A DNA stretch of 64,000 nucleotides. It comes from Chthoniobacteraceae bacterium. Its GTDB lineage: Bacteria; Verrucomicrobiota; Verrucomicrobiia; Chthoniobacterales; Chthoniobacteraceae. Positions 1 through 64,000 of this stretch are shown here, in pieces. Location of the stretch: contig JANNXQ010000194.1 in NCBI GenBank assembly GCA_031409655.1, forward strand, positions 1-64,000, in the 5' to 3' direction. Made by a program: the position numbers and the translations under genes. The first letter of the stretch is position 1; every line of letters begins with the position of its first letter. The notes beneath the pieces were generated by a model. That model was not told where the DNA came from. It searched no databases and saw only the letters and a list, made by a program, of their open reading frames with translations.

Positions 1-665
1 CTCAGGTCGCCGAACATGTTCGCGTAGTCGGCAAGCAGCCGGTCCGTGATGCCGCCCGGCGTCACCGGCCCCTTCGGATAAAGCACCGGCTGCTCGGCCT
101 TCGCGTCGATGTTCGCCCACCACGTCTGCGCGTGCCCGATGAAATTCACCGTCGGATATTTTTCGAGCATCTTGTGAAAGCGATCGAAGCTCGTGTTGTA
201 GCGGGCGAATTGGAAATGCAGCAGCACCGGCACGCCAAACTCGCGCGCCACCTCCGCCACGATCTCGATCCCGCGCGAGTCCGCCTCGAGTTGAAATTTC
301 TGCTCGCCGATCCCGATCGCCCCGCGCGCCAGCCACCGCTTCAGTTCGTCGCGCGCATCGCTCAGATACGGCACTTCATTCGCAAAACACGAGTACTCGC
401 GCGGCAGCCGCTGCACGATTTCCGCGACCCGATCATTCCCGCCGCACGCCGCCTCCAGCCCGAAAAAACGTCCCGCCGGCAGCAGGATCGTATGCGTCAC
501 ACCCATCTTGCGCTGATGCGCGATGAGCTGCTCGTCCGTGCGCCCCGAGTAGTCCGAGTGCTGGTGAATGTCGATGAGCGGCTCAGGAGCATCCTGCGCC
601 ACCGCGAGCGATGCCGCGGCGGACGCAGCGGTCAGCAAAAATTCGCGGCGGGAGAGTGCGGACAT
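1..665 (-). CDS. Tat-exported amidohydrolase-family (Amidohydro_2-like) protein, runs off the left edge
   Basis: Manual translation from ATG 665: MSALSRREFLLTAASAAASLAVAQDAPEPLIDIHQHSDYSGR; twin-arginine signal and DxHxH metal motif; absent from the ORF track because the stop lies outside the window. Confidence 0.75.
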   Translation of the reverse strand, partial: MSALSRREFLLTAASAAASLAVAQDAPEPLIDIHQHSDYSGRTDEQLIAHQRKMGVTHTILLPAGRFFGLEAACGGNDRVAEIVQRLPREYSCFANEVPYLSDARDELKRWLARGAIGIGEQKFQLEADSRGIEIVAEVAREFGVPVLLHFQFARYNTSFDRFHKMLEKYPTVNFIGHAQTWWANIDAKAEQPVLYPKGPVTPGGITDRLLADYANMFGDL

Positions 666-709
666 GCGCAGACTATCGGCCGGTGGTTTTGAGAAGGCGA
701 GCCGCGGAA

Positions 710-875
710 TCCGGGTAGCACGTTCGTCCCGAGCGTTGGTTTCGGCGTCCCGCCGAAACGAACTTTTCTGCCGCATCGCTAGTGATACCGTGAACGCAAA
801 CCGGAACGACGCGTGAGGAAAGTCCGCGAATGCGGGACGCCTTCGCCAACGCTCGGGACGAGCGTGCTATCCGGA
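710..875. repeat. REP/MITE-like palindromic element, family A, intergenic copy (166 nt)
   Basis: Terminal inverted arms tccgggtagcacgttcgtcccgagcgttgg / ccaacgctcgggacgagcgtgctatccgga; core gtttcggcgtcccgccgaaacgaac shared with the reverse complement of 11881-12048. Confidence 0.85.
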
Positions 876-904
876 CAGCTTGCACGCGCCCCTTTTTCCC
901 GCAG

Positions 905-3106
905 ATGATCCGCAACGTGATCGCGCTCCGCTTCTCCCTTCCCGCAATCTTGCTGTGCGCTGCTCCGCTGCTCGCCGCAGAGCCGCCCATCAATCTCCCG
1001 CGCGTTCCGCCCACGCCTCCGGAAAAAGCCGCGGCAACGTGTAAAGTGCGCCCCGGTTTTCACGTCGAGCTGATGGCCGCAGAGCCGCTTATCGTCGATC
1101 CAGTCGCGATGGCTTTCGATGAAAACGGACGGCTCTACGTCGTCGAAATGCGCGACTACTCCGAGCGGCGCGACGAGAAACTCGGGCGCGTGAAACTGCT
1201 CGAAGACACCGACGGCGACGGGCGCTTCGATCGCGCGACCGTTTTCGCCGAGGGACTGCCGTGGCCGACGGGGATCGCGTGCTGGGATGGCGGCGTCTTC
1301 GTCCTCGCGTCGCCGGAGCTGCTTTATTTCAAGGACATGGACGGCGACGGAAAAGCCGATGTGCATGCGATGGTCTTCACCGGTTTTGGCAATCTCGTGG
1401 AGAAACTGAACGTGCAGCAGTTGCCAAATTCGCTGACGTGGGGACCGGACCAGCGCATCCACGGGGCGCTCGGCGGGAATGCGGGCGCGGTGCAAAATTT
1501 CGCGCGCCACGGCTCGCCGAAAGTCGAGCTGCGCGGGCGCGATTTTTCATTCAATCCACGCGCGATGGATCTCCGCGCGGAAAGCGGCGGCGGGCAGTGG
1601 GGCCTGACGTTCGACGACACGGGCCGGAAATTTGTCTGCGCAAACAGCCGCCATCTCATGCAGGTGATGTATGAGGATCGCATCGCCGCGCGCATCACGG
1701 ACTCGCCGCTGCCCGCGCCCGCGCTCGACATCGCCGCCGACGGCCCGCAAGCCGAGGTCTTCCGGCGCAGCCCCGAGGAGCCGTGGCGCGTGCTGCGCAC
1801 GAAGTGGCGCGTGTCCGGCCAGGTGCCCGGCCCGGTCGAGGGCGGCGGACGCGCGAGCGGCTATTTCACGGGCGCGTGCGGCGTCACGGTGTACCGCGGC
1901 GATGCGTGGCCGGCGGAATTTCGCGGCGATGTGTTCATCGCGGATTGCGGGAGCAATTTGATCCATCGGAAAAAGCTGACCGGTGATCTCGTGCAGCGCG
2001 GCACCCGCGCACCGGGCGAGGAGCGCAGCGAATTTCTCGCCAGCACGGACAACTGGTTTCGCCCCGTCGCCTTCGCAAATGCGCCCGATGGAAACCTGTG
2101 GTTCGCCGACATGTATCGCGAAACGATCGAGCACCCGTGGTCGCTGCCGGAGCCGCTCAAATCAAAACTCGATCTCAACTCCGGCAACGACCGCGGGCGC
2201 ATCTACCGCATCGTCGCCGACGCCTCGACCGCGTTCCCCGTTTTGCAATTTGGCAAAATGACGACAGCGGAACTTGTCACGGCGCTCGCGCTCGCAAACG
2301 GCTGGCATCGCGACACCGCCGCACGCCTGCTGCATCAACGACAGGATAAATCCGCCATTCCCGCGCTCATTGCACTCGCGGAAAAACTCGCGGAAAACGC
2401 GGAGGCACCCGAGTCGCGCCTAGTCGTGCTGCAAGTCCTGCGCGGACTCGCCGCGCTCGACGACGCCACGCTCGCGATTTTCCTCCGCGACAAAGACGCC
2501 GATGTGCGCGCGGGCACCGTGCGGTTGTGTGCGAAGGCCGACCTCATCGCGCCGCTCGCCGACGATCCATCCCCGCGCGTGCGGAATGAAGTCGCGTGGA
2601 CACTCATCGCGCTCGCGCCAACCGACGCACTCATCGCCCGCGCCATCGCCCCGCTGCTGCGCCCCGCGACCGCCGCCGCAACCAAGCCGCCGACCGGCAA
2701 CGGCCACACGATCTTCGCCACACGCTGCGCGACGTGCCATCGCTTCGCCGGGGAAGGCAGCGCGGTCGGCCCCGACCTCGACGCCGCGAGGCTTGCCGGG
2801 CAGGAAAAATTGCTCGGCAACATCCGCGAACCCTCGCGCGAACTGACCGCAGGCTACCCGCTCGGCGTCGTGACGATGAAATCCGGTGAGACAGTCGAAG
2901 GCATCATCGCAAACGAATCGCCCGGTGGCGTTATCCTCCGAATGCCCGGCGGTGCCGAGCGCGCCGTGAAACGCGGCGACATCGAAAAGATCGAGCGCCC
3001 CGCGCGCTCGCTCATGCCCGACGCCATCGCCACCGGCCTCACGCCGCAGGACATGAACGACCTGCTCGATTTCCTCACGCCCGTGCCGCAACTTCCCGCC
3101 CCATGA
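905..3106 (+). CDS. PVC-type heme-binding CxxCH protein (membrane-bound dehydrogenase-like propeller, HEAT repeats, cytochrome c)
   Basis: Signal peptide; GFHVELMAAEPLIVDPVAMAFDENGRLYVVEMRDY and DTDGDGRFD motifs; C-terminal CATCH..VGPDL; start moved to ATG 905 after the repeat. Confidence 0.9.
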   Translation: MIRNVIALRFSLPAILLCAAPLLAAEPPINLPRVPPTPPEKAAATCKVRPGFHVELMAAEPLIVDPVAMAFDENGRLYVVEMRDYSERRDEKLGRVKLLEDTDGDGRFDRATVFAEGLPWPTGIACWDGGVFVLASPELLYFKDMDGDGKADVHAMVFTGFGNLVEKLNVQQLPNSLTWGPDQRIHGALGGNAGAVQNFARHGSPKVELRGRDFSFNPRAMDLRAESGGGQWGLTFDDTGRKFVCANSRHLMQVMYEDRIAARITDSPLPAPALDIAADGPQAEVFRRSPEEPWRVLRTKWRVSGQVPGPVEGGGRASGYFTGACGVTVYRGDAWPAEFRGDVFIADCGSNLIHRKKLTGDLVQRGTRAPGEERSEFLASTDNWFRPVAFANAPDGNLWFADMYRETIEHPWSLPEPLKSKLDLNSGNDRGRIYRIVADASTAFPVLQFGKMTTAELVTALALANGWHRDTAARLLHQRQDKSAIPALIALAEKLAENAEAPESRLVVLQVLRGLAALDDATLAIFLRDKDADVRAGTVRLCAKADLIAPLADDPSPRVRNEVAWTLIALAPTDALIARAIAPLLRPATAAATKPPTGNGHTIFATRCATCHRFAGEGSAVGPDLDAARLAGQEKLLGNIREPSRELTAGYPLGVVTMKSGETVEGIIANESPGGVILRMPGGAERAVKRGDIEKIERPARSLMPDAIATGLTPQDMNDLLDFLTPVPQLPAP

Positions 3107-4845
3107 ATCTCACGACTCCAAAAGCGGGCATCGAAGCGGACTTCCCATCGCACGATGGCGCGATGCTGCACTACCGCCACTGGCCCGCTTCCCGTCCGGT
3201 GAAACGCGCGCTCGTGCTTTTCCATCGCGGGCACGAACATTCCGGGCGCTGGCAGGAGACGGTGGAGGCGCTCGCGCTGGAGGACGTGGACGTTTTTGCG
3301 TGGGATGCGCGCGGGCATGGGGCGTCGCCGGGGGAGCGCGGGTCGGCGGAGCATATCGGGATTTTGATTCGCGATGTGGATGCGTTTGTGCGGCACATTT
3401 CAAAACAGCACGGCATCGCGATGGAGGACATGATCATTGTGGCGCACAGCGTCGGCGCGGTGGTCGCGGGTGCCTGGGTGCATGATTTCGCGCCGCCGAT
3501 TCGCGGGCTGGTGCTGGCGACGGCGGCGTTTCGCGTGCGGCTGTATGTGCCGCTCGCGGTGCCGGCGTTGCGGTTGCGGCAAAAGTTTCTCGGGCCGGGT
3601 TTTGTGAAGAGTTACGTGAAGGCGCACATGCTCACGCACGATGCGAAGGAGGCGCGGCTTTACGCGGAAGACCCGCTCATCTTCCCGCAGATCGCGGTGA
3701 ACATGCTGCTCGACCTCCACGACACCGGCACACGCCTCGTCGCCGATGCCGCGGCGATCCGCGTGCCGACGCTGATGTTTTCCGCGGGCGCGGATTGGGT
3801 GGTGGAAAACAAGGCGCAGCGCGAATTCTACGACCGGCTTTCATCGGCAGACAAGACGCTGCGGCTGCTGCCGGGATTTCATCACGCAATCTTTCACGAA
3901 AGGGAACGGCGCCTCGTTGTGGATGACATCCGCGAATTCGTGACGCGTCTTTTCACCACTCTGCCCACGCCGCTGCCGACTTTGCGCGACGCGGACCGGC
4001 ACGGTTTCACGAAGACGGAATACTACGAAATGCTCGATGCGCCGAACACGCTCGCAGGTCAGGCCGGGCAATTTGCTTTTGGAACGCTCGGGCGTTTGAG
4101 CGAAGGCATTTCGCTCGGGCTGCGCAGCGGTTTCGATTCCGGCGAGACGCTCGATTACGTCTATGAAAACGAGCCGCGTGGCACTTCGCCTATCGGCACG
4201 TTGATGGATCGCACGTATCTCGAAAGTCCTGGCTGGAGCGGCATTCGGATGCGGCGAAAACATCTCGAAGAAATGCTGCGCGACGCCATGCGGGAACTGC
4301 ACTCGGGGGGCCAGCGCGTTCACATTCTCGACGCCGCGTGCGGCGGCGGGCGCTACGTGCTGGAGACGCTCGCGGCGCTGCGCGACATCCCGGCCACGGC
4401 GCTGCTCCGCGATTACAAACAGGGAAATCTCGACGTCGCGGAGAAACATCGCGCCGCGCTGAAACTCGATGGCGTGAAAATCATGCAAGCCGACGCCTTC
4501 GACCGCGCATCCTTTGCCAGCCTTGATCCGCGGCCCACGATCGGCATCGTCTCCGGCCTGCTCGAACTTTTTTCCAACAACGACGCCGCCCGCGCCTGCC
4601 TCGCCGGATTTGCCGAAGCGATCGAGCCCGGCGGCGTGCTCATCTACACCGGCCAACCGTGGCATCCGCAACTCCGCTTCATCGCGGGCGTGCTGAAAAA
4701 TCGCGAAGGAAAACCGTGGGTGATGCGCCGCCGCACGCAGGCGGAAATGGATGAGCTGGTGCGCGACGCGGGGTTTGTGAAGGAGACGCAGGTGATTGAT
4801 CCGTGGGGGATTTTCACCGTCTCGCGGGCGCGGCGGGTGGTGTGA
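3103..4845 (+). CDS. ynbC: YnbC-like bifunctional alpha/beta hydrolase / class I SAM methyltransferase
   Basis: LFHRGHEHSGR, AHSVG nucleophile elbow, GFDSGETLDYVY, LDAACGGGRYVL, YTGQPWHPQL, WVMRRRTQAEMDELV. Confidence 0.88.
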   Translation: MNLTTPKAGIEADFPSHDGAMLHYRHWPASRPVKRALVLFHRGHEHSGRWQETVEALALEDVDVFAWDARGHGASPGERGSAEHIGILIRDVDAFVRHISKQHGIAMEDMIIVAHSVGAVVAGAWVHDFAPPIRGLVLATAAFRVRLYVPLAVPALRLRQKFLGPGFVKSYVKAHMLTHDAKEARLYAEDPLIFPQIAVNMLLDLHDTGTRLVADAAAIRVPTLMFSAGADWVVENKAQREFYDRLSSADKTLRLLPGFHHAIFHERERRLVVDDIREFVTRLFTTLPTPLPTLRDADRHGFTKTEYYEMLDAPNTLAGQAGQFAFGTLGRLSEGISLGLRSGFDSGETLDYVYENEPRGTSPIGTLMDRTYLESPGWSGIRMRRKHLEEMLRDAMRELHSGGQRVHILDAACGGGRYVLETLAALRDIPATALLRDYKQGNLDVAEKHRAALKLDGVKIMQADAFDRASFASLDPRPTIGIVSGLLELFSNNDAARACLAGFAEAIEPGGVLIYTGQPWHPQLRFIAGVLKNREGKPWVMRRRTQAEMDELVRDAGFVKETQVIDPWGIFTVSRARRVV

Positions 4846-4846
4846 A

Positions 4847-5000
4847 AATTCCAAGCTCCAGAAGCCAAATTCCAAATCAATTCCAAGGGACAATTTTCAA
4901 ATTCCAAGCAGCGCCCCCGACTGTGAACGCGGCCTTGGAATTCTCCGCCGGTTGGGTTTTGAAACTTATTTGGAACTTGGAATCTCGTCCTTGGAATTTT
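4847..5000. repeat. Degenerate heptamer inverted-repeat element (aaattcc... / ...ttggaat)
   Basis: aaattccaagctccagaagccaaattccaaat..aaattccaag on the left, cttggaattc..atttggaacttggaatc..cttggaatttt on the right. Confidence 0.7.
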
Positions 5001-5008
5001 CCCCCGTC

Positions 5009-6349
5009 GTGAGTCGCACATCCGCGCCACCTTCCTCCCGCCCGTGGCTCGCCGCGGCAGGCACGCTCGCGCTCACCGGCCTGCTTTTCATCGTCGCCTA
5101 CAATATCTGCAACCGCCTCACCGGCCTGCGCCCGGATGTCGGCGTGTGGGTTTTTTCGTGGGAACAATTCTGGCCCGTCATCCCGGCGTTCATCGTCCCG
5201 TATTGGTCGGAGGATTTGCTGTTCATCATTGCGCCGTTCCTCTGCCGCACGCGTAAGGAACTCACCGTTCATCGCAAGCGTATCGTCTTCTGCATCGCCG
5301 CGGGATGCCTCGGCTTTCTGCTCATCCCGCTGCGCTTCGCGTTCCCGCGTCCGGTCGTCGAGGGGGTTTTCGCGCCGCTCTTCGCCGCGCTCTATAGCTT
5401 CGATCTGCCGCACAATCTTTTCCCCTCGCTGCACATCGCGCTGCGCACGCTGCTCGCGAGCATGTTTCTGCGCGTTGCGTGCGGGCCGTGGCGCTGGCCG
5501 ACGCACGCGTGGTTCAGCCTCATCGGCATTTCCACGCTCGTGACCTGGCAGCATCACATCATCGATGTGCTCGGCGGATTCTGGCTCGGCCTCATCGCAC
5601 TGCATCTTTATCGCTTCGATGAAAACCCTCCGACCCGCGCCGCGAATCGCACCATCGCGATCGGCTACGCCATCCTCGCCGTCATCTGCTCGCAACTCGC
5701 GCGCATCTCGTGGCCGTGGACTTTCCTCTTCGTCTGGCCCGCGTTTGCCTTTGGCGTCGGCGCGTTTGGCTACGGCGGCTTTGGCGCGGGGATTTATCGG
5801 AAACGCGATGGCCGTTTAACGTTGCTGACGAAGGCGCTGCTCGGCCCGCTGCTTTCCCTCCAGTGGCTCTCGTGGATTTACTATCGGGGAAAATCTCCGC
5901 GTTGGAGCGAAGTGACGCCGCAAGTGTGGATCGGCGCGCTGCCCACGCCGGAAATCGCGCGCGACGCCATTGCTGCCGGAGTCACTGCGGTGCTCGATCT
6001 CACTGTCGAGTTTTCCGAATCCGAGCTTTTTCTAAAAACACGCTATCTCAATTTACCCGTGCTCGACTTGACCGCGCCCGCTCCCGATCAACTCGCCGAC
6101 GCCATCCGCTTCATCGAGCACGAGTCCACGCGCGGCGTCGTCTTCATTCATTGCAAAGCGGGCTACTCGCGGACGGCGGGCGCAGTCGGCGCATGGCTGC
6201 TGGCGAGCGGGCGCGCGAGGAGCGTCGGGGAAGTGGTCGTGCAGCTCGAAGCGATTCGGCCTGGCATTGTCATCCGCCCGGAGATCCGTGATGCGCTGCA
6301 AGCCGCCCGTTCAGAATCACCCGCGAGCGTCACGCGCGGCGGTGATTGA
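5009..6349 (+). CDS. ynbD: YnbD-like PAP2 / dual-specificity phosphatase membrane protein
   Basis: Multiple TM segments, NLFPSLHI and WQHHIIDV PAP2 motifs, HCKAGYSRT (CX5R); GTG 5009 chosen after the repeat. Confidence 0.85.
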   Translation: MSRTSAPPSSRPWLAAAGTLALTGLLFIVAYNICNRLTGLRPDVGVWVFSWEQFWPVIPAFIVPYWSEDLLFIIAPFLCRTRKELTVHRKRIVFCIAAGCLGFLLIPLRFAFPRPVVEGVFAPLFAALYSFDLPHNLFPSLHIALRTLLASMFLRVACGPWRWPTHAWFSLIGISTLVTWQHHIIDVLGGFWLGLIALHLYRFDENPPTRAANRTIAIGYAILAVICSQLARISWPWTFLFVWPAFAFGVGAFGYGGFGAGIYRKRDGRLTLLTKALLGPLLSLQWLSWIYYRGKSPRWSEVTPQVWIGALPTPEIARDAIAAGVTAVLDLTVEFSESELFLKTRYLNLPVLDLTAPAPDQLADAIRFIEHESTRGVVFIHCKAGYSRTAGAVGAWLLASGRARSVGEVVVQLEAIRPGIVIRPEIRDALQAARSESPASVTRGGD

Positions 6350-6495
6350 CGAATGTAACTGTGTTGATTACAGATCACACCGGAGACGCTTCCCACATCC
6401 ACAAGCCCGGATAAAATCGAAATGTTCATTGCACCGAAGCCGACCGCGGCAGCGTAAGGATTTCACAACTGATCGCCACAAAACCAAACCTCACC

Positions 6496-7665
6496 ATGCA
6501 AACCACCATCGCCGAAAACGCCGCCAGCCAAACCCGCACGTTCCCGCCGTTCAGCCTCAGCCGGCTGTTGAAAACGGTGTTCGCTCCGAAAGGTGGCGAG
6601 CGCGTGTGCATTCTCATCGACCTCGAAGATCCGAGCGGGGTTAAGAATTTTGGGTTCCTGGAAAACCCCGACCTCTCGATCCAGCGCAACGCCTACGATG
6701 TTTTTTACAAGGGCTTGAAAAATGGCGTGCTCGCGGAACTCGGAATGCGCGGCGGTGAAATGTTCGCGTATGAAGTGACGGGCGGCAGCAATCTCGACCT
6801 GCCGGATACGGCGGTCGCCGTTGATGGTTGCCTCGTGAATCTCGCACGGGACGTGTATCGCAACTACGACATCATCCTCTGCATCTCGACCTACTCGGCC
6901 ACCGCTCCGCTGACGGCTTTTGCGAAAAAATACGGCTTCCGCGGCGCGACGCTGCACGGTGTGAATCAGATCATTCTCAGCTCGGGACTCGCCGTTGATT
7001 ACGATGAAGTCAGCGTGGCAGCGGAGAAGCTGCGGCTGGGTATGACTCGCGCGGAATCCGTGGAGATCGACTACGAGACAGCGGGGAGAAAGTTCACGCT
7101 GCGCCTCGAACTCGCCGGCCAGGAAGCGCAGAAGAGCCACGGCCTGTGCCGGGGCGGCCCGGATGTGGCGAATCTGCCCGCCGGTGAGATTTATTACGTG
7201 CCCGCCGGAGCCGAGGGCCTTTTTCCGATGAAGTACGAAGACGGCACGCTCGGCGTGATGCGCGTGACGAAAGGTCGCATCGTCGAGTCCACGCTGCTGC
7301 GCGGAAACCAGGCCACGATCGACGCGCACAACGAAAAGCTCACCAGCGATCCCGTGACCGGCGAGATCGGCGAACTCGGGTTCGGGACGCAGGAATTGCC
7401 AGTTTCAGGACGCGACATTCAGGACGAAAAAATCCTCGGCACGATGCACGTCGCCACCGGCCGCAGCGATCATCTCGGCGGCACGCTGACGCCGGATCGT
7501 TTCGCAAACAAAAAAAACGCGACCCACGACGACATCCTGTTTTCGTCGAGCAAGACCCCGGAGATTAACGTGCCGCAAGTGCGCATGACGCGCGCTGGCA
7601 AGACGGTGGTGCTAATCGAAAACTTCGAGCCTGCGGCTTACATGCGCGGGCTGCTGGCGGATTGA
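6496..7665 (+). CDS. Aminopeptidase T / peptidase M29-like protein
   Basis: ANLPAGEIY, IGELGFGT, DEKILGTMHVATGRSDHLGG and HDDI motifs. Confidence 0.7.
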   Translation: MQTTIAENAASQTRTFPPFSLSRLLKTVFAPKGGERVCILIDLEDPSGVKNFGFLENPDLSIQRNAYDVFYKGLKNGVLAELGMRGGEMFAYEVTGGSNLDLPDTAVAVDGCLVNLARDVYRNYDIILCISTYSATAPLTAFAKKYGFRGATLHGVNQIILSSGLAVDYDEVSVAAEKLRLGMTRAESVEIDYETAGRKFTLRLELAGQEAQKSHGLCRGGPDVANLPAGEIYYVPAGAEGLFPMKYEDGTLGVMRVTKGRIVESTLLRGNQATIDAHNEKLTSDPVTGEIGELGFGTQELPVSGRDIQDEKILGTMHVATGRSDHLGGTLTPDRFANKKNATHDDILFSSSKTPEINVPQVRMTRAGKTVVLIENFEPAAYMRGLLAD

Positions 7666-7674
7666 TTCCGAGTC

Positions 7675-7755
7675 TTCCTCTTCCTCTTCCGCTCAGTCTT
7701 CCTCCCGCGCGAAGCGCGGAATTGTTGGAACGAGGAAGATTAAGAGGAAGAGGAA
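7675..7755. repeat. Pyrimidine/purine hexamer inverted repeat (ttcctc / gaggaa)
   Basis: cttcctcttcctcttcc ... ggaagattaagaggaagaggaa between co-oriented genes. Confidence 0.6.
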
Positions 7756-7764
7756 AAGTCCCGG

Positions 7765-8475
7765 ATGAACATTTACGAATCAGACAAGCTCCTCGCGGAG
7801 TATCTGCTGTTTCACTACGGGAGTGCGGATGAAATCCTGCCGTATGAATTCGGACAGCGCAGCGCGCTCGAATATCCGGCGCGGTGCGTGTCCGAGTGCG
7901 TGACATCGAGCGGGCGCGCGCTGGATCTCGGCTGCGCGGTCGGGCGTTCGACGTTCGAGCTGGCGCGGACTTGTCGCGAAGTGATCGGAATCGATTTCTC
8001 GCAGCGCTTCATTGACGCGGCGAACCTACTGAAGTCGGGCGAACTTCCGTATCGCCGGATTGATGAAGGCGATTTCACGACGCCATTGGTCGCGCGAGTG
8101 CCCGACGGTATCGACCGCTCGCGCGTTTCATTTGAAACCGGCGATGCGATGAATCTGCGCGACGATTTGGGAACGTTCGATGTCGTGCTGATGGCGAATC
8201 TTATCGACCGCTTGACCGAACCGCAGCGCTGCCTCGCGCAGCTTCCGGCTTTGTTCAATGCGGGTGGCCAACTCGTCATCACGTCGCCCTACACGTGGCT
8301 CGAAGATTTCACCCCGCGCGCAAACTGGCTCTGCCCGACGCTCGATGGATTGGGAGCCGCGCTTGAGCCACACTTCGCGCTTACATCCACGCGTGAGCTT
8401 CCATTTCTCATTCGCGAACATGCCCGCAAATTTCAGTGGAGTATCGCGCAGGCAAGCGTTTGGATGCGCCGCTAA
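7765..8475 (+). CDS. Stand-alone putative 4-mercaptohistidine N1-methyltransferase (OvoA C-terminal-like)
   Basis: NIYESDKLLAEYLLFHYG, RALDLGCAVGRSTFELA, ANLIDRL, SPYTWLEDFTP, PFLIREHARKFQW. Confidence 0.82.
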   Translation: MNIYESDKLLAEYLLFHYGSADEILPYEFGQRSALEYPARCVSECVTSSGRALDLGCAVGRSTFELARTCREVIGIDFSQRFIDAANLLKSGELPYRRIDEGDFTTPLVARVPDGIDRSRVSFETGDAMNLRDDLGTFDVVLMANLIDRLTEPQRCLAQLPALFNAGGQLVITSPYTWLEDFTPRANWLCPTLDGLGAALEPHFALTSTRELPFLIREHARKFQWSIAQASVWMRR

Positions 8476-9062
8476 TGCCGACCGATTGGGAAGCGCAGTA
8501 TCAGAAAGGCGAGACGCCCTGGGATAAAGGTGCGCCCAGTCCCGGTCTTGTGGATTTCCTTGCGCAGGAGCCCGTTCGCGGGCGGGTGCTCGTGCCGGGG
8601 TGTGGAGTTGGTCACGACGCGCGCGCGCTCGCGGCGATTGCGGATGAAGTGCTCGGGCTCGACATCGCGCCATCCGCGATCGAAGGCGCGGCGCGATTTC
8701 CGCGCGTGGGGAACGAGTGCTACGAACTCGGCAATCTGTTCGAGTTGCCGCCGGAGTTTCGCGGCGCATTCGATTGGGTCTGGGAGCATACGTGCTTCTG
8801 TGCGATCGACCCGTCGATGCGCGCCTCGTATGTCGAAGCGGTCGCATCGGCACTGAAGCCAGGCGGCAAATTGATCGCGGTTTTCTATCTCGATCCGGGC
8901 CACGATTCACCCGATGAAGGCCCGCCCTTCGGCGTCAGCGTCGCGGAACTCGACGCGTTGTTTCAACCGCGCTTCGATCTCGTGCGCGAGTGGCTGCCGG
9001 CGCGCGCGTATCCGGGCCGGGAAGGTCGCGAGTGGATGCGCGTGCTCGCGCGGCGCGATTGA
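8475..9062 (+). CDS. TPMT/thiol-methyltransferase-family SAM methyltransferase
   Basis: DWEAQYQKGETPWDKG, VLVPGCGVGHD, WEHTCFCAIDP, GPPFG; TAATG overlap with upstream gene. Confidence 0.85.
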   Translation: MPTDWEAQYQKGETPWDKGAPSPGLVDFLAQEPVRGRVLVPGCGVGHDARALAAIADEVLGLDIAPSAIEGAARFPRVGNECYELGNLFELPPEFRGAFDWVWEHTCFCAIDPSMRASYVEAVASALKPGGKLIAVFYLDPGHDSPDEGPPFGVSVAELDALFQPRFDLVREWLPARAYPGREGREWMRVLARRD

Positions 9063-9070
9063 TCGCGGGC

Positions 9071-10030
9071 TCACGCCGTCTTGCCTTCGGTCAGTTTCAT
9101 AAACGCCGTTTCCATATCCATCGCATCCGCCTGGAACATGCGAATCCGCGCACCGAGTGCCTGGACCGCATCCAGCAAATCCTCGATTTCGATTTCATCC
9201 TCGCGCATCTGCACCGCATACCTATCGGCCTGTTCCTCGACCTCCACGACATGTGGCAGTGCGCGGATTTTCGCGGCGAGTTCCGGCGAAGGATTCGCGA
9301 GTTGAATGTGGACGGTCCGGCGCAAACTCAGCGCGCGATAAATCTCCTGCAACGATCCGCACGCCACCATCTGCCCGGCTTCGACGATGCCGATGTGGGT
9401 GCAGAATTGCGCCAGCTCGTGCAGGATGTGCGAGGAAATCAGGATCGTTTTCCCCATTGATTGCAGCTCCTTCAACAGCTCGCGCATCTCGATGCGCGCG
9501 CGCGGATCGAGCCCGCTCGCAGGTTCATCGAGCAGCAGCAAATCGGGATCGTGCAGCAGCACCCGCGCGAGCCCGAGCCGCTGCTTCATCCCGCGCGAAA
9601 GCCCATCGACGAGCGCATCCGATTTCGCCGTGAGATCGGTGAGCGCGAGCACGTCGGTCACGATGCACGCGCGTTTCGCCGTCGGAATTTTGTAAGCTGC
9701 CGCGAAAAAGTGCAGGTATTCCTTCGCCGTGAGATCGTCATACACGCCGAAAAAATCCGGCATGTATCCGATCTTCCGCCGCACCTCGTGCGGATGCGCC
9801 AGCACATCGAGCCCGGCGACTTTCACGCAACCCGAAGTCGGCTTCAGCAATGTCGCCAGCACTTTGATCGTCGAAGTTTTCCCCGCGCCATTCGGCCCGA
9901 TGAACCCGAAGATTTCCCCACGCGAAATGCTGAACGACAACCCGCGCACCGCGTGCGTGCGCCCGTAACTGACGCCGAGATTTTCCACCGAGACGAGCGG
10001 TGGCGGAGCGGTTTCGGGAGGTGGATTCAT
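9071..10030 (-). CDS. ABC transporter ATP-binding protein
   Basis: GPNGAGKT Walker A, LSRGMKQR signature, LLLLDEP Walker B, SSH switch. Confidence 0.95.
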   Translation of the reverse strand: MNPPPETAPPPLVSVENLGVSYGRTHAVRGLSFSISRGEIFGFIGPNGAGKTSTIKVLATLLKPTSGCVKVAGLDVLAHPHEVRRKIGYMPDFFGVYDDLTAKEYLHFFAAAYKIPTAKRACIVTDVLALTDLTAKSDALVDGLSRGMKQRLGLARVLLHDPDLLLLDEPASGLDPRARIEMRELLKELQSMGKTILISSHILHELAQFCTHIGIVEAGQMVACGSLQEIYRALSLRRTVHIQLANPSPELAAKIRALPHVVEVEEQADRYAVQMREDEIEIEDLLDAVQALGARIRMFQADAMDMETAFMKLTEGKTA

Positions 10031-12057
10031 GGAACGTAGAGGTGGCGGTAGATATGAATTTCGCCGCCGACGCGGCGCGCGACGATCGTGGCGGAGAAGT
10101 CTTTTTCGTCGCTGCCAGTGAGACCGAGATCTTCCAACGAACTGCCGCCGTTCGGCGAGAAACGCGCAAACACAGAGAGCCAGCCGAAACCTTTTGGCTG
10201 AGACAGAGCCACCAAGAGATCAGGCGGCACGACGCCACTGCGGATCACCCGAAGGCCACCGCGATCGATTCCAAAGACATCGGCGGAAGCATCCGGGCCG
10301 AGGCTTTCACTCAATTCCGCCTCGCTGATTTTCGCCGGATGCAGTGTTGCCCACGGCAAACCCGAAGGGTCGTCCTTGCCTTCGAGCGAGGTCAGCCGGT
10401 TCATTTGCGGAGTCCACTGCGCGAGGGATTGGCGAAGCGTGTAGTTCACGGGGAACGCGCCATCGTAGCGGTGCGCCGCCGGGCGGGACTGATTGAAACC
10501 CATGGTATCCACTGGGGCGCACAGCGCGTGGCGGACTTCGGTCGTCACGTCCTGCGCGTGGCCGGGAAAAATCAGTTCGAGGCGCGTCTCGCGCAGCACG
10601 CGTCCATCGTGGCCGAGATCGGTGATCGTCATGCTCGAGCGATGATTCACCTTTCCCATAAAGCGCCCGGCGAGGAATACGGTGAGGCCCGTGAACGCGA
10701 GCGCGGCGAGGGGAAAGGTGAGCCACGTCAGCCGCCGTGCGCGGAAGCGCCCGAGCACCCACCAGTCGAGCGGCCCGATGACGGCGACGAATGCGCCGAG
10801 CAGCAGCAGCATCGCGGAGAGTGGCAGGATGCGGACGTTTTTTGGGGCAAGCAAATTGGCGAGCATTTGACGCTGGTTCTGACGTTCCCGGCGGTTTTCC
10901 TGTTGGGTCACGGCGTGCCATTTTCCCGTTCCGATAACCTCGCTAACTTGCCCGGGGTGGAATTTCCAAAGGAACGTGACCGCGCGCAGCCATCGCTCCG
11001 CTTTGGCCTCGTCCTCAGTCTGCGGTGCGGTGGTCGTGACCAGGAGCCGCCCGAGGCCCGGCTTGGCGAAAAGCACACTGCTCTCCTCCGCCAAAATCGG
11101 TCGGCCTTCCGGGTCGAAATCGAGACGCGGTGCGCGCGGGTCGGCGGCGCACAAGTCGGCGAGGAAACGCTGATGCGTGACCGGCAGCGGAGTGTCCGTG
11201 ATCACGCACAAGCTGCCGCCGGCAGTCACCCAGCGGGCGAGCGCGGCAAGCGATTTTTCGCGCGTCTCGGCAAAGCCCTGGCCGTGCAGCAAAACGATGT
11301 CGTAAGGCGTGTAGCCGAGCGCGGCGACGGGCATTTCCTGCGGGTCGAGATGGACGGGCAGCGTGGTGGCTTTTGGCAGGTTGTAGTCGCTCTCCGCGGG
11401 TTGGAATTGCTCCAGCCGCAAACTTTGCCAGACGACCAGCGGCGCGGCGTTTGCCCCGATGCCCGGACGCGGCACGCAGATCGTGAAGCTGCGCTGCGGG
11501 TCGCGGACCGTGCCGAGATCGAAGCGCCCGAGATCGAGCACACCGGATTTCGTGATGAAACGCGCGAGTAATTCCCTCCTTCCAAAGCCGCTCGTGCCCG
11601 ACGGCGGGAGCAGCAGCCGGAATTCTTTGGCTCCGCTGGTCAGCGCGAGTTCGGGGCTGCGAAACTGCGGTGCGCCGTCATCGCCATCCGCCGAGACGAT
11701 TTCCAATGCACCTTCCAGCACGCCGGCACCGGACCACCTGAGCTTCACATCGAGAACTTCCGGTGCGGATGTGCGGGGTTGCAAAGCGAGCGGTTTGATC
11801 TCGGCGGTGAGTGGCCCGGCGGCGTGGGCGTGGAGAGAAATCAGGAGGATGAGCGCAAATAGAAGGGGCGTTCCGAAAACTCCGGGGAGCGCGCTCGTCC
11901 CGAGTGCTGGAGAAGGCGTCCCGCCTTCCCGGACTTTCCTTGCGCATGGCTCTTGGAAAGCGCCGCGGTTTTCGGGAAATCCACGCCGCAAAAAGTTCGT
12001 TTCGGCGGGACGCCGAAACCAGCACGCTAGACGCGCGCGCTCCCCGGATTCTGTCAT
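10027..12057 (-). CDS. Exported membrane protein of the MoxR/vWA operon
   Basis: Signal peptide ending AHA, two TM helices (VIGPLDWWVL..TWLTFP); ATG 12057 overlaps the upstream TGA (ATGA). Confidence 0.75.
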   Translation of the reverse strand: MTESGERARLACWFRRPAETNFLRRGFPENRGAFQEPCARKVREGGTPSPALGTSALPGVFGTPLLFALILLISLHAHAAGPLTAEIKPLALQPRTSAPEVLDVKLRWSGAGVLEGALEIVSADGDDGAPQFRSPELALTSGAKEFRLLLPPSGTSGFGRRELLARFITKSGVLDLGRFDLGTVRDPQRSFTICVPRPGIGANAAPLVVWQSLRLEQFQPAESDYNLPKATTLPVHLDPQEMPVAALGYTPYDIVLLHGQGFAETREKSLAALARWVTAGGSLCVITDTPLPVTHQRFLADLCAADPRAPRLDFDPEGRPILAEESSVLFAKPGLGRLLVTTTAPQTEDEAKAERWLRAVTFLWKFHPGQVSEVIGTGKWHAVTQQENRRERQNQRQMLANLLAPKNVRILPLSAMLLLLGAFVAVIGPLDWWVLGRFRARRLTWLTFPLAALAFTGLTVFLAGRFMGKVNHRSSMTITDLGHDGRVLRETRLELIFPGHAQDVTTEVRHALCAPVDTMGFNQSRPAAHRYDGAFPVNYTLRQSLAQWTPQMNRLTSLEGKDDPSGLPWATLHPAKISEAELSESLGPDASADVFGIDRGGLRVIRSGVVPPDLLVALSQPKGFGWLSVFARFSPNGGSSLEDLGLTGSDEKDFSATIVARRVGGEIHIYRHLYVP
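11881..12048. repeat. REP/MITE-like palindromic element, family A, in-frame intragenic copy (168 nt)
   Basis: Ends tccggggagcgcgc / gcgcgctccccgga; homologous to 710-875. Confidence 0.85.
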
Positions 12058-13925
12058 CGCGCCATCACCGCTCGACGATTGAAGAACCACCACTCCACGA
12101 GCAATACGCCAAATCCCGCCAGCGCGAGCGGCCACCAGAGCGGGCGGTCTGTGCTCACCGGCGCGCTCGCTGCGCTCACTTTCAGACGGTCGTTGAATTC
12201 GATTTGCTCCACGCTCGCGAGCGACGATTCGCTGATCGAAAGCACGCTCGCGCCGATGGACTGCGCCGCGTTTCCACCGTCGAGGATCTTGTATTCACCA
12301 GCCTTCGCCGCCGGGACGCCCGCGAGTTGTCCGCGCTCGTCTGTGTTCGCGGAGCGCGAAAAATCCGCCGGACCTTCGATGCGATAGCTGCGACTCGGCG
12401 CGAGCGTGAGCGCGGGGAGCACGCCGGTCGGCGCGGCTTCCACTTCGCCGAGCCGCGCGTGTCGCAGCGTGGCGTTCACGAGATTCGAGATGAAAATCGG
12501 AAACGCGACGCGATACGGCAGCGTCGAGCGGTCGGTGTGGAAAAGCAGATGCACGCGCTGCGTTTCCGAATCGCCGCGCGCGACGATCAGCGGGCCGTGC
12601 GGGCCGTGCGCGAGGATTTCGTAGCCGAGATTCGCGAGGGTGCTTTCGGTCACATCGGCGGACTGATGCGGATCATCCATTAAAACCACGTCGCTCATCG
12701 TGACGTGCTGGAGCAGCGGCGAGTCGCGCCGCCAGTCGATGACGTTTGCATTCCCGCTTTCGATGGTGACGAGCTTTTGCAAATCCGCCGGGACGAATCC
12801 GACCGAACACAGCACACGCGCGGGTAGCGCGAGATCGGCCTCGGCATTGGCAAAAACGAGATCGAACGCCGCCGGGAGCGACGCGTTTTCCTTCGGAAAA
12901 ATGTCCACGCCGTCCATGCCGTCCAGCGCGTGGCGATACGACGCCAGCGCGGGCGGGACATAGATGGCGAGCGGGCGCACGGCGGGGAGCGCGAGCCATG
13001 CGCGATTGTCGGCAGCCAGCGAATCGAAGCCGCGCGAGGTGAAGCGGGCTTCGAGGAGTGCGGGGTTTTCGCCGCCGACTTTGAAGACGAGTCGCGGAGC
13101 CGCGCCGCCCACCAGCGTCACGTTTTCCGAGGCGATGGTCGCGCCGTCTTGAAGCAGCTCGACGGTGCCCGAAGTGGATTCCGCAGACGCGGAACCGCCG
13201 AGTTGCACGAAGACATCCCACTGGCCGGAGACGCCGCGCCGCGCGTTGCAGGCGGTGATGCCGAAGTTTGGCCCCGCCGGATTGAGCCGCTGAAAGTCGA
13301 TGCGGAAGGACAGCTCGAAGTTGGTCTGCGCGGGAAAATTTCCATCGGAGAAGAGCAGCACGCGATCAAACGCCGCGCCGCGCGCAAGCGCCTGCGCGGT
13401 GCGCAATGCCTCTTCGAGATCGCCCGCGACATCATCGACTGCGAGTGCGGTGAGCGCATCGCGCAGCTCGGCTTTGTTATTCGTGAAGCCGGTGAGCCGA
13501 CGCGCGTTTTTGCTGAATGCGATGAGGCAAAGCTGCTGATCGGACGGAAGATTTGCGATCAATTCGCGCACGCGCTTTTTCGTCTCGTCGAGCCGCGAAA
13601 CGCCGCCCGCTTTGTCCAGCCCGGCCATGCTCGCCGACACGTCGATCAAGACTGGCAGCCGCTCCGCGCGCGATGCGCCGCTGCGCAGTAGCGGCTGCAT
13701 CGCCGCGAGCACGAGCAGCGCGAGGAGCAGGATTTGCAGGAGGAGCAGCAGGTTGCGTTTGAACTTTTGAAACGGGGAATTGACGCGCTGATCAGCGATG
13801 ACCTGCCGCCAGAGCACGAGCGAGGAAACATCGTGGCGCGGGCGCTTGAGCTTTAGGAAATAGAAGGCGACCAGCGGGAGGAGGAGCGCGGCTAGCCAGG
13901 CGGATGAAAGAGCGAGGAAGCTCAT
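12054..13925 (-). CDS. BatA-N / vWA domain membrane protein
   Basis: LYFLK-like FYFLKLKR..VSSLVLW BatA N-terminus, DVSASM MIDAS, LFSDG, C-terminal TM LLVEWW. Confidence 0.88.
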   Translation of the reverse strand: MSFLALSSAWLAALLLPLVAFYFLKLKRPRHDVSSLVLWRQVIADQRVNSPFQKFKRNLLLLLQILLLALLVLAAMQPLLRSGASRAERLPVLIDVSASMAGLDKAGGVSRLDETKKRVRELIANLPSDQQLCLIAFSKNARRLTGFTNNKAELRDALTALAVDDVAGDLEEALRTAQALARGAAFDRVLLFSDGNFPAQTNFELSFRIDFQRLNPAGPNFGITACNARRGVSGQWDVFVQLGGSASAESTSGTVELLQDGATIASENVTLVGGAAPRLVFKVGGENPALLEARFTSRGFDSLAADNRAWLALPAVRPLAIYVPPALASYRHALDGMDGVDIFPKENASLPAAFDLVFANAEADLALPARVLCSVGFVPADLQKLVTIESGNANVIDWRRDSPLLQHVTMSDVVLMDDPHQSADVTESTLANLGYEILAHGPHGPLIVARGDSETQRVHLLFHTDRSTLPYRVAFPIFISNLVNATLRHARLGEVEAAPTGVLPALTLAPSRSYRIEGPADFSRSANTDERGQLAGVPAAKAGEYKILDGGNAAQSIGASVLSISESSLASVEQIEFNDRLKVSAASAPVSTDRPLWWPLALAGFGVLLVEWWFFNRRAVMAR

Positions 13926-13933
13926 GGGGCGGA

Positions 13934-14017
<84 letters not shown>

Positions 14018-14028
14018 ATCTCCCCTCT

Positions 14029-14925
14029 TCACACGATCCATCCTTTCCGCCGCAGCAAATCAAAGAATACGCGCTCGAACGTCTCTCCGGCGCTCACCGA
14101 AAGAAACCGCCCCGAGCGTTGCCGCGCCAGCGTCTCGATCCGCTGCTGATGCGCCGCGCGGTATTCCTGATAAATCGCGAGCAGATCGCCCGCCGAGGTG
14201 ACATCGAGATGCGCCGCCGTTTCCGAATCAAAAAAGCGCAGGTCGCCCGCGAGTTCGGGATCGATTTCGCCCGGCCCGAGAATCTGCAACGCGAACACTT
14301 CCAGCCCCGATCCGTGGAGCAGGCTGAACGCGCGTTTCAAATCGCCGCCGGTCAGAAAATCCGAAATCACCACAACTACACCGCGCCCCGAATGCTGCCG
14401 CAGAAAGCTCTCGATCCCGTGCTCGATCGGCGCGTCGCCGCCGCCCGCGATGCCTTCGATGAAGGCAAACGTCTTCGCCTCACTCGCCCGTCCGGTGCAG
14501 GGCGCGAGCCGCGGCGGAGCGCCCGTGGAGCGCAGCGCATACACGCTCACCTTCTCCTGATTCCGCAGCCCGAGGACCGCAAACCCCGTTGCGAGTTGCC
14601 GCGCGAGCGTGAACTTTTCCTCAAACAGCATCGAGTTTGACGCATCGACGAGGACCGCGACATGCATCTCCTCCTCATGATGAAACTGCTTCACGTATGG
14701 CCGGTTCAGCCGTGAGAAAATATTCCAGTCCACGAAGCGCATGTCGTCGCCCGGCGCATAATCGCGGTAGTCGCAAAACTCCGTGCTAGTGCCACCCTTT
14801 GCCGCGAGATGTTCGCCGCGCGAGCGATTGGTCAAACGCCGCGCAGCATTGATCCGCAACCGCGCTAGTCGATCGAGGTCGCGATTCGTGAGCAGCGAAG
14901 TCAGATGAGCGCGGCCTTCGGACAT
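14029..14925 (-). CDS. DUF58 family protein
   Basis: GTSTEFCDYRDYAPGDDMRFVDWN, DASNSM, VVISDFL. Confidence 0.92.
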   Translation of the reverse strand: MSEGRAHLTSLLTNRDLDRLARLRINAARRLTNRSRGEHLAAKGGTSTEFCDYRDYAPGDDMRFVDWNIFSRLNRPYVKQFHHEEEMHVAVLVDASNSMLFEEKFTLARQLATGFAVLGLRNQEKVSVYALRSTGAPPRLAPCTGRASEAKTFAFIEGIAGGGDAPIEHGIESFLRQHSGRGVVVVISDFLTGGDLKRAFSLLHGSGLEVFALQILGPGEIDPELAGDLRFFDSETAAHLDVTSAGDLLAIYQEYRAAHQQRIETLARQRSGRFLSVSAGETFERVFFDLLRRKGWIV

Positions 14926-14928
14926 GAG

Positions 14929-15930
14929 TTACAGCGCTTCCTCCGCGACGCCTTTCGCCACCTCATCCACCAGCCCCGGCACACTCAGATTTTCCGCGAG
15001 GCCGTCGTAGTTCAGCAGCACGCGGTGGCCGAGGACTTCGGGAGCGAAATGGCGAATGTCTTCAAACGCGACGTGGGCGCGGCCTTCGGCGAGGGCGCGG
15101 ACGCGGGCGGCGCGGATGAGTGCTTGCACCGCGCGTGGGCTCGCGCCCCATTTTACGAAGCGGCGCACGGTATCACCGGCAAACTCGCTCTGCGGATGCG
15201 TGGCGAGGACGAGGCGCACGGCGTAGTCGCGGAGCGGGTCTGCGACGACAACTTTTTCGAGCACCGTGCGCAGTGCCATGATGCGGTCGCCGTCCATGAT
15301 TTTCGCGACTTCGGTGTGATGCGTGAGCGTGGTGCGGCGGACGACTTCGTTGAGTTCGGCGCGATTCAAAAACGGGACGACGAGCTTGAACATGAAGCGG
15401 TCGAGTTGCGCTTCGGGGAGCGGGTAGGTGCCTTCCTGTTCGAGCGGGTTTTGCGTCGCGAGGACGAAAAACGGCTGCTTCAAATGATGCGTCGTCCCCG
15501 CCGCGGTGATCGACCCTTCCTGCATCGTCTCCAGCAGCGCGGACTGCGTTTTCGGCGTGGCGCGATTGATTTCATCCGCGAGCAAAAGCTGCGTGAAGAG
15601 CGGGCCGCGGCGGAACTCGAACTGGTAGTTTCCATCCGGCCCGGTGCTCATGATGTTCGTGCCGACGATGTCCGCCGGCATGAGATCGGGCGTGAATTGA
15701 ATGCGGCGAAAATCCAGATCGAGCGCCCGCGCCAGCGTCTTCACCAGCTCCGTTTTCCCGAGGCCCGGCACGCCTTCGAGCAGCACATTCCCACCCGCGA
15801 CGATCGCCGTCAGCACGCCCTCCACCACACGCTGCTGACCGACGATGATTTGCCCAACCGCTTCGCGCAGGCGCTGAAAGTCATCGCGAAAACGCTGCGC
15901 TTCGGCCTGGAGTTCGGTGGGGTCGCTCAT
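14929..15930 (-). CDS. moxR: MoxR family AAA+ ATPase
   Basis: EGVPGLGKT, RIQFTPDLMPADI, LADEINRATPKTQSALLE, ATQNPLEQEGTYPLPEAQLDRF. Confidence 0.95.
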   Translation of the reverse strand: MSDPTELQAEAQRFRDDFQRLREAVGQIIVGQQRVVEGVLTAIVAGGNVLLEGVPGLGKTELVKTLARALDLDFRRIQFTPDLMPADIVGTNIMSTGPDGNYQFEFRRGPLFTQLLLADEINRATPKTQSALLETMQEGSITAAGTTHHLKQPFFVLATQNPLEQEGTYPLPEAQLDRFMFKLVVPFLNRAELNEVVRRTTLTHHTEVAKIMDGDRIMALRTVLEKVVVADPLRDYAVRLVLATHPQSEFAGDTVRRFVKWGASPRAVQALIRAARVRALAEGRAHVAFEDIRHFAPEVLGHRVLLNYDGLAENLSVPGLVDEVAKGVAEEAL

Positions 15931-16030
15931 GCGTGGAACCTTGGGCGATCCAGAGGGCGCAGTCGATGATGAAGCGTGAGACGAACCGTGAAAACTAAGC
16001 GCAAAAAACACCTTGCGCGCCGATAATGTA

Positions 16031-16049
16031 TATGAGACTCACTCGCATT
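16031..16049. promoter_or_regulatory. Fur-box-like imperfect palindrome
   Basis: tatgagactcactcgcatt resembles AATGAnAATnATTnTCATT; preceded by gataatg; about 45 nt upstream of the beta-barrel gene. Confidence 0.5.
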
Positions 16050-16093
16050 AAAGGCATTTGCCGACCTCCTCTCACATCAAACACCCAACCAAC

Positions 16094-16855
16094 ATGTCCC
16101 GATTCACCTCCTGTCTCACTGCCACCGCCCTCGCCATTCTCGCCACACCTTCCTCGGAGGCAGGCCAGCGGCGCTACGTTTACAGCTACGAAACTCTCAC
16201 CGCACCCAAGGGCAGTTTGGAATTTGAGCAGTGGGTCACTTGGAAACACCGAGATGTCACGGGAGGCGACGATCGCGACCGCTGGGAATTCCGGCACGAG
16301 ATCGAGTTCGGCGTTACCGACAAGCTGCAACTCGCCATTTACGTCGCCGACTGGCAATACGACGAAGACGATTCGGAAGGCCACAAGGCGCGCTACAAGG
16401 GCACGGGTTTCGAGGCGATTTACAATCTCACGAATCCGAACACGGCATTTCTCGGAAGCGCGATTTACGGTGAAGTCGTGGTCGGCGAGGAATTGCTGAA
16501 ACTCGAAGGCAAGCTGCTGCTCGAAAAGCGGTTTGGGCCCTTGAGCGTCGTTTACAACGCGGTGATCGAAGCGGAATGGGAGGGCGAGGATTTGGACGAA
16601 AGGACGGGCGAATTCAAACAGACCGTCGGCGTGAGCTACGACATCTCGAAGAGTTTCTCCGCCGGCGTCGAGGCATTCCACGAGATCGAGATGCCGGACT
16701 GGTCCGAGGCGGAAAGCGGCCGCTTCTTCGTGGGCCCGAATGTGTCGGTGCGCAGTGGGCGTTTCTTCGGCACGCTGGCGTGGCTGTGGCAAACCACCCA
16801 CAGCGAAGGCGAGCCCGACTTCCAGACGCGCCTGATCTTCGGCGTGGATTTCTGA
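16094..16855 (+). CDS. Outer-membrane beta-barrel protein (DUF6662-like putative porin)
   Basis: Signal peptide, YSYETLTAPKGSLEFEQWVT, EIEFGVTDKLQ, amphipathic strands, terminal Phe. Confidence 0.7.
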   Translation: MSRFTSCLTATALAILATPSSEAGQRRYVYSYETLTAPKGSLEFEQWVTWKHRDVTGGDDRDRWEFRHEIEFGVTDKLQLAIYVADWQYDEDDSEGHKARYKGTGFEAIYNLTNPNTAFLGSAIYGEVVVGEELLKLEGKLLLEKRFGPLSVVYNAVIEAEWEGEDLDERTGEFKQTVGVSYDISKSFSAGVEAFHEIEMPDWSEAESGRFFVGPNVSVRSGRFFGTLAWLWQTTHSEGEPDFQTRLIFGVDF

Positions 16856-16866
16856 GCCGCACCGGC

Positions 16867-17184
16867 GTGAAGCCGTCGCCTTTCCATCTGCTCGTCGCCG
16901 CCGTGCTGGCGGGCTGCGCCATGCCGAATCTCGCCCCGCCGGTTTCGCCCGCGATGTCGGCCCGCGCCGGAAAGCCCGCGAGCACGCTGGAAGAAGGACG
17001 CCGACTCTACACGGGACGCTGCGCCACCTGCCACACGATTGATCCCGTGGAAAAATACAGCGCGTCCCGATGGCGCGAGATCATCGCCGACATGGCGGAC
17101 GAAGCGAATCTGACGCCCACGGAGCGAGAAGCCGTGCTCGCCTACCTACTCGCCGCGCGCGAAGCTCCTCCACTCGGATCGTAA
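16867..17184 (+). CDS. Small monoheme c-type cytochrome lipoprotein
   Basis: GTG start, lipobox LAGC, EGRRLYTGRCATCH, distal Met in IIADMA. Confidence 0.8.
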   Translation: MKPSPFHLLVAAVLAGCAMPNLAPPVSPAMSARAGKPASTLEEGRRLYTGRCATCHTIDPVEKYSASRWREIIADMADEANLTPTEREAVLAYLLAAREAPPLGS

Positions 17185-17350
17185 GCCCGCCTGTCTGGAA
17201 TGCGCGGCACAGTTGACGCGCCCGTGCGACGCAAGAAGACCGCTGAACAGAGCACATTTTTGCACCGCGTCTCATCACACCAAAGCGCAACCACGCCCGA
17301 GTTTTTCGCTCGCCGCGGGTGAAGTCCGCGAGCAAACTGCGTGCGATCTC

Positions 17351-19762
17351 ATGAGCGGTTCCCCAAAACGTTTCCGCATCGCATTTTCTTTCGCGGGGGA
17401 AAAGCGCGACTTTGTGAAAGAGGTCGCCGACTTGCTTGCCGCACGTTTCACCGAGGCGGCGATCCTCTACGACAAATATCACGAAGCCGAGTTCGCCCGG
17501 AACGACCTCGCGATCTATCTGCCAAATCTCTACAACCGTGACTCGGACCTCGTCGCCGTGATCGTCTGCCCGGCCTATGACGTGAAGGAATGGACCGGCT
17601 TGGAATGGCTCGCGATCCACAATCTCCTCCAGCAACGGTTCCGTGAAGAAGTGATGCTCTGCCGATTCGCCCGCGCGAACGTCGATGGCCTGTTCGGTGG
17701 TGCCGGATTCGTCGAACTCGACGACAAAACCCCCGCACAAGCCGCCACCCTCATCCTCGAACGTCTCGCCATCAACGAAGGCCAGCCCAAGGACCACTAT
17801 CTGCCCCTTCGACATTCGTCATCCGTCATTCTGCATTCCTCCACCCCCAACAACCTCCCCCGCCTCCAGCCCTTCTTCGGCCGCGCCGCCGAACTCGCCA
17901 CCATCCGCGAGGCCCTCGATCCCGACTCCCGCACCTGGGGCGCGCTCATCGATGGCCCGGGCGGCATGGGCAAGACCTCCCTCGCCGTCCGCGCCGCCTA
18001 CGACTGCCCGCCCGGCCTCTTCCAGCGCATCGTCTTCGTCTCCGTGAAGGACCGCGAGATGGACGACGACGGCGAGCGCCCGCTCGGCAACCTCCTCGTG
18101 CCGGGCTTTCTGGAGATGCTCAACGAACTCGCCCGCGAGCTGGGCCAGCCCGACATCGCCAAGTCCCCCGAGGACCAGCGCATCCGGCTCCTGCTCGACG
18201 CGCTCCGCCCCGCGCAGGCGCTGCTCATCCTCGATAATCTCGAATCCCTCCCCAAGACCGACCGCGACCAGCTTTTTACCTTCCTCAAACGCCTGCCGCC
18301 GGGCTGCAAGGCCATCCTCACCAGCCGCCGCCGCATCGGCTCCGGCTCCGAGGAACTCATCCTCGAAAAGCTCGACCAGGACGCCGCGCTCGCCACCCTC
18401 GCCGACCTCGCCCGGCGCCATCCGCTGCTCGCCCGGACCAGCGAAGCCGAGCGCATCGCCCTCTACACCCAGACCGCCGGCAAGCCGCTGCTCCTGCGCT
18501 GGGTGGCCGGCCAGCTCGGCCGCGGGAGCTGCCGCACCTTCGCCGACGCGCTCGCCTTCCTGCGAACCTGCCCGCCGGACAATGACCCGCTGGAATTCAT
18601 CTTTGGCGACCTCGCGAAGGAATTCACCGCCGACGAGGAGAAAGTGCTCTGCGCCCTGAGCTATCTCAGCCTTCCGACGAAAGTGGAGCACGTCGCAGAG
18701 ATCGCGAGCGTCGAGGAAGCACCCACCGAGATCGCCCTGCGCGCTCTCGCGAACCGGTCCCTCGTCGTTCCCGATCAGGAGGGGAAACAATACTCCCTCG
18801 TGCCCATGTTCGCCGAATTCCTACGCAGGCACCGGCCGGAAGTTATCGCGGACACGGGCAGATGGCTGGAGCAGCGGGCCTATGCGCTCATCGTGGAGAA
18901 TGGTTACCCACATGCCGACTGCTCCCCGGTGCTCGATGCTGCCTGGCCCACGGTGGCGCCGGCATTGCCACTCTTCGTCGCCGGTCCGAATACCCCCCTT
19001 CAGACTGTGTGTATCGCGCTCCAGCATTTCTTAAACTTTACTGGGCGCTGGGATGAATGGCTTTCCCTGAATCGACAGGGAGAAACCAAGGCGGTTGCAG
19101 CGAATGAGCAATACGATGCCGGTTGGAGGGCTTATCAGTCGGGAATGATTCACCATCTGCGCAGACACGCAGACGGGGTATTGGCCTGCGCCGAACGTGC
19201 CATGGTCTATTGGCGAGAGGCAAAAGCCGGTGCTCGGGAACGTGCGTTCGCTCTCCAACTGCGTGGCCTCGGTTACGGATTGAAGAAGGACTACTCAGCC
19301 GCGGCTCGAGCACATCGTGAGGCGCTCGATCTTCATCTCACGGTCTCCGCCACGAGTCGGGAAGTGGCTACTGCGCTTAGCGATCTTTCGGATGTTCAAA
19401 GTTGGGCGGGAGATTTCGATGCTGCGGAGCAGGGTTTTCGCGAGGCGCTGCGAGTTGCGCGCATCATTGGTGATGTCGAGTTGATCGCTGGAATTTGCGG
19501 CAACTTGGCGGGGCTACTTTTGGACCGGATGGATTGGCTCGCGGGCGAAAATCTGAGCCGCGAGGCTTTGGCTCTGGCTGAGGGCGTAGGTCGTGACGAG
19601 CTGATAGCAGCCGACTGCCGGCGCGTCGCGTGGGCCTTGGTGCGGCAGGGGAATGCCACCGAAGCATTGCCTTACGCGCGGCGCGCGGTGGACATCTTTA
19701 CCCGCATTCGCTCGGCCGACCTCGAAGCCGCCCGCGCGACGCTACGAGAGTGTGAGGGCTGA
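17351..19762 (+). CDS. TIR - STAND/NB-ARC NTPase - TPR protein (bacterial NLR-like)
   Basis: N-terminal TIR (FRIAFSFAGEKRDFV..KEWTGLEW), FFGRAAEL, Walker A GPGGMGKT, Walker B LLILDNLE, ILTSR, GKPLLL, C-terminal TPR-like repeats. Confidence 0.85.
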   Translation: MSGSPKRFRIAFSFAGEKRDFVKEVADLLAARFTEAAILYDKYHEAEFARNDLAIYLPNLYNRDSDLVAVIVCPAYDVKEWTGLEWLAIHNLLQQRFREEVMLCRFARANVDGLFGGAGFVELDDKTPAQAATLILERLAINEGQPKDHYLPLRHSSSVILHSSTPNNLPRLQPFFGRAAELATIREALDPDSRTWGALIDGPGGMGKTSLAVRAAYDCPPGLFQRIVFVSVKDREMDDDGERPLGNLLVPGFLEMLNELARELGQPDIAKSPEDQRIRLLLDALRPAQALLILDNLESLPKTDRDQLFTFLKRLPPGCKAILTSRRRIGSGSEELILEKLDQDAALATLADLARRHPLLARTSEAERIALYTQTAGKPLLLRWVAGQLGRGSCRTFADALAFLRTCPPDNDPLEFIFGDLAKEFTADEEKVLCALSYLSLPTKVEHVAEIASVEEAPTEIALRALANRSLVVPDQEGKQYSLVPMFAEFLRRHRPEVIADTGRWLEQRAYALIVENGYPHADCSPVLDAAWPTVAPALPLFVAGPNTPLQTVCIALQHFLNFTGRWDEWLSLNRQGETKAVAANEQYDAGWRAYQSGMIHHLRRHADGVLACAERAMVYWREAKAGARERAFALQLRGLGYGLKKDYSAAARAHREALDLHLTVSATSREVATALSDLSDVQSWAGDFDAAEQGFREALRVARIIGDVELIAGICGNLAGLLLDRMDWLAGENLSREALALAEGVGRDELIAADCRRVAWALVRQGNATEALPYARRAVDIFTRIRSADLEAARATLRECEG

Positions 19763-19869
19763 TTTGTTGTGCTATGTGAGACGCTGTTTCAACTATACGC
19801 CCCCTCGCGCAATCGACATGGAAAGGGGGGCGTTGACGCCGAGGGAGATCCCGATGGACTAAGCGGACA

Positions 19870-20910
19870 TTACGCAAAAGTGAGCTTGAGCAGGTGAACA
19901 AGATTGGCGATTACGGCGGGAGCCGGGTTGCCGAGTTCTTGAAATTGATCCTCGGTCAAATGACGTGAAGCGGGATTGCGAGACCAATCTTTCAAGGTGG
20001 CAAAGTAAAACTTGTAGGCATCGTCGTGAGTGCCAAGCGGGCCGCCCGTGTCAGCGAGAGGGAAGACAGGTTTACCCTGTTGCAGTGCCCACTCGCCAGT
20101 CTGGTACGTGCCGCCGAGTCCGCCAATGAGGATGACGGCATCGGTGCGCTCGATTGAACGACGCCAGGCTTCATCTTCCGATCCACCGCTTACCAAGCGA
20201 CCCGCGGGAAAATCCGGCGTGGCACCTTGTCGCATGACTTGCACGAGCCGACCGGAGAGCGATTGCTCGTTCTGTTGGATGCGTTCGACGAAAGAGCGGG
20301 CGACGTCGTGGTCAACGCCATTCCATCCGCCCGTGACGAGGCTGAATCCTGCGGTCGCCAATGCCGCACCCAACCGCTTGCTGACCTCGTCGATCTTCGC
20401 AGGTCGAGGCGTCACACCACCCGACCCGGCAACGAGAATCCACTTCGTGGCAGAGGGGGCCGCCGCGGGACGTTGCGTGCCGATGAGCGAAGGCTTTTCA
20501 CCAGTAATTCCCCAGACTAGTCGCGCGATGTTTTCTTCCGAGAACCCGCCGCGTAGATCGACCCATGTGCGGTTCAGCAGAAATCCACTCAATGTCGTTT
20601 CTGGAGGGCAATCTGGCAAAAAAACCGGGATTACCGGTCGCTTCAACGCGTGCGCGAGGTTGAACGCCGCCTGCGTTTCTTCGTCCTGCCATGGACCCAA
20701 ACCCGAGCCACCCACCGCGACGATCACACTGCCTGCCGCTTGCATGCCCTGTTCCAATAGAGGCTGCCACGCCAGTCCCGGGCGCAGTTCATCTTCATCG
20801 AACCAAACCGTCAATTCACGCCTCGCAAGCACGCCCTTCAGTTCACGCGCGGCTGGCTTGTCTTTGGAGTTGTGGCTGAGGAATACATCGAAGTCGGCTC
20901 GAATCGACAT
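19870..20910 (-). CDS. TIR + SLOG (LOG/Smf-like Rossmannoid) fusion protein
   Basis: FDVFLSHNSKDK..VWFDEDELRPG..GPWQDEE..PVIPVFLP TIR; ILVAGS, LVTGGWNGVD, DAVILIGGLGGT, KPVFPLADTGG SLOG. Confidence 0.82.
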   Translation of the reverse strand: MSIRADFDVFLSHNSKDKPAARELKGVLARRELTVWFDEDELRPGLAWQPLLEQGMQAAGSVIVAVGGSGLGPWQDEETQAAFNLAHALKRPVIPVFLPDCPPETTLSGFLLNRTWVDLRGGFSEENIARLVWGITGEKPSLIGTQRPAAAPSATKWILVAGSGGVTPRPAKIDEVSKRLGAALATAGFSLVTGGWNGVDHDVARSFVERIQQNEQSLSGRLVQVMRQGATPDFPAGRLVSGGSEDEAWRRSIERTDAVILIGGLGGTYQTGEWALQQGKPVFPLADTGGPLGTHDDAYKFYFATLKDWSRNPASRHLTEDQFQELGNPAPAVIANLVHLLKLTFA

Positions 20911-20986
20911 GATCTTTCCTTGGATTTCAGAGGTCGCTAACGCAAGCGCGGACTCGGCGCAATGGAGGCGAGCAACAGGCACCGAG

Positions 20987-21754
20987 GTGGCGGTGACGGG
21001 CGACGTGGCGGAGGATTGCCAGAGCCTCTTCGACATCATCCGCGCGCATCTCACCGTGCTGCACGGCAAGGTGCCGGTGATCGAGGAAGTGCAGACGCAC
21101 GACGCTCCGGAGAAGTGGGTGCCGATGACCGACCTGCGGGTGGCCGAACGCGAGCAGGAGCCGACGCTGCCGGTGACGGTGGGCACGGGCGCCGAGGCGA
21201 AGCGGGTGAAGCTGCCCGTGGCGGCGACGCTGAACACCGTGGAGAGCGAGGCCGCGCGCAAAGCCGCCGGACCGGAAGCGGAGCCGCGGATGCAGCTCTT
21301 CATCAGCTACGCGCACCTGAACGAGAAAGAGCTGATCCCTTTCCGCCCGCATCTCACGCACTTGAGCCAGCAGGGTTACATCCAGGTGTGGAACGACCGC
21401 GACTTGGCGCCGGGCGAGCAGTGGGAAGCCGGCATCACCGACGCGCTCCAGCGCGCGGACATCGTGCTGCTCTTCTACACTACCGCCGCGCGGGTCTCGA
21501 AGTTCATCCAGGAAACCGAACTCACAACGGCGCTCAATCGCTCCGACGCAAAAGAATGCACGCTCATTTGGGTGCCTTTGGAACGGAACGACCTGGAACC
21601 GGGACACCCGCTGGAGAAACGGCTGTCGAAGATCCAATGCACGACGCGCGACGCGCGGCCGATTTACGACTACGAAGTGCCGCAAAAAGGCTGGATGGAG
21701 GTGGAGCAAGCGATCCGACGGGCCGTTGAGGCAAGGCGGAAGCTCATACGGTAG
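20987..21754 (+). pseudogene. 5'-truncated COR-TIR (Roco-type) gene remnant with an intact TIR domain
   Basis: VAVTG..LFDIIRAHLTVLH..EEVQ resembles the end of a COR domain; LFISYAH..VWNDRDLAPGEQW..ADIVLLF..SKFIQETEL TIR; no clear native start. Confidence 0.6.
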
Positions 21755-21755
21755 A

Positions 21756-23114
21756 TTAGTACCGTTCAAATCCCTGCTGGAGTTCCCAGTCGGTTACCAC
21801 GCGGTCGTATTGGCCCTGCTCCCACTCGGCGGCGTGGACGTAGTGGTCCACGACATCGTCGCCGAAGGCCGCGCGGAGGACGGAAGATGACTTCGCGGCG
21901 GCCGTCGCTTCGCGCAAGGTCTTTGGGATGCTGCGCAGCTTGGCATCCGTGTAGGCGTCGCCGACATAGGGAGCTTCGAGTTCGAGTTTTTGCTCGATGC
22001 CTGCGAGACCCGCAGCGAGGAGCGCGGCGAAGGCCAGGTAAGGATTGATGTCGGAGCCACCGATGCGGCATTCGGTGCGGATGCCACGCGTGCCGGCACC
22101 TACGAGACGAAAGCCGGCGGTGCGATTGTCCACGCTCCAGAGCGCCTTGGTCGGGGCGAAGGTGCCGGCTTGGAAGCGTTTGTAGGAATTGATGTAGGGC
22201 GCGAGGAAGAGCGTGATCTCGGAAGCGAGGGCTAACTGGCCGGCCATGAAGTGCCGCATGAGATCGGTCATGCCGCGTTCCTTGCTCGCGTCGAAGAAGA
22301 GCGACTCGCCGGTGTCGCTGCGGCACAGGCTCTGATGGATGTGGCCGGAGCTGCCGGCGAGTTTGGCGTTCCACTTAGCCATGAAGGAAATCGACTGCCC
22401 GTACTGGAAGGCGATTTCTTTGCAGCCGTTCTTGAGCACGACATGGCGGTCGGCCATCTCGAGCGCCTCGCAATAGCGCACATTGATTTCCTCCTGGCCG
22501 GGGCCCCACTCGCCCTTGGAGTTCTCCACCGGGATGCCGGCGGCGTTCAAACCGTTGCGGATCGCGCGCATCACCGCTTCCTCCTTGGTGGTTTGGAAGA
22601 TGTGATAGTCCTCGATGTAGTAACCGGCCGTTTCGAGATTGCGGTAACCTTTGGTGTGCGCGGCGCGGTAGTCGTCGTTGAAAAGGTAGAACTCCAGCTC
22701 CGAGGCAAACATGGCCTTCGCACCCATGCCTTCGACGCGGGCCAGTTGTTTCTTTAGAATGTTGCGCGGCGCATAGGGCACCGGTTCATGGCTGTGATGG
22801 TCGAGCACGTCGCAGAGCACGAGCGCCGTGCCGGGCAGCCACGGAATGCCCCGCAGGGTGGTGCGGTCCGGCTGCAGGGCGAAGTCGCCGTAGCCTTGCG
22901 CCCAGTTTGCGGATGCGTATCCGGGCACCGGCTCATTTTCGATGTCATCGGCGAGCAGGTAATTGCACGCATGGGTCTCACCAAAGTTCGATTCCAGAAA
23001 AAACTGCGCGTGAAACCGCTTCCCGACCAAACGGCCCTGCATGTCCGCGATGCAGACCAGCACCGTATCGAGGGTGCCGTCTGCGACCTGCTGCTTGAAT
23101 TGCTCGGTGTTCGT
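21756..23114 (-). CDS. Glutamine synthetase family protein (gamma-glutamyl-amine ligase type); start uncertain
   Basis: DMQGRLVGKR, SELEFYLF, EWGPGQEEIN, FMAK..GSSGHIHQSL, NSYKRF, DNRTAGFR, ECRIGGSDINPY. Confidence 0.9.
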   Translation of the reverse strand, partial: TNTEQFKQQVADGTLDTVLVCIADMQGRLVGKRFHAQFFLESNFGETHACNYLLADDIENEPVPGYASANWAQGYGDFALQPDRTTLRGIPWLPGTALVLCDVLDHHSHEPVPYAPRNILKKQLARVEGMGAKAMFASELEFYLFNDDYRAAHTKGYRNLETAGYYIEDYHIFQTTKEEAVMRAIRNGLNAAGIPVENSKGEWGPGQEEINVRYCEALEMADRHVVLKNGCKEIAFQYGQSISFMAKWNAKLAGSSGHIHQSLCRSDTGESLFFDASKERGMTDLMRHFMAGQLALASEITLFLAPYINSYKRFQAGTFAPTKALWSVDNRTAGFRLVGAGTRGIRTECRIGGSDINPYLAFAALLAAGLAGIEQKLELEAPYVGDAYTDAKLRSIPKTLREATAAAKSSSVLRAAFGDDVVDHYVHAAEWEQGQYDRVVTDWELQQGFERY

Positions 23115-23122
23115 AGTGGTAG

Positions 23123-24616
23123 TTACTTCAGAGTAATATCGCGCATGACGGGCGGTCCGCGGAAGGTCTTCTTGATGCCGAGCTGCCACGAAATGGCGAG
23201 GAACATGGCGGTGATCACGGTGACGGGCAGCGCCTTTTCATTCGGGGGCTGGATGCCTGCATAGATGAGTGCCAGCACGCCGAGGATCGCGATCACACCG
23301 ATGGCTTTGTAAACGGTCCCGCCGAGGTCAAAGGGACCCATCTTGGTCCAGGTTTTTCCATAAGCAAAGATACCCACGACCGTAGGCATGACATAGGATA
23401 TGTAGAGCAGGATGACGCACGCCACGGTGAGCGTGGTATAGGCCGGCGCGTAGAGTGTGCAAGCGACTGCCGCCACGGAGCCAACCCAGATCCCGGCAAC
23501 GGGTACGCGAAACTTCGGAGAGACCGCTTTCATGAAGTCCGGCAGTCCACCATCACGGGCGAACGCGTAAATCATGCGCGACATCGAGGTCACGCAGGCG
23601 AGTCCGCAGAGGTAGTTTGAGAGCACGATGCCGATCTTAAGCGGGCTGCGTAGCCAGCCGGGGATGACGGTGTCCATGAGCCAGAAAAAAATGTTGCCAC
23701 CCTGCTTCGCGCCTTCCGCCACGCTGGGTAGCGCGATGACGAAGCTGGCGACCATGACGAAACCAAAGATGCCGGACAGATAGACCGAGCGCAGGATGCC
23801 CTTGGGCACATTGGTCGCGGCATTCACCGTCTCCTCGGAAGTGTGCGCCGAGGCGTCGAATCCGGTGATCGTGTAGATCGGCCAAAGTAACGCGAGCAGC
23901 AGCATGAAGCCGCCGTTTTCACTCGCCGGCCAGACTCCGCCGCCGGCATCGCCACTCAGATTTCCGAAGCTGAAGAGCCGCCCGAAGTCGTGCGACGGCG
24001 CGAAGATCAGCATGCACGCGGTCAGGGTGAGCGAGACGGCAAAAATGAGGTAACCACTGAAGTCGGTGAGCACGGTAGTCACGTGGATGCCGAGGTGATT
24101 GAACAACGCGTGGGTGCCGGTGATGATGGCCACGCCGGTGATCTGATGGGTGACCGTGAGCTTGGTCGGATCGCCGCCGAGCATGGGCAGGATCAAATTG
24201 ATGAACAGCGTATAGGCGCCCACGTTCACCGCCGCCGTGACAAAGATGAGGCCGAGCAAATTGAACCACGCCGTGGCCCAGCCCCAGCCCTTGCCGCCGA
24301 GGATCGACGACCAGTGATAAAGCCCGCCTGCCGTCGGATACGCGCTGGCCACCTGCGCCATCGCCGCCGCGACGAGCAGCGCAAAGACGACACCGATGGG
24401 CCAGGCCACGCCCGCCGCCGCCCCACCGATGGCGCTGGTGCCAAGCTGGAGCGAGGTGATGCCGCCAGCGAGGATGCAGATGATCGAGAAGGAGATGGCA
24501 AAGTTCGAGAAGCCACTCATTCGTCGTTTGAGTTCCTGGACGTAGCCAAGGCTTTCCAGCAATTTGACGTCGGCGGAGATGTCCACCTGGTCCGGATCGT
24601 TTGGTGTTTTGTTCAT
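23123..24616 (-). CDS. APC-superfamily amino acid/amine permease
   Basis: LGYVQELKRRMSGFSNFAISFSII, YPTAGGLYHW, TGFDASAHTSEET, FARDGGLP; many TM segments. Confidence 0.92.
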   Translation of the reverse strand: MNKTPNDPDQVDISADVKLLESLGYVQELKRRMSGFSNFAISFSIICILAGGITSLQLGTSAIGGAAAGVAWPIGVVFALLVAAAMAQVASAYPTAGGLYHWSSILGGKGWGWATAWFNLLGLIFVTAAVNVGAYTLFINLILPMLGGDPTKLTVTHQITGVAIITGTHALFNHLGIHVTTVLTDFSGYLIFAVSLTLTACMLIFAPSHDFGRLFSFGNLSGDAGGGVWPASENGGFMLLLALLWPIYTITGFDASAHTSEETVNAATNVPKGILRSVYLSGIFGFVMVASFVIALPSVAEGAKQGGNIFFWLMDTVIPGWLRSPLKIGIVLSNYLCGLACVTSMSRMIYAFARDGGLPDFMKAVSPKFRVPVAGIWVGSVAAVACTLYAPAYTTLTVACVILLYISYVMPTVVGIFAYGKTWTKMGPFDLGGTVYKAIGVIAILGVLALIYAGIQPPNEKALPVTVITAMFLAISWQLGIKKTFRGPPVMRDITLK

Positions 24617-24708
24617 AAAGTGGTTGGACTGAATGACGCCGACCTATCCTGAGGAAACACTACTTCTGCGACACTACAGCGCCTTCACCCTTCTGGTCAC
24701 TAGGAAAT

Positions 24709-24751
24709 TGTCGGCGAATGTTTCCACGAGGGAATTCATTCGGCGACTGTC
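24709..24751. terminator. Intergenic stem-loop
   Basis: gtcggcgaatg-tttccacgagggaatt-cattcggcgac, arms with one mismatch, just past the stop of the gene at 24763-27096. Confidence 0.4.
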
Positions 24752-24762
24752 GCGGGGCGGAC

Positions 24763-27096
24763 CTAACGTCGCTCGACGCCGAAGTGCGCAAGCACGTTCC
24801 GCAGGAGCCCGGCCATCTGGGGATCGACGGCAAGGACCCAGCCCGAGGCGATGGTGCCGGCATTGAAGACACGGCCACCGTCCGGGCGCTCCCAGTAGAT
24901 CATCTCGCCACCTTGGTCCGTCTTCGGCGCGATCTTGCGGAAGAAGTAATCAAAGGCGGAGCCTCCTTTCTTCCAAAAGACTTCACCATTCGCGAGTAAC
25001 TGCAGGCCGCCGGGGTCGGCGGGCACCTTGCCGCCTTCCGGTGATGGCTGCTCTTGCAGGCGCGCAAAGGTCGAGGGCCGGATGTCGAACTCGTGCGCAT
25101 TGGCGAGGCGGATGCCGTCGCCGCCGGTGCCGATCCGATCGCCTTTCTTGAGCCCGAGGTTCTCGGGTTTCCGGAAGAGAAAATGGTCCGGGTCTTCGAC
25201 GACGTAAGGGCCGAACTGCTCGGCTGCACCGGGGCTGTTAAAGCCGAGGCAATCGAGCGCGATGAGGTTCACGCCGGGCCAGCCGCATTCGCGGAGCATA
25301 CCCCCGCGCAAGCCATCGTGACTGTGCCAGGCTTCGCCGCGCCTGTTTTTTGGCACGCGGTTTCCGGCGGCGTCGGCTTTGCGGCATTCCATGACCGTCC
25401 CGTCGTCGTTGAAGGACACGCGCCAGAAGACGGCATTGCCGCTGAGCACCACGAGGTTGCCGCCCTTGCGAAGATAGGTCTCGGTGCCGCGATACAGCGG
25501 CAGGGACCAATACTCGTTGTGCCCCACGACCAGCAAAGTCTTATAACCCTCCAGCACCGCGGGACTGCGGTGCAGGTCGAGGTCGCTGATGACGTCGTAA
25601 TCGTAGCCCTGCTCTTCGAGCCAGATCTGGGTGAAGCGATCGGCGCGGGTGAGGTGACTGTATTTCGTGGGGCCGCCGTAGAGCACGTAAGGGCTGGCGG
25701 CTGGCCAGGGCATCCGCAGGCCGACTTGATAGGTGCCCTGCCCAGTGGCGTGGTCGCGGTAGAAGTTGTATGCCGGCAGGCCGCGCGCGTCTTTTTCGAT
25801 TCCTCCCGTGCCCCACACTTCGTGGAGCTTCGCGGTCGGCAGGGCGAAGGGCGAACCGCTGTAGGCACGCCAGGTATTCGTGGCGCAGACGAGGAGGATC
25901 GGGGCCTTCTTCCGCCGCGGCGCACGGCGGACGATGAAAGTGCAGTGGGCAAGGCGGGGCTCGCCTTTCCAGGAAAACTCGAAGCGGGCGACGAAAATTC
26001 CGGACCGCACTTCAGCGGGGACTGGCCAGCGATGGGTGACGCTCCAGCGGCAGTCGTAGAGATCATCCGCGGCCAGGCGCAGCCCGTGGCCGCGCCGCGC
26101 GTCCTGCTCCGGATCGTAGGTGCCGAAGCGCGGCACATCGGCGGCGAAGCTTGGGCCGCCGATCATCCACGTTGCGTGATTGATGATGCGTCCGTGGCGA
26201 GCATGCGCCGACCCATCGGCCACCCGATCGCCGCGCTCTTCGGCGAACGGCCAGCAGGCCAGCACGCTTTTATCCTTCGCGGGCTGGAGGCCTTGTTGGG
26301 AGAAGCGTTCGCGAATTTCCGCCTCACTCAATGCGCGGTTATAGATCACCGGCAGCGCGAGATCGCCGTCGAGAAAGTGCTTGGCGCTGCCCGTCTGCGA
26401 CATCGCTCCGAGGCGCAGCGCGTGCGGTCCCGGGAGCAGCGGCCCGGCAAAATCCCACGCGCCCACTTCCTGCGCATCCACATAGACCCGCTTGCGTTTT
26501 CCATCCCACACGGCGGCGAGGTGGTGCCAGCGGTCACGCACCACCACGCCCGGCGGCGTGCGATGCACGAGCGCTTCGTCCGGCGAAACGGCATCGCCGA
26601 GGTAGAAACCGACGTAGCCCTCTTTGCCGATGCCCAGAGCGAGCCCTTCCGAGGAGTCCTTGTCCTCCTGACTGATGAGCCCTTGCAGATCGGTCACGTT
26701 CCAAGGTCGCACCCAGCACTCGAGGGTGATCGCTTGCAGGGCTCCGGTGAGACGTTTCTCAATGTGAACGTAGGAACCGGGGTGGATTGGCTGCGGATTG
26801 GCGGGCGATTCATCGAAGCGCGCAAGCACGGTGTCGCCGACCGGATCGTCCACTTGCACCCCCAATCGGCAGATGGAAAGGCGATACGGGACGCTGCTGC
26901 TCACGCAAAGCTCGAGCGTCTCGCCGGCGGCCACGGAGTGTTCCAGCGGGTAGGCGTGGACCCCCGGAACGTCGAGCGCGCGGTGTGGTGGGATGTCCCG
27001 GACCTCCGTGTCCGGCGCGGCGCCCGACCGAAGTTTCAGCGCGGCCACGGTCGCCCCGGTGCGCTTGAGAAATTCGCGGCGAGTCGTGGCGGGCAT
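24763..27096 (-). CDS. Tat-exported N,N-dimethylformamidase beta-subunit-like protein with LamG domain
   Basis: TRREFLK signal, RWHHLAAVWDG LamG motif, ATNTWRAY, GHNEYWS, LSGNAVFWRV, GGRVFNAGTI. Confidence 0.8.
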   Translation of the reverse strand: MPATTRREFLKRTGATVAALKLRSGAAPDTEVRDIPPHRALDVPGVHAYPLEHSVAAGETLELCVSSSVPYRLSICRLGVQVDDPVGDTVLARFDESPANPQPIHPGSYVHIEKRLTGALQAITLECWVRPWNVTDLQGLISQEDKDSSEGLALGIGKEGYVGFYLGDAVSPDEALVHRTPPGVVVRDRWHHLAAVWDGKRKRVYVDAQEVGAWDFAGPLLPGPHALRLGAMSQTGSAKHFLDGDLALPVIYNRALSEAEIRERFSQQGLQPAKDKSVLACWPFAEERGDRVADGSAHARHGRIINHATWMIGGPSFAADVPRFGTYDPEQDARRGHGLRLAADDLYDCRWSVTHRWPVPAEVRSGIFVARFEFSWKGEPRLAHCTFIVRRAPRRKKAPILLVCATNTWRAYSGSPFALPTAKLHEVWGTGGIEKDARGLPAYNFYRDHATGQGTYQVGLRMPWPAASPYVLYGGPTKYSHLTRADRFTQIWLEEQGYDYDVISDLDLHRSPAVLEGYKTLLVVGHNEYWSLPLYRGTETYLRKGGNLVVLSGNAVFWRVSFNDDGTVMECRKADAAGNRVPKNRRGEAWHSHDGLRGGMLRECGWPGVNLIALDCLGFNSPGAAEQFGPYVVEDPDHFLFRKPENLGLKKGDRIGTGGDGIRLANAHEFDIRPSTFARLQEQPSPEGGKVPADPGGLQLLANGEVFWKKGGSAFDYFFRKIAPKTDQGGEMIYWERPDGGRVFNAGTIASGWVLAVDPQMAGLLRNVLAHFGVERR

Positions 27097-27105
27097 GAGC
27101 TGCCT

Positions 27106-28548
27106 CTACTGCCGCTCTTTCAAAGTCGCGAGCATGGCCAGCAGCCGGGCCGTGATTTTCTCCGCGGCGCTGACCTCGAGGTAGCTGCTGCGGGCGCGCC
27201 ACGTCTCGTAACCGCCGAGGGCGTGCTGTTCCGCCGTCGGGAGGTAGCCGTTGTAGCCATTGGCCAGCGAAATGGTGAAATGCTGGGCAAAAGGCGTGCG
27301 CGCTTTCAGATCGAGGCCGATCTCCACGAAGACTTCGCACGGGATGGAGGCGATGCTCAGGTCGCCGACGCGCTGCACCTGGAGCTTCACGGGCACGGTG
27401 TCGGGATAAGGTGCGAGGAGCATGGTCTCCCGGGCGTAGATGGCGTCGCGCGCCGCGTATTGGCCGTCTTTGTCTTTCGGAGTGTTGGCGAGGATTTCCT
27501 CGGCTCTCTTGAGATCCTCGGCGGTGGGTTTGCGTACGCGGAGTGGGACGTCTTCCTCGACGCAATCGAGCGTCGCGTCCTTTTTGAACTGAACCTGCTC
27601 GTAAGCTTTCCGCGCCGCATCCGCGACACTCGCGGCGACTTTTTTGATCTGCGTGCCGGGCTCCCGTTTGGCCGGTGCTGGGGCGCCGTAGTTCACGTTG
27701 TTGATATTGCCGCTGGTGCCATTGGACATGATGCCGACGAAAGGCGGCTTGCCTTGGTAACGGGCGTCGTCCGTGTGCAGGCGTTCGGTCATCGCGTTCG
27801 CGAAAGCGGCGAAGTAATCCGCGGAGATCGGCGGCAATCCACCGACGTAGTGCAGGCTGTAATTCGCCAGCAGGCCAATCGGGCGGTGATCACTGGCGGA
27901 GCGCGCGACGAGCAGAAAGACCTCGGGATCGACGGGCCCGGTCGGCGTCGTGACCTTGCGATTTTGGTAGCCGGGATTCATCTGCGCGCGATCCGTCGTG
28001 ACGCCAAAGGGATTCGGATAGCTCTCGCCCTCGAGCACGAACCACCGGCGATTGAAGACCTGCGTCGGTTCGCTGCCTTTGCCGCTACCGACCTCGGCGG
28101 GTTCGAGATTTTCGTGCGCCTTGATCAAACCCTGCGCGATCCGCGCCGGCACTGACGCCACGTATTCCCGATCCGGATCACTTTGAAAAACCCCCGCCAG
28201 CGTCGCCGTCGAATGCGAGTGAGTGGCGGAGATCAGGATCTGGGACGCGGGCACTCCGGTCGCCTTGGCGGCGAGCTGTTTCGCCTCCTCGCAGACTGCG
28301 CGCGGGATCATGCAGGCATCCACCACGCAGAAGATCAGCTCCCTCTTTCCATCGTGCAACGCGAGGCAGCGCGCGTGCATCGGGTCGGTGATGCCCTGGG
28401 CAAAGTTCCCCTTGGTGCTGCCATTGATCGGGGTCGGGAATTTCGTCGGCGAGATGTCCTGAGCGTGCGCGCCGGCGCGGAATTCGGCGACGGCAGGCAG
28501 CGCCGACACGAACAGGATGGTGAGTGCGAGGAGAGGGGGGATTTTCAT
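27106..28548 (-). CDS. Neutral/alkaline ceramidase-like secreted hydrolase
   Basis: Signal peptide, DPMHARCLAL, ISATHSHS, NYSLHY, NGTSGNIN, PCEVFVEIG, LANGYNGYLP. Confidence 0.85.
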   Translation of the reverse strand: MKIPPLLALTILFVSALPAVAEFRAGAHAQDISPTKFPTPINGSTKGNFAQGITDPMHARCLALHDGKRELIFCVVDACMIPRAVCEEAKQLAAKATGVPASQILISATHSHSTATLAGVFQSDPDREYVASVPARIAQGLIKAHENLEPAEVGSGKGSEPTQVFNRRWFVLEGESYPNPFGVTTDRAQMNPGYQNRKVTTPTGPVDPEVFLLVARSASDHRPIGLLANYSLHYVGGLPPISADYFAAFANAMTERLHTDDARYQGKPPFVGIMSNGTSGNINNVNYGAPAPAKREPGTQIKKVAASVADAARKAYEQVQFKKDATLDCVEEDVPLRVRKPTAEDLKRAEEILANTPKDKDGQYAARDAIYARETMLLAPYPDTVPVKLQVQRVGDLSIASIPCEVFVEIGLDLKARTPFAQHFTISLANGYNGYLPTAEQHALGGYETWRARSSYLEVSAAEKITARLLAMLATLKERQ

Positions 28549-28605
28549 CGGCGGGTGGTTGGGTGGAAGCACTCAGACTATCCCGCAAGTCTGGCGAATC
28601 TTGGT

Positions 28606-29544
28606 CTATCCCGGCATCGGCACGGTCGTCCGCAGCACCTCTGTCCCGGGCTCGAGCGCGCGCAGTTCGCGGCCTGCCGCCGTCGCGGGCAGGAGGAAAA
28701 AGGAGCCCCGTGCGAAATGCTGGCCGCCGCATTTCACGCTGCCGGCGACGACGGTGAAGATCGCGAAGCCACGGCCCGAGTCGATGCGCGGCTGGTCGAG
28801 CGTCCACTTTTCCACGCGGAAAAATGCGCACGCGATGAGGGTGTCGCCGTCTGGCTCGGCGAAGTGCGGTTCGGGATCGGCGAAGTCGATGGACTCGAGT
28901 GATTCCGCGACGTGCAGGGCGCGCGGCTGACCGTCGAGGCCGAGCCGATTCCAATCGAAGACGCGATAAGTGGTGTCACTGTTCTGCTGCACTTCCACGA
29001 TGAGATTGCCGGCGCCGATGGCGTGGATGCGGCCGCTCGGGATGAAGATCGCGTCGCCAGCTTTGGTGGGGAGCGTGTGGATGGTCTCGGCCACGCGCCC
29101 GTCGCGCAGCGCCTCTTCAAAAGTTTCCCGCGTCACGCCGCGTTTCAGTCCGGCGTAGAGGTCACTTTCGAGCAAGGCATCGAGCAGGTACCACATCTCC
29201 GTCTTCGGCTCACCCCCGAGCCGCGCGGCCACGGCGGCCGGTGGATGCACCTGCACGGAGAGGCGGTCTTGCGCGTCGAGGATCTTGCAGAGCAGGGGAA
29301 AGCGCGGCGTCTCCGGCAAGCCCGGGCCGAAGACGGCGGCACGATGTTGCGTCCAGAGTTCGTGCAGAGTACAGCCCCGCAGCGGGCCCTCGTGGACGAC
29401 ACTTTGCGCATCTTCCCGATCGACCAGTTCCCAAGATTCGCCGATCCGCGTACCCACCGGGAGTTGGCGCCCGAGCAGGGACTCGAGGCGGCGCCCGCCC
29501 CAGATGCGTTCCATGTAGAGAGGCTCGAAGACGATGGGCGGCAT
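28606..29544 (-). CDS. manA: Type I mannose-6-phosphate isomerase
   Basis: ERIWGG, IGESWE, FPLLCKILDA, LSVQVHP, KTEMWY, HAIG, EVQQNSDTTYRVFDW. Confidence 0.92.
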   Translation of the reverse strand: MPPIVFEPLYMERIWGGRRLESLLGRQLPVGTRIGESWELVDREDAQSVVHEGPLRGCTLHELWTQHRAAVFGPGLPETPRFPLLCKILDAQDRLSVQVHPPAAVAARLGGEPKTEMWYLLDALLESDLYAGLKRGVTRETFEEALRDGRVAETIHTLPTKAGDAIFIPSGRIHAIGAGNLIVEVQQNSDTTYRVFDWNRLGLDGQPRALHVAESLESIDFADPEPHFAEPDGDTLIACAFFRVEKWTLDQPRIDSGRGFAIFTVVAGSVKCGGQHFARGSFFLLPATAAGRELRALEPGTEVLRTTVPMPG

Positions 29545-29626
29545 GGGCGATTTTGAGGGCGGGATTTTGAATGCGGGATGCGCAAGACGAAAGGAGTGCG
29601 CAATGTCGTCAGGCGGCGCGCAACTC

Positions 29627-30232
29627 TCAATCCCCAACTCGCCGCCAGTCCTCCTCCTTATCCACGTCGCGGAGCATCGGGAGAAGGTGGACGCGCAAGC
29701 CGGCCTCCGCGGCGCGAGCGAGTGTTTGCGCAAAGACGGCTGCGGTGCTCCAGGCGATGTCTGCGAAGAGCGCCGGGTTCGGGGCGCGCAGCGCGATCAG
29801 GTAGTAGCCGCCGTCCACGGTCGGGCCGAGCGCCGTGTCGTGGCTCGCGAGTGCCTGCCAGGCTTCGGTGAAATGCGCAGCGCCGAGGGCCACGCAATCG
29901 CTGCCGATCGCCGCGACGGCCTCGTACCCTTCCGAAAAAGCTGCGGCAAAAGCCCGCTCCAGTCGCACGCCCAGGTCGCCGGTGGCCTGGGGGACAAAGC
30001 GGAGGGTCCGCCCTTTGCCGGGAGCATGCAGCCACGCGGCGATCTCCGCGCCTTTCTCTGGCGGGTCAAACAGCACGATGACGTCCTCACCCGGCGGGAT
30101 CTGCCGGAGCACCGTCTCCGCGAGCTGGCGGTAAATCTCCGCCGCACGCTCCGGCCCGAGCGTCGCCGCGAGCCGCGTCTTCACTTTGCCGGGCTCAGGG
30201 TATTTTGCGAAAAAAAGGACGCACCGGCGCAT
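29627..30232 (-). CDS. TIGR04282/DUF2064-family glycosyltransferase-like protein
   Basis: FAKYPEPGKVKTRLA, GDLGVRL, IGSDC, LGPTVDGGYYLI, DVD. Confidence 0.88.
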   Translation of the reverse strand: MRRCVLFFAKYPEPGKVKTRLAATLGPERAAEIYRQLAETVLRQIPPGEDVIVLFDPPEKGAEIAAWLHAPGKGRTLRFVPQATGDLGVRLERAFAAAFSEGYEAVAAIGSDCVALGAAHFTEAWQALASHDTALGPTVDGGYYLIALRAPNPALFADIAWSTAAVFAQTLARAAEAGLRVHLLPMLRDVDKEEDWRRVGD

Positions 30233-30441
30233 CACGGCGCCTCCGGCAACGAAGCGACGAAGCGGGTGCCGCCCGCCAGTGCGAGCAGACAAATGATGAC
30301 ACGCAGCGTCGGAAAAGGGGTCACGGGGCGGAGAGTAGCCACCGTCGGGAGCGAGACAAGCCCGCGGCCTTTCCGGTGGGTGCAGCTTTCGCTTTCGCAG
30401 GTTGAAAGCCCTTTCAATCCCACTACTATCGCCGCTCCGAA

Positions 30442-33006
30442 ATGGCCCGCCTCAAAGCCAATCACTCCATCGAAGAAGTTCTCAGCCTCGCCCTCCTCGG
30501 CGCCGGCACCCTGCTCTTTCTCTCGCTCATCTCCTACACCCCAGCGGACGTGCCGAGCTGGTTTCCACTCAGTTCCGTGGCAGCGAGCCGCGGTCCGGCG
30601 CTGAATTTCATCGGGCGGCTCGGAGCCATCGTGGCCTGTTGCAGCTACGCTTTTTTGGGAGCGGCCTCCTTCCTCCTCGCGGCCCTGCTCCTTGGCTATG
30701 GCGGGGTCAAATTGATGCGGCCCGAGCTGCGGCTCACCAAGCGGCTGCCGTGGGCGCTCATTTTCCTCCTGGCGGGCGCCTGCCTCGCGCATCTCACCCA
30801 TTTCTCGCTGCTCGATCTCGTGCGGCTGAATATCGCCGGACCGGGCGGTTGGGTGGGAAAATGGATCGGCGATTTCGTCTTTCGGGCGCTGCTCGGCGTC
30901 GTCGGTTCGGTCATCGTGCTGCTGCTTTTGTATGTCTCCAGCCTCATCCTGATGACGGGCATCCACCCGCTGCGGGCGGCGCGGGAGCTGGCGGCCCTGC
31001 CGGCGACCTTCGCGGCGCGGCGCGGGGCAAAGCGGATCGCCGAGGAAAATGATCGGGAGCGCGCGGCGGCGGATGCCGTGCGGCAGGAGCGGGAGCGTCG
31101 GAGGCTCGAAAAACCGGCTGGAAAAAAGTCCGCGCCGGTGCCAGGCGAAGCCGAGGATCCGACGCTCGTCATCAAGGCGCCGCCGCGTGAACCAGCGCCC
31201 CCGAGTGCGGCGGCTGCGGCCATTGCCGGGGATCTTTTCGGCGCCGAGGTGGAGGCACCGCGGCCGGTGCCGCAGATCATCGACAGCGCGGTGCTGCCGC
31301 CGCCGCGGAAGCGCGAGGTGAAAAAGGATAAATTTTCCCCGCTCACCTCGCTCTCCTGCGAAAACTACGAGCTGCCGTCGCTCTCCCTGCTCGATCCGAT
31401 CGACGTCACGGATCGCACCGCTGCAGACCCCGGCGAGTTGCTCGCCATCCAGGATACGATCATCGACACGCTTGCGCAGTTCGGGATCTCCGTCTCGCGC
31501 GGCGACATCACTCGCGGGCCGACGATCACGCGCTACGAGGTCTATCCGGCGAATGGCGTGCGGGTGGACAAGATCGTGAGCCTGGAGCGCGACATCGCTC
31601 GCTCCACGCGTGCGGAGCGGATCAACATCCTCGCGCCGATCCCCGGCAAGGACACCGTGGGCATCGAAATCGCGAATCTGAAGAAGCAGAAGGTGACCCT
31701 GCGCGAGTTGCTCGAGAGCGACGACTTTCAACACACCAAGGCGAAGATCCCCATCGCGCTCGGCAAGGACGTGTATGGCAAGACGATCATCGCCGACCTC
31801 GCCGCGATGCCGCACGGGCTCGTCGCCGGCACCACCGGCTCGGGCAAGAGCGTCTGCATCAATGCGATCATCGCCTCGATCCTCTACCGCTTCACGCCCG
31901 AGGATCTGCGTTTCATCATGATCGATCCGAAGGTCGTGGAAATGCAGATCTACAACACCCTGCCGCACCTCGTGGTGCCCGTGGTCACGGATCCGAAGAA
32001 GGTGCTGCTCGCGCTGCGCTGGGCCATCGATGAGATGGAGAAACGCTACGAGATTTTCGCCAAGACCAACGTGCGCAACATCGGGAGCTTCAATGCCCGG
32101 CCGAAGCTCAAGAGCCAGGCCGAGATCGACGCGGAAGCCGACGCGAAGTCCGACGCCGAAGACGCCGCCGCACTGGCCAATGCGGCGGCGGCCCCTGCGC
32201 TCGAAGTCGTGGAGCCGCCCGCCGAGGAAGTGGTCCCGCCGGTGATCGACTTCGAAAACATCAGCGACCAGGACCTTTTCAAAGTGACGCCGCAGCGCGC
32301 CGCCCCGGTGGCCGTGCATCGCGACAGCGAAACGATCATCCCGGAGCGGATGCCCTACATCGTGATCATCGTGGACGAGCTCGCGGACCTCATGCAGACC
32401 GCACCGGCGGATGTGGAAAGCGCCATCGCCCGCATCACTCAGAAAGCCCGCGCTGCCGGCATCCACATGATCATCGCCACGCAGACCCCGCGGGCCGACG
32501 TCATCACTGGTGTGATCAAGGCGAATGTGCCGTGCCGCATCGCTTTCCAGGTGGCTTCGGCGCTGGATTCGCGGGTCATCCTCGATGAAAACGGCGCGGA
32601 ACGTCTGCTCGGCCAGGGCGACACTTTGTACCGCCCCCCTGGCACCTCGCGGCTCATCCGCGCGCAGGGCGTGCTGGTCACAGATGAAGAGATCAAGCTC
32701 GTCGTTGACCACGCGTCGAAGCAGAGCGAGCCGAACTTTGAAGCCGCCATCCACGACCGACTGAAGGGCGGGGGAGCCGAGGAGGAGGACGTGAGCGACG
32801 AGGACGAGGAACTCGTGGAGCAGTGCATCGAAGTGATGCGCCAGGAAAAGAAGGCGAGCACCTCGCTTTTCCAGCGCCGGCTGCGGCTCGGCTACACGCG
32901 GGCGGCGCGGATACTGGACATCCTGGAGGCGCGCGGCTACGTAGGAGCGGGCGAAGGGGCGAAACCGCGGGAAATCCTCGTCGATCTCGACGCCTTCACT
33001 CCGTAA
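30442..33006 (+). CDS. ftsK: DNA translocase FtsK
   Basis: 4TM N-terminus, GPTITRYE, AGTTGSGKS, IVDELADLM, ATQTPR, C-terminal gamma domain QRRLRLGYTRAARI. Confidence 0.96.
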   Translation: MARLKANHSIEEVLSLALLGAGTLLFLSLISYTPADVPSWFPLSSVAASRGPALNFIGRLGAIVACCSYAFLGAASFLLAALLLGYGGVKLMRPELRLTKRLPWALIFLLAGACLAHLTHFSLLDLVRLNIAGPGGWVGKWIGDFVFRALLGVVGSVIVLLLLYVSSLILMTGIHPLRAARELAALPATFAARRGAKRIAEENDRERAAADAVRQERERRRLEKPAGKKSAPVPGEAEDPTLVIKAPPREPAPPSAAAAAIAGDLFGAEVEAPRPVPQIIDSAVLPPPRKREVKKDKFSPLTSLSCENYELPSLSLLDPIDVTDRTAADPGELLAIQDTIIDTLAQFGISVSRGDITRGPTITRYEVYPANGVRVDKIVSLERDIARSTRAERINILAPIPGKDTVGIEIANLKKQKVTLRELLESDDFQHTKAKIPIALGKDVYGKTIIADLAAMPHGLVAGTTGSGKSVCINAIIASILYRFTPEDLRFIMIDPKVVEMQIYNTLPHLVVPVVTDPKKVLLALRWAIDEMEKRYEIFAKTNVRNIGSFNARPKLKSQAEIDAEADAKSDAEDAAALANAAAAPALEVVEPPAEEVVPPVIDFENISDQDLFKVTPQRAAPVAVHRDSETIIPERMPYIVIIVDELADLMQTAPADVESAIARITQKARAAGIHMIIATQTPRADVITGVIKANVPCRIAFQVASALDSRVILDENGAERLLGQGDTLYRPPGTSRLIRAQGVLVTDEEIKLVVDHASKQSEPNFEAAIHDRLKGGGAEEEDVSDEDEELVEQCIEVMRQEKKASTSLFQRRLRLGYTRAARILDILEARGYVGAGEGAKPREILVDLDAFTP

Positions 33007-33113
33007 AAGGCCGCCCGCTTTGGGCGGCCCGAACGCTGCTTATCTTCCCTCGCGCTTTAGTCATCCTTGGAATCCCCCAGGCTGGGATGGCCGGAGCGTG
33101 ACCCTTGAACACA

Positions 33114-34076
33114 ATGTCCGAATCCATCGGGAAAAAACTCAGCCAGACCCGCATCCAGCGTGGCCTTTCACTCGACGAAGCTGCCCACGCGACAAAACTG
33201 CGCCCGGACAAGATCCTCGCCCTCGAAGCGTGCGACTACGCCAGCTTTCCGAGTAACTCCTACGCCCGCGGTTTCCTGCTCATCTATGGACGGTTCCTAA
33301 AGGTCGATGTCTCGGAGGATGCCGCGGCGCTCGACACCGTGAATCGGCTCAGCGTCGAGGACTATCAATACCTGAGCAACGCCAACGAACCGCGCCCCGA
33401 GCCAAAGAACTATCTGCCAGACCTGAGCCGGCGGAAAAAGCCCTCGCTCGTGCCGTTGTTTGCCTTCTTCGGGGCGATCATCGTGCTCTTTTTCGGCTTC
33501 ACCGCTTATGTGAACTGGCAGCGCATCCGCGGGGAGGTTTCGAGCAAGGAAAAGGCCGCCCAAACGGCCATCGTGGAGACCCAGCCCGAACCCCTGCCGG
33601 AACCGGTTCGCGATCCGGTGCCCGCACCGGAAACGCCGGTCGCCGTCGCGCCCGAGACGCCACCAGTGGAAGAGGCGGCGGCACCTCCCGAACCGATCGC
33701 GATGCCGCCAAAGCCAGGGGTTTCAGATCGTGAATTCATCGGCGCCTCACCAGCTCTCCTGGCGGAAATGGCCTCGAACGTTCCCGCTGGGGAAGTGACG
33801 CCGCCCGTGCCCAATCCCGACCGCGACCTGATCACGGCCACGCCCGTGCAGATGAACGAAGTCGAGATCGCCGTGGCCAAGACGACGTGGGTGAAGATCC
33901 GCAAGGACGACCCGAGCTCGAAGCCGATCTTCGAGGACTACCTCTACCCGCACACCCGCGGCCTGAAGCTCAAAGGCACCCGCTTTTTCATCGAGGCGCG
34001 GGACTCCGGCTCTGTGGAGATCCGGAAGAATGGCGACCCGATCGCCTATCAGTCGCCCGGCGTGACGATTCAGTAG
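33114..34076 (+). CDS. rodZ: RodZ-like HTH membrane protein
   Basis: IGKKLSQTRIQRGLSLDE, YARGFLLIYGRFL, TM helix, C-terminal DUF4115-like region; follows ftsK. Confidence 0.8.
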   Translation: MSESIGKKLSQTRIQRGLSLDEAAHATKLRPDKILALEACDYASFPSNSYARGFLLIYGRFLKVDVSEDAAALDTVNRLSVEDYQYLSNANEPRPEPKNYLPDLSRRKKPSLVPLFAFFGAIIVLFFGFTAYVNWQRIRGEVSSKEKAAQTAIVETQPEPLPEPVRDPVPAPETPVAVAPETPPVEEAAAPPEPIAMPPKPGVSDREFIGASPALLAEMASNVPAGEVTPPVPNPDRDLITATPVQMNEVEIAVAKTTWVKIRKDDPSSKPIFEDYLYPHTRGLKLKGTRFFIEARDSGSVEIRKNGDPIAYQSPGVTIQ

Positions 34077-34134
34077 GCAGCGGTCCGTCGGCGCGGGATT
34101 GTCGAACGCTGACCACCGCGACTACGCTCCCCGG

Positions 34135-35088
34135 ATGTCCGCCCCCAGCCCGACGCTCAGCGTCCTGATGCCCGTCTTTGACGCCGAACGCTACCTCGCG
34201 GGGGCGATCGAGAGCGTCCTGGCGCAGACCGAGCGGGGCTTTCAATTTGTGATCGTCGATGATGGCTCGCGCGATCAATCGCCAGCGATCATCGCGCGTT
34301 TCGCCCAGCAGGACCGGCGTATCCAGGTCGTCACGCAGGCAAACACCGGGGTCGCCGGTTCGCTGAATGCCGGCCTCGCCCAATGCACCGGCGAACTGGT
34401 CTTCCGGATGGATGCGGACGATCTCTCGCTGCCCACGCGTTTCGCGGTGCAGGTGGCCGAGATGCAGCGGCGGCCCGAGATCGTCGCCCTCGGGACCGCC
34501 GTCATTTTCACCGACTCCGAAGCGCGTCCGCTGAAGGTCTATCGGCCTCCGCTCGAGCCGGCCGTGATCGAGGCGGAGTTGACGGATGGAAATGGCGGCG
34601 CGCTGGTGCATCCGACGGTGGTCTTTCGCCGGGCGGCGCTGCTCGCCTGCGGCGGGTATCGGACAAAGTACGACTTCATCGAGGACCTCGACCTCTACGT
34701 GCGGCTGCTCGGCCACGGCCCGCTCGCGAATCTCGCCGAGCCACTCTTCCACTACCGGCAGCACGCCCAGAGCGTGAACCATCGGCTCGGCCATCGCGAC
34801 GCGATGACGGCCGAGATCGTCGCCCCGCTGCGCGCCCGGAAAGGGCTGCCGCCCTGGCCGGGCCGGGGCATGAACGGCCTGCCGGGAGGGCTGAGCGAGG
34901 ATGCTTGCCGGAGGAAATGGGCGCTCGATGCCGCCGAGGGCGGCAACTTTGCCACCGCCCGCGCCAATGCCCTCGCTGCGGTCCTCAACAAACCGTGGAA
35001 CCGCAAAAACTGGGCGTGCCTCCGCTATGTCCGCAGCCTGCGGGCCGGGACAACCGGAGACGGCGCCAGGCGCGAGGGGCTGCGGTAG
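34135..35088 (+). CDS. Glycosyltransferase family 2
   Basis: SVLMPVFD, IVDDGSRD, RMDADD, EDLDL. Confidence 0.92.
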   Translation: MSAPSPTLSVLMPVFDAERYLAGAIESVLAQTERGFQFVIVDDGSRDQSPAIIARFAQQDRRIQVVTQANTGVAGSLNAGLAQCTGELVFRMDADDLSLPTRFAVQVAEMQRRPEIVALGTAVIFTDSEARPLKVYRPPLEPAVIEAELTDGNGGALVHPTVVFRRAALLACGGYRTKYDFIEDLDLYVRLLGHGPLANLAEPLFHYRQHAQSVNHRLGHRDAMTAEIVAPLRARKGLPPWPGRGMNGLPGGLSEDACRRKWALDAAEGGNFATARANALAAVLNKPWNRKNWACLRYVRSLRAGTTGDGARREGLR

Positions 35089-35154
35089 CCCGGCTCGGGC
35101 CGCCTTTTTGCTCGCGTTCCCCAGCGGGCGGCGCTTCTTTGACTGCCTTTTCCC

Positions 35155-36834
35155 ATGGAGACTAATTCTGACGCGGACGCACCGCCCCCTGCCACGCCCG
35201 ACCAACTCCCCGCTGCCGAACTCCCCTCGGAGGCGCCGCTCGATCCCGAGGTCGAACCGGGGGAAGCCGCCGAGGAGGAAGTCGCCGGTGGGCCCGCGAC
35301 CGCCCTCTCGGAACTCGTCGCCTCGGCCGCTCGCGGGCGCCTTTCAGGGGCTGAAGAGGAACGGGGCACCGGGCTCCTCAAAGAGTTGCTGCAAGGGGGT
35401 CGCTCTGGCGTCGCCCTGGCCGTGGCCGCGCTGCCGCAGCTTCCGTGGCTCGTCGGCATCCGCGCGGTCGAGACGGTCTGGCCGGAACTCACCGCCGGCT
35501 TCCGCACCCAGCTCGTCTCGGGACTTGCGAAAGATGAGACCGACGCCGCGCGCCGCATGCGCCTGAGCCTCGCGCGCGCGCTTTTCAAACTCGACCCGCC
35601 AGTCGGGCTGAAGATCGCCGTGAGTGTCGCGAAAGAAATGCGCGACAAGGAATCCGGCCTGGTCGCGCCGAGGGATGCGCAGATGTTTTCCAATGTGTTC
35701 ATCGGCCGCGCGCGCCCGTGGGTGGCGCTGCTGCCGCTCGCGGAATTGAAGCCCGCAGAGGGCGACTTGCTCACCCACGTCGCGCTGCTCGTCGCTTTCA
35801 GCCTGCCGCATCCGCCGGTCACGCAACTCGGGGTGCTGAAGTGGGTCCACGAGAGCGGTCGTCTCAGCAAGCTGCCCGAGGCCGCGCTTGCCGCGGTGAT
35901 CGCCGGGGTGGGCCGGTGGAATGCGAAATGGCAGAACGTCCTGCGCAAGGAAGTCGCGGAGCTGCCCGAGGAAATCCTCGCCGCGCTGCGTCCGCCGACC
36001 GCCGATGAGCCGGAAGCCGCGAGTGACGAGCCGTCTGAAAATGCGACCACGGACGATGCGCCCGTCGGCGAGGAAGGTGCCGACGCGCCGCCCCGCCGCG
36101 CGCGCCCCGTGTATGTCTCCCGGCAGGAGGAAGCGCGCCGGAAGGCGATCGCCGAAGGGACGCTGCCACCCGATGCGGAGCTGCCGGCCACCTTGGCCGA
36201 GCCCTTGGCGCGGGAGGAGGAAGATGAGGACGAGGAAGATGACGAGGAGGAGGAGGAAGCGGCCGAGCCGAAGCCGGCGCGCGGGGGCCGTGATTTTCGC
36301 GAGCCCCGCGAAGGCCGCGAATCCCGCCAGGCGCAGGGTGGCCGGGGTCAGCAATTCAACCTCCCGCAGATGCTCCGGCAGATCGAGTCGCACGTCAGTT
36401 CGCTGAAGGCGGAGATCGAGAACGCAAAGTCCAAGCTGCGCAACCGTGACCACGAGGCCGAGCGCGCCGCGCGCCGCAAGCCCGACGTGCCGGTGATTGC
36501 CGGGGAGCCGACGCCCGAAGAACTCGCCCGCCTGAACCGCCAGCTCGAACTGCGCAACGACGAACTCCAGAGCCGCATCGGCGAACTCACCCAGCACGCC
36601 GAGGACATGGCCGCCGCCTCCGGCGCCCTGAGCGATCAACCCGTCACCGATCCCGACGCCCAGCTCCGCGCCCTGCTCGCGCTCAAGCTCCAGGAGGACT
36701 ACGAAGATTTCTGCGCGCTGGAAAAGGAAGGCAACGACGTCGTGGTCCAGCAACACTACCGCACGCTCATCGGCCACCTTTTCGAAGTCCTCCTCGCCAA
36801 CGGCGTCCCACTCAAGGCTGGCGAAGGACAGTGA
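35155..36834 (+). CDS. Hypothetical protein: helical-repeat N-half, acidic linker, C-terminal coiled coil
   Basis: Long ORF with native codon bias, poly-E/D tract and heptad pattern. Confidence 0.7.
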   Translation: METNSDADAPPPATPDQLPAAELPSEAPLDPEVEPGEAAEEEVAGGPATALSELVASAARGRLSGAEEERGTGLLKELLQGGRSGVALAVAALPQLPWLVGIRAVETVWPELTAGFRTQLVSGLAKDETDAARRMRLSLARALFKLDPPVGLKIAVSVAKEMRDKESGLVAPRDAQMFSNVFIGRARPWVALLPLAELKPAEGDLLTHVALLVAFSLPHPPVTQLGVLKWVHESGRLSKLPEAALAAVIAGVGRWNAKWQNVLRKEVAELPEEILAALRPPTADEPEAASDEPSENATTDDAPVGEEGADAPPRRARPVYVSRQEEARRKAIAEGTLPPDAELPATLAEPLAREEEDEDEEDDEEEEEAAEPKPARGGRDFREPREGRESRQAQGGRGQQFNLPQMLRQIESHVSSLKAEIENAKSKLRNRDHEAERAARRKPDVPVIAGEPTPEELARLNRQLELRNDELQSRIGELTQHAEDMAAASGALSDQPVTDPDAQLRALLALKLQEDYEDFCALEKEGNDVVVQQHYRTLIGHLFEVLLANGVPLKAGEGQ

Positions 36835-37098
36835 AGAAGGGGGCAGGGGGCAGGGATATTTTTCAAGAATGGGGCTCGAACCAGCCCGAACAAGTCAACT
36901 ATAGTTGTTATATTAATATCGGCGATCGTCCTACGCTGCCTCGGTCCAGCGACCGGAAGCCGTTTTTGCCGCTTTTCAAAGTAAGTCTGCGCTTCCGTCG
37001 CGAGCGGGTGGCGCGGCAGCCAATAGGCCGCGGAACCGCTCGCCCCAGGCTCCCGTCTTCTTTATCAAGCGAGCCCCCCTCCCTCGCGTCGTGAACTT

Positions 37099-37229
37099 GA
37101 ACCTATCCCAAAACGATGGTGTGTGCGCCTGCTTCTCCTTCTTCCACTCTTTCTGCTTAGGACACGCCTTGGAAGAAAAGGAAGGAAAAGAAGGAGCAGG
37201 AGAGTCGCCGCCGGTTTCGGGATTGGTTC
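37099..37229. mobile_element. MITE-like element with 16-bp imperfect terminal inverted repeats
   Basis: gaacctatcccaaaac vs reverse complement of gtttcgggattggttc (gaaccaatcccgaaac); internal arms cctgcttctccttcttcc / ggaaggaaaagaaggagcagg. Confidence 0.6.
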
Positions 37230-37344
37230 CGATGTTTCGGCGATCGGGAGACACTGCCGCCGCGCCGCACCGACAGTTTCCTTGCGCGAGGCGGCCCGCA
37301 CTTTCTGACTTCCCAGCACCGCGCGGATGCGGAAGATCGTCGGC

Positions 37345-38562
37345 ATGTTCCGACGCTCTTTTCTTCACCTCGGGCTTGCCGCTTTCACATCGCTATCCGT
37401 CGCCACGCTCGCCGCCGATTGGCCGTACTGGCGCGGCCCGCAGCGCAACGGCGTCTCGGAAGAGAAGGGCTTCGTCACCGCCTGGCCGTCCGGCGAGCCG
37501 CCGATCGCCTGGCGCGCGAAAGTCGGGCTCGGGATGTCGTCGATCGCCGTCGGGGGCGGGCGGGCTTTCACCGCCGGGCACGAGGGGAAACAGGACACCG
37601 TCTTCTGCTTCGACGCGGTCAGCGGTAAAGAGGTTTGGAAACACAGTTACGCCGCCGAGCTGGGCGACGTTTATTACGAAGGTGGCACCACCGGCACGCC
37701 GACCCTCGACGGCGACCGCCTCTACTGGCTGAGCCGCTGGGGCGACGCCTTTTGCTTCGAGGCCGCGACCGGAAAGATCGTGTGGTCGAAAAACGTGCAG
37801 AAGGAAAGCGGCGCTCCTGTACCGGATTGGGGTTTCACCGGCGCGCCGCTGGTCCAGGGCGATCTGCTCATCTGCAATGTCGGCGATGCTGGCCTCGCGC
37901 TCGAAAAGTCCACCGGCAAAGTCGTCTGGAAATCCGCGGAGAAAGATTGCGGCTACTCGACGCCGCTCCCCTTCGAGCGCGATGGCAGGAAGCTCGTGGT
38001 CCTGGCCTCCGCGCAAAGCTACGTCGCCGTGAACCCACGCGACGGTAAGGAAGCGTGGCGCGTCCGCCACCTCACCCAATACAACGTCAACGCCGCCGAT
38101 CCGGTGATCGACGGCGACCGCGTCTTCCTCTCCACCGGCTACGGCAAAGGCTCCGCGCTCTTCCGCATCGGCTCCGGCGAACCCGAGCAACTCTGGAAGT
38201 CGAAGGCGCTGCGGACGCAAATGAACGCCGCCGTCCTTTCCGAAGGCCACCTGTTCGGAGCCGACGGCGACACCACCGAGAAAGCCGCGCTCAAGTGCCT
38301 CGACTTCGCCACCGGCCAGGAAAAGTGGGCGCAGCCGAACTTCGGCAGCGGCGCCGTGATCATCGCCGACGGCCAACTCATCGCTCTCAGCGGAATCGGC
38401 GAATTACTGATCGCCCCAGCCTCCCCCGAAGCCTTCAAACCCACGACCCGTGCCCAAGTCCTAGGCGGCAAATGCTGGACTGCTCCCGTCCTCGCCAACG
38501 GCCTCATCTACTGCCGCAACTCCCGGGGCGAGATCGCGGCGGTCGATGCGCGGAAGAAATGA
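37345..38562 (+). CDS. PQQ-binding-like beta-propeller protein
   Basis: Signal peptide, DWPYWRGPQRNG, repeated A..GK.VW blades, CWTAPVLANG. Confidence 0.9.
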   Translation: MFRRSFLHLGLAAFTSLSVATLAADWPYWRGPQRNGVSEEKGFVTAWPSGEPPIAWRAKVGLGMSSIAVGGGRAFTAGHEGKQDTVFCFDAVSGKEVWKHSYAAELGDVYYEGGTTGTPTLDGDRLYWLSRWGDAFCFEAATGKIVWSKNVQKESGAPVPDWGFTGAPLVQGDLLICNVGDAGLALEKSTGKVVWKSAEKDCGYSTPLPFERDGRKLVVLASAQSYVAVNPRDGKEAWRVRHLTQYNVNAADPVIDGDRVFLSTGYGKGSALFRIGSGEPEQLWKSKALRTQMNAAVLSEGHLFGADGDTTEKAALKCLDFATGQEKWAQPNFGSGAVIIADGQLIALSGIGELLIAPASPEAFKPTTRAQVLGGKCWTAPVLANGLIYCRNSRGEIAAVDARKK

Positions 38563-38687
38563 TTACCCGTTCATCGAAAGGAAGAACCGCGAAGTCGATT
38601 GAAACGCGTGAACCAATTCCCATAGAGAGATGATTGGCGGTAGATATCAAATGGCGCCCCGAAACACTGCCACTGCAAATACGAAAC

Positions 38688-39089
38688 ATGGCCCTCGACC
38701 CATACGAAGTTCTTTACGGATCCAAGGCAACGGAAGACTCGCTGCCTCCTGAAATCCACAATCCTCCCGACTCTAACGTTGGAGAGTTTGCGTCGGGATT
38801 TTCTCGCGGAATAGATTCAGTTCAGAAAATGTGGTTCAAAGGAGGTGAGTTTGTTTCTACCTCTATGGGTTGGGAGGCGGAGAAAAACTACTTCCAAGGG
38901 AAGGTTCGGCTAAATGCGGTTGAGATTACCAACGAACCCAGTGGCGTTCCTACACTGCAAGATATTACTGGGCCATTTTCGCTTTCGCACTATTGCGCGA
39001 GCCAACTCGGTCAAGGACTCCCTCTAATTCTACTGGCCGTTACTTTCACGCTTCTCTATTTCCGTCTTCTCAACCGTCGCGCAAAATAG
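38688..39089 (+). CDS. Lower-GC hypothetical protein with C-terminal TM helix
   Basis: Open frame in a visibly AT-richer islet; hydrophobic tail LPLILLAVTFTLLYF. Confidence 0.5.
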   Translation: MALDPYEVLYGSKATEDSLPPEIHNPPDSNVGEFASGFSRGIDSVQKMWFKGGEFVSTSMGWEAEKNYFQGKVRLNAVEITNEPSGVPTLQDITGPFSLSHYCASQLGQGLPLILLAVTFTLLYFRLLNRRAK

Positions 39090-39151
39090 ACAGCGCCCCT
39101 TGTCTCCGCCGCGACCTTGGCGGCTTTCGCTACGTCGGGTAGTCTCCCCCC

Positions 39152-39193
39152 ATGAATCTCCTCGAACGCATCACCGTCGAGACCGGGAAATGA
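39152..39193 (+). pseudogene. Truncated DUF433 (antitoxin-like) remnant
   Basis: MNLLERITVETGK-stop matches the typical DUF433 start that normally continues CGGRPCIRG. Confidence 0.55.
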
Positions 39194-39297
39194 AAGGAAC
39201 ACGAGGGGTCAAGGCTTACAAATCGAAACTCGCCCGTTTTGGCACGTAAAGTCTGCGAAAGTGACGGAGAGATGGAACCACTCGCGTGCGGCAGCGA

Positions 39298-39756
39298 TCA
39301 AAGCAGCCGCGGATCGAAGGTGAAAGGTTCCGGCTTTCCGATGACGATCTTCCGGAAGTCGGAATGAGCCGCGTTGAGCAGGTAGTTCGATTCGCCGGGG
39401 ATGATCGCGCTGGGGAGTTCCAGGACGGCGGAGCGGGCCTGTTTCACCCATTGATCGCCAATGGCCTTGGTCGATGGCGGCGGTGGTTCGTCTTTCCAAT
39501 CGGACGGCAGTGCGGTAGTGCGGATGGTTTCGACGCGCGCGTCATCGAAGGTGATGGAGAAGGCGAGATACCGAAAGAGCACCGGGGGATTCAAGTGGAC
39601 GAGGGTTTCGAGGGCAGCGAGCGACTGGGTGTCACTGGCATACACGACCCAGGTGCCGCGGGAGTTCCATCGACCGCCGACTCGCGACGCGCCTTTGCCG
39701 GTGAAGGCGCTGGCGGCGTGTCGCGCTTTCACGATGCGCCACGCGTGCCGCTTCAC
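39298..39756 (-). CDS. RES-domain toxin (ParT/MbcT type)
   Basis: AFTGKGA..GGRWNS, YAS..SLAALETLVH, LPSAIIP.E.NYLLN; GTGA overlap with antitoxin. Confidence 0.92.
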   Translation of the reverse strand: MKRHAWRIVKARHAASAFTGKGASRVGGRWNSRGTWVVYASDTQSLAALETLVHLNPPVLFRYLAFSITFDDARVETIRTTALPSDWKDEPPPPSTKAIGDQWVKQARSAVLELPSAIIPGESNYLLNAAHSDFRKIVIGKPEPFTFDPRLL

Positions 39757-40196
39757 GAATAGACGCCGTATTCGATGCGCCCGAGCAGATCCTCCACTTC
39801 CCGGGCGCCCACTTCGGTCTCCGCGTATTCCAGGGGAATGGCGCCGCCAAGTCCGATTTGGGGAGCGTTCAGCCATTGGCGGGCGGCTTCCACGGAATCG
39901 AGCACTTCGATGGCCCGGCCCATGAGGCGCGAGTAACGCACGACACGATCCGACTCGGCGGGGTCCAGCCGGCCAGCGGCCTTGCGCCGGTGCAGGGTCG
40001 CCTTGGAGATGCCGAGCATCGGAAGGAGGCGTTCCATGGGCAGGGCGAGACTGGCCTGCAATGCTTCAAGCTCGCGGAATGGCAGTCCAGCCTTGAGCGA
40101 CGCAATGAGCTTCGCGGTGGTCGGTGCAACCTTGCGGCGCAAGGCCGCAGTCGGAGTGCTGCGCCCAGCTTCGGGTTTGGTGGATGCCTTGATCAT
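39753..40196 (-). CDS. Xre/MbcA/ParS antitoxin
   Basis: LGISKATLHRRK HTH, ESDR, ARQWL..P..GLGG..PL, EVEDLLGRIEYGVYS. Confidence 0.92.
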   Translation of the reverse strand: MIKASTKPEAGRSTPTAALRRKVAPTTAKLIASLKAGLPFRELEALQASLALPMERLLPMLGISKATLHRRKAAGRLDPAESDRVVRYSRLMGRAIEVLDSVEAARQWLNAPQIGLGGAIPLEYAETEVGAREVEDLLGRIEYGVYS

Positions 40197-40198
40197 TC

Positions 40199-40234
40199 GA
40201 GACTTCTAATCGTCTCATTTGCATTTCGCGTCAA
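40199..40234 (-). promoter_or_regulatory. TA promoter region with operator GAGAC-N8-GTCTC, probably leaderless
   Basis: Inverted repeat 40199-40216 directly upstream of the ATG; TTGACG at 40234-40229. Confidence 0.5.
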
Positions 40235-40307
40235 CGGCCGCCTGGGTTGACGGACTCGCGGAGTGGCGGATTGCTCACCCGACGTTCGGCAAGATATGGG
40301 TTTCCCC

Positions 40308-41630
40308 ATGAATCCCTCTCGTCGCACCTTTCTCCAAACCTCCATCGCAGCGGGCGCCGCCTTCACCGCCGCACCTTTCATTCGGGCGGCCGAGCCGGCG
40401 AAAAAATATCGCACGGCGCTGATAGGCTCGGGGTGGTGGGGAAAGAATATCCTCAAGGAGGCGCTGGCTTCGGGGCGGTGCAAGGCGGTGGCGCTCGCGG
40501 ATGTGGATGCCACGGTGCTCGAACTTTCCGCCGAGCAGGTGAACGACTGGAGTGGCGATACGCCGAAGACTTACCCCGACTACCGCGAACTACTGGCGAA
40601 GGAGAAACCGGACATCGTGATCATCGCCACGCCGGATCATTGGCACGCGCTGAATACCATTGAGGCGCTGAAGAGTGGCGCGCATGTCTTTGTCGAGAAG
40701 CCGACGGGACACACGGTGAATGAAAGTCGCGCGATGCTCCGGGCGGCGCGGGAGAGCGGGAAGATGGTGCAGGTGGGGATGCACCGGCGGATCGGGCCAC
40801 ATCATCTGAGCGGGATGAAGTTTCTCAAATCGGGCGCGGTCGGCGATGTGGGCATGGTCCGGCTTTTTGCGCATGGCGGTGGCGATGTGGAGAAACCGGC
40901 GCCGAATGAAAAGACGCCCGATGGCCTGGATTGGAACTTCTGGTGCGGGCCGGCGCCGCTGCGGCCTTTTAACAAGAAGCTGCACCCCGGCGGCTGGCGG
41001 AACTTCCTCGATTACGCCAATGGCACGCTCGGCGATTGGGGGCCGCATTGGCTCGACCAGGTCCTGTGGTGGAGTGGGGAGCAGTATCCGAAGCGCGTCT
41101 TCTGCGCGGGCGGAAGGAACATCCGCGGAGCGGCGGTGAATGACGCCAGCGGCCAGACCAGCGATGCGCCGGATCATCAGGTGGCCACTTACGAATTTGA
41201 AAAGTTCACCTGCGTCTGGGAGCACCGGCGCTTTGGCGATAACAACAACGAGAAGCATAAGATCGGGGCTTACTTTTACGGCACCAAAGGCGTGCTGCAC
41301 ATCGGCTGGCGCGATGGCTGGACCTTCTACCCGGCGGCGAAAGGCGGGAAGACCGAGCATGAGGATTCGCAGCTTCAGGAGCCGGATGGACATAACATCG
41401 CGCTGCTCTGGGCGGACTTCATCGCGGCGCTCGATCAGCGCCGCGCACCGGTCGCGAGCATCGAGCTGGCGCACAAGGCGAGTGTGCTGCCGCTCCTCGG
41501 GATGATCTCGTGGCGCACTGGGCGCAGTCTCCAATGGGATGGCGCGAAGGAGGAGATCGTCGGTGATGCGGAGGCGAGTCAGTTACTCAGCCGGCCTTAT
41601 CGCGCGCCGTGGATTTATCCGACGGTGTAG
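40308..41630 (+). CDS. Tat-exported Gfo/Idh/MocA oxidoreductase
   Basis: SRRTFL, IGSGWWG, ATPDHWH, VEKP, DWGPHWLD. Confidence 0.92.
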   Translation: MNPSRRTFLQTSIAAGAAFTAAPFIRAAEPAKKYRTALIGSGWWGKNILKEALASGRCKAVALADVDATVLELSAEQVNDWSGDTPKTYPDYRELLAKEKPDIVIIATPDHWHALNTIEALKSGAHVFVEKPTGHTVNESRAMLRAARESGKMVQVGMHRRIGPHHLSGMKFLKSGAVGDVGMVRLFAHGGGDVEKPAPNEKTPDGLDWNFWCGPAPLRPFNKKLHPGGWRNFLDYANGTLGDWGPHWLDQVLWWSGEQYPKRVFCAGGRNIRGAAVNDASGQTSDAPDHQVATYEFEKFTCVWEHRRFGDNNNEKHKIGAYFYGTKGVLHIGWRDGWTFYPAAKGGKTEHEDSQLQEPDGHNIALLWADFIAALDQRRAPVASIELAHKASVLPLLGMISWRTGRSLQWDGAKEEIVGDAEASQLLSRPYRAPWIYPTV

Positions 41631-41633
41631 GCG

Positions 41634-42626
41634 TCAGCGGGCGGCGGCTTCCGCCTCCAGCGCGAGGCGGGAGGCGCGGAGGCAATCGGCGGTGCGGAGT
41701 TCCGCGAGTTCCGGCTGTTGGCGGATTTCGTTCAGAAAATCGGAGAGATAAGGGCGCGTCTGCGCGGGTGCGGCGGGACGCTGCTGCGGGGCGGTGTCGG
41801 TGTCGGTGATGACGGTGACTTCCTTCGCCATGAGATGTGTCTCGGCCAGGCCGCGGGTACCGTGAACGGTGAGGCGCCAGTAGTAGGGGAGTGTGTAGCC
41901 GAGCTTGTCGGGCGCGAGGTAGGAGAGGTCGGCGGTGACGCCGGCGCCGTTGTCGAGTTCGGCGAGGAATTGCGCGCAGTCATGGAAGTGCGGGAACTCG
42001 CGCGGCTTCGCATTCCAGGTGCGCGCGCCGACGATCCGACGCCAGCCAAGGCCGGTCATCCACGGGATGAAGTCGAAGGCGTGGATGGCGATGTCGTTGA
42101 TGGTGCCGCCGTGTTTGCCGGGCTCGAAGTACCAGCCGGGCCGCGTGCCGAGGAGGAGCGGGTGCTGGCCGTCGATGCGGATGGTGGCGATGTCGCCGAG
42201 TTCACCGGCGCGGATGATTTCGCGGAGCTTGAGGAAGGCGCCGTAGCCGCGACTGTCGAGTTGCAGGAAGACGCTGAGGCCGCGCTCGCTCGCGAGGCGT
42301 TCGATGGTGGCCTGTTCTTCCGGCGTGGTGCAGAGAGGTTTGTCGCCGAGGACATGCTTGCCCGCTTCGAGCGCGGCGATGACCAGCGCACCGCGCTTTG
42401 CGTAGTAGTCGCCGATCGCGATGGCGTCGCACTCCACCTCGCGGAGCATCGTGGCGAAATCCGTGTGGGTGATCTGCACGCGACCGGCGGCGGCGAGCGA
42501 CTCGCGGGCGGCGGCATCTTCCTCGCAGCAGGCGACCACTTCGGTGTCATCGCGCTCTTCGGCACCGGTGAGAAGGTCGAGAACGTGGCCGTGGCGAAAG
42601 CCAGCGAAGGCGAAGCGGGTTTTCAT
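41634..42626 (-). CDS. Gfo/Idh/MocA oxidoreductase
   Basis: GKHVLGDKP, GGTINDIAIHAFD. Confidence 0.88.
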   Translation of the reverse strand: MKTRFAFAGFRHGHVLDLLTGAEERDDTEVVACCEEDAAARESLAAAGRVQITHTDFATMLREVECDAIAIGDYYAKRGALVIAALEAGKHVLGDKPLCTTPEEQATIERLASERGLSVFLQLDSRGYGAFLKLREIIRAGELGDIATIRIDGQHPLLLGTRPGWYFEPGKHGGTINDIAIHAFDFIPWMTGLGWRRIVGARTWNAKPREFPHFHDCAQFLAELDNGAGVTADLSYLAPDKLGYTLPYYWRLTVHGTRGLAETHLMAKEVTVITDTDTAPQQRPAAPAQTRPYLSDFLNEIRQQPELAELRTADCLRASRLALEAEAAAR

Positions 42627-42639
42627 AGGCGGGACGTGT

Positions 42640-43686
42640 TCATCCCAAGCGCGCAGAACGTCCGGTGCGGGCGGATTCGTAGATCGCGAGGATGAGGGAA
42701 ACGGAACGGCGGGCGTCGGCGCCGGGGATCATCGGCGGACGGCCGTCGCGCAAGGCGCGGGCGAGATCTTCGACGAGCAGGCGGTGGCCTTCGTTGCTCA
42801 TCGCGCGCGGATCGCCGGCTCCGGTCTTGATCACCGCTCCGGGTTCTTCGCGCATCGCGTCGTCGTCGCCGTCCTGCTTCTCGGCGAAATCCCAGCGGAC
42901 GATCTTGTCATTCGTGAGCGCGGCGCTGCCCCGGTCGCCCATGATCTCGATGCGAAAATCGGTGCCGGGCCATGCGGAGGTCGCGGCTTCGACGACGCCG
43001 AGAGCGCCGCTCGGATAGCGCAAGGCGGCAGCGACGGTGTCCTCGGCCTCCATGCCCGGATGAGCGAGCGTGGCGGCGAAGGCGGACACTTCTTCCGGAA
43101 GCCCGACGAGCCACTGGAGAAGATCCACGGCGTGAATGCCTTGATTGATGAGCGCGCCGCCACCGTCGAGCTTCCAGGTCCCTTTCCAATTCGAAGACTG
43201 GTAGTATTCCTGCGAGCGCCACCATTTGACGTAAGCGCTGCACAGGGTAAGGCGGCCAAACCGCCCGGCGTCGATCGCGGCCTTGAGCCGCCGCGCGCCG
43301 CGGCCGAAACGCATCTGGAAGACGCCGGCGAGGACTCCACCTCCGCGTTCAGCGGCGGCGAGGATACGATCGAGAGCAGCGAGGCTCACTTCCATCGGCT
43401 TCTCGACGAGCACCGCTTTGCCCGCTTCGAGCAAGGGCACCGCGGCTTCCGCGTGCGCGCCGCTCGGCGTGGTGATGCAGACGGCGCGGATCTCGGGATC
43501 AGCGACGATCTCCGCGACGCTCGCGACGGCGCGGCAGCCGTGTTTTTCCGCAAAGGCGCGGCGTCCTTCTTCGCCCCGCGCATAAACGGCCACGAGGCGC
43601 GCTTCCGGCACCGCGGCGACGGCGAGGGCGTGAATGTCGGCGATCATGCCCGCGCCGACGATGGCGAATCCGATGCGCTCACTCAT
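42640..43686 (-). CDS. Gfo/Idh/MocA oxidoreductase
   Basis: GAGMIA, TPSGAH, VEKP, GGGALINQGIHAVD. Confidence 0.92.
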   Translation of the reverse strand: MSERIGFAIVGAGMIADIHALAVAAVPEARLVAVYARGEEGRRAFAEKHGCRAVASVAEIVADPEIRAVCITTPSGAHAEAAVPLLEAGKAVLVEKPMEVSLAALDRILAAAERGGGVLAGVFQMRFGRGARRLKAAIDAGRFGRLTLCSAYVKWWRSQEYYQSSNWKGTWKLDGGGALINQGIHAVDLLQWLVGLPEEVSAFAATLAHPGMEAEDTVAAALRYPSGALGVVEAATSAWPGTDFRIEIMGDRGSAALTNDKIVRWDFAEKQDGDDDAMREEPGAVIKTGAGDPRAMSNEGHRLLVEDLARALRDGRPPMIPGADARRSVSLILAIYESARTGRSARLG

Positions 43687-43693
43687 GGGCGTT

Positions 43694-43755
43694 CAAGGAG
43701 TCGGGGCGCCCTCGCCCCGCGGATCATCTGGGGGCGGGGGCGCCCCTGCTCCTTG
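43694..43755. repeat. Inverted REP doublet (GGAG + GC palindrome)
   Basis: caaggagtcggggcgccctcgcccc ... ggggcgggggcgcccctgctccttg. Confidence 0.65.
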
Positions 43756-43771
43756 GTTTCGCGGCGACGCC

Positions 43772-44539
43772 TCATGCGAGTTTGCTCGCGGCGGCGGCGT
43801 CGATGTGGAGCACGGCGTTCGGGTGCTGACGCAGGATGGACGCCGGGCACGCGGTCTCGACGGGACCGAGGAGCGTGGCGTGCACGGCCTGCGCCTTGCG
43901 TTCGCCAGGGACGACGCAGGAGATCGCACGCGCTCCGAACAAGGCCGGCAGCGTGAGCGTGAGCGCGTGCGTGGGCACGGCGGTCATCTTCGCGAAGCAG
44001 CCATCGTTCACCTGCTGCTGCCGGCAGGTGTCGTCGAGTTCCACGACCTTGATGATCTCGCGATCCTCGAAGTCCGCGACGGGTGGATCGTTGAAAGCGA
44101 GGTGGCCGTTTTCGCCGATGCCCATGCAGACGAGGTCGATCGGCTTGGCGCGCAGGAGCTGCGCATAGCGCTCGCACTCCTGCGGGAGCGAGGGCGCTTC
44201 GCCGCGGATGGCGTGAAAGGCCTTGGGCCGCGGGATGGCGTCCAGCAGATGGCCGCGCAGGTAATGGCGGAAACTTTGCTCGTGGCTGGCGCTGAGGCCC
44301 ACGTATTCATCCATGTGAAAAGCGACGACCTGCGGCCAGGCGACCGCGGGCGGCTGCGCGACGAGGGCCGCGAGGAATTCATTCTGCGAAGGCGCGCAGG
44401 CAAAGATGACTCGCGCCTCACCGCGCGCGGCGATGGCGGCGGCGATGACCTCCCGCACGTGCTCCGCGGCAGCCTGGCCCAGCGACTCGCGGTCGGGATA
44501 CTGCTGGACGCGGAGGTGATCGTAGGTGGCCGATTTCAT
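43772..44539 (-). CDS. nagB: Glucosamine-6-phosphate deaminase
   Basis: FHMDEYVGL, MGIGENGHLAFNDP; ATGA-coupled to nagA. Confidence 0.85.
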   Translation of the reverse strand: MKSATYDHLRVQQYPDRESLGQAAAEHVREVIAAAIAARGEARVIFACAPSQNEFLAALVAQPPAVAWPQVVAFHMDEYVGLSASHEQSFRHYLRGHLLDAIPRPKAFHAIRGEAPSLPQECERYAQLLRAKPIDLVCMGIGENGHLAFNDPPVADFEDREIIKVVELDDTCRQQQVNDGCFAKMTAVPTHALTLTLPALFGARAISCVVPGERKAQAVHATLLGPVETACPASILRQHPNAVLHIDAAAASKLA

Positions 44540-45480
44540 GGCAAAGGGTTCGGGAGCGTGGGGAGGTCGATGCGGAAACACCGGGCGACTTCGGTGGAGA
44601 GCAGAGCGCGGGCTTCCCCGGGTGGCAAGCCCAGCCAGCGCGCGGCATTGCGCACGCCATCGTCGGGCGCGAGACAGGATCCGGCGAAATTTTCCGCACC
44701 TGGTTTGCGGACCACTCCGCCGCGGGATTCCACCTCGAGTGCGCCGACGCGGTAGCGGCCCTCGGGGGCGCCGGCGGCGGCCATCGCGTCGGTGGTGAGG
44801 AGGACTTTGCCGCGGGGCTTTGCGCGGAAAAAATTGCGCAGCGTGAAAGGCGGGAGATGCACGCCATCGGGGATGAAGCAGGCGGTGAGTTCATCGCGCG
44901 CGAGCAGGCGTTGCATGACGTTGTCGTGGCGTGGGAGATTTGCGGGCACGCCATTGCCGACGTGGGTGCAAAGCGTGGCCCCGGCGCGGATAGCCGCGTC
45001 GATCTGCGGCTCGGAGGCATCGGTGTGGCCGAGGGAAATGACGACGCCTTGCGCCACTGCGGCGGCGATGAATTCCACGCTGCCAGGCCACTCCGGGGCG
45101 ATCGTCACGAGGCGGATGTTTCCGCCCGCGGCGTCCTGCAGCCGCGCCAGGTCGCCGAGCGAAGGGGGGCACATTTTGTCCGCCGGATGCGCGCCGCAGA
45201 AACCGGGCAGCGCGCTGAGCCACGGGCCTTCGAGGTGATAGCCGCAGACCGTCTCCGCGACGATGGGATCCGCGCGGCGGAACTCTTCGATGCGGGAAAA
45301 TTTTACGCACAGCGCGTCGATGTCGTCCGTGATGAGCGTGAGCAGAATGCGCAGCGTCTCATGCGCACGGAGGCCATCGATGGCGCGACGCAAGTCCGCC
45401 TGCGCGAGATCCGGCTGCTGGAAATCCACGCCGGCGAATCCATTGACCTGAAGGTCGAAGAGCGAGGGCTGGGAGGACAT
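44536..45480 (-). CDS. nagA: N-acetylglucosamine-6-phosphate deacetylase
   Basis: DLQVNGFAGVDF, HLEGPW, GAH, TIAPE, LGHT, THVGN, DGVH, TDAM. Confidence 0.88.
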   Translation of the reverse strand: MSSQPSLFDLQVNGFAGVDFQQPDLAQADLRRAIDGLRAHETLRILLTLITDDIDALCVKFSRIEEFRRADPIVAETVCGYHLEGPWLSALPGFCGAHPADKMCPPSLGDLARLQDAAGGNIRLVTIAPEWPGSVEFIAAAVAQGVVISLGHTDASEPQIDAAIRAGATLCTHVGNGVPANLPRHDNVMQRLLARDELTACFIPDGVHLPPFTLRNFFRAKPRGKVLLTTDAMAAAGAPEGRYRVGALEVESRGGVVRKPGAENFAGSCLAPDDGVRNAARWLGLPPGEARALLSTEVARCFRIDLPTLPNPLP

Positions 45481-45541
45481 CGGAGTCGGACAGGAGACTC
45501 GCCGAGATGGAGCTTCGTCAAGCCAGGACGGGAAGCGCGCC

Positions 45542-46075
45542 TCAGAAGCAGCACTTCACCCACCCCGGATCGACCTTCACCAGCACCAGCCCATCTCTGC
45601 TGTGTGCGAACCACGCTTTGGCTCCCATTCGTCCATGGCACATCCCTCCAGTTTCGAAATAGACCTCGTATCCCGTTTCACTTCGTCTGCAAAGCAATCT
45701 CACGGTAAGAAATTGCTTCGTCCTACGACTTCCATCCCGGATCCCGTAACCACACTCAAATTCGTGCTCGGTGCTCTGCGTTTCCGTCAGTTGGCGCGTT
45801 GCAATCTCATAGAGGAACCGCCGAACGCCTGTTTTCTCGTCACTACAGAACACCCACACCATTCCATCGGATTCCGCAGTTATCCGCCGGAGTGCCTTTT
45901 CGGACCAAAACCCACGATCGCGTTGCAATCTGCGAACAACCGTTTTCTCCGGTAACTCCGAATGATAAATCCAGTTCAGGATTGGTTTGACCATCCGCTC
46001 CGATTCAACGCTCCCATCTTCACCGAAACCCGGCACAACGGGAAAAGGAAGAAGGCAAACGATGAGAACGCGCAT
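45542..46075 (-). CDS. Lower-GC hypothetical secreted protein
   Basis: Signal-like MRVLIVCLLPFPVV; atypical codon usage; no recognised motif. Confidence 0.45.
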   Translation of the reverse strand: MRVLIVCLLPFPVVPGFGEDGSVESERMVKPILNWIYHSELPEKTVVRRLQRDRGFWSEKALRRITAESDGMVWVFCSDEKTGVRRFLYEIATRQLTETQSTEHEFECGYGIRDGSRRTKQFLTVRLLCRRSETGYEVYFETGGMCHGRMGAKAWFAHSRDGLVLVKVDPGWVKCCF

Positions 46076-46244
46076 CCCGAGGCCTTCTCCCATGCGCGCC
46101 CGATAGCGCCCGAGTTTCGAAGGGCGCTTTGATCGATCTGTTTCACACGGAAAGCTGGGGAGAGATCCCATACGCTGTGTAGAGCTTTAAGTGTGCGCGT
46201 TCTCGAACCTCCGCCCGCTTCCCTCTGGACCCACCCACCACGAG

Positions 46245-47369
46245 CTACCGCTCGTCGATGTGCAGCACTTTCTTCCCGACCTCGTGGCCGACGTACTGGC
46301 TGAGCGGGCGGAAGAGGCGGTTGTCGGCGAGCTGCTCGAGGACGTGAGCGGTCCAGCCGCTCATGCGTGAGATGGCGAAGATCGGCGTGAACAAATCCGT
46401 GGGGATGCCGAGCGAGTAATAGACGGTGGCGCTGTAGAAATCGACGTTCGCATTCAGCCCCTTCTTTTCCTTCATGATCGCGGCAATGCGCTCGCTCATC
46501 TGGATCCATTTCGCTTCCCCGAGCTGGTTGCTGAGCTTGATGGCCATCGCCTTGAGATGCGGCGCGCGCGGATCGAGCACTTTGTACACGCGGTGGCCGA
46601 TGCCCATGATCTTCTTCTTCTGCGCCAGCGCGTCGGCAAGCCACGCATCCACATTTTCCGGCGCGCCGATTTCTTCGAGCATGTGGATCACGCCTTCATT
46701 CGCCCCACCGTGGAGCGGGCCTTTCAGCGCCCCGATGCCGGCGCTGATCGCGGAGTACATGTCGCTCAGCGTGCTGGCGACAACGCGGCAGGTGAAAGTG
46801 CTGGCATTGAAGCCGTGCTCGGCGTGGAGCACGTAGGCGACGTCCAGCGTCTGGACGGCGTCGGCGTGCGGCTCTTCGCCGGTCATGAGCCAGAGAAAGT
46901 GCGCGGCTTCGCTGAGATCGGTGCGGATCGGCGGCAATGGCTGGCCGGTGCGCGCGCGATGGAAATAGGCCGCGATCACACCGATCTGGGCGACGAGCTT
47001 GATCGCGATCTGATTATTCTCCGGCATGTCGAGCCCAGGCCGGATGGTGCGGAAGCAGCCCAGCATCGAGACGGCGGTGCGCATGACGTCGATCGGCACG
47101 GCATCCTTCGGCGCGCTGGTGATGAAGTCGATAACGCCCTTTGGCAACTGCCGCTCGGCGCGCAATGCAGTGGTCAGTTGCTTGAGCTCGCTGCTGGAGG
47201 GCAGCCGATTGTGCCAGAGCAGATGCACGACCTCTTCGTAGCTCACCTTGCCGGCCAGTTCGTTAATGTCGTAGCCGCAGTAAATGAGCTGGCCGATGTC
47301 GCCGCGCACGTCTCCGATTCGGGTTTCCGCGGCGATGATTCCTTCGAGACCTCTGGCGATGACAGGCAT
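46245..47369 (-). CDS. gltA: Citrate synthase
   Basis: GLEGI, HAEHGFNASTF, GPLHGGANE, MGIGHRVYK, NVDFYS. Confidence 0.95.
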   Translation of the reverse strand: MPVIARGLEGIIAAETRIGDVRGDIGQLIYCGYDINELAGKVSYEEVVHLLWHNRLPSSSELKQLTTALRAERQLPKGVIDFITSAPKDAVPIDVMRTAVSMLGCFRTIRPGLDMPENNQIAIKLVAQIGVIAAYFHRARTGQPLPPIRTDLSEAAHFLWLMTGEEPHADAVQTLDVAYVLHAEHGFNASTFTCRVVASTLSDMYSAISAGIGALKGPLHGGANEGVIHMLEEIGAPENVDAWLADALAQKKKIMGIGHRVYKVLDPRAPHLKAMAIKLSNQLGEAKWIQMSERIAAIMKEKKGLNANVDFYSATVYYSLGIPTDLFTPIFAISRMSGWTAHVLEQLADNRLFRPLSQYVGHEVGKKVLHIDER

Positions 47370-47375
47370 GGGTGG

Positions 47376-47416
47376 TTCGGATTTCAGATTGTGGATTTCA
47401 GATTTCAGAATTCAGA
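47376..47416. repeat. Heptamer tandem repeat (GATTTCA-like)
   Basis: ttcggatttcagattgtggatttcagatttcagaattcaga. Confidence 0.7.
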
Positions 47417-47459
47417 AAGATAACGCTCGCGCAAGTGCCTGGACGCTGGTGAGCCAGCT

Positions 47460-48371
47460 TCATTTACCCCAGTGCTTGAGCAAAGTCTCCGCCATCACGG
47501 ATGGCGTGGGCGCGACGGCGATGCCGGCGGCCTTGAGCGCGTCGATCTTGCCCTGCGCCGTGCCTTTTCCTCCGCTGACGATGGCGCCCGCGTGGCCCAT
47601 GCGGCGCCCCGGCGGCGCGGTGGCCCCGGCGATGAAGGCGGCGATGGGCTTCTTGCAATGCTTCGCGGCCCACGCTGCGGCTTGCTCTTCCGCTTCGCCG
47701 CCGATCTCGCCGATCATGATGATGGCCTCGGTCGCCGGGTCGTCGTTAAAGATTTGCAGCACATCGAGGTGCGAGGTGCCATTCACCGGATCGCCGCCGA
47801 TGCCGACGCAGGTCGATTGCCCGTAGCCGCGCGAAGTGAGCTGCCAAACGGCTTCATAAGTCAGCGTGCCGCTGCGCGAGACGACGCCCACATTGCCCTG
47901 CTGGTGAATGTAACCGGGCGCGATGCCAATGCGGCAGCCGCCATGCGATTTGTCGCCCGTGCCGGGAGTCACCACGCCTGGGCAGTTCGGTCCGATGAGC
48001 CGCGTCTTGCCGCCGCCGGTCTTCAGCGCGTGCTTCACTTTCACCATGTCGTTGACCGGGATTCCTTCGGTGATCGCGACCACGAGTTCGAGGCCGGCGT
48101 CCACCCCTTCGAGGATCGCATCCGCGGCAAAGGGCGGCGGCACAAAGACCGCGCTGGCTTGCGCGCCGGTCTCTTTCACAGCTTCGCCCACGGTGTCGAA
48201 GATCGGCACCCGCACGCCCGCGTGCTCAAAAAATTGTCCGCCCTTGCCCGGCGTGACACCGGCCACGATCGCGGTCCCGTATTCGATGGAAAGCTGCGCA
48301 TGCTTCGCACCGAAGCTGCCGGTGATGCCTTGAATGACGACGCGGGTGGATGGAGTGACGAGGATAGCCAT
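47460..48371 (-). CDS. sucD: Succinyl-CoA synthetase alpha subunit
   Basis: [41 protein letters not shown]. Confidence 0.97.
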
Positions 48372-48385
48372 GGAAAAAAGTGGGC

Positions 48386-48763
48386 CTAGTGGTGGCCGGG
48401 GTTGCGCTGGTGGATGCAGAGCGTATTGCCCTCGGGGTCGAGGATGAATGCCATGCGGCAAACTGGGGTGGGGAAAGGCTCCATCTTAAAGGTCACGCCC
48501 CGCGCCTTGAGCTCCGTGATCGCCGCGTCGAAGTCTTCCATTTCAAAAGCGATGCTCGCGCCGTCCGCGCTCGGATTCCAACCGGGCGCTTTGCCGAGCG
48601 AAAACGCACCGCCACCGAGCTCGTATTCCGTCCAGGCAGAACCCTCCGGGGACTCGTGAACCATGGTCGGCACCAGCCCGATCACCTTCTCGTAAAACTC
48701 CCGCGCCCGCGCCATCTCCTGCACGGGATAGCAAGTGAATGCGAATTCGGTGACTTTGATCAT
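48386..48763 (-). CDS. VOC/glyoxalase family protein
   Basis: [24 protein letters not shown]. Confidence 0.88.
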
Positions 48764-48781
48764 GGAAGGAGGTGGGATTGG

Positions 48782-49078
48782 CTATGCTCGCCGCTGCCAG
48801 CGCGAGGGGTGACGCGCGCCGTGAACAAGGGCCGCGACACAGACTTCTTCGCCGTTCACGCGATAGAAGATCAAGTAAGGGAATCGATCGAGCTTTAATC
48901 GACGCAAGCCGCGATAGACCACGCGTTGCCTCACGGGTGCCGCCAGGATTTCCTCGAGGCACGCGATCACGGCATCGTGGAACTCCGCCCCGAGCCCGGC
49001 TCGCTGATTCTCATACCAGTCGCGGGCGAATTGCGCATCGATCTCCGCACCGGGACGTAGAACCAGCCGACCGCTCAT
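48782..49078 (-). CDS. RelE/ParE family toxin
   Basis: AEID..ARDWYENQRAGLGAEF, RFPYLIFYRV, VHGARHP; ATGA overlap with antitoxin. Confidence 0.88.
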   Translation of the reverse strand: MSGRLVLRPGAEIDAQFARDWYENQRAGLGAEFHDAVIACLEEILAAPVRQRVVYRGLRRLKLDRFPYLIFYRVNGEEVCVAALVHGARHPSRWQRRA

Positions 49079-49302
49079 TCCGTCCGTTTGAACCGCCGCT
49101 TGAACTCCTCGAACGAAATGCCCGCCCCAGGATTGCGCTCCATTTCGTCGATGCGCTCGTCGAGCATCACCTTCAACTCGTCGGACAATTCCTCGTCGTC
49201 TCCCGGAAGCAGCGACTCCCAAAGTCTCTCGGCCAATTCCGCCCGCTCCGGCGGAGGGAGCTGTTCGGCTTTGCGGAGGAGGTCGGTGGCTTCGGCAGTC
49301 AT
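49075..49302 (-). CDS. Addiction-module antitoxin (TIGR02574-like)
   Basis: LPPPERAELAERLWESL..LDERI..GISFEE. Confidence 0.85.
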   Translation of the reverse strand: MTAEATDLLRKAEQLPPPERAELAERLWESLLPGDDEELSDELKVMLDERIDEMERNPGAGISFEEFKRRFKRTE

Positions 49303-49312
49303 GGCAGGTATT

Positions 49313-50497
49313 CTATGCGGCTTTCACCGCCGCGACAATCTTCTCCGCAGCGTCCGCGAGGTCGCTCGCACCGATGACGGCGAGACCGCTCGTGGCCAGG
49401 GTTTTCTTGCCCGCTTCGACGTTGTTGCCTTCGAGGCGCACTACGAGCGGGATGTTGAGGTGCGTTTCGCGGGCGGCCGCGAGGATGCCGTTGGCGATCA
49501 CGTCGCAATCCATGATGCCGCCGAAGATGTTCACGAGGATGCCTTTCACGTTGGCGTCGCCGAGGATGATTTTGAAAGCCGCCGCGACCTGCTCCCTGGT
49601 GGCGCCGCCGCCGACGTCGAGGAAGTTCGCCGGCCGGCCGCCCGCATACTGGATGATGTCCATGGTGGACATGGCGAGGCCGGCGCCATTGACGAGACAG
49701 GCGATGTCGCCATCGAGCCCGATGTAGTTGAGCGAAAATTCCGACGCGGCGACTTCCCGCGGATCTTCTTCACTCTTGTCGCGCAGGGCCACGATGGTGG
49801 GCTGCCGGTAGAGCGCGTTGTCGTCGAAGTTAAACTTTGCATCGAGCGCGAGCAGGCGGCCATCGGGCGTGACGACGAGCGGGTTCACTTCGATCTGCGC
49901 ACAATCGCGGGCGATGAAGAGCTGGTACATCGCGCTGAAAAGTTTGCCAGCTTGGCCGAGCAGCGGGCCGCTCAGACCGAGCGCCTTCGCGAGCTTGCGC
50001 GTCTGGAAGGCTTGCAAGCCGAGCAATGGATGCACGGGCTCGCGCATGATTTTTTCCGGCGTGTGTTCGGCCACTTCCTCGATATCCATGCCGCCCGCGG
50101 TGCTCGCGATGACGACTGGCGCGGAGCTGTTCCGATCGAGCAGGATGGCAAAGTAAAGTTCGCGGGTGATATCCACGGCCTCGGCGATGAGCACCTTGCT
50201 CACGAGTTTGCCGTCCGGTCCGGTCTGATGCGTGACGAGCGTCTGCCCGAGCATTTTCGCCGCAAAATCGCGCGCCTGCTCGGCGGTGTCGCAGATATGC
50301 ACGCCGCCTTTGAAGCCGTTCTTAAAGGTGCCTTTGCCGCGTCCACCGGCGTGGATCTGCGCCTTCACCGCAATCTGGCCCGGGATGCCGCGGGCGATTT
50401 CAAAGGCTTCGTCCGCCGTGTTGGCGACGCGCCCTTTCGAGGTGGCGACGCCGAATTGCTCGAAGAGTTCGCGGGCCTGGTATTCGTGGATGTTCAT
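49313..50497 (-). CDS. sucC: Succinyl-CoA synthetase beta subunit
   Basis: [51 protein letters not shown]. Confidence 0.97.
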
Positions 50498-50502
50498 GGA
50501 AG

Positions 50503-50600
50503 AAGTTGAAAGTCGTTGGTGGGGCGTGGAGAGCGGCCGTTGGTTGCCAAGAGCGCTCGGCAACGCGAGGAGCGGCTCTTGACCATCCACTCTCAACTTC
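50503..50600. repeat. Degenerate heptamer inverted-repeat element
   Basis: gaagttgaaagtcgttggtgg ... ccatccactctcaacttcc arms upstream of sucC. Confidence 0.5.
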
Positions 50601-50604
50601 CCGG

Positions 50605-51150
50605 CTACCCGCCGCCGCTGCCGACGTATTCCGCGGAGTAAGTTTCAAACTTCGCGGTCGAGCCCACAGCGGGCGGGCTCTGGACGTCGTAAACGTTGTT
50701 GCCGACAACTTCGCCGGATTGGGTGTCGTAAATCATCACGGCCTTCTTGGCCTTCGGAGAAGTCTTCTCGTTCTTGACCGTGTCCACGGCGATGTAGCGC
50801 GGCTTCTTTTTTGCCGCAGTCCTTTTGCTGCCACTACTGCCCGAGGGGCGCCGGGCGATCCGCGCCGAGGCGATTCGACCGCGCTGAGCGGCGACCTCCC
50901 GCTGCCGCGCATCGGCTTGATGCTTGGCGATGATGTAGGTCGTGATGGCCACCACCGCACCGACGGCCGCGCCCGTGGCGATGGATTCACCGGTGCTCAT
51001 GCCCGCGTGGCGGGCGATGCTGCCCGCGAGGATGCCGGCTCCGCTGCCAAAGACGGCGGCGTTTTCACCCGGCGTCATATTAGCGCAGCCAGAGGCGGCG
51101 AGGGAAACGACGGTGAGCAGAGCGGCGGATTTGAGCGTGCCAGTTTTCAT
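50605..51150 (-). CDS. Glycine-zipper lipoprotein
   Basis: Lipobox [13 protein letters not shown] and GAAVGA zippers. Confidence 0.75.
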
Positions 51151-51255
51151 AGATGAGGAAGAACCTGATCTCTAGCCGCAGAGCCCCGACGGGCGCAAGA
51201 AAATGTCAGGAAAGAGTCCGCCGCTTCCCGTGCATCCTCTCCTTTTTTTGATCGA

Positions 51256-52971
51256 TCAAAAGGACGGCGGCGCTGGAGCGGCACTCGCAGCTTTCGGCGA
51301 GACGGGCACCGCCCGCGCTTTGGCCAGGAGTTCATCGAGTTGCTGCGCGCGAGCGAGTGTCGGCTCATTGGCCCGCCGCCGCGCCGCACACGCGACCTGC
51401 ACCGGGCCGAGCGCGTCGGCGAGATCTTCGGAAAACGTCTCGATCGTCCTGCGCAAGTGTTCCTCGACCTCGATCACCAAGGCCTCGCGCCGCGTGGTCG
51501 CGAAGCGGCGGAAATCCGCGAGGATCCGCCATTGCCAGAGAAAGTGCGCGATGATCGCCAGGCCGGCGATAAACGCGGTGCCGGCCAAGACCCGGCCAAA
51601 GACGGGCAGCTCCGCGGCGGCGGAAAACGCCGTGAGCAGCACTCCGACGGCGATCGCAAATAGCGCCACCCGCAGCGTCGCGCCCGCGAGAAAGAAAAGC
51701 GCGTGCAGATGGCGATCCGTGCCCGCGTCGAGCGCGTGCCGCGCGAGCACCGACTGGAGATCGTCCCGCAAGTTCTGGCGGACGCCTTTGAAATCCGGCG
51801 GCTGCGGTCGCGGGCAATCCGCGATGGTCCGGCGGCGCTGCGTCTCGAGCTGCTCCCAGGCGAGCCGCTGCTCGGCTTCGATCGCCGCGAGCGTGGTGTC
51901 GGTCTCCGCCAGCACCGTTTCCCGCAAGGGTGTCTCCACGGTGTGCTCGAGATGCCCGCGCCACGCGCCTCCAGCGTTTAAGATCCCGGACAGCGAGAGG
52001 TGCGGACGGAAGATTTCCTCGCCGCGTTTCTGCGCGGTCTCGAGCGTCTTCGAGAGCGACCAAAGGATGCCGCCCATTTGCCGCAGCGATTGCTCTTTGC
52101 GGTCTTCGATCAACTCATGCATCCCGGCGAGCAGCTTCCCGTCACGCGTGGCGGATTGCACGGCCTCGCGCGAGACCCCGCTGATCTCCTTCAAGATTTC
52201 CCGAGCCCGGCCGCGCGCGAAGTCCACCGGCGCCCGGCGCGAGAGGCCCTCGGCGACTTCGCGGTCGATGTATTGCTCGAGCTTTTCGATCCCCGAGGCG
52301 GCGAGGGCGGTAGGTTCACCGACGATCCGCGCGGCGAGGGCACCGCGAGTGTCGATGGGGAAGATGGGACACGCCACGCCGGGACGTTTGAGCATCGCCT
52401 GCCGCAAGGTTTTCGCGGCTTCCTCGAGCGAGCCGCCGCCGCTCCCATCGGCGATCAGCACCACGCGCTTGAGTTGCGACGGCTCGAAGCGGGCGAGGAG
52501 TTTCCACGAGCGAGCCGCATCTGGCTGGGCAGCGGAGAAGACGAAAAGGAGGAGATCCGCCGCCGTCACATACGGCGCGAGTTCCGGCGTGATCTCGGAA
52601 CGCAGGCCGATGCCGGGCGTATCCACCAGCGTGAAGTCCCGCAGGAAAAGATGCGCGTGCTGACGCTCGATCACCCCGGGCCGCAACTCGGTCCGCTGCG
52701 CATCGGTGCCGTGCCGATAGACCGTGATTTTTTCCGTCGCCGCCGGAGCATCCGTGAAATCGCGTCCAAAGAGCGCATTCAAGAGCGAAGATTTTCCCGG
52801 CCGCCCGTCGCCCAGCGCGACGAAAAGGAACGGCTCACGCAGCCCATCTTGCAGCTCCTGCAATTCGGCGAGCGTCTCCGGCGCGGCTTGGCTCTCCTCC
52901 GCCAGACGGACGAGCGAGAAGAGCGCAGTGCCAACTTGCGCACGCAGCCGGATGTAGGCGTCGCCGAACAT
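51256..52971 (-). CDS. Dynamin-like GTPase with two TM helices
   Basis: EPFLFVALGDGRPGKSSLLNALFG, LVDTPG, helical stalk. Confidence 0.75.
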   Translation of the reverse strand: MFGDAYIRLRAQVGTALFSLVRLAEESQAAPETLAELQELQDGLREPFLFVALGDGRPGKSSLLNALFGRDFTDAPAATEKITVYRHGTDAQRTELRPGVIERQHAHLFLRDFTLVDTPGIGLRSEITPELAPYVTAADLLLFVFSAAQPDAARSWKLLARFEPSQLKRVVLIADGSGGGSLEEAAKTLRQAMLKRPGVACPIFPIDTRGALAARIVGEPTALAASGIEKLEQYIDREVAEGLSRRAPVDFARGRAREILKEISGVSREAVQSATRDGKLLAGMHELIEDRKEQSLRQMGGILWSLSKTLETAQKRGEEIFRPHLSLSGILNAGGAWRGHLEHTVETPLRETVLAETDTTLAAIEAEQRLAWEQLETQRRRTIADCPRPQPPDFKGVRQNLRDDLQSVLARHALDAGTDRHLHALFFLAGATLRVALFAIAVGVLLTAFSAAAELPVFGRVLAGTAFIAGLAIIAHFLWQWRILADFRRFATTRREALVIEVEEHLRRTIETFSEDLADALGPVQVACAARRRANEPTLARAQQLDELLAKARAVPVSPKAASAAPAPPSF

Positions 52972-53035
52972 GTAGGACAGTGGCTGACGTTAAAGCAGCG
53001 CACCGGGTTGCTTGTCCACGGAAGAAGTGCGGCCG

Positions 53036-53962
53036 CTACTCGGCCCGCTCCACAAAGAGCCGGCCCGCACGCCGCCGCGCGTGCGCACCGCCGGGCAGAT
53101 TCACTTTCGCCCGCGCACCATCGAGCAGCGCCCGGACGCGCTCCACTTCTTCAAACCCGACATTCGGCACCGCCCGCGTGCGCAGCCAGGCGTGCAAGGT
53201 GCGGCGTTGCAGCGCGAGGGGCAGCGCCCGGAGCAGCGGCACGGCGAGTTCCGCATTGAGCGGCGGGAGCAACGCGTCGAGCGCATCGCTTTCGGCCCGC
53301 AGGATTTCCGCCGCCCGCCACACCGCGCCGCGCACTTCCCGGCCAAAGGCGCGTTCGAGTTCCGGGAGGATTTCGTGCCGGATGCGATTGCGGGTGTGGC
53401 GCGGGTTGGCGTTGGAAAGGTCCTCGTAATACGCGAGCCCATGGGCCGCGATGTAAGCGTCGATCTCGCTCCGCCAGACGCCGAGGAGCGGGCGAAAAAT
53501 CTCCAACTCCACGCCCTCAATCGCGCGCTCGGAGTGCGCCGCCATTCCACCGAGTCCCGCCGAGCCCGAGCCGCGCAAGAGATTAAAAAGAAACGTCTCC
53601 ACCTGATCGTCCGCATGGTGCGCCAGGAGCAGCCGCGGGCAGTGCTGCTCGGCTGCCGTGCGCGCAAAAAATGCGTAGCGCGCCTCCCGCGCCGCGGTCT
53701 CGATCGACTGCTTCCGCCGCTTCGCCCGCGCCGCCACATTCTCCCGCTTCACGACGAAAGGCAGCTTCCAGCGCTTTGCGAGCGCGCGCACAAATTTCGC
53801 CTCCACCACGCTCTCCGCGCGCAAGCCGTGATCGAGATGGCAGACGATCAACTCCCGGTGGCCCTGCGCGACTAGCGCGTGGAGCAGCGCCACGGAGTCA
53901 CGCCCGCCGGAGACGCCGATGAGCGCGGGCTCGTCCGGGGCAGGGAGACCTACGAGCTGCAC
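53036..53962 (-). CDS. tilS: tRNA(Ile)-lysidine synthetase
   Basis: SGGRDS, HLDHGLR, AREARY, AHHADDQVET, RPLL, DLSN..RNRIR. Confidence 0.95.
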   Translation of the reverse strand: MQLVGLPAPDEPALIGVSGGRDSVALLHALVAQGHRELIVCHLDHGLRAESVVEAKFVRALAKRWKLPFVVKRENVAARAKRRKQSIETAAREARYAFFARTAAEQHCPRLLLAHHADDQVETFLFNLLRGSGSAGLGGMAAHSERAIEGVELEIFRPLLGVWRSEIDAYIAAHGLAYYEDLSNANPRHTRNRIRHEILPELERAFGREVRGAVWRAAEILRAESDALDALLPPLNAELAVPLLRALPLALQRRTLHAWLRTRAVPNVGFEEVERVRALLDGARAKVNLPGGAHARRRAGRLFVERAE

Positions 53963-53974
53963 GGGATGGCCCTG

Positions 53975-54068
53975 GTTCGATGTTCAGTGTTCGACGTTCG
54001 ATGTTCGATGTTCCGAACCGAAATTGCGGAAACATCGAACGTCGAACATCGAACATCGAACATCGAAC
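53975..54068. repeat. Heptamer hairpin (GTTCGAT)5-loop-(ATCGAAC)5 between serS and tilS
   Basis: Directly visible near-perfect long inverted array. Confidence 0.9.
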
Positions 54069-54092
54069 GAGCCTCCAGAAAGCGCGGGTCCG

Positions 54093-55364
54093 TCACCCGA
54101 TCCGATCCATCCCGAAGGCCGCACGGAGCGGCTCTGGGATGAGCACGCTGCCATCCTCCTGCTGATAGGTCTCCAGCAGCGCCACGTAGAGCCGCGGCAG
54201 GGCGGTGCCCGAACCATTCAGGGTGTGGCAGAATTGATTTTTCCCGTCCTCGCCTTTGAAGCGCATCGCCATCCGGCGCGCTTGGAAGTCGCCGAAGTTT
54301 GAGCAGCTCGAGACTTCGAGATACGCATTCTGGCCGGGCGCCCAGACCTCGATGTCATAGGTCTTTGTCGCACCAAAGCCGAGGTCGCCGGTGCATAGCT
54401 CGATGACGCGATAGTGCAGCCCGAGGAGTTGCAGCACTTTCTCCGCATCGGCAGTCAGCGCGTCGAGTTCCGCGAAGCTGGTTTCCGGCGTCGTGATTTT
54501 CACGAGCTCCACTTTGTCGAACTGATGCGTGCGGATGAGCCCGCGCGTGCCGAGGCCGGCGGCGCCCGCTTCGCGCCGGAAGCACGGCGTGTAAGCGGTG
54601 TAGCGGATCGGGAGCTGCTCGAGCCGCAGGATTTCCTCGCGGTGCAAATTCGTCACCGGCACCTCGGCCGTCGGCACGAGGTAGAGATCGTCGTCTTTGC
54701 AGCGATACTGCTGCTCTTCAAATTTCGGGAGCTGCGTGGTGCCGACGAGCGACTCGGATTTCACGAGCAGTGGCGGGCTGACCTCGGCGTAGCCGTGTTC
54801 GCGGGTGTGCAGATCGAGGAGGAAATTGATGAGCGTCCGCAGGAGTCGCGCGCCGGCGCCGGTGTAGAGCGCAAAGGCGCTACCGGTGATCTTCGTCGCC
54901 CGCTCAAAGTCAAAGAGGCCGAGCTTTTCGCCCAGCTCGATGTGGCTCTTCGGCGCAAAGGTGAACGCCGGCTTTTCGCCCCAGGTCCGGAGCACTGGAT
55001 TATCCTCCGCCGACGTGCCCACCGGGCAGCCCTCATGCGGCAGATTTGGCACATTGAGCAAGAGCGTGCGCTGGCCGGCCTCGAGCTGCCGCGCCGCATC
55101 TTCGAGCACCGCGAGCTGCTCGCCGAACGAACGCACCTCGGCCTCAATCGCCGCCGTGTCCTCGCCCTTGCCCTTTTTTGCCCCGATCTCCTTGCTGATG
55201 CGTTTGCGATCCGCCTGGAGCTGCTGAAACTGCGTCTCCGCCGCGCGCCGCTTCGTGTCACAGGCGAGGATTTCATCGACCGCCGACGCCAGCTTCGGGT
55301 CCCGTGTGGCGAGACGCTGTTTCACGAGGTCGGGATTTTCGCGGATGAGCCGGATGTCAAGCAT
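54093..55364 (-). CDS. serS: Serine--tRNA ligase
   Basis: [43 protein letters not shown]. Confidence 0.98.
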
Positions 55365-55504
55365 GGGGCGGGGAGACTAGTGGCCGGGCGCACGCCGGGC
55401 AAGCAGAGCCATCAAGGCCGTCAATTTACCGACCAGCATACCCACCGCAGCGCTACCTATACCTCCCGTCATCCGCACCATCCAAGCCGATCAAGATACA
55501 TGGG

Positions 55505-56683
55505 TCACTTCACCACCTCGCTCTGCCGCAACGCGGCGCGGAATTGTTTGTAGAGCGCGTCGAGGCTGGGGCGGATTTGGTGGGTGCGTTGGGACCACTC
55601 CAGTTTCGGCTTGGCAGCCATCACGGCGGCGCTGTTGTTTGCCTGGCTCTTGAGTTCGGCGCGCTGGGATTCTTCGCGGGCAAATTGTGGCCAGCTCATC
55701 TTGTAGTTGCGCCGGGCTTCCAGCGCCTGGCTGGTCACGCCGGTGCGCGCCTGCGCCTCCACGGCGCGGAAACCGGCCCGCGCCAGCGTCCGGTCGCGTT
55801 CATCCAGCGCGGCGATCATCGTGTTGCAGAGTTGCTCGCCGATCTTGTAAGCCTCCGGGCTCGCCTTGGGTTTCTTCGCCGCCTCGTCCAGCAGGTCTTC
55901 GCGCAGGTAAGTCACATTCTGCCGGATGTCCGGCGGCACCCCCGCATCCAACGGCGCCAGCACTCACGCGCTCGCGTTCGGGGCCTGCTGCGAGAGGGTT
56001 TCGAGGAGGGGCTGGTTGGGATTAATAGGAACAGCGGACGGTGTTGACGGGTTCGCAGTGACCGACTGTTGCTGAGGCCCGATTTCCTTGATGCGGACGT
56101 TGCGGAACTGGACCGCTCCTTTCCAATGGCATTGAAAACCAACGTAACCGCGGGTGTTGCCACTCCCCGCGAATGTATTTACCAATTGGTCGTTGAGTCG
56201 CACCGAGTATTCTTGGCCGACGACGGTTATTTCGAGGTCATTCCAATCACCAAGGCGCTGCGGAACACTCGAAGGATCCTTTTTTCCGTAAATGGCGCCT
56301 GTCGGTCTATCGTCCGTCTGTTTCCCGTAGATCTGCACCTTGTAGCTACCGCGTTCGACAGCAACGGGATCGTTTTCCAACGCAGGAATGCGCAAGTATA
56401 TGCCTGATTTCGATGGCGCTTCACCATGCTTGAATTCGAGTTTGAGAACGAAGTCTGCAAATTCTTTTTTTCCATACCAATAAACTGCAGCAGGTTTATC
56501 AGGAGCGTATGTAGTCGCAATGCCACCGCTAATGTTCATGCCGCCGTTGCCACATTGCTTCCAACCGTCAGTGTGTTCTCGATCCAACAAAGGAATGAAC
56601 CCCGGCTCGACGGCACTCGAATCAGGGAGCAGCGCAGTGCAGCAAAGTGTGGCGAGGAGGAGATGGCGAACGATGGGTGTCAT
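55505..56683 (-). pseudogene. Secreted DUF1080 (3-keto-disaccharide hydrolase-like) protein with the shared C-terminal domain; in-frame TGA at 55964-55966
   Basis: Signal MTPIVRHLLL, FADFVLKLEFK, SGIYLR, TGAIY, GDWNDLEITV, GYVGFQCH, VQFRNVRIKE; ORFs 55964.. and 55505..55963 abut in the same frame. Confidence 0.8.
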
Positions 56684-56800
56684 GGGAGTTGGTAGTAAGG
56701 TCGAGCGCGTAACGGAATTCACACTTCTGGCGATGGCCCTCAAAACGGTGGTCAGGCCAACACCAATCTTCGATCCCCATCCGCCCTTGCGCTGAATGCA

Positions 56801-57022
56801 AACGCCAACGGCGTTCCATCTTCCAGCCCAGGGTTGCGAGGCACGAGCTACCCTGGGTTCCCATCCGCGCGCGGGGCCAACTCTGAAGGAGTTGCAGCCA
56901 GCACGGCGTACTGTGGCAGATGAAACCCTTTCAGGGTTTGCCGGGTTTGTCGGAGGGCACCCAGGGTAGGCGCTCGTGCCTCGCGCCAACCCTGGGCTGA
57001 TGGATGGAACGCCGTTGGCGTT
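56801..57022. repeat. Palindromic element family B (222 nt), copy 1
   Basis: aacgccaacggcgtt..agcccagggttgcgaggcacgagctaccctggg..aaccctttcagggtt..cccagggtaggcgctcgtgcctcgcgccaaccctgggct..aacgccgttggcgtt. Confidence 0.9.
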
Positions 57023-57084
57023 CACGGCCGGATCAACAATGGCAGACTGGAAGGAGTTCATGGGAATCGTTTGGCTTTGGGCGT

Positions 57085-58395
57085 TCACTTTGTCGGCGCG
57101 CCTTGCCGGAGGGCTTCGCGGAATTGGGCGTAGAGGGTGTCGAGGGTTTTGCGGAGGGTGGCGGTGCGCTGGGACCATTCGAGTTTGGGGCGTTCGGCCA
57201 TCACGTTGGCGCCGGCGATTGCCTGGCTCTTGAGTTCGGCGCGCTGGGATTCTTCGCGGGCAAATTGCGGCCAACTCATCTTGTTGTTGCGCCGGGCTTC
57301 CAGCGCCTGGCTGGTCACGCCGGTGCGCGCCTGCGCCTCCACGGCGCGGAAGCCGGCGCGGGCGAGGGTTTGGTTGCGTTCTTCGAGGGCGGCCAGGACG
57401 GTCTGGCAGAGCTGGGCGGCGAGGGTGTAGGCGGCGGCGCTGGCCTTGGGTTGCTGTTTGCCTTCGTCCAGCAAGTCCTCGCGGAGGAAGGTCAGGTTCT
57501 GCCGGATGTCGCCCGGCACCGCCTGCTCCAGCGGAGCCAGCGTCCACTCGATGGCATTCGGCGCCTGGTCTTTGAGGACTTCGATGCGGGGTTGGTTGGG
57601 GTCGGTTTGGATGGTGGTTGGACCGGCAGTCGATAATGATGCAGCGGTGGTAGCAGTCGAACTCTGCGTAATTCGCTCCATACGTGTTCCGGTTATTCGT
57701 TCTTTGCTGTCCCAGCTTTTGGCACCCACGAAGGACGAAAATGTCTGATCAAATGTTAGGACCGTCTTGAGTTTCTTGTTCGCGAACTCTTCGAGAGTGA
57801 CTTTGTTCGGCCCGGTGATTCGCGAAGCTGATGCGGCCGGCTCGCCATCCACCGTGATAACTGTGGCCATACCGTCGCTGAACCGGACTTCTTTCCACTT
57901 TGGCTTGTCGGGATTGCTCCATGACCATTTGTAGCCGAACAACGCCTCCTGCAAGGTCCGGGGATTCTGCGCGCAAGCCCGTTGCGTCGGACCAATAATC
58001 GCGAAGAGCGCCAGGAAAATAAAGTGACGGATGACTGATCCCGAGTCGGCACCGCAAATGAAGCGAACGCCAACGGCGTTGCATCGACCAGCCCAGGGTT
58101 GCGAGGCACGAGCTACCCTGGGTTTCCGTTCATGAAAGGAATCAACCCTGAAAGGGTTGCAGCCAAGGCGCTCCGAGTTGGTTGATGAAACCCTTTCAGG
58201 GTTTGCGGATGGTTTCGGAGCGGACCCAGGGTAGGCGCTCGTGCCTCGCGCCAACCCTGGGCTGGTCGATGGAACGCCGTTGGCGTTCGCTGCGCGTCTC
58301 GAACTCCCGTCGTTCGATGCGTTCCACGACTTCTCTTGGTCGGTTGCGTTGTCTGTATGCGCTGCGTTCTCAAAGGCGAATCGATACGGGTTCAT
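57085..58395 (-). CDS. Secreted protein: unknown beta-rich domain, T/S linker and the shared C-terminal domain
   Basis: Signal-like IRHFIFLALFAIIGPTQRACAQ downstream of an in-frame repeat; C-terminus [38 protein letters not shown]. Confidence 0.75.
   Translation of the reverse strand: MNPYRFAFENAAHTDNATDQEKSWNASNDGSSRRAANANGVPSTSPGLARGTSAYPGSAPKPSANPERVSSTNSERLGCNPFRVDSFHERKPRVARASQPWAGRCNAVGVRFICGADSGSVIRHFIFLALFAIIGPTQRACAQNPRTLQEALFGYKWSWSNPDKPKWKEVRFSDGMATVITVDGEPAASASRITGPNKVTLEEFANKKLKTVLTFDQTFSSFVGAKSWDSKERITGTRMERITQSSTATTAASLSTAGPTTIQTDPNQPRIEVLKDQAPNAIEWTLAPLEQAVPGDIRQNLTFLREDLLDEGKQQPKASAAAYTLAAQLCQTVLAALEERNQTLARAGFRAVEAQARTGVTSQALEARRNNKMSWPQFAREESQRAELKSQAIAGANVMAERPKLEWSQRTATLRKTLDTLYAQFREALRQGAPTK
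58066..58287. repeat. Palindromic element family B (222 nt), copy 2, in frame in a CDS
   Basis: Same arms and length as 56801-57022. Confidence 0.9.
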
Positions 58396-58417
58396 AGAAT
58401 GGTGTGGGTCGGAGTCC

Positions 58418-60286
58418 TTACTTTGATGCGGGATTTTGCCGCATTGCGGCGCGGAATTGGGCGTAGAGGTTGTCGAGGCCTTTGCTGAGCTGGCTGGTGC
58501 GCTGGGACCATTCGAGTTTCGGGCGTTCGGCCATGATGGCGGCGTTGTGGATGGCCTGGCTTTTGAGTTCGGCGCGCTGGGAAGTTTCGCGGGCGTATTG
58601 GGGCCAGCTCATCATGTAGTTGCGGCGGGCTTCGAGGGACTGGCTGGTGACGCCGGTGCGCGCCGCGGCCTTCACTCCGCGGAAGCCGGCGCGGGCTTGG
58701 GTCTGCGTGCGTTCGTCGAGGATGGCGAGGAGGTTTTGGCAGAGCTGCGCGCCGAGACGGTAGGCGTCGGCGCTGGCGGCGGGCTGACGCCGCGACTCAT
58801 CGGCGAGGTCTTCGCGCAGGAAGGTGAGGTTTTGGCGGATGTCGGCGGGGACGCTCTGGTCGAGTGGGGCGAGGACCCAGGCGGTGATGTTCGGGATCTG
58901 TCGGGAGAAGGTGGGGAGCAGGCTCGGCGCGGGGGCGGGGGTCGCGGGTGGCAGGATTGAGGGCGGAGCTGGGGCCTGGACGACGGGCATCGGCGCAACA
59001 AGCGGCGGGATCGGAGTCGGGGTGGCAGCCGGTGGCGGAGCTACGGGAGGAGCAGAAGTTTGGGTGACGCCAGGATTCGGGGCAGCAAGCGGGAGGAGCG
59101 GTGTCTGGGCGCTGGCGATGGTAACGGGCGTGGGCTTTGGCTCTGGACGCGGTTCCGGGGAGGTAGGAGTTGGTTGCAACAGTGTGCCGCTCTCCGCTTC
59201 AAAGTCCGGCGGTTCAACCATGCTCTTTTTCAAGAGGACGCCACCTTCAAATACGACAAGGAGCACAACCGCGGTGACGACGACGGTGATAACAATGGCA
59301 ATGCTTGGCGAGAGGCGCGGCGCCAAGGACGGGGTGCCGAGCGGCCCACCTTCGCCCCCGGATGTTTGGGGCACGACGGAGCGTGTCCCTCCTGGCGGGG
59401 TGTTGCGGATGCGGTCCACATCGGTCTTCATCTCGCTGACGCGCTGGTAGCGGCGGGCGGGCTCCTGCTGGAGCGCGCGCACGACGACTTCGTCGATGCG
59501 GGCATCGACGGGCACTTTCTCCGAGGGCAGCGCGAAGATGCCCTGCGGGCGCTGGCCGGTGAGCATTTCGTAGAGCATGACTCCGAGGGCGTAGATGTCG
59601 GCGCGCTGGTCGGCTTCGCCGGTGCGCTGCTCGGGGGCCATGTAGTCGGGCGTGCCCATGACCATCGCGGTCTGGGTGAGGCCGCCGGTGTGGCCGTGTG
59701 CGGGGCGGGCGAGGCCGAAGTCGGCGAGCTTGGCGCGGCCGTCCTTGGTGAGGAGGATATTGGCGGGCTTGATGTCGCGGTGGATGACGCCCTGGCTGTG
59801 GGCAAAAGCTAGGGCGTCGCAGATCTGGCCGGTGATGGCGAGGGCTTGCTTCGGATTGAGGCCGGGGCCGTGCAGGACGCGGCTGAGGTCGGTGCCGGCG
59901 ACGTATTCCATGACGAAGAAGAAGTGGCCTTCGCTGGTCTGGCCGAAGTCATAGACGGCGACGATGCCGGGATGCTGGAGCTGGGCGAGGGTGCGCGCTT
60001 CGCGTTGGAAGCGGGCGATGAAATCCTCGTCGGCGGCGATCTCGGCGGGGAGGAGCTTGATGGCGACGGGGCGATCGAGCGTGGACTGTCAGCCTTTGTA
60101 CACCGCGCCCATGCCGCCGTGGCCGAGCAGGCTCTCAATCCGGTATTGCGGGAGCAACGCAGCGAGCACGTCGGGCGCGGGCGGCGTCCAGGCGGCGGCG
60201 CCGACGGAGGGCTGCGCGGTGTTCAAGGCGCGGGCGAGGAGTTCGCCGGGGTCGAGGCCGTGGAGTTCGGGATCAGGGTCGGGCAT
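58418..60286 (-). pseudogene. Hanks-type Ser/Thr kinase with TM helix, Pro-rich linker and the shared C-terminal domain; in-frame TGA at 60089-60091
   Basis: [29 protein letters not shown] in a single frame; [23 protein letters not shown]. Confidence 0.88.
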
Positions 60287-60365
60287 GGCGCGGATTTGTT
60301 TCACCCATTGCTAGGGAATCCGGAGGCGGAGGTTGCAATTGAGCGCACATTTTTTCCGCGCCGGC

Positions 60366-61094
60366 TCAGACGCAGCCGAGCAGTTCGGCGAGTTCGCCTT
60401 TGATTTCCTCGGGCGAATCGTCGGCGATCGTGGCGGAGACCTGCTCGAAGATGATCTCGCGCCACCGCTTGCGGAGGCGAAAGACGTCACTTTTCACCGT
60501 GCCGAGCGGACGAGCGAGCGTGGCGGCGACTTCCTCGTAGCGCCGCTCCGCATCGGGGCCGAAGCCGAGGAACGGGCGCAGCGCGGTGAAGGTGTCCGCT
60601 TTTCCCTGCGCGCCGTATTCCGCGCCGAGGAGCGTGAGCGCGTGATCGAGGATGGTGAGCGCCCAGCGCCGCTGGAAGAGACGATCTGGCGAGAGGTCGT
60701 CGCGCGGCTCGGCGGCATACCGCTGCTCGGCCTGCGCGGAATCGAAGCTCGTGAGCACGGCGGCACCGCGCTTTTGCGCCATGGCGCGATCATGCTCGTC
60801 GCTGAGAAATCGGCGCGCGCAGGTGAGCAGGAAGGTGCGCAGTTTGCCCTTGCCGGCATCGGCCTTGGCGAGCGTCTGCTTTTCGAGTAGCCACGCGAAG
60901 AAGCCCTGCGTGAGATCTTCAGCATCGTGCGGCGCGCGGCCCGACCGCCGGATGTAGGCGTAGATCGGATACCAGTACGCTTCGCACAGCGCGGTGAGCG
61001 CGGTCATCGCCGCGGTGTCGTCGGCGCCGATGGCCCGCTGCACGAGGCTCCATCGCGTGGTCTGGAAGGAATGCGGAGCGGGAGGCGGGGGCAT
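60366..61094 (-). CDS. ECF sigma factor of the Ser/Thr-kinase-associated type
   Basis: FQTTRWSLV, LCEAYWYPIYAYIRR, DAEDLTQGFF, GKLRTFLL, TVKSDVFRLR; directly upstream of the kinase, no anti-sigma gene. Confidence 0.92.
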   Translation of the reverse strand: MPPPPAPHSFQTTRWSLVQRAIGADDTAAMTALTALCEAYWYPIYAYIRRSGRAPHDAEDLTQGFFAWLLEKQTLAKADAGKGKLRTFLLTCARRFLSDEHDRAMAQKRGAAVLTSFDSAQAEQRYAAEPRDDLSPDRLFQRRWALTILDHALTLLGAEYGAQGKADTFTALRPFLGFGPDAERRYEEVAATLARPLGTVKSDVFRLRKRWREIIFEQVSATIADDSPEEIKGELAELLGCV

Positions 61095-61207
61095 TTGGGT
61101 AACGCGGGGAGTTCCGATGTACGCGAAGCGTGGGGAGTATGGATCGGGAAAGCGAGCCCCGGATTGGAGCTTGGAGTCTCCGCAGTCGGTTCGTGTAGGG
61201 TTGCTGG

Positions 61208-62182
61208 ATGCCGCAGCCTTCCACTTCCCGCCCGAAGATCGTCGTCCTCGATGGCTACACGCTGAACCCCGGGGATCTCGACTGGCGCGGGCTGGAGGCG
61301 ATCGGCGAGGTCACGGTGCATGAGCGCACGCCGCTGGAGACCACGGTCGCGCGGGCGGCGGGGGCGGCCATCGTGCTGACGAACAAGGCGCCCGTGAATG
61401 CCGAGGCCATCGCAGCACTTCCCGACCTGCGCTACATCGGCGTGCTCGCGACGGGGTACAATGTCGTGGATGGCGCGGCGGCGAAGGCGCGCGGGATCGT
61501 GGTCGCCAATGTGCCGGGCTACGGCACGCCGGCCGTGGCGCAGCACGTCTTTGCACTCATCCTGGAGCTGGCGCAGCGGGCGGGGCATCACGCGGAAACG
61601 GTGCGCGCCGGGCGCTGGGTGGCGAGTGCGGACTTTTGCTACTGGGACTTCCCGCTGGTGGAGCTGGCGGGACGGACGCTCGGGATCGTGGGCTTCGGGG
61701 CGATCGGCCAGGCCGTGGCGCGGATCGGGCTGGCCTTTGGGATGAAAGTGATCGCCAGCACCCGCACGCCGCGGACGGTGGAGGGCGTGGAATTCATCTC
61801 GATGGACGAGGTCTTCCGCCGGGCCGATGTGGTGACTTTACACTGCCCGCTCACGCCGGAGACGCAGGGCCTCGTGAATGCCGCCCGGCTCGCGCAAATG
61901 AAGCCGGGGGCTTTCCTGATAAACACGGGCCGCGGCCCGCTCGTGGTCGAGTGCGATCTCGCGGCAGCGCTCGAGGCCGGGCGCATCGCGGGTGCCGGGC
62001 TGGACGTGCTTTCCGTCGAGCCGCCGCAGGCCGACAATCCGCTCCTGACGGCCAGGAATTGTCTCATCACCCCGCACATCGCCTGGGCCATGCAGGCCGC
62101 GCGGGCGCGGCTCATGGAGATCGCGGTGGCGAATGTGCGGGCCTTCCTGGCAGGCACCCCGGTCCATGTGGTCAATGGGTGA
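61208..62182 (+). CDS. D-2-hydroxyacid dehydrogenase (glycerate dehydrogenase-like)
   Basis: LDGYTLNPGDL, GFGAIG, LHCPLT, INTGRG, LDVL..EP, TPHIAW. Confidence 0.93.
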   Translation: MPQPSTSRPKIVVLDGYTLNPGDLDWRGLEAIGEVTVHERTPLETTVARAAGAAIVLTNKAPVNAEAIAALPDLRYIGVLATGYNVVDGAAAKARGIVVANVPGYGTPAVAQHVFALILELAQRAGHHAETVRAGRWVASADFCYWDFPLVELAGRTLGIVGFGAIGQAVARIGLAFGMKVIASTRTPRTVEGVEFISMDEVFRRADVVTLHCPLTPETQGLVNAARLAQMKPGAFLINTGRGPLVVECDLAAALEAGRIAGAGLDVLSVEPPQADNPLLTARNCLITPHIAWAMQAARARLMEIAVANVRAFLAGTPVHVVNG

Positions 62183-62317
62183 CTTGGAGCCGGTGGCACG
62201 CGATTCGCTAGCCCCGCTGAAAAAATATCGGGCATTCGGCATCGTCGAGGCTACCTTGTGCTGCCAAATCAACAGCGCTGCCTCCCCAGCGGCAGCGCCA
62301 AACCAAAAACCCGGTCT

Positions 62318-63160
62318 ATGATTCGCAAGAGACTTCTCCGCTCGTCGGCGATCCTCGCTTGTACCATCGCTAGCGTCGCCTCCCCAGACACCGCCCGCTC
62401 CCAGTCCGAACTCGCCTCCATCTCGTATGGCGATATGCGGACGTTGCGGCTGGATGTGGGCCGCTACCCTTGGAAGCGCGCAATCGTGACGACGACATTC
62501 TGGGTGGGCGAGGAGCCGACGGCGAACAACCCGATGCCGAATCACTTCAGCGCCTGGGATAAAAACTGGCGCCGGAACTACGGCGGCACCGACCACCCGT
62601 CGGAGCGCGCGAATCTTCTCCCCGCGAAATTCACCCCGAAGCAAAACCCTTTCTACATCGCGCTGCCATATAACGATTGCACCATCGAAGGCTACAAACC
62701 GGAGGCTGCGAGCGTGATCCCCTGGTTCAAGGATGGACCGCTGGCGGGCTCGAAACGGTCCGTGCTCAAGGGCCGCTGGGTGGCCATCCGCAGTCGGCAT
62801 CGCGTGGCCTATGCGCAGTGGGAAGATGCAGGCCCTTTCCGCACGGATCACTGGCAGTACGTTTTTGGAAATGAACGCCCGAAGCCGAACCTGAACAAAG
62901 GCGCCGGCCTCGATATCTCGCCCGCGGTGCGCGATTTCCTCGGCGTCGGCGATACTTCCGTGACCGATTGGCGATTCGTGGATTTCGCGGACGTGCCGCC
63001 CGGACCGTGGTCGGATCACGGGGACAACAACACCTTCGTGCAGCAGAAACGCGGCAGCGCCAACGCGCGCAATCACCTCACGGTGCTGGCGGAAAGGTAT
63101 CTCCCGGTGATCATGGATTTGGGACGCGGCGGGCTGCCGTTGGGTTCCGGCGGGCAGTGA
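62318..63160 (+). CDS. Secreted hypothetical protein (possible DPBB/RlpA-like fold)
   Basis: Signal peptide; TTFWVGE, NPFYIALPYND, YAQWEDAGP, AGLDISPAV. Confidence 0.65.
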   Translation: MIRKRLLRSSAILACTIASVASPDTARSQSELASISYGDMRTLRLDVGRYPWKRAIVTTTFWVGEEPTANNPMPNHFSAWDKNWRRNYGGTDHPSERANLLPAKFTPKQNPFYIALPYNDCTIEGYKPEAASVIPWFKDGPLAGSKRSVLKGRWVAIRSRHRVAYAQWEDAGPFRTDHWQYVFGNERPKPNLNKGAGLDISPAVRDFLGVGDTSVTDWRFVDFADVPPGPWSDHGDNNTFVQQKRGSANARNHLTVLAERYLPVIMDLGRGGLPLGSGGQ

Positions 63161-63931
63161 ATGCGGATGCGCTTCTTGTTCCCCGCAGCATTGCTGCTCG
63201 CGCTCCGCGGAGCTTCCGCTGCGGAGCCGCAGACTGCTGAAAGCCTTGGCTTCCGGCTCGTCTGGTCGGAGGAATTCACCGGCCTCACGCTCGACGCCAC
63301 CCGCTGGAGTCCCGCCTTCGCGCCAGGCGTGCATCCGCTGGGCTGCAATGGGGAGCGGCAAAGTTACGCGCCTGAGAGTGCCTTCATCCGGGATGGTCTG
63401 CTCGTCCTCCGAGCGGAGCGAAAGGCGCGGGAAGGTGTGCCTTTCACGAGCGGGATGGTGGCGTCGCACGGGAAATTTAGCCAGCGCTACGGGTGCTTCG
63501 AGGCGCGGGTGAAATTGCCGCGAGGGCGCGGGCTGTGGCCGGCGTTTTGGCTGCTGCCGGAGAACCGTGTGTGGCCGCCGGAGATCGACATCATGGAGCA
63601 CAAGGGCCGGCTGCCCAACCACGTCTGGCTCACGCTCCACCTGCCGCAAGCTGGCACCTGGCAACCGAAGTCCGACTCGAAGGAATGGATCGGCCCTGAT
63701 TTCACCGCCGACTTTCACACCTTTGCCGTCGAGTGGCGGCCCGGCAAGATGCGCTGGTTTGTGGATGGCGTGGAACGTCACGCCTTCCTCCACCCCACGC
63801 CGGATCTGCCGATGTACCTCATCCTGAATCTCGCCGTGGGCGGACACTTCGATGGCGACCCGGACGCAGCGACGCCCTTCCCGAGCGAGATGCTGGTCGA
63901 TTGGGTGCGCGTTTACACGCCCGCCAAGTAG
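63161..63931 (+). CDS. Glycoside hydrolase family 16
   Basis: LVWSEEF, GLWPAFWLL, EIDIME catalytic motif, FHTFAVEW, ILNLAVGG. Confidence 0.93.
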   Translation: MRMRFLFPAALLLALRGASAAEPQTAESLGFRLVWSEEFTGLTLDATRWSPAFAPGVHPLGCNGERQSYAPESAFIRDGLLVLRAERKAREGVPFTSGMVASHGKFSQRYGCFEARVKLPRGRGLWPAFWLLPENRVWPPEIDIMEHKGRLPNHVWLTLHLPQAGTWQPKSDSKEWIGPDFTADFHTFAVEWRPGKMRWFVDGVERHAFLHPTPDLPMYLILNLAVGGHFDGDPDAATPFPSEMLVDWVRVYTPAK

Positions 63932-64000
63932 CCTCTGCCGGAGTGCTGGCCCCGCATCTGCTGATTCACGGGGTTCACCGTGTCCACCACTTCACCCATG

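Follow-up and report, generated by a model that had tools for sequence, protein, structure and literature searches.

The window, a stretch of 64,000 nucleotides from a Chthoniobacteraceae bacterium, holds a locus (positions 55,505 to 61,094) in which the ectodomain of a membrane Ser/Thr kinase, encoded next to an ECF sigma factor, recurs at the C-terminal end of the reading frames of two partner genes. This is a new domain family and a new architecture on a known ECF-kinase chassis, and the layout of sigma gene, domain-bearing kinase, and one or more genes joining a module to the same domain recurs in Chthoniobacteraceae and Prosthecobacter. As originally predicted, the sigma gene, the kinase gene with one predicted transmembrane (TM) segment, and the two genes 3′ of the kinase are co-oriented on the minus strand. 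No anti-sigma gene lies within the locus, which is flanked by a 2-hydroxyacid dehydrogenase gene and serS. The features of the locus are as follows.

60366..61094, minus strand, ECF sigma factor gene (Sigma70_r2 match; FxTTxW N-terminus; DAED kept)
60312..60337, minus strand, putative ECF promoter of the kinase (−35 TGCAAC, 16-nt spacer, −10 CCTA), from comparison only
58418..60286, minus strand, Hanks-type Ser/Thr kinase gene with an in-frame TGA (kinase domain, TM at about 59249-59302, Pro-rich linker, shared domain)
60089..60091, minus strand, in-frame TGA at kinase codon 66, past the glycine loop and ahead of the catalytic lysine; a sense codon in relatives
58421..58933, minus strand, shared domain copy 1 (kinase ectodomain)
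57085..58395, minus strand, partner gene 1, the middle gene (element-encoded leader, signal-like segment, beta-barrel module, shared domain)
58062..58293, no strand assigned, palindromic element of REP-doublet type (arms of 40 nt), lying in frame after the partner 1 ATG and before its signal-like segment
57088..57600, minus strand, shared domain copy 2, modeled as a four-helix bundle (pLDDT 88)
56798..57028, no strand assigned, another copy of this palindromic element, 5′ of partner gene 2
55505..56683, minus strand, partner gene 2 (signal peptide, DUF1080 at about 56087-56602, linker, TGA-cut shared domain)
55508..56017, minus strand, shared domain copy 3, interrupted
55964..55966, minus strand, in-frame TGA of partner gene 2, at the position of the shared domain's invariant Trp

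The three domain copies lie where the original prediction had placed them and are 67 to 74% identical, although each starts about 18 residues earlier than drawn, giving a domain of about 170 rather than about 150 amino acids. The accompanying statement that all three proteins end in this domain holds for the reading frames; the DUF1080 protein does not in fact do so, because the in-frame TGA stops it before the domain end. A search of the 6.85-Mb assembly, broad profile included, found no fourth copy. The domain had not been recognized as a known enzyme or binding family, and this stands, with no Pfam, NCBIfam, or PDB match. The four-helix sensor families (4HB_MCP, CHASE3, NarQ, and TorS) gave no Pfam or NCBIfam match at an E value of 0.1, the PDB sequence search gave none at an E value of 10, and the ESM Atlas gave no usable match. 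A literature search, which covered few subscription papers, found no paper on the shared domain or the locus layout.

The domain is predicted to fold as a four-helix bundle. The model had no Foldseek match at an E value of 0.001, and its best fold-comparison Z score was 10.6. Sensor domains scored 8.2 to 9.6, including TorS (Z 9.6, rmsd 9.2, 160 aligned residues), HK9 (Z 9.2, rmsd 2.9, 115 aligned), and NarQ (Z 8.6), a range tied with unrelated bundles and common for helical bundles by the comparison tool's own scale. No single known fold stands out from Foldseek and structural comparison. A Trp, which is invariant in 102 aligned relatives, an Arg, a Tyr, and one Cys are conserved. The family comprises 252 clusters at 50% identity, and two copies in one chain were found in none of 281 matched proteins and none of 124 locus ORFs. 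Among the 281, the placement is N-terminal in 49, internal in 7, and C-terminal in 163. A complex prediction for two chains of domain copy 2 scored 0.00, but its controls did not fold either, and it carries no weight for or against pairing.

A kinase is found in 15 of 29 genome loci and in 9 of 44 metagenome loci. The expected enrichment of the domain near ECF-kinase pairs was recovered, in that 13 of the 22 genome loci of at least 10 kb contain a kinase (9/22 are kinase-free) versus 6.6% of random positions in the genome of the window; metagenome loci of the same length include a kinase in 6 of 14 and none in 8 of 14. Among 25 domain-bearing kinases, 22 have a partner in the locus, two lie at a contig edge, and one has no partner within 14 kb. 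Since most domain-bearing kinases form one clade, these 22 loci amount to about three or four independent origins. Partner genes number at most seven per locus (L032), and the modules on these signal-peptide proteins include DUF1080, FGE-sulfatase-like, leucine-rich repeat (LRR), lectin, glycosidase, and small beta-barrel types. Three kinases (L034, L171, and L174) carry such modules in cis along with the shared domain, and close relatives (L017 and L020) attach different modules to a 93% identical domain copy.

Other arrangements also occur. Domain-free kinases adjoin domain-bearing secreted genes in five loci (L036, L169, L172, L181, and L188), arrays of two or three partners lack a receptor (L060, L061, and L069), and several assemblies, which vary in completeness, contain secreted copies only. 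Remote solo proteins consisting of a signal or anchor and the domain (L138, L143, L158, and L164), as well as a solo-type protein with a small additional C-terminal module (L015), have no kinase within the 9.5 to 19 kb examined; in the ESM Atlas, the latter gave a weak SH3 lead and otherwise unnamed clusters below 0.9. The distribution is patchy (32 of 151 family genomes, 9 of 401 class genomes, none of 3 other same-genus genomes, and, with a narrow profile, 2 of 401 genomes in a phylum sample). Decay is seen in the window and in five further loci (L020, L066, L014, L184, and L185), and REP elements and toxin-antitoxin pairs occur inside the arrays. In the domain trees, which are quick trees, kinases with the shared domain as their sole ectodomain form stable clades, and kinase copies of L034 and L075/L078 are nested among secreted copies.

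Receptors and partners share domain subtypes in several loci. The kinase domains of L171 and L178 are 66 to 67% identical to that of the window, whereas their shared domains are only 19 to 20% identical to it; the four partners encoded in these loci are 69 to 74% identical to their respective kinases, the median to other partners being 19%. Outlier kinase copies (19 to 45% identical to that of the window) are likewise matched by their partners at 69 to 86%, as in L078 (86%), L034 (75 to 76%), and L123 with L124 (71%; same genome, separate contig). In the Prosthecobacter type, the largest clade, kinase copies share only 39 to 57% identity with the partners of their own locus and resemble foreign partners at least as closely. 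Subtype matching can also result from local duplication or gene conversion by themselves. A second receptor class appears in L173, where a BlaI repressor (Penicillinase_R) and a BlaR1-type Peptidase_M56 receptor replace the sigma and kinase. Its sensor end consists of two beta modules and the C-terminal shared domain, not a penicillin-binding domain, and a secreted beta-module gene follows it directly. This copy is 62 to 65% identical to two partner copies of its own genome and at most 35% to all others, in a single fragmented assembly (82% complete, 6% contamination).

The sigma gene shares its context with ECF43, as it adjoins a membrane Hanks kinase without an anti-sigma factor. Region 2.2 of the window sigma reads HDAEDLTQ, and none of the 15 aligned relatives has an S/T motif replacing DAED, the acidic residues being mostly kept. 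Because DAED is kept, the window sigma falls outside the ECF43 type, for which activation by phosphorylation is proven; Thr13 and Thr222, invariant in the alignment, are candidate phosphosites only. TGCAACC, read by eye, occurs at the equivalent place in six of seven window-type kinases, and the motif has no genome-wide enrichment in the genome of the window. In 17 Prosthecobacter-type loci, GCAAY-N16/17-CGAAH precedes 29 of 50 domain genes versus 5 of 122 other genes; this motif was not found in the window locus. Given an ECF-type promoter motif on cassettes and kinase, the partners look like sigma outputs as well as possible inputs. The original prediction had not considered an output role.

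The partner 1 module (about 100 amino acids, at about 57664-57969) has no Pfam match and is predicted to be a beta-barrel resembling small eight-stranded barrels of lipocalin/streptavidin type (Z up to 9.8, rmsd 3.1, 94 aligned). Unlike the shared domain, this module type does repeat in tandem. The assignment of the partner 2 module to DUF1080, a family with the 3-keto-glycoside lyase/hydratase fold, was borne out (PF06439, E value 1.5e-27, 97 bits versus a cut-off of 26.8), with weak PDB sequence matches only (3h3l, 3s5q, and 3imm), as was the lower GC content of both N-terminal modules (53% and 51%, versus 66 to 68% for the domain copies). The palindromic element is a long inverted repeat of about 230 nt (z −16.9) present at 24 sites in the genome, 10 of them near full length. 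Pieces of it flank PF01797 (Y1_Tnp) genes on two contigs (C102 and C86) and adjoin one on a third (C185), and we take it to be a REP doublet with a RAYT-type transposase. Rfam gave no match in 55300-61400. Integron-like cassettes were considered and set aside, as no attC-like repeat was found, among the matches listed, within 300 nt after domain genes; the sequence recurring there is the promoter motif. An orphan-swap (rhs/CDI-like) logic was rejected by reasoning, since the constant part is 3′ and recombination could not put a module on the kinase.

The copy of the locus in the window is decaying. The kinase domain (Pkinase, E value 1.8e-49) retains the glycine loop, VAIK lysine, HRDxKxxN, DFG, and APE if the TGA is read through; an uninterrupted kinase frame is absent in the window strain and present in relatives. 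Partner 1 has no ATG, GTG, or TTG between the palindromic element and the signal-like segment, and its nearest in-frame ATG is 120 codons upstream. Three intact proteins, as first described, are thus confirmed for relatives but not for the window strain, which has two TGA stops and one disrupted 5′ end. Both stops and the REP-type element at the middle gene had escaped the original prediction. Assembly error is an unlikely cause, as contigs from two runs, both of a single study that may itself have supplied the assembly, span both stops with no alternative letter. Recoding of TGA as Trp is rejected: under genetic code 11, TGA is the commonest stop, ending 527 of 1033 long genes, and there is one tRNA-Trp(CCA). 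The 27 paralog-spanned stops among 562 candidate junctions, from a screen that detected the kinase stop and missed the DUF1080 stop, comprise all three types, which also argues against recoding. Conserved readthrough is rejected on the grounds of sense codons in relatives; low-level leakage may occur. With two nonsense codons and one disrupted 5′ end, the system is probably dead in this genome.

The leading mechanism, to which we give close to but not quite an even chance, is that homotypic pairing of the domain docks secreted partners on the membrane kinase as plug-in sensors or modulators. The domain lies outside the TM segment of the kinase and on signal-peptide partners, one per chain. Domain-domain contact would hold a partner on the kinase, and a ligand bound by its module, probably glycans or breakdown products, would cluster or free the ectodomains and so switch the kinase. 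The order of the genes and the missing anti-sigma factor suggest that the kinase would activate the sigma, probably through phosphorylation of a non-ECF43 site. The sigma, judging from the motif observed, would transcribe kinase and cassettes in a feedback loop, and the array would expand, contract, and exchange modules through duplication and recombination. The modular receptor originally proposed gains from the absence of a known family, the ECF-kinase enrichment, the subtype matching, the single copy per chain, and the second receptor class; kinase-free loci, solo and N-terminal copies, the poor matching in Prosthecobacter-type loci, the output-like look of the partners, and the DAED kept by the sigma weigh against it. 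More tentatively, the loci may form a previously undescribed plug-in receptor system, in which a periplasmic docking domain that pairs homotypically, in subtypes private to each locus, couples an expandable, recombining sensor array to unrelated transducers (Hanks kinase/ECF and BlaR1/BlaI), with the regulator transcribing its own array and sensing being changed by the addition or swap of cassettes.

A somewhat unlikely alternative is that the domain itself binds a ligand or envelope component, which the receptor would sense through it, and that the sigma-induced secreted enzymes and binders reach the same target by means of the same domain, a PASTA-like sharing without docking. The resemblance to four-helix sensor domains of histidine kinases and chemoreceptors would fit, except that such Z scores are common for helical bundles. 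The conserved Trp, Arg, Tyr, and Cys, the output-like promoters, the copies lacking receptors, and the variable placement of the domain also favor ligand binding. However, ligand-binding modules often occur as tandem repeats and this domain never does, and the subtypes of 19 to 20% identity share operon layout and partner modules, so a private pairing code fits better than one conserved ligand. It is improbable that the domain serves as a general tag by which secreted modules self-assemble into a periplasmic or surface complex, acquired secondarily by receptors to monitor or anchor that complex, with partners mainly as effectors and the kinase gauging their state. The single copy per chain, the receptor-free arrays and solo copies, and the nested kinase copies would suit such a tag, but about half of the long loci tie the array to a sigma and a kinase. 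Least probable is a mobile domain shuffled without functional link among fast-evolving secreted genes and kinase ectodomains, with in-locus matching from local duplication, as patchy spread, frequent decay, and the REP and toxin-antitoxin content would allow, but this is opposed by the recurrence of the layout around two unrelated classes of receptor, by the stable sole-ectodomain kinase clades, and by promoter boxes retained while spacers vary.

These loci bring together a receptor, candidate sensors, a candidate promoter, and naturally diverged cognate and non-cognate pairs, so that what the many membrane Ser/Thr kinases and anti-sigma-less ECFs of Verrucomicrobia and Planctomycetes sense becomes directly testable. 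If docking is true, an extracytoplasmic same-domain adaptor would serve two receptor classes, a design known mainly from eukaryotic and cytoplasmic signaling, and its orthogonal subtypes could be used directly to build modular biosensors. Even as a mere binding module, the domain would be a new family with a defined regulon.

In the ECF43 pairs (EcfP-PknT and EcfK-PknS), there is no anti-sigma factor, an ECF sigma stands by a Hanks kinase that crosses the membrane once and has its C-terminus in the periplasm, and an S/T motif replaces the DAED of region 2.2 (PMC8999054, PMC13147305). The window sigma differs in keeping DAED, the PknS ectodomain is TPR, and the ECF43 descriptions consulted mention no secreted array sharing the kinase ectodomain. 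ECF59, ECF61, ECF62, and ECF217, listed as 100% from Planctomycetes, have a kinase at +1 and no anti-sigma factor (PMC7826278); compared by description only, the ectodomains named there are WD40 and others, not the shared domain. Membrane Ser/Thr kinases of the PVC group usually carry modules such as DUF1080 and FGE-sulfatase fused on the periplasmic side (PMC11032199), whereas here most of the modules are found on secreted proteins of their own, joined to the domain that makes up the kinase ectodomain. By the PDB titles, the sensor domains of TorS and LytS are four-helix. In TorS-TorT, LytS-XylFII, PknG-GlnX-GlnH, and QseE-QseG, sensing runs through a separate periplasmic protein, as is proposed for the loci here. 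As far as is known, such pairs are heterotypic with one fixed partner, whereas here the same domain is on the receptor and on many partners. PASTA is likewise an extracytoplasmic domain common to Hanks kinases and envelope enzymes (penicillin-binding proteins). PASTA is a small alpha/beta repeat found in tandem; the shared domain, in contrast, is predicted to be all-helical and occurs once per chain, in proteins encoded together in arrays.

Genes for an ECF sigma factor, a single-pass Ser/Thr kinase and two other proteins are located on the minus strand, flanked by serS and a 2-hydroxyacid dehydrogenase gene:

60366..61094, minus strand, ECF sigma factor
58418..60286, minus strand, kinase, with the shared domain at 58421..58933
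57085..58395, minus strand, partner gene 1 (middle gene), predicted secreted beta-barrel module, with the shared domain at 57088..57600
55505..56683, minus strand, partner gene 2, predicted secreted DUF1080 module, with the shared domain at 55508..56017

The co-oriented sigma, transmembrane kinase and two genes ending in a common domain were described in the original prediction and are present, with domain copies 67-74% identical to one another. The claim that three proteins end in this domain holds for all three frames downstream of the sigma gene, but an in-frame TGA interrupts the kinase (codon 66, where an intact relative reads Trp) and the DUF1080 gene (at the invariant Trp of the domain). 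Both sites are spanned by contigs of two runs with no alternative letter (one study, perhaps the source of the assembly), and nonsense codons of each stop type are scattered through the genome, which uses code 11 (27 among 562 screened junctions). A 230-nt REP-type palindrome stands upstream of each partner gene; in the middle gene it is in frame between the ATG and a signal-like segment, and no canonical start codon follows it. The TGAs and the disrupted start suggest that the window copy is probably decaying, and the system must therefore be judged from its relatives. The closest named relatives belong to the Chthoniobacteraceae (Verrucomicrobiota).

The palindromic element was found at 58062-58293 and 56798-57028 of the window and in two related loci (L017, 9317-9542; L020, 8972-9204). 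All four cases lie within one open frame from an upstream ATG to the partner coding sequence, though junction lengths differ, and the element may be translated as an insert of ~75 residues; the three middle-gene cases reflect common descent. Y1 transposase (PF01797) genes flanked or adjoined by element pieces on three contigs of the window's genome (C102, 1547-2426; C86, 325-1067; C185, 4063-4543) are its likely mobilisers, among 13 PF01797 matches in that assembly. The window also encodes a dynamin-like GTPase of 571 aa that is predicted to have a membrane segment (51256-52971, minus strand; Dynamin_N, MMR_HSR1) and, at 62258-63931 on the plus strand, a 300-aa protein that matches no Pfam family and, after it, a secreted GH16 glycoside hydrolase.

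As in the original prediction, the ~170-aa shared domain went unrecognised: Pfam, NCBIfam, PDB-sequence and Atlas searches gave no match, and fold searches with an AlphaFold2 model (four main helices, pLDDT 88) returned only generic helical bundles, sensor domains included. It has 252 relatives (E 0.001, among 50%-identity representatives). Placement among 281 domain proteins was C-terminal in 163, N-terminal in 49 and internal in 7, with 24 kinases and 38 short proteins or fragments; none contained two copies in one chain. Among the 120 matches listed were carriers of DUF1080 (48), FGE-sulfatase (6), ThuA (3), fucosidase (2), LRR (2), C-type lectin (1), GH16 (1) and PF14100 (1) modules. The Pfam-less module of partner gene 1 is a recurring, predicted beta-barrel of ~100 aa that also occurs in tandem. 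The N-terminal modules of both partner genes are lower in GC than the domain copies (51-53% versus 66-68%), as had been noted. According to PMC11032199, PVC single-pass kinases typically have DUF1080 or the sulfatase-modifying domain on their periplasmic side; 3-keto-glycosides are the substrates of DUF1080 enzymes (10.1101/2024.03.25.586180; PMC9007349).

A Cys at residue 65 of the modelled domain (window 57088-57600) never varies among 102 close relatives and is kept in 94% of 117 copies when remote ones are counted in; because 87 of the 117 have exactly one Cys, an inter-chain disulfide is possible. A remote subfamily (L015, 8835-9551; P0289-P0325; ~23% identity) combines a signal peptide, the domain and a small C-terminal module with a weak SH3 lead, and L015 has no kinase within ~9 kb. 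In another locus (L077, 1-1380), possibly on a chimeric contig, the domain is in frame upstream of a partial GT4 glycosyltransferase.

The order sigma, kinase with domain, and one to seven module-plus-domain partners recurs among relatives. A kinase accompanies the domain at 15 of 29 genome loci and at 9 of 44 from metagenomes and, among loci of at least 10 kb, at 13 of 22 and 6 of 14 (all counts including a few duplicates), against 6.6% of random positions in the window's own genome, which bears out the proposed enrichment near kinases. A hand-picked census (the window and 68 of 188 loci) yielded 25 domain-bearing kinases, 22 of them with a partner gene in the locus, a count inflated by kinship since most form one clade; the tree contains two more lineages, with L160, a remote kinase, outside it. 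Of the other three of the 25, two stop at a contig edge and one, remote, has no partner in 14 kb; in 16 kb none accompanies a half-domain kinase (L174). In some loci, small toxin-antitoxin pairs (ParE, PIN, antitoxin-like ORFs) lie between domain cassettes (L018, 2999-3577; L049, 8628-8855; L023, 8953-9180; L061, 4411-9813), and in L061 they alternate with three FGE-sulfatase genes bearing the domain.

Two loci (L171, L178) encode a sigma and kinase near those of the window (kinase domain 66-67%) with a shared domain 19-20% identical to the window's, and all four in-locus partners match their own kinase's copy at 69-74%. Kinase and partner likewise match at 86% in L078, 75-76% in L034 and 71% between L123 and L124, which lie on separate contigs of a single genome; the remaining partner there (L033) reaches 37%. 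In L173 (155-3309), sigma and kinase give way to a BlaI-type repressor and a BlaR1-type M56 receptor. Two beta modules and the shared domain form the end of this receptor, whose gene stands before one for a secreted beta-module protein that the contig end truncates; the receptor's copy of the domain is 62-65% identical to two partner copies from the genome of L173, versus at most 35% elsewhere. Prosthecobacter-type kinase copies, from the largest clade, share 39-57% identity with their own partners, no more than with foreign ones, and matching within loci would also arise from local duplication alone. A quick domain tree (105 copies of at least 150 bits, excluding six duplicate loci and the short views L001-L012) places kinase copies at several positions, some nested among secreted copies.

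One copy per chain, modules in cis or trans, subtype matching and a second receptor class together make self-pairing of the domain, docking partners on the receptor, our best explanation, held tentatively at somewhat under even chances. Some kinases carry modules in cis; those on separate chains would reach the kinase through domain-domain docking; phosphorylation signalling by the kinase and promoter use by sigma are putative steps.

The domain also exists apart from sigma-kinase operons, since 9 of 22 genome loci of at least 10 kb lack a kinase, several assemblies hold secreted copies only, remote solo proteins have nothing but the domain and a signal or anchor, and domain-bearing genes adjoin some kinases without it. 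Here the main rival, a shared ligand- or envelope-binding module, has to be weighed, and we consider it the less probable reading. A self-assembly tag monitored by receptors is unlikely. The domain is distributed unevenly: 32 of 151 genomes in the family have it (many through remote hits), compared with 9 of 401 in the class and none of three others in the window's genus. One complete genome retains just a headless relic of a domain gene, and near-identical domains are joined to different modules in close relatives. Neutral shuffling is the least likely account. In the window's genome the kinase described here is the one of 33 kinase-like ORFs that bears the domain, alongside 19 sigma-like hits of the locus's type, many paired with kinases, and a profile search of the 6.85-Mb assembly found no further copies.

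GCAAY-N16/17-CGAAH lies upstream of 29 of the 50 domain genes in 17 Prosthecobacter-type loci, counting kinases, and of 5 of the 122 remaining genes, four of which are co-oriented array neighbours; the upstream intervals compared were defined differently, and copies share descent. In genome-wide scans of five assemblies, a stricter form gave 8-14 matches, 2-3 falling within arrays, versus 1-5 for the reversed control. The window kinase has the same -35 and a different -10, seen in 6 of 7 window-type kinases. The scanned genomes hold 5-33 related sigmas each, so that the adjacent sigma is a candidate for reading this putative promoter motif.

Literature searches did not find the domain family, the arrays, subtype matching or the BlaR1 version described. 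Already known are the pairing of ECF sigma and kinase as a chassis, separate periplasmic proteins as accessory sensors, and domains shared by kinases and enzymes. Other kinase-linked ECF groups are catalogued in PMC7826278, where the four PVC groups all come from Planctomycetes. The window sigma keeps DAED, unlike EcfP and EcfK as described in PMC8999054 and PMC13147305.
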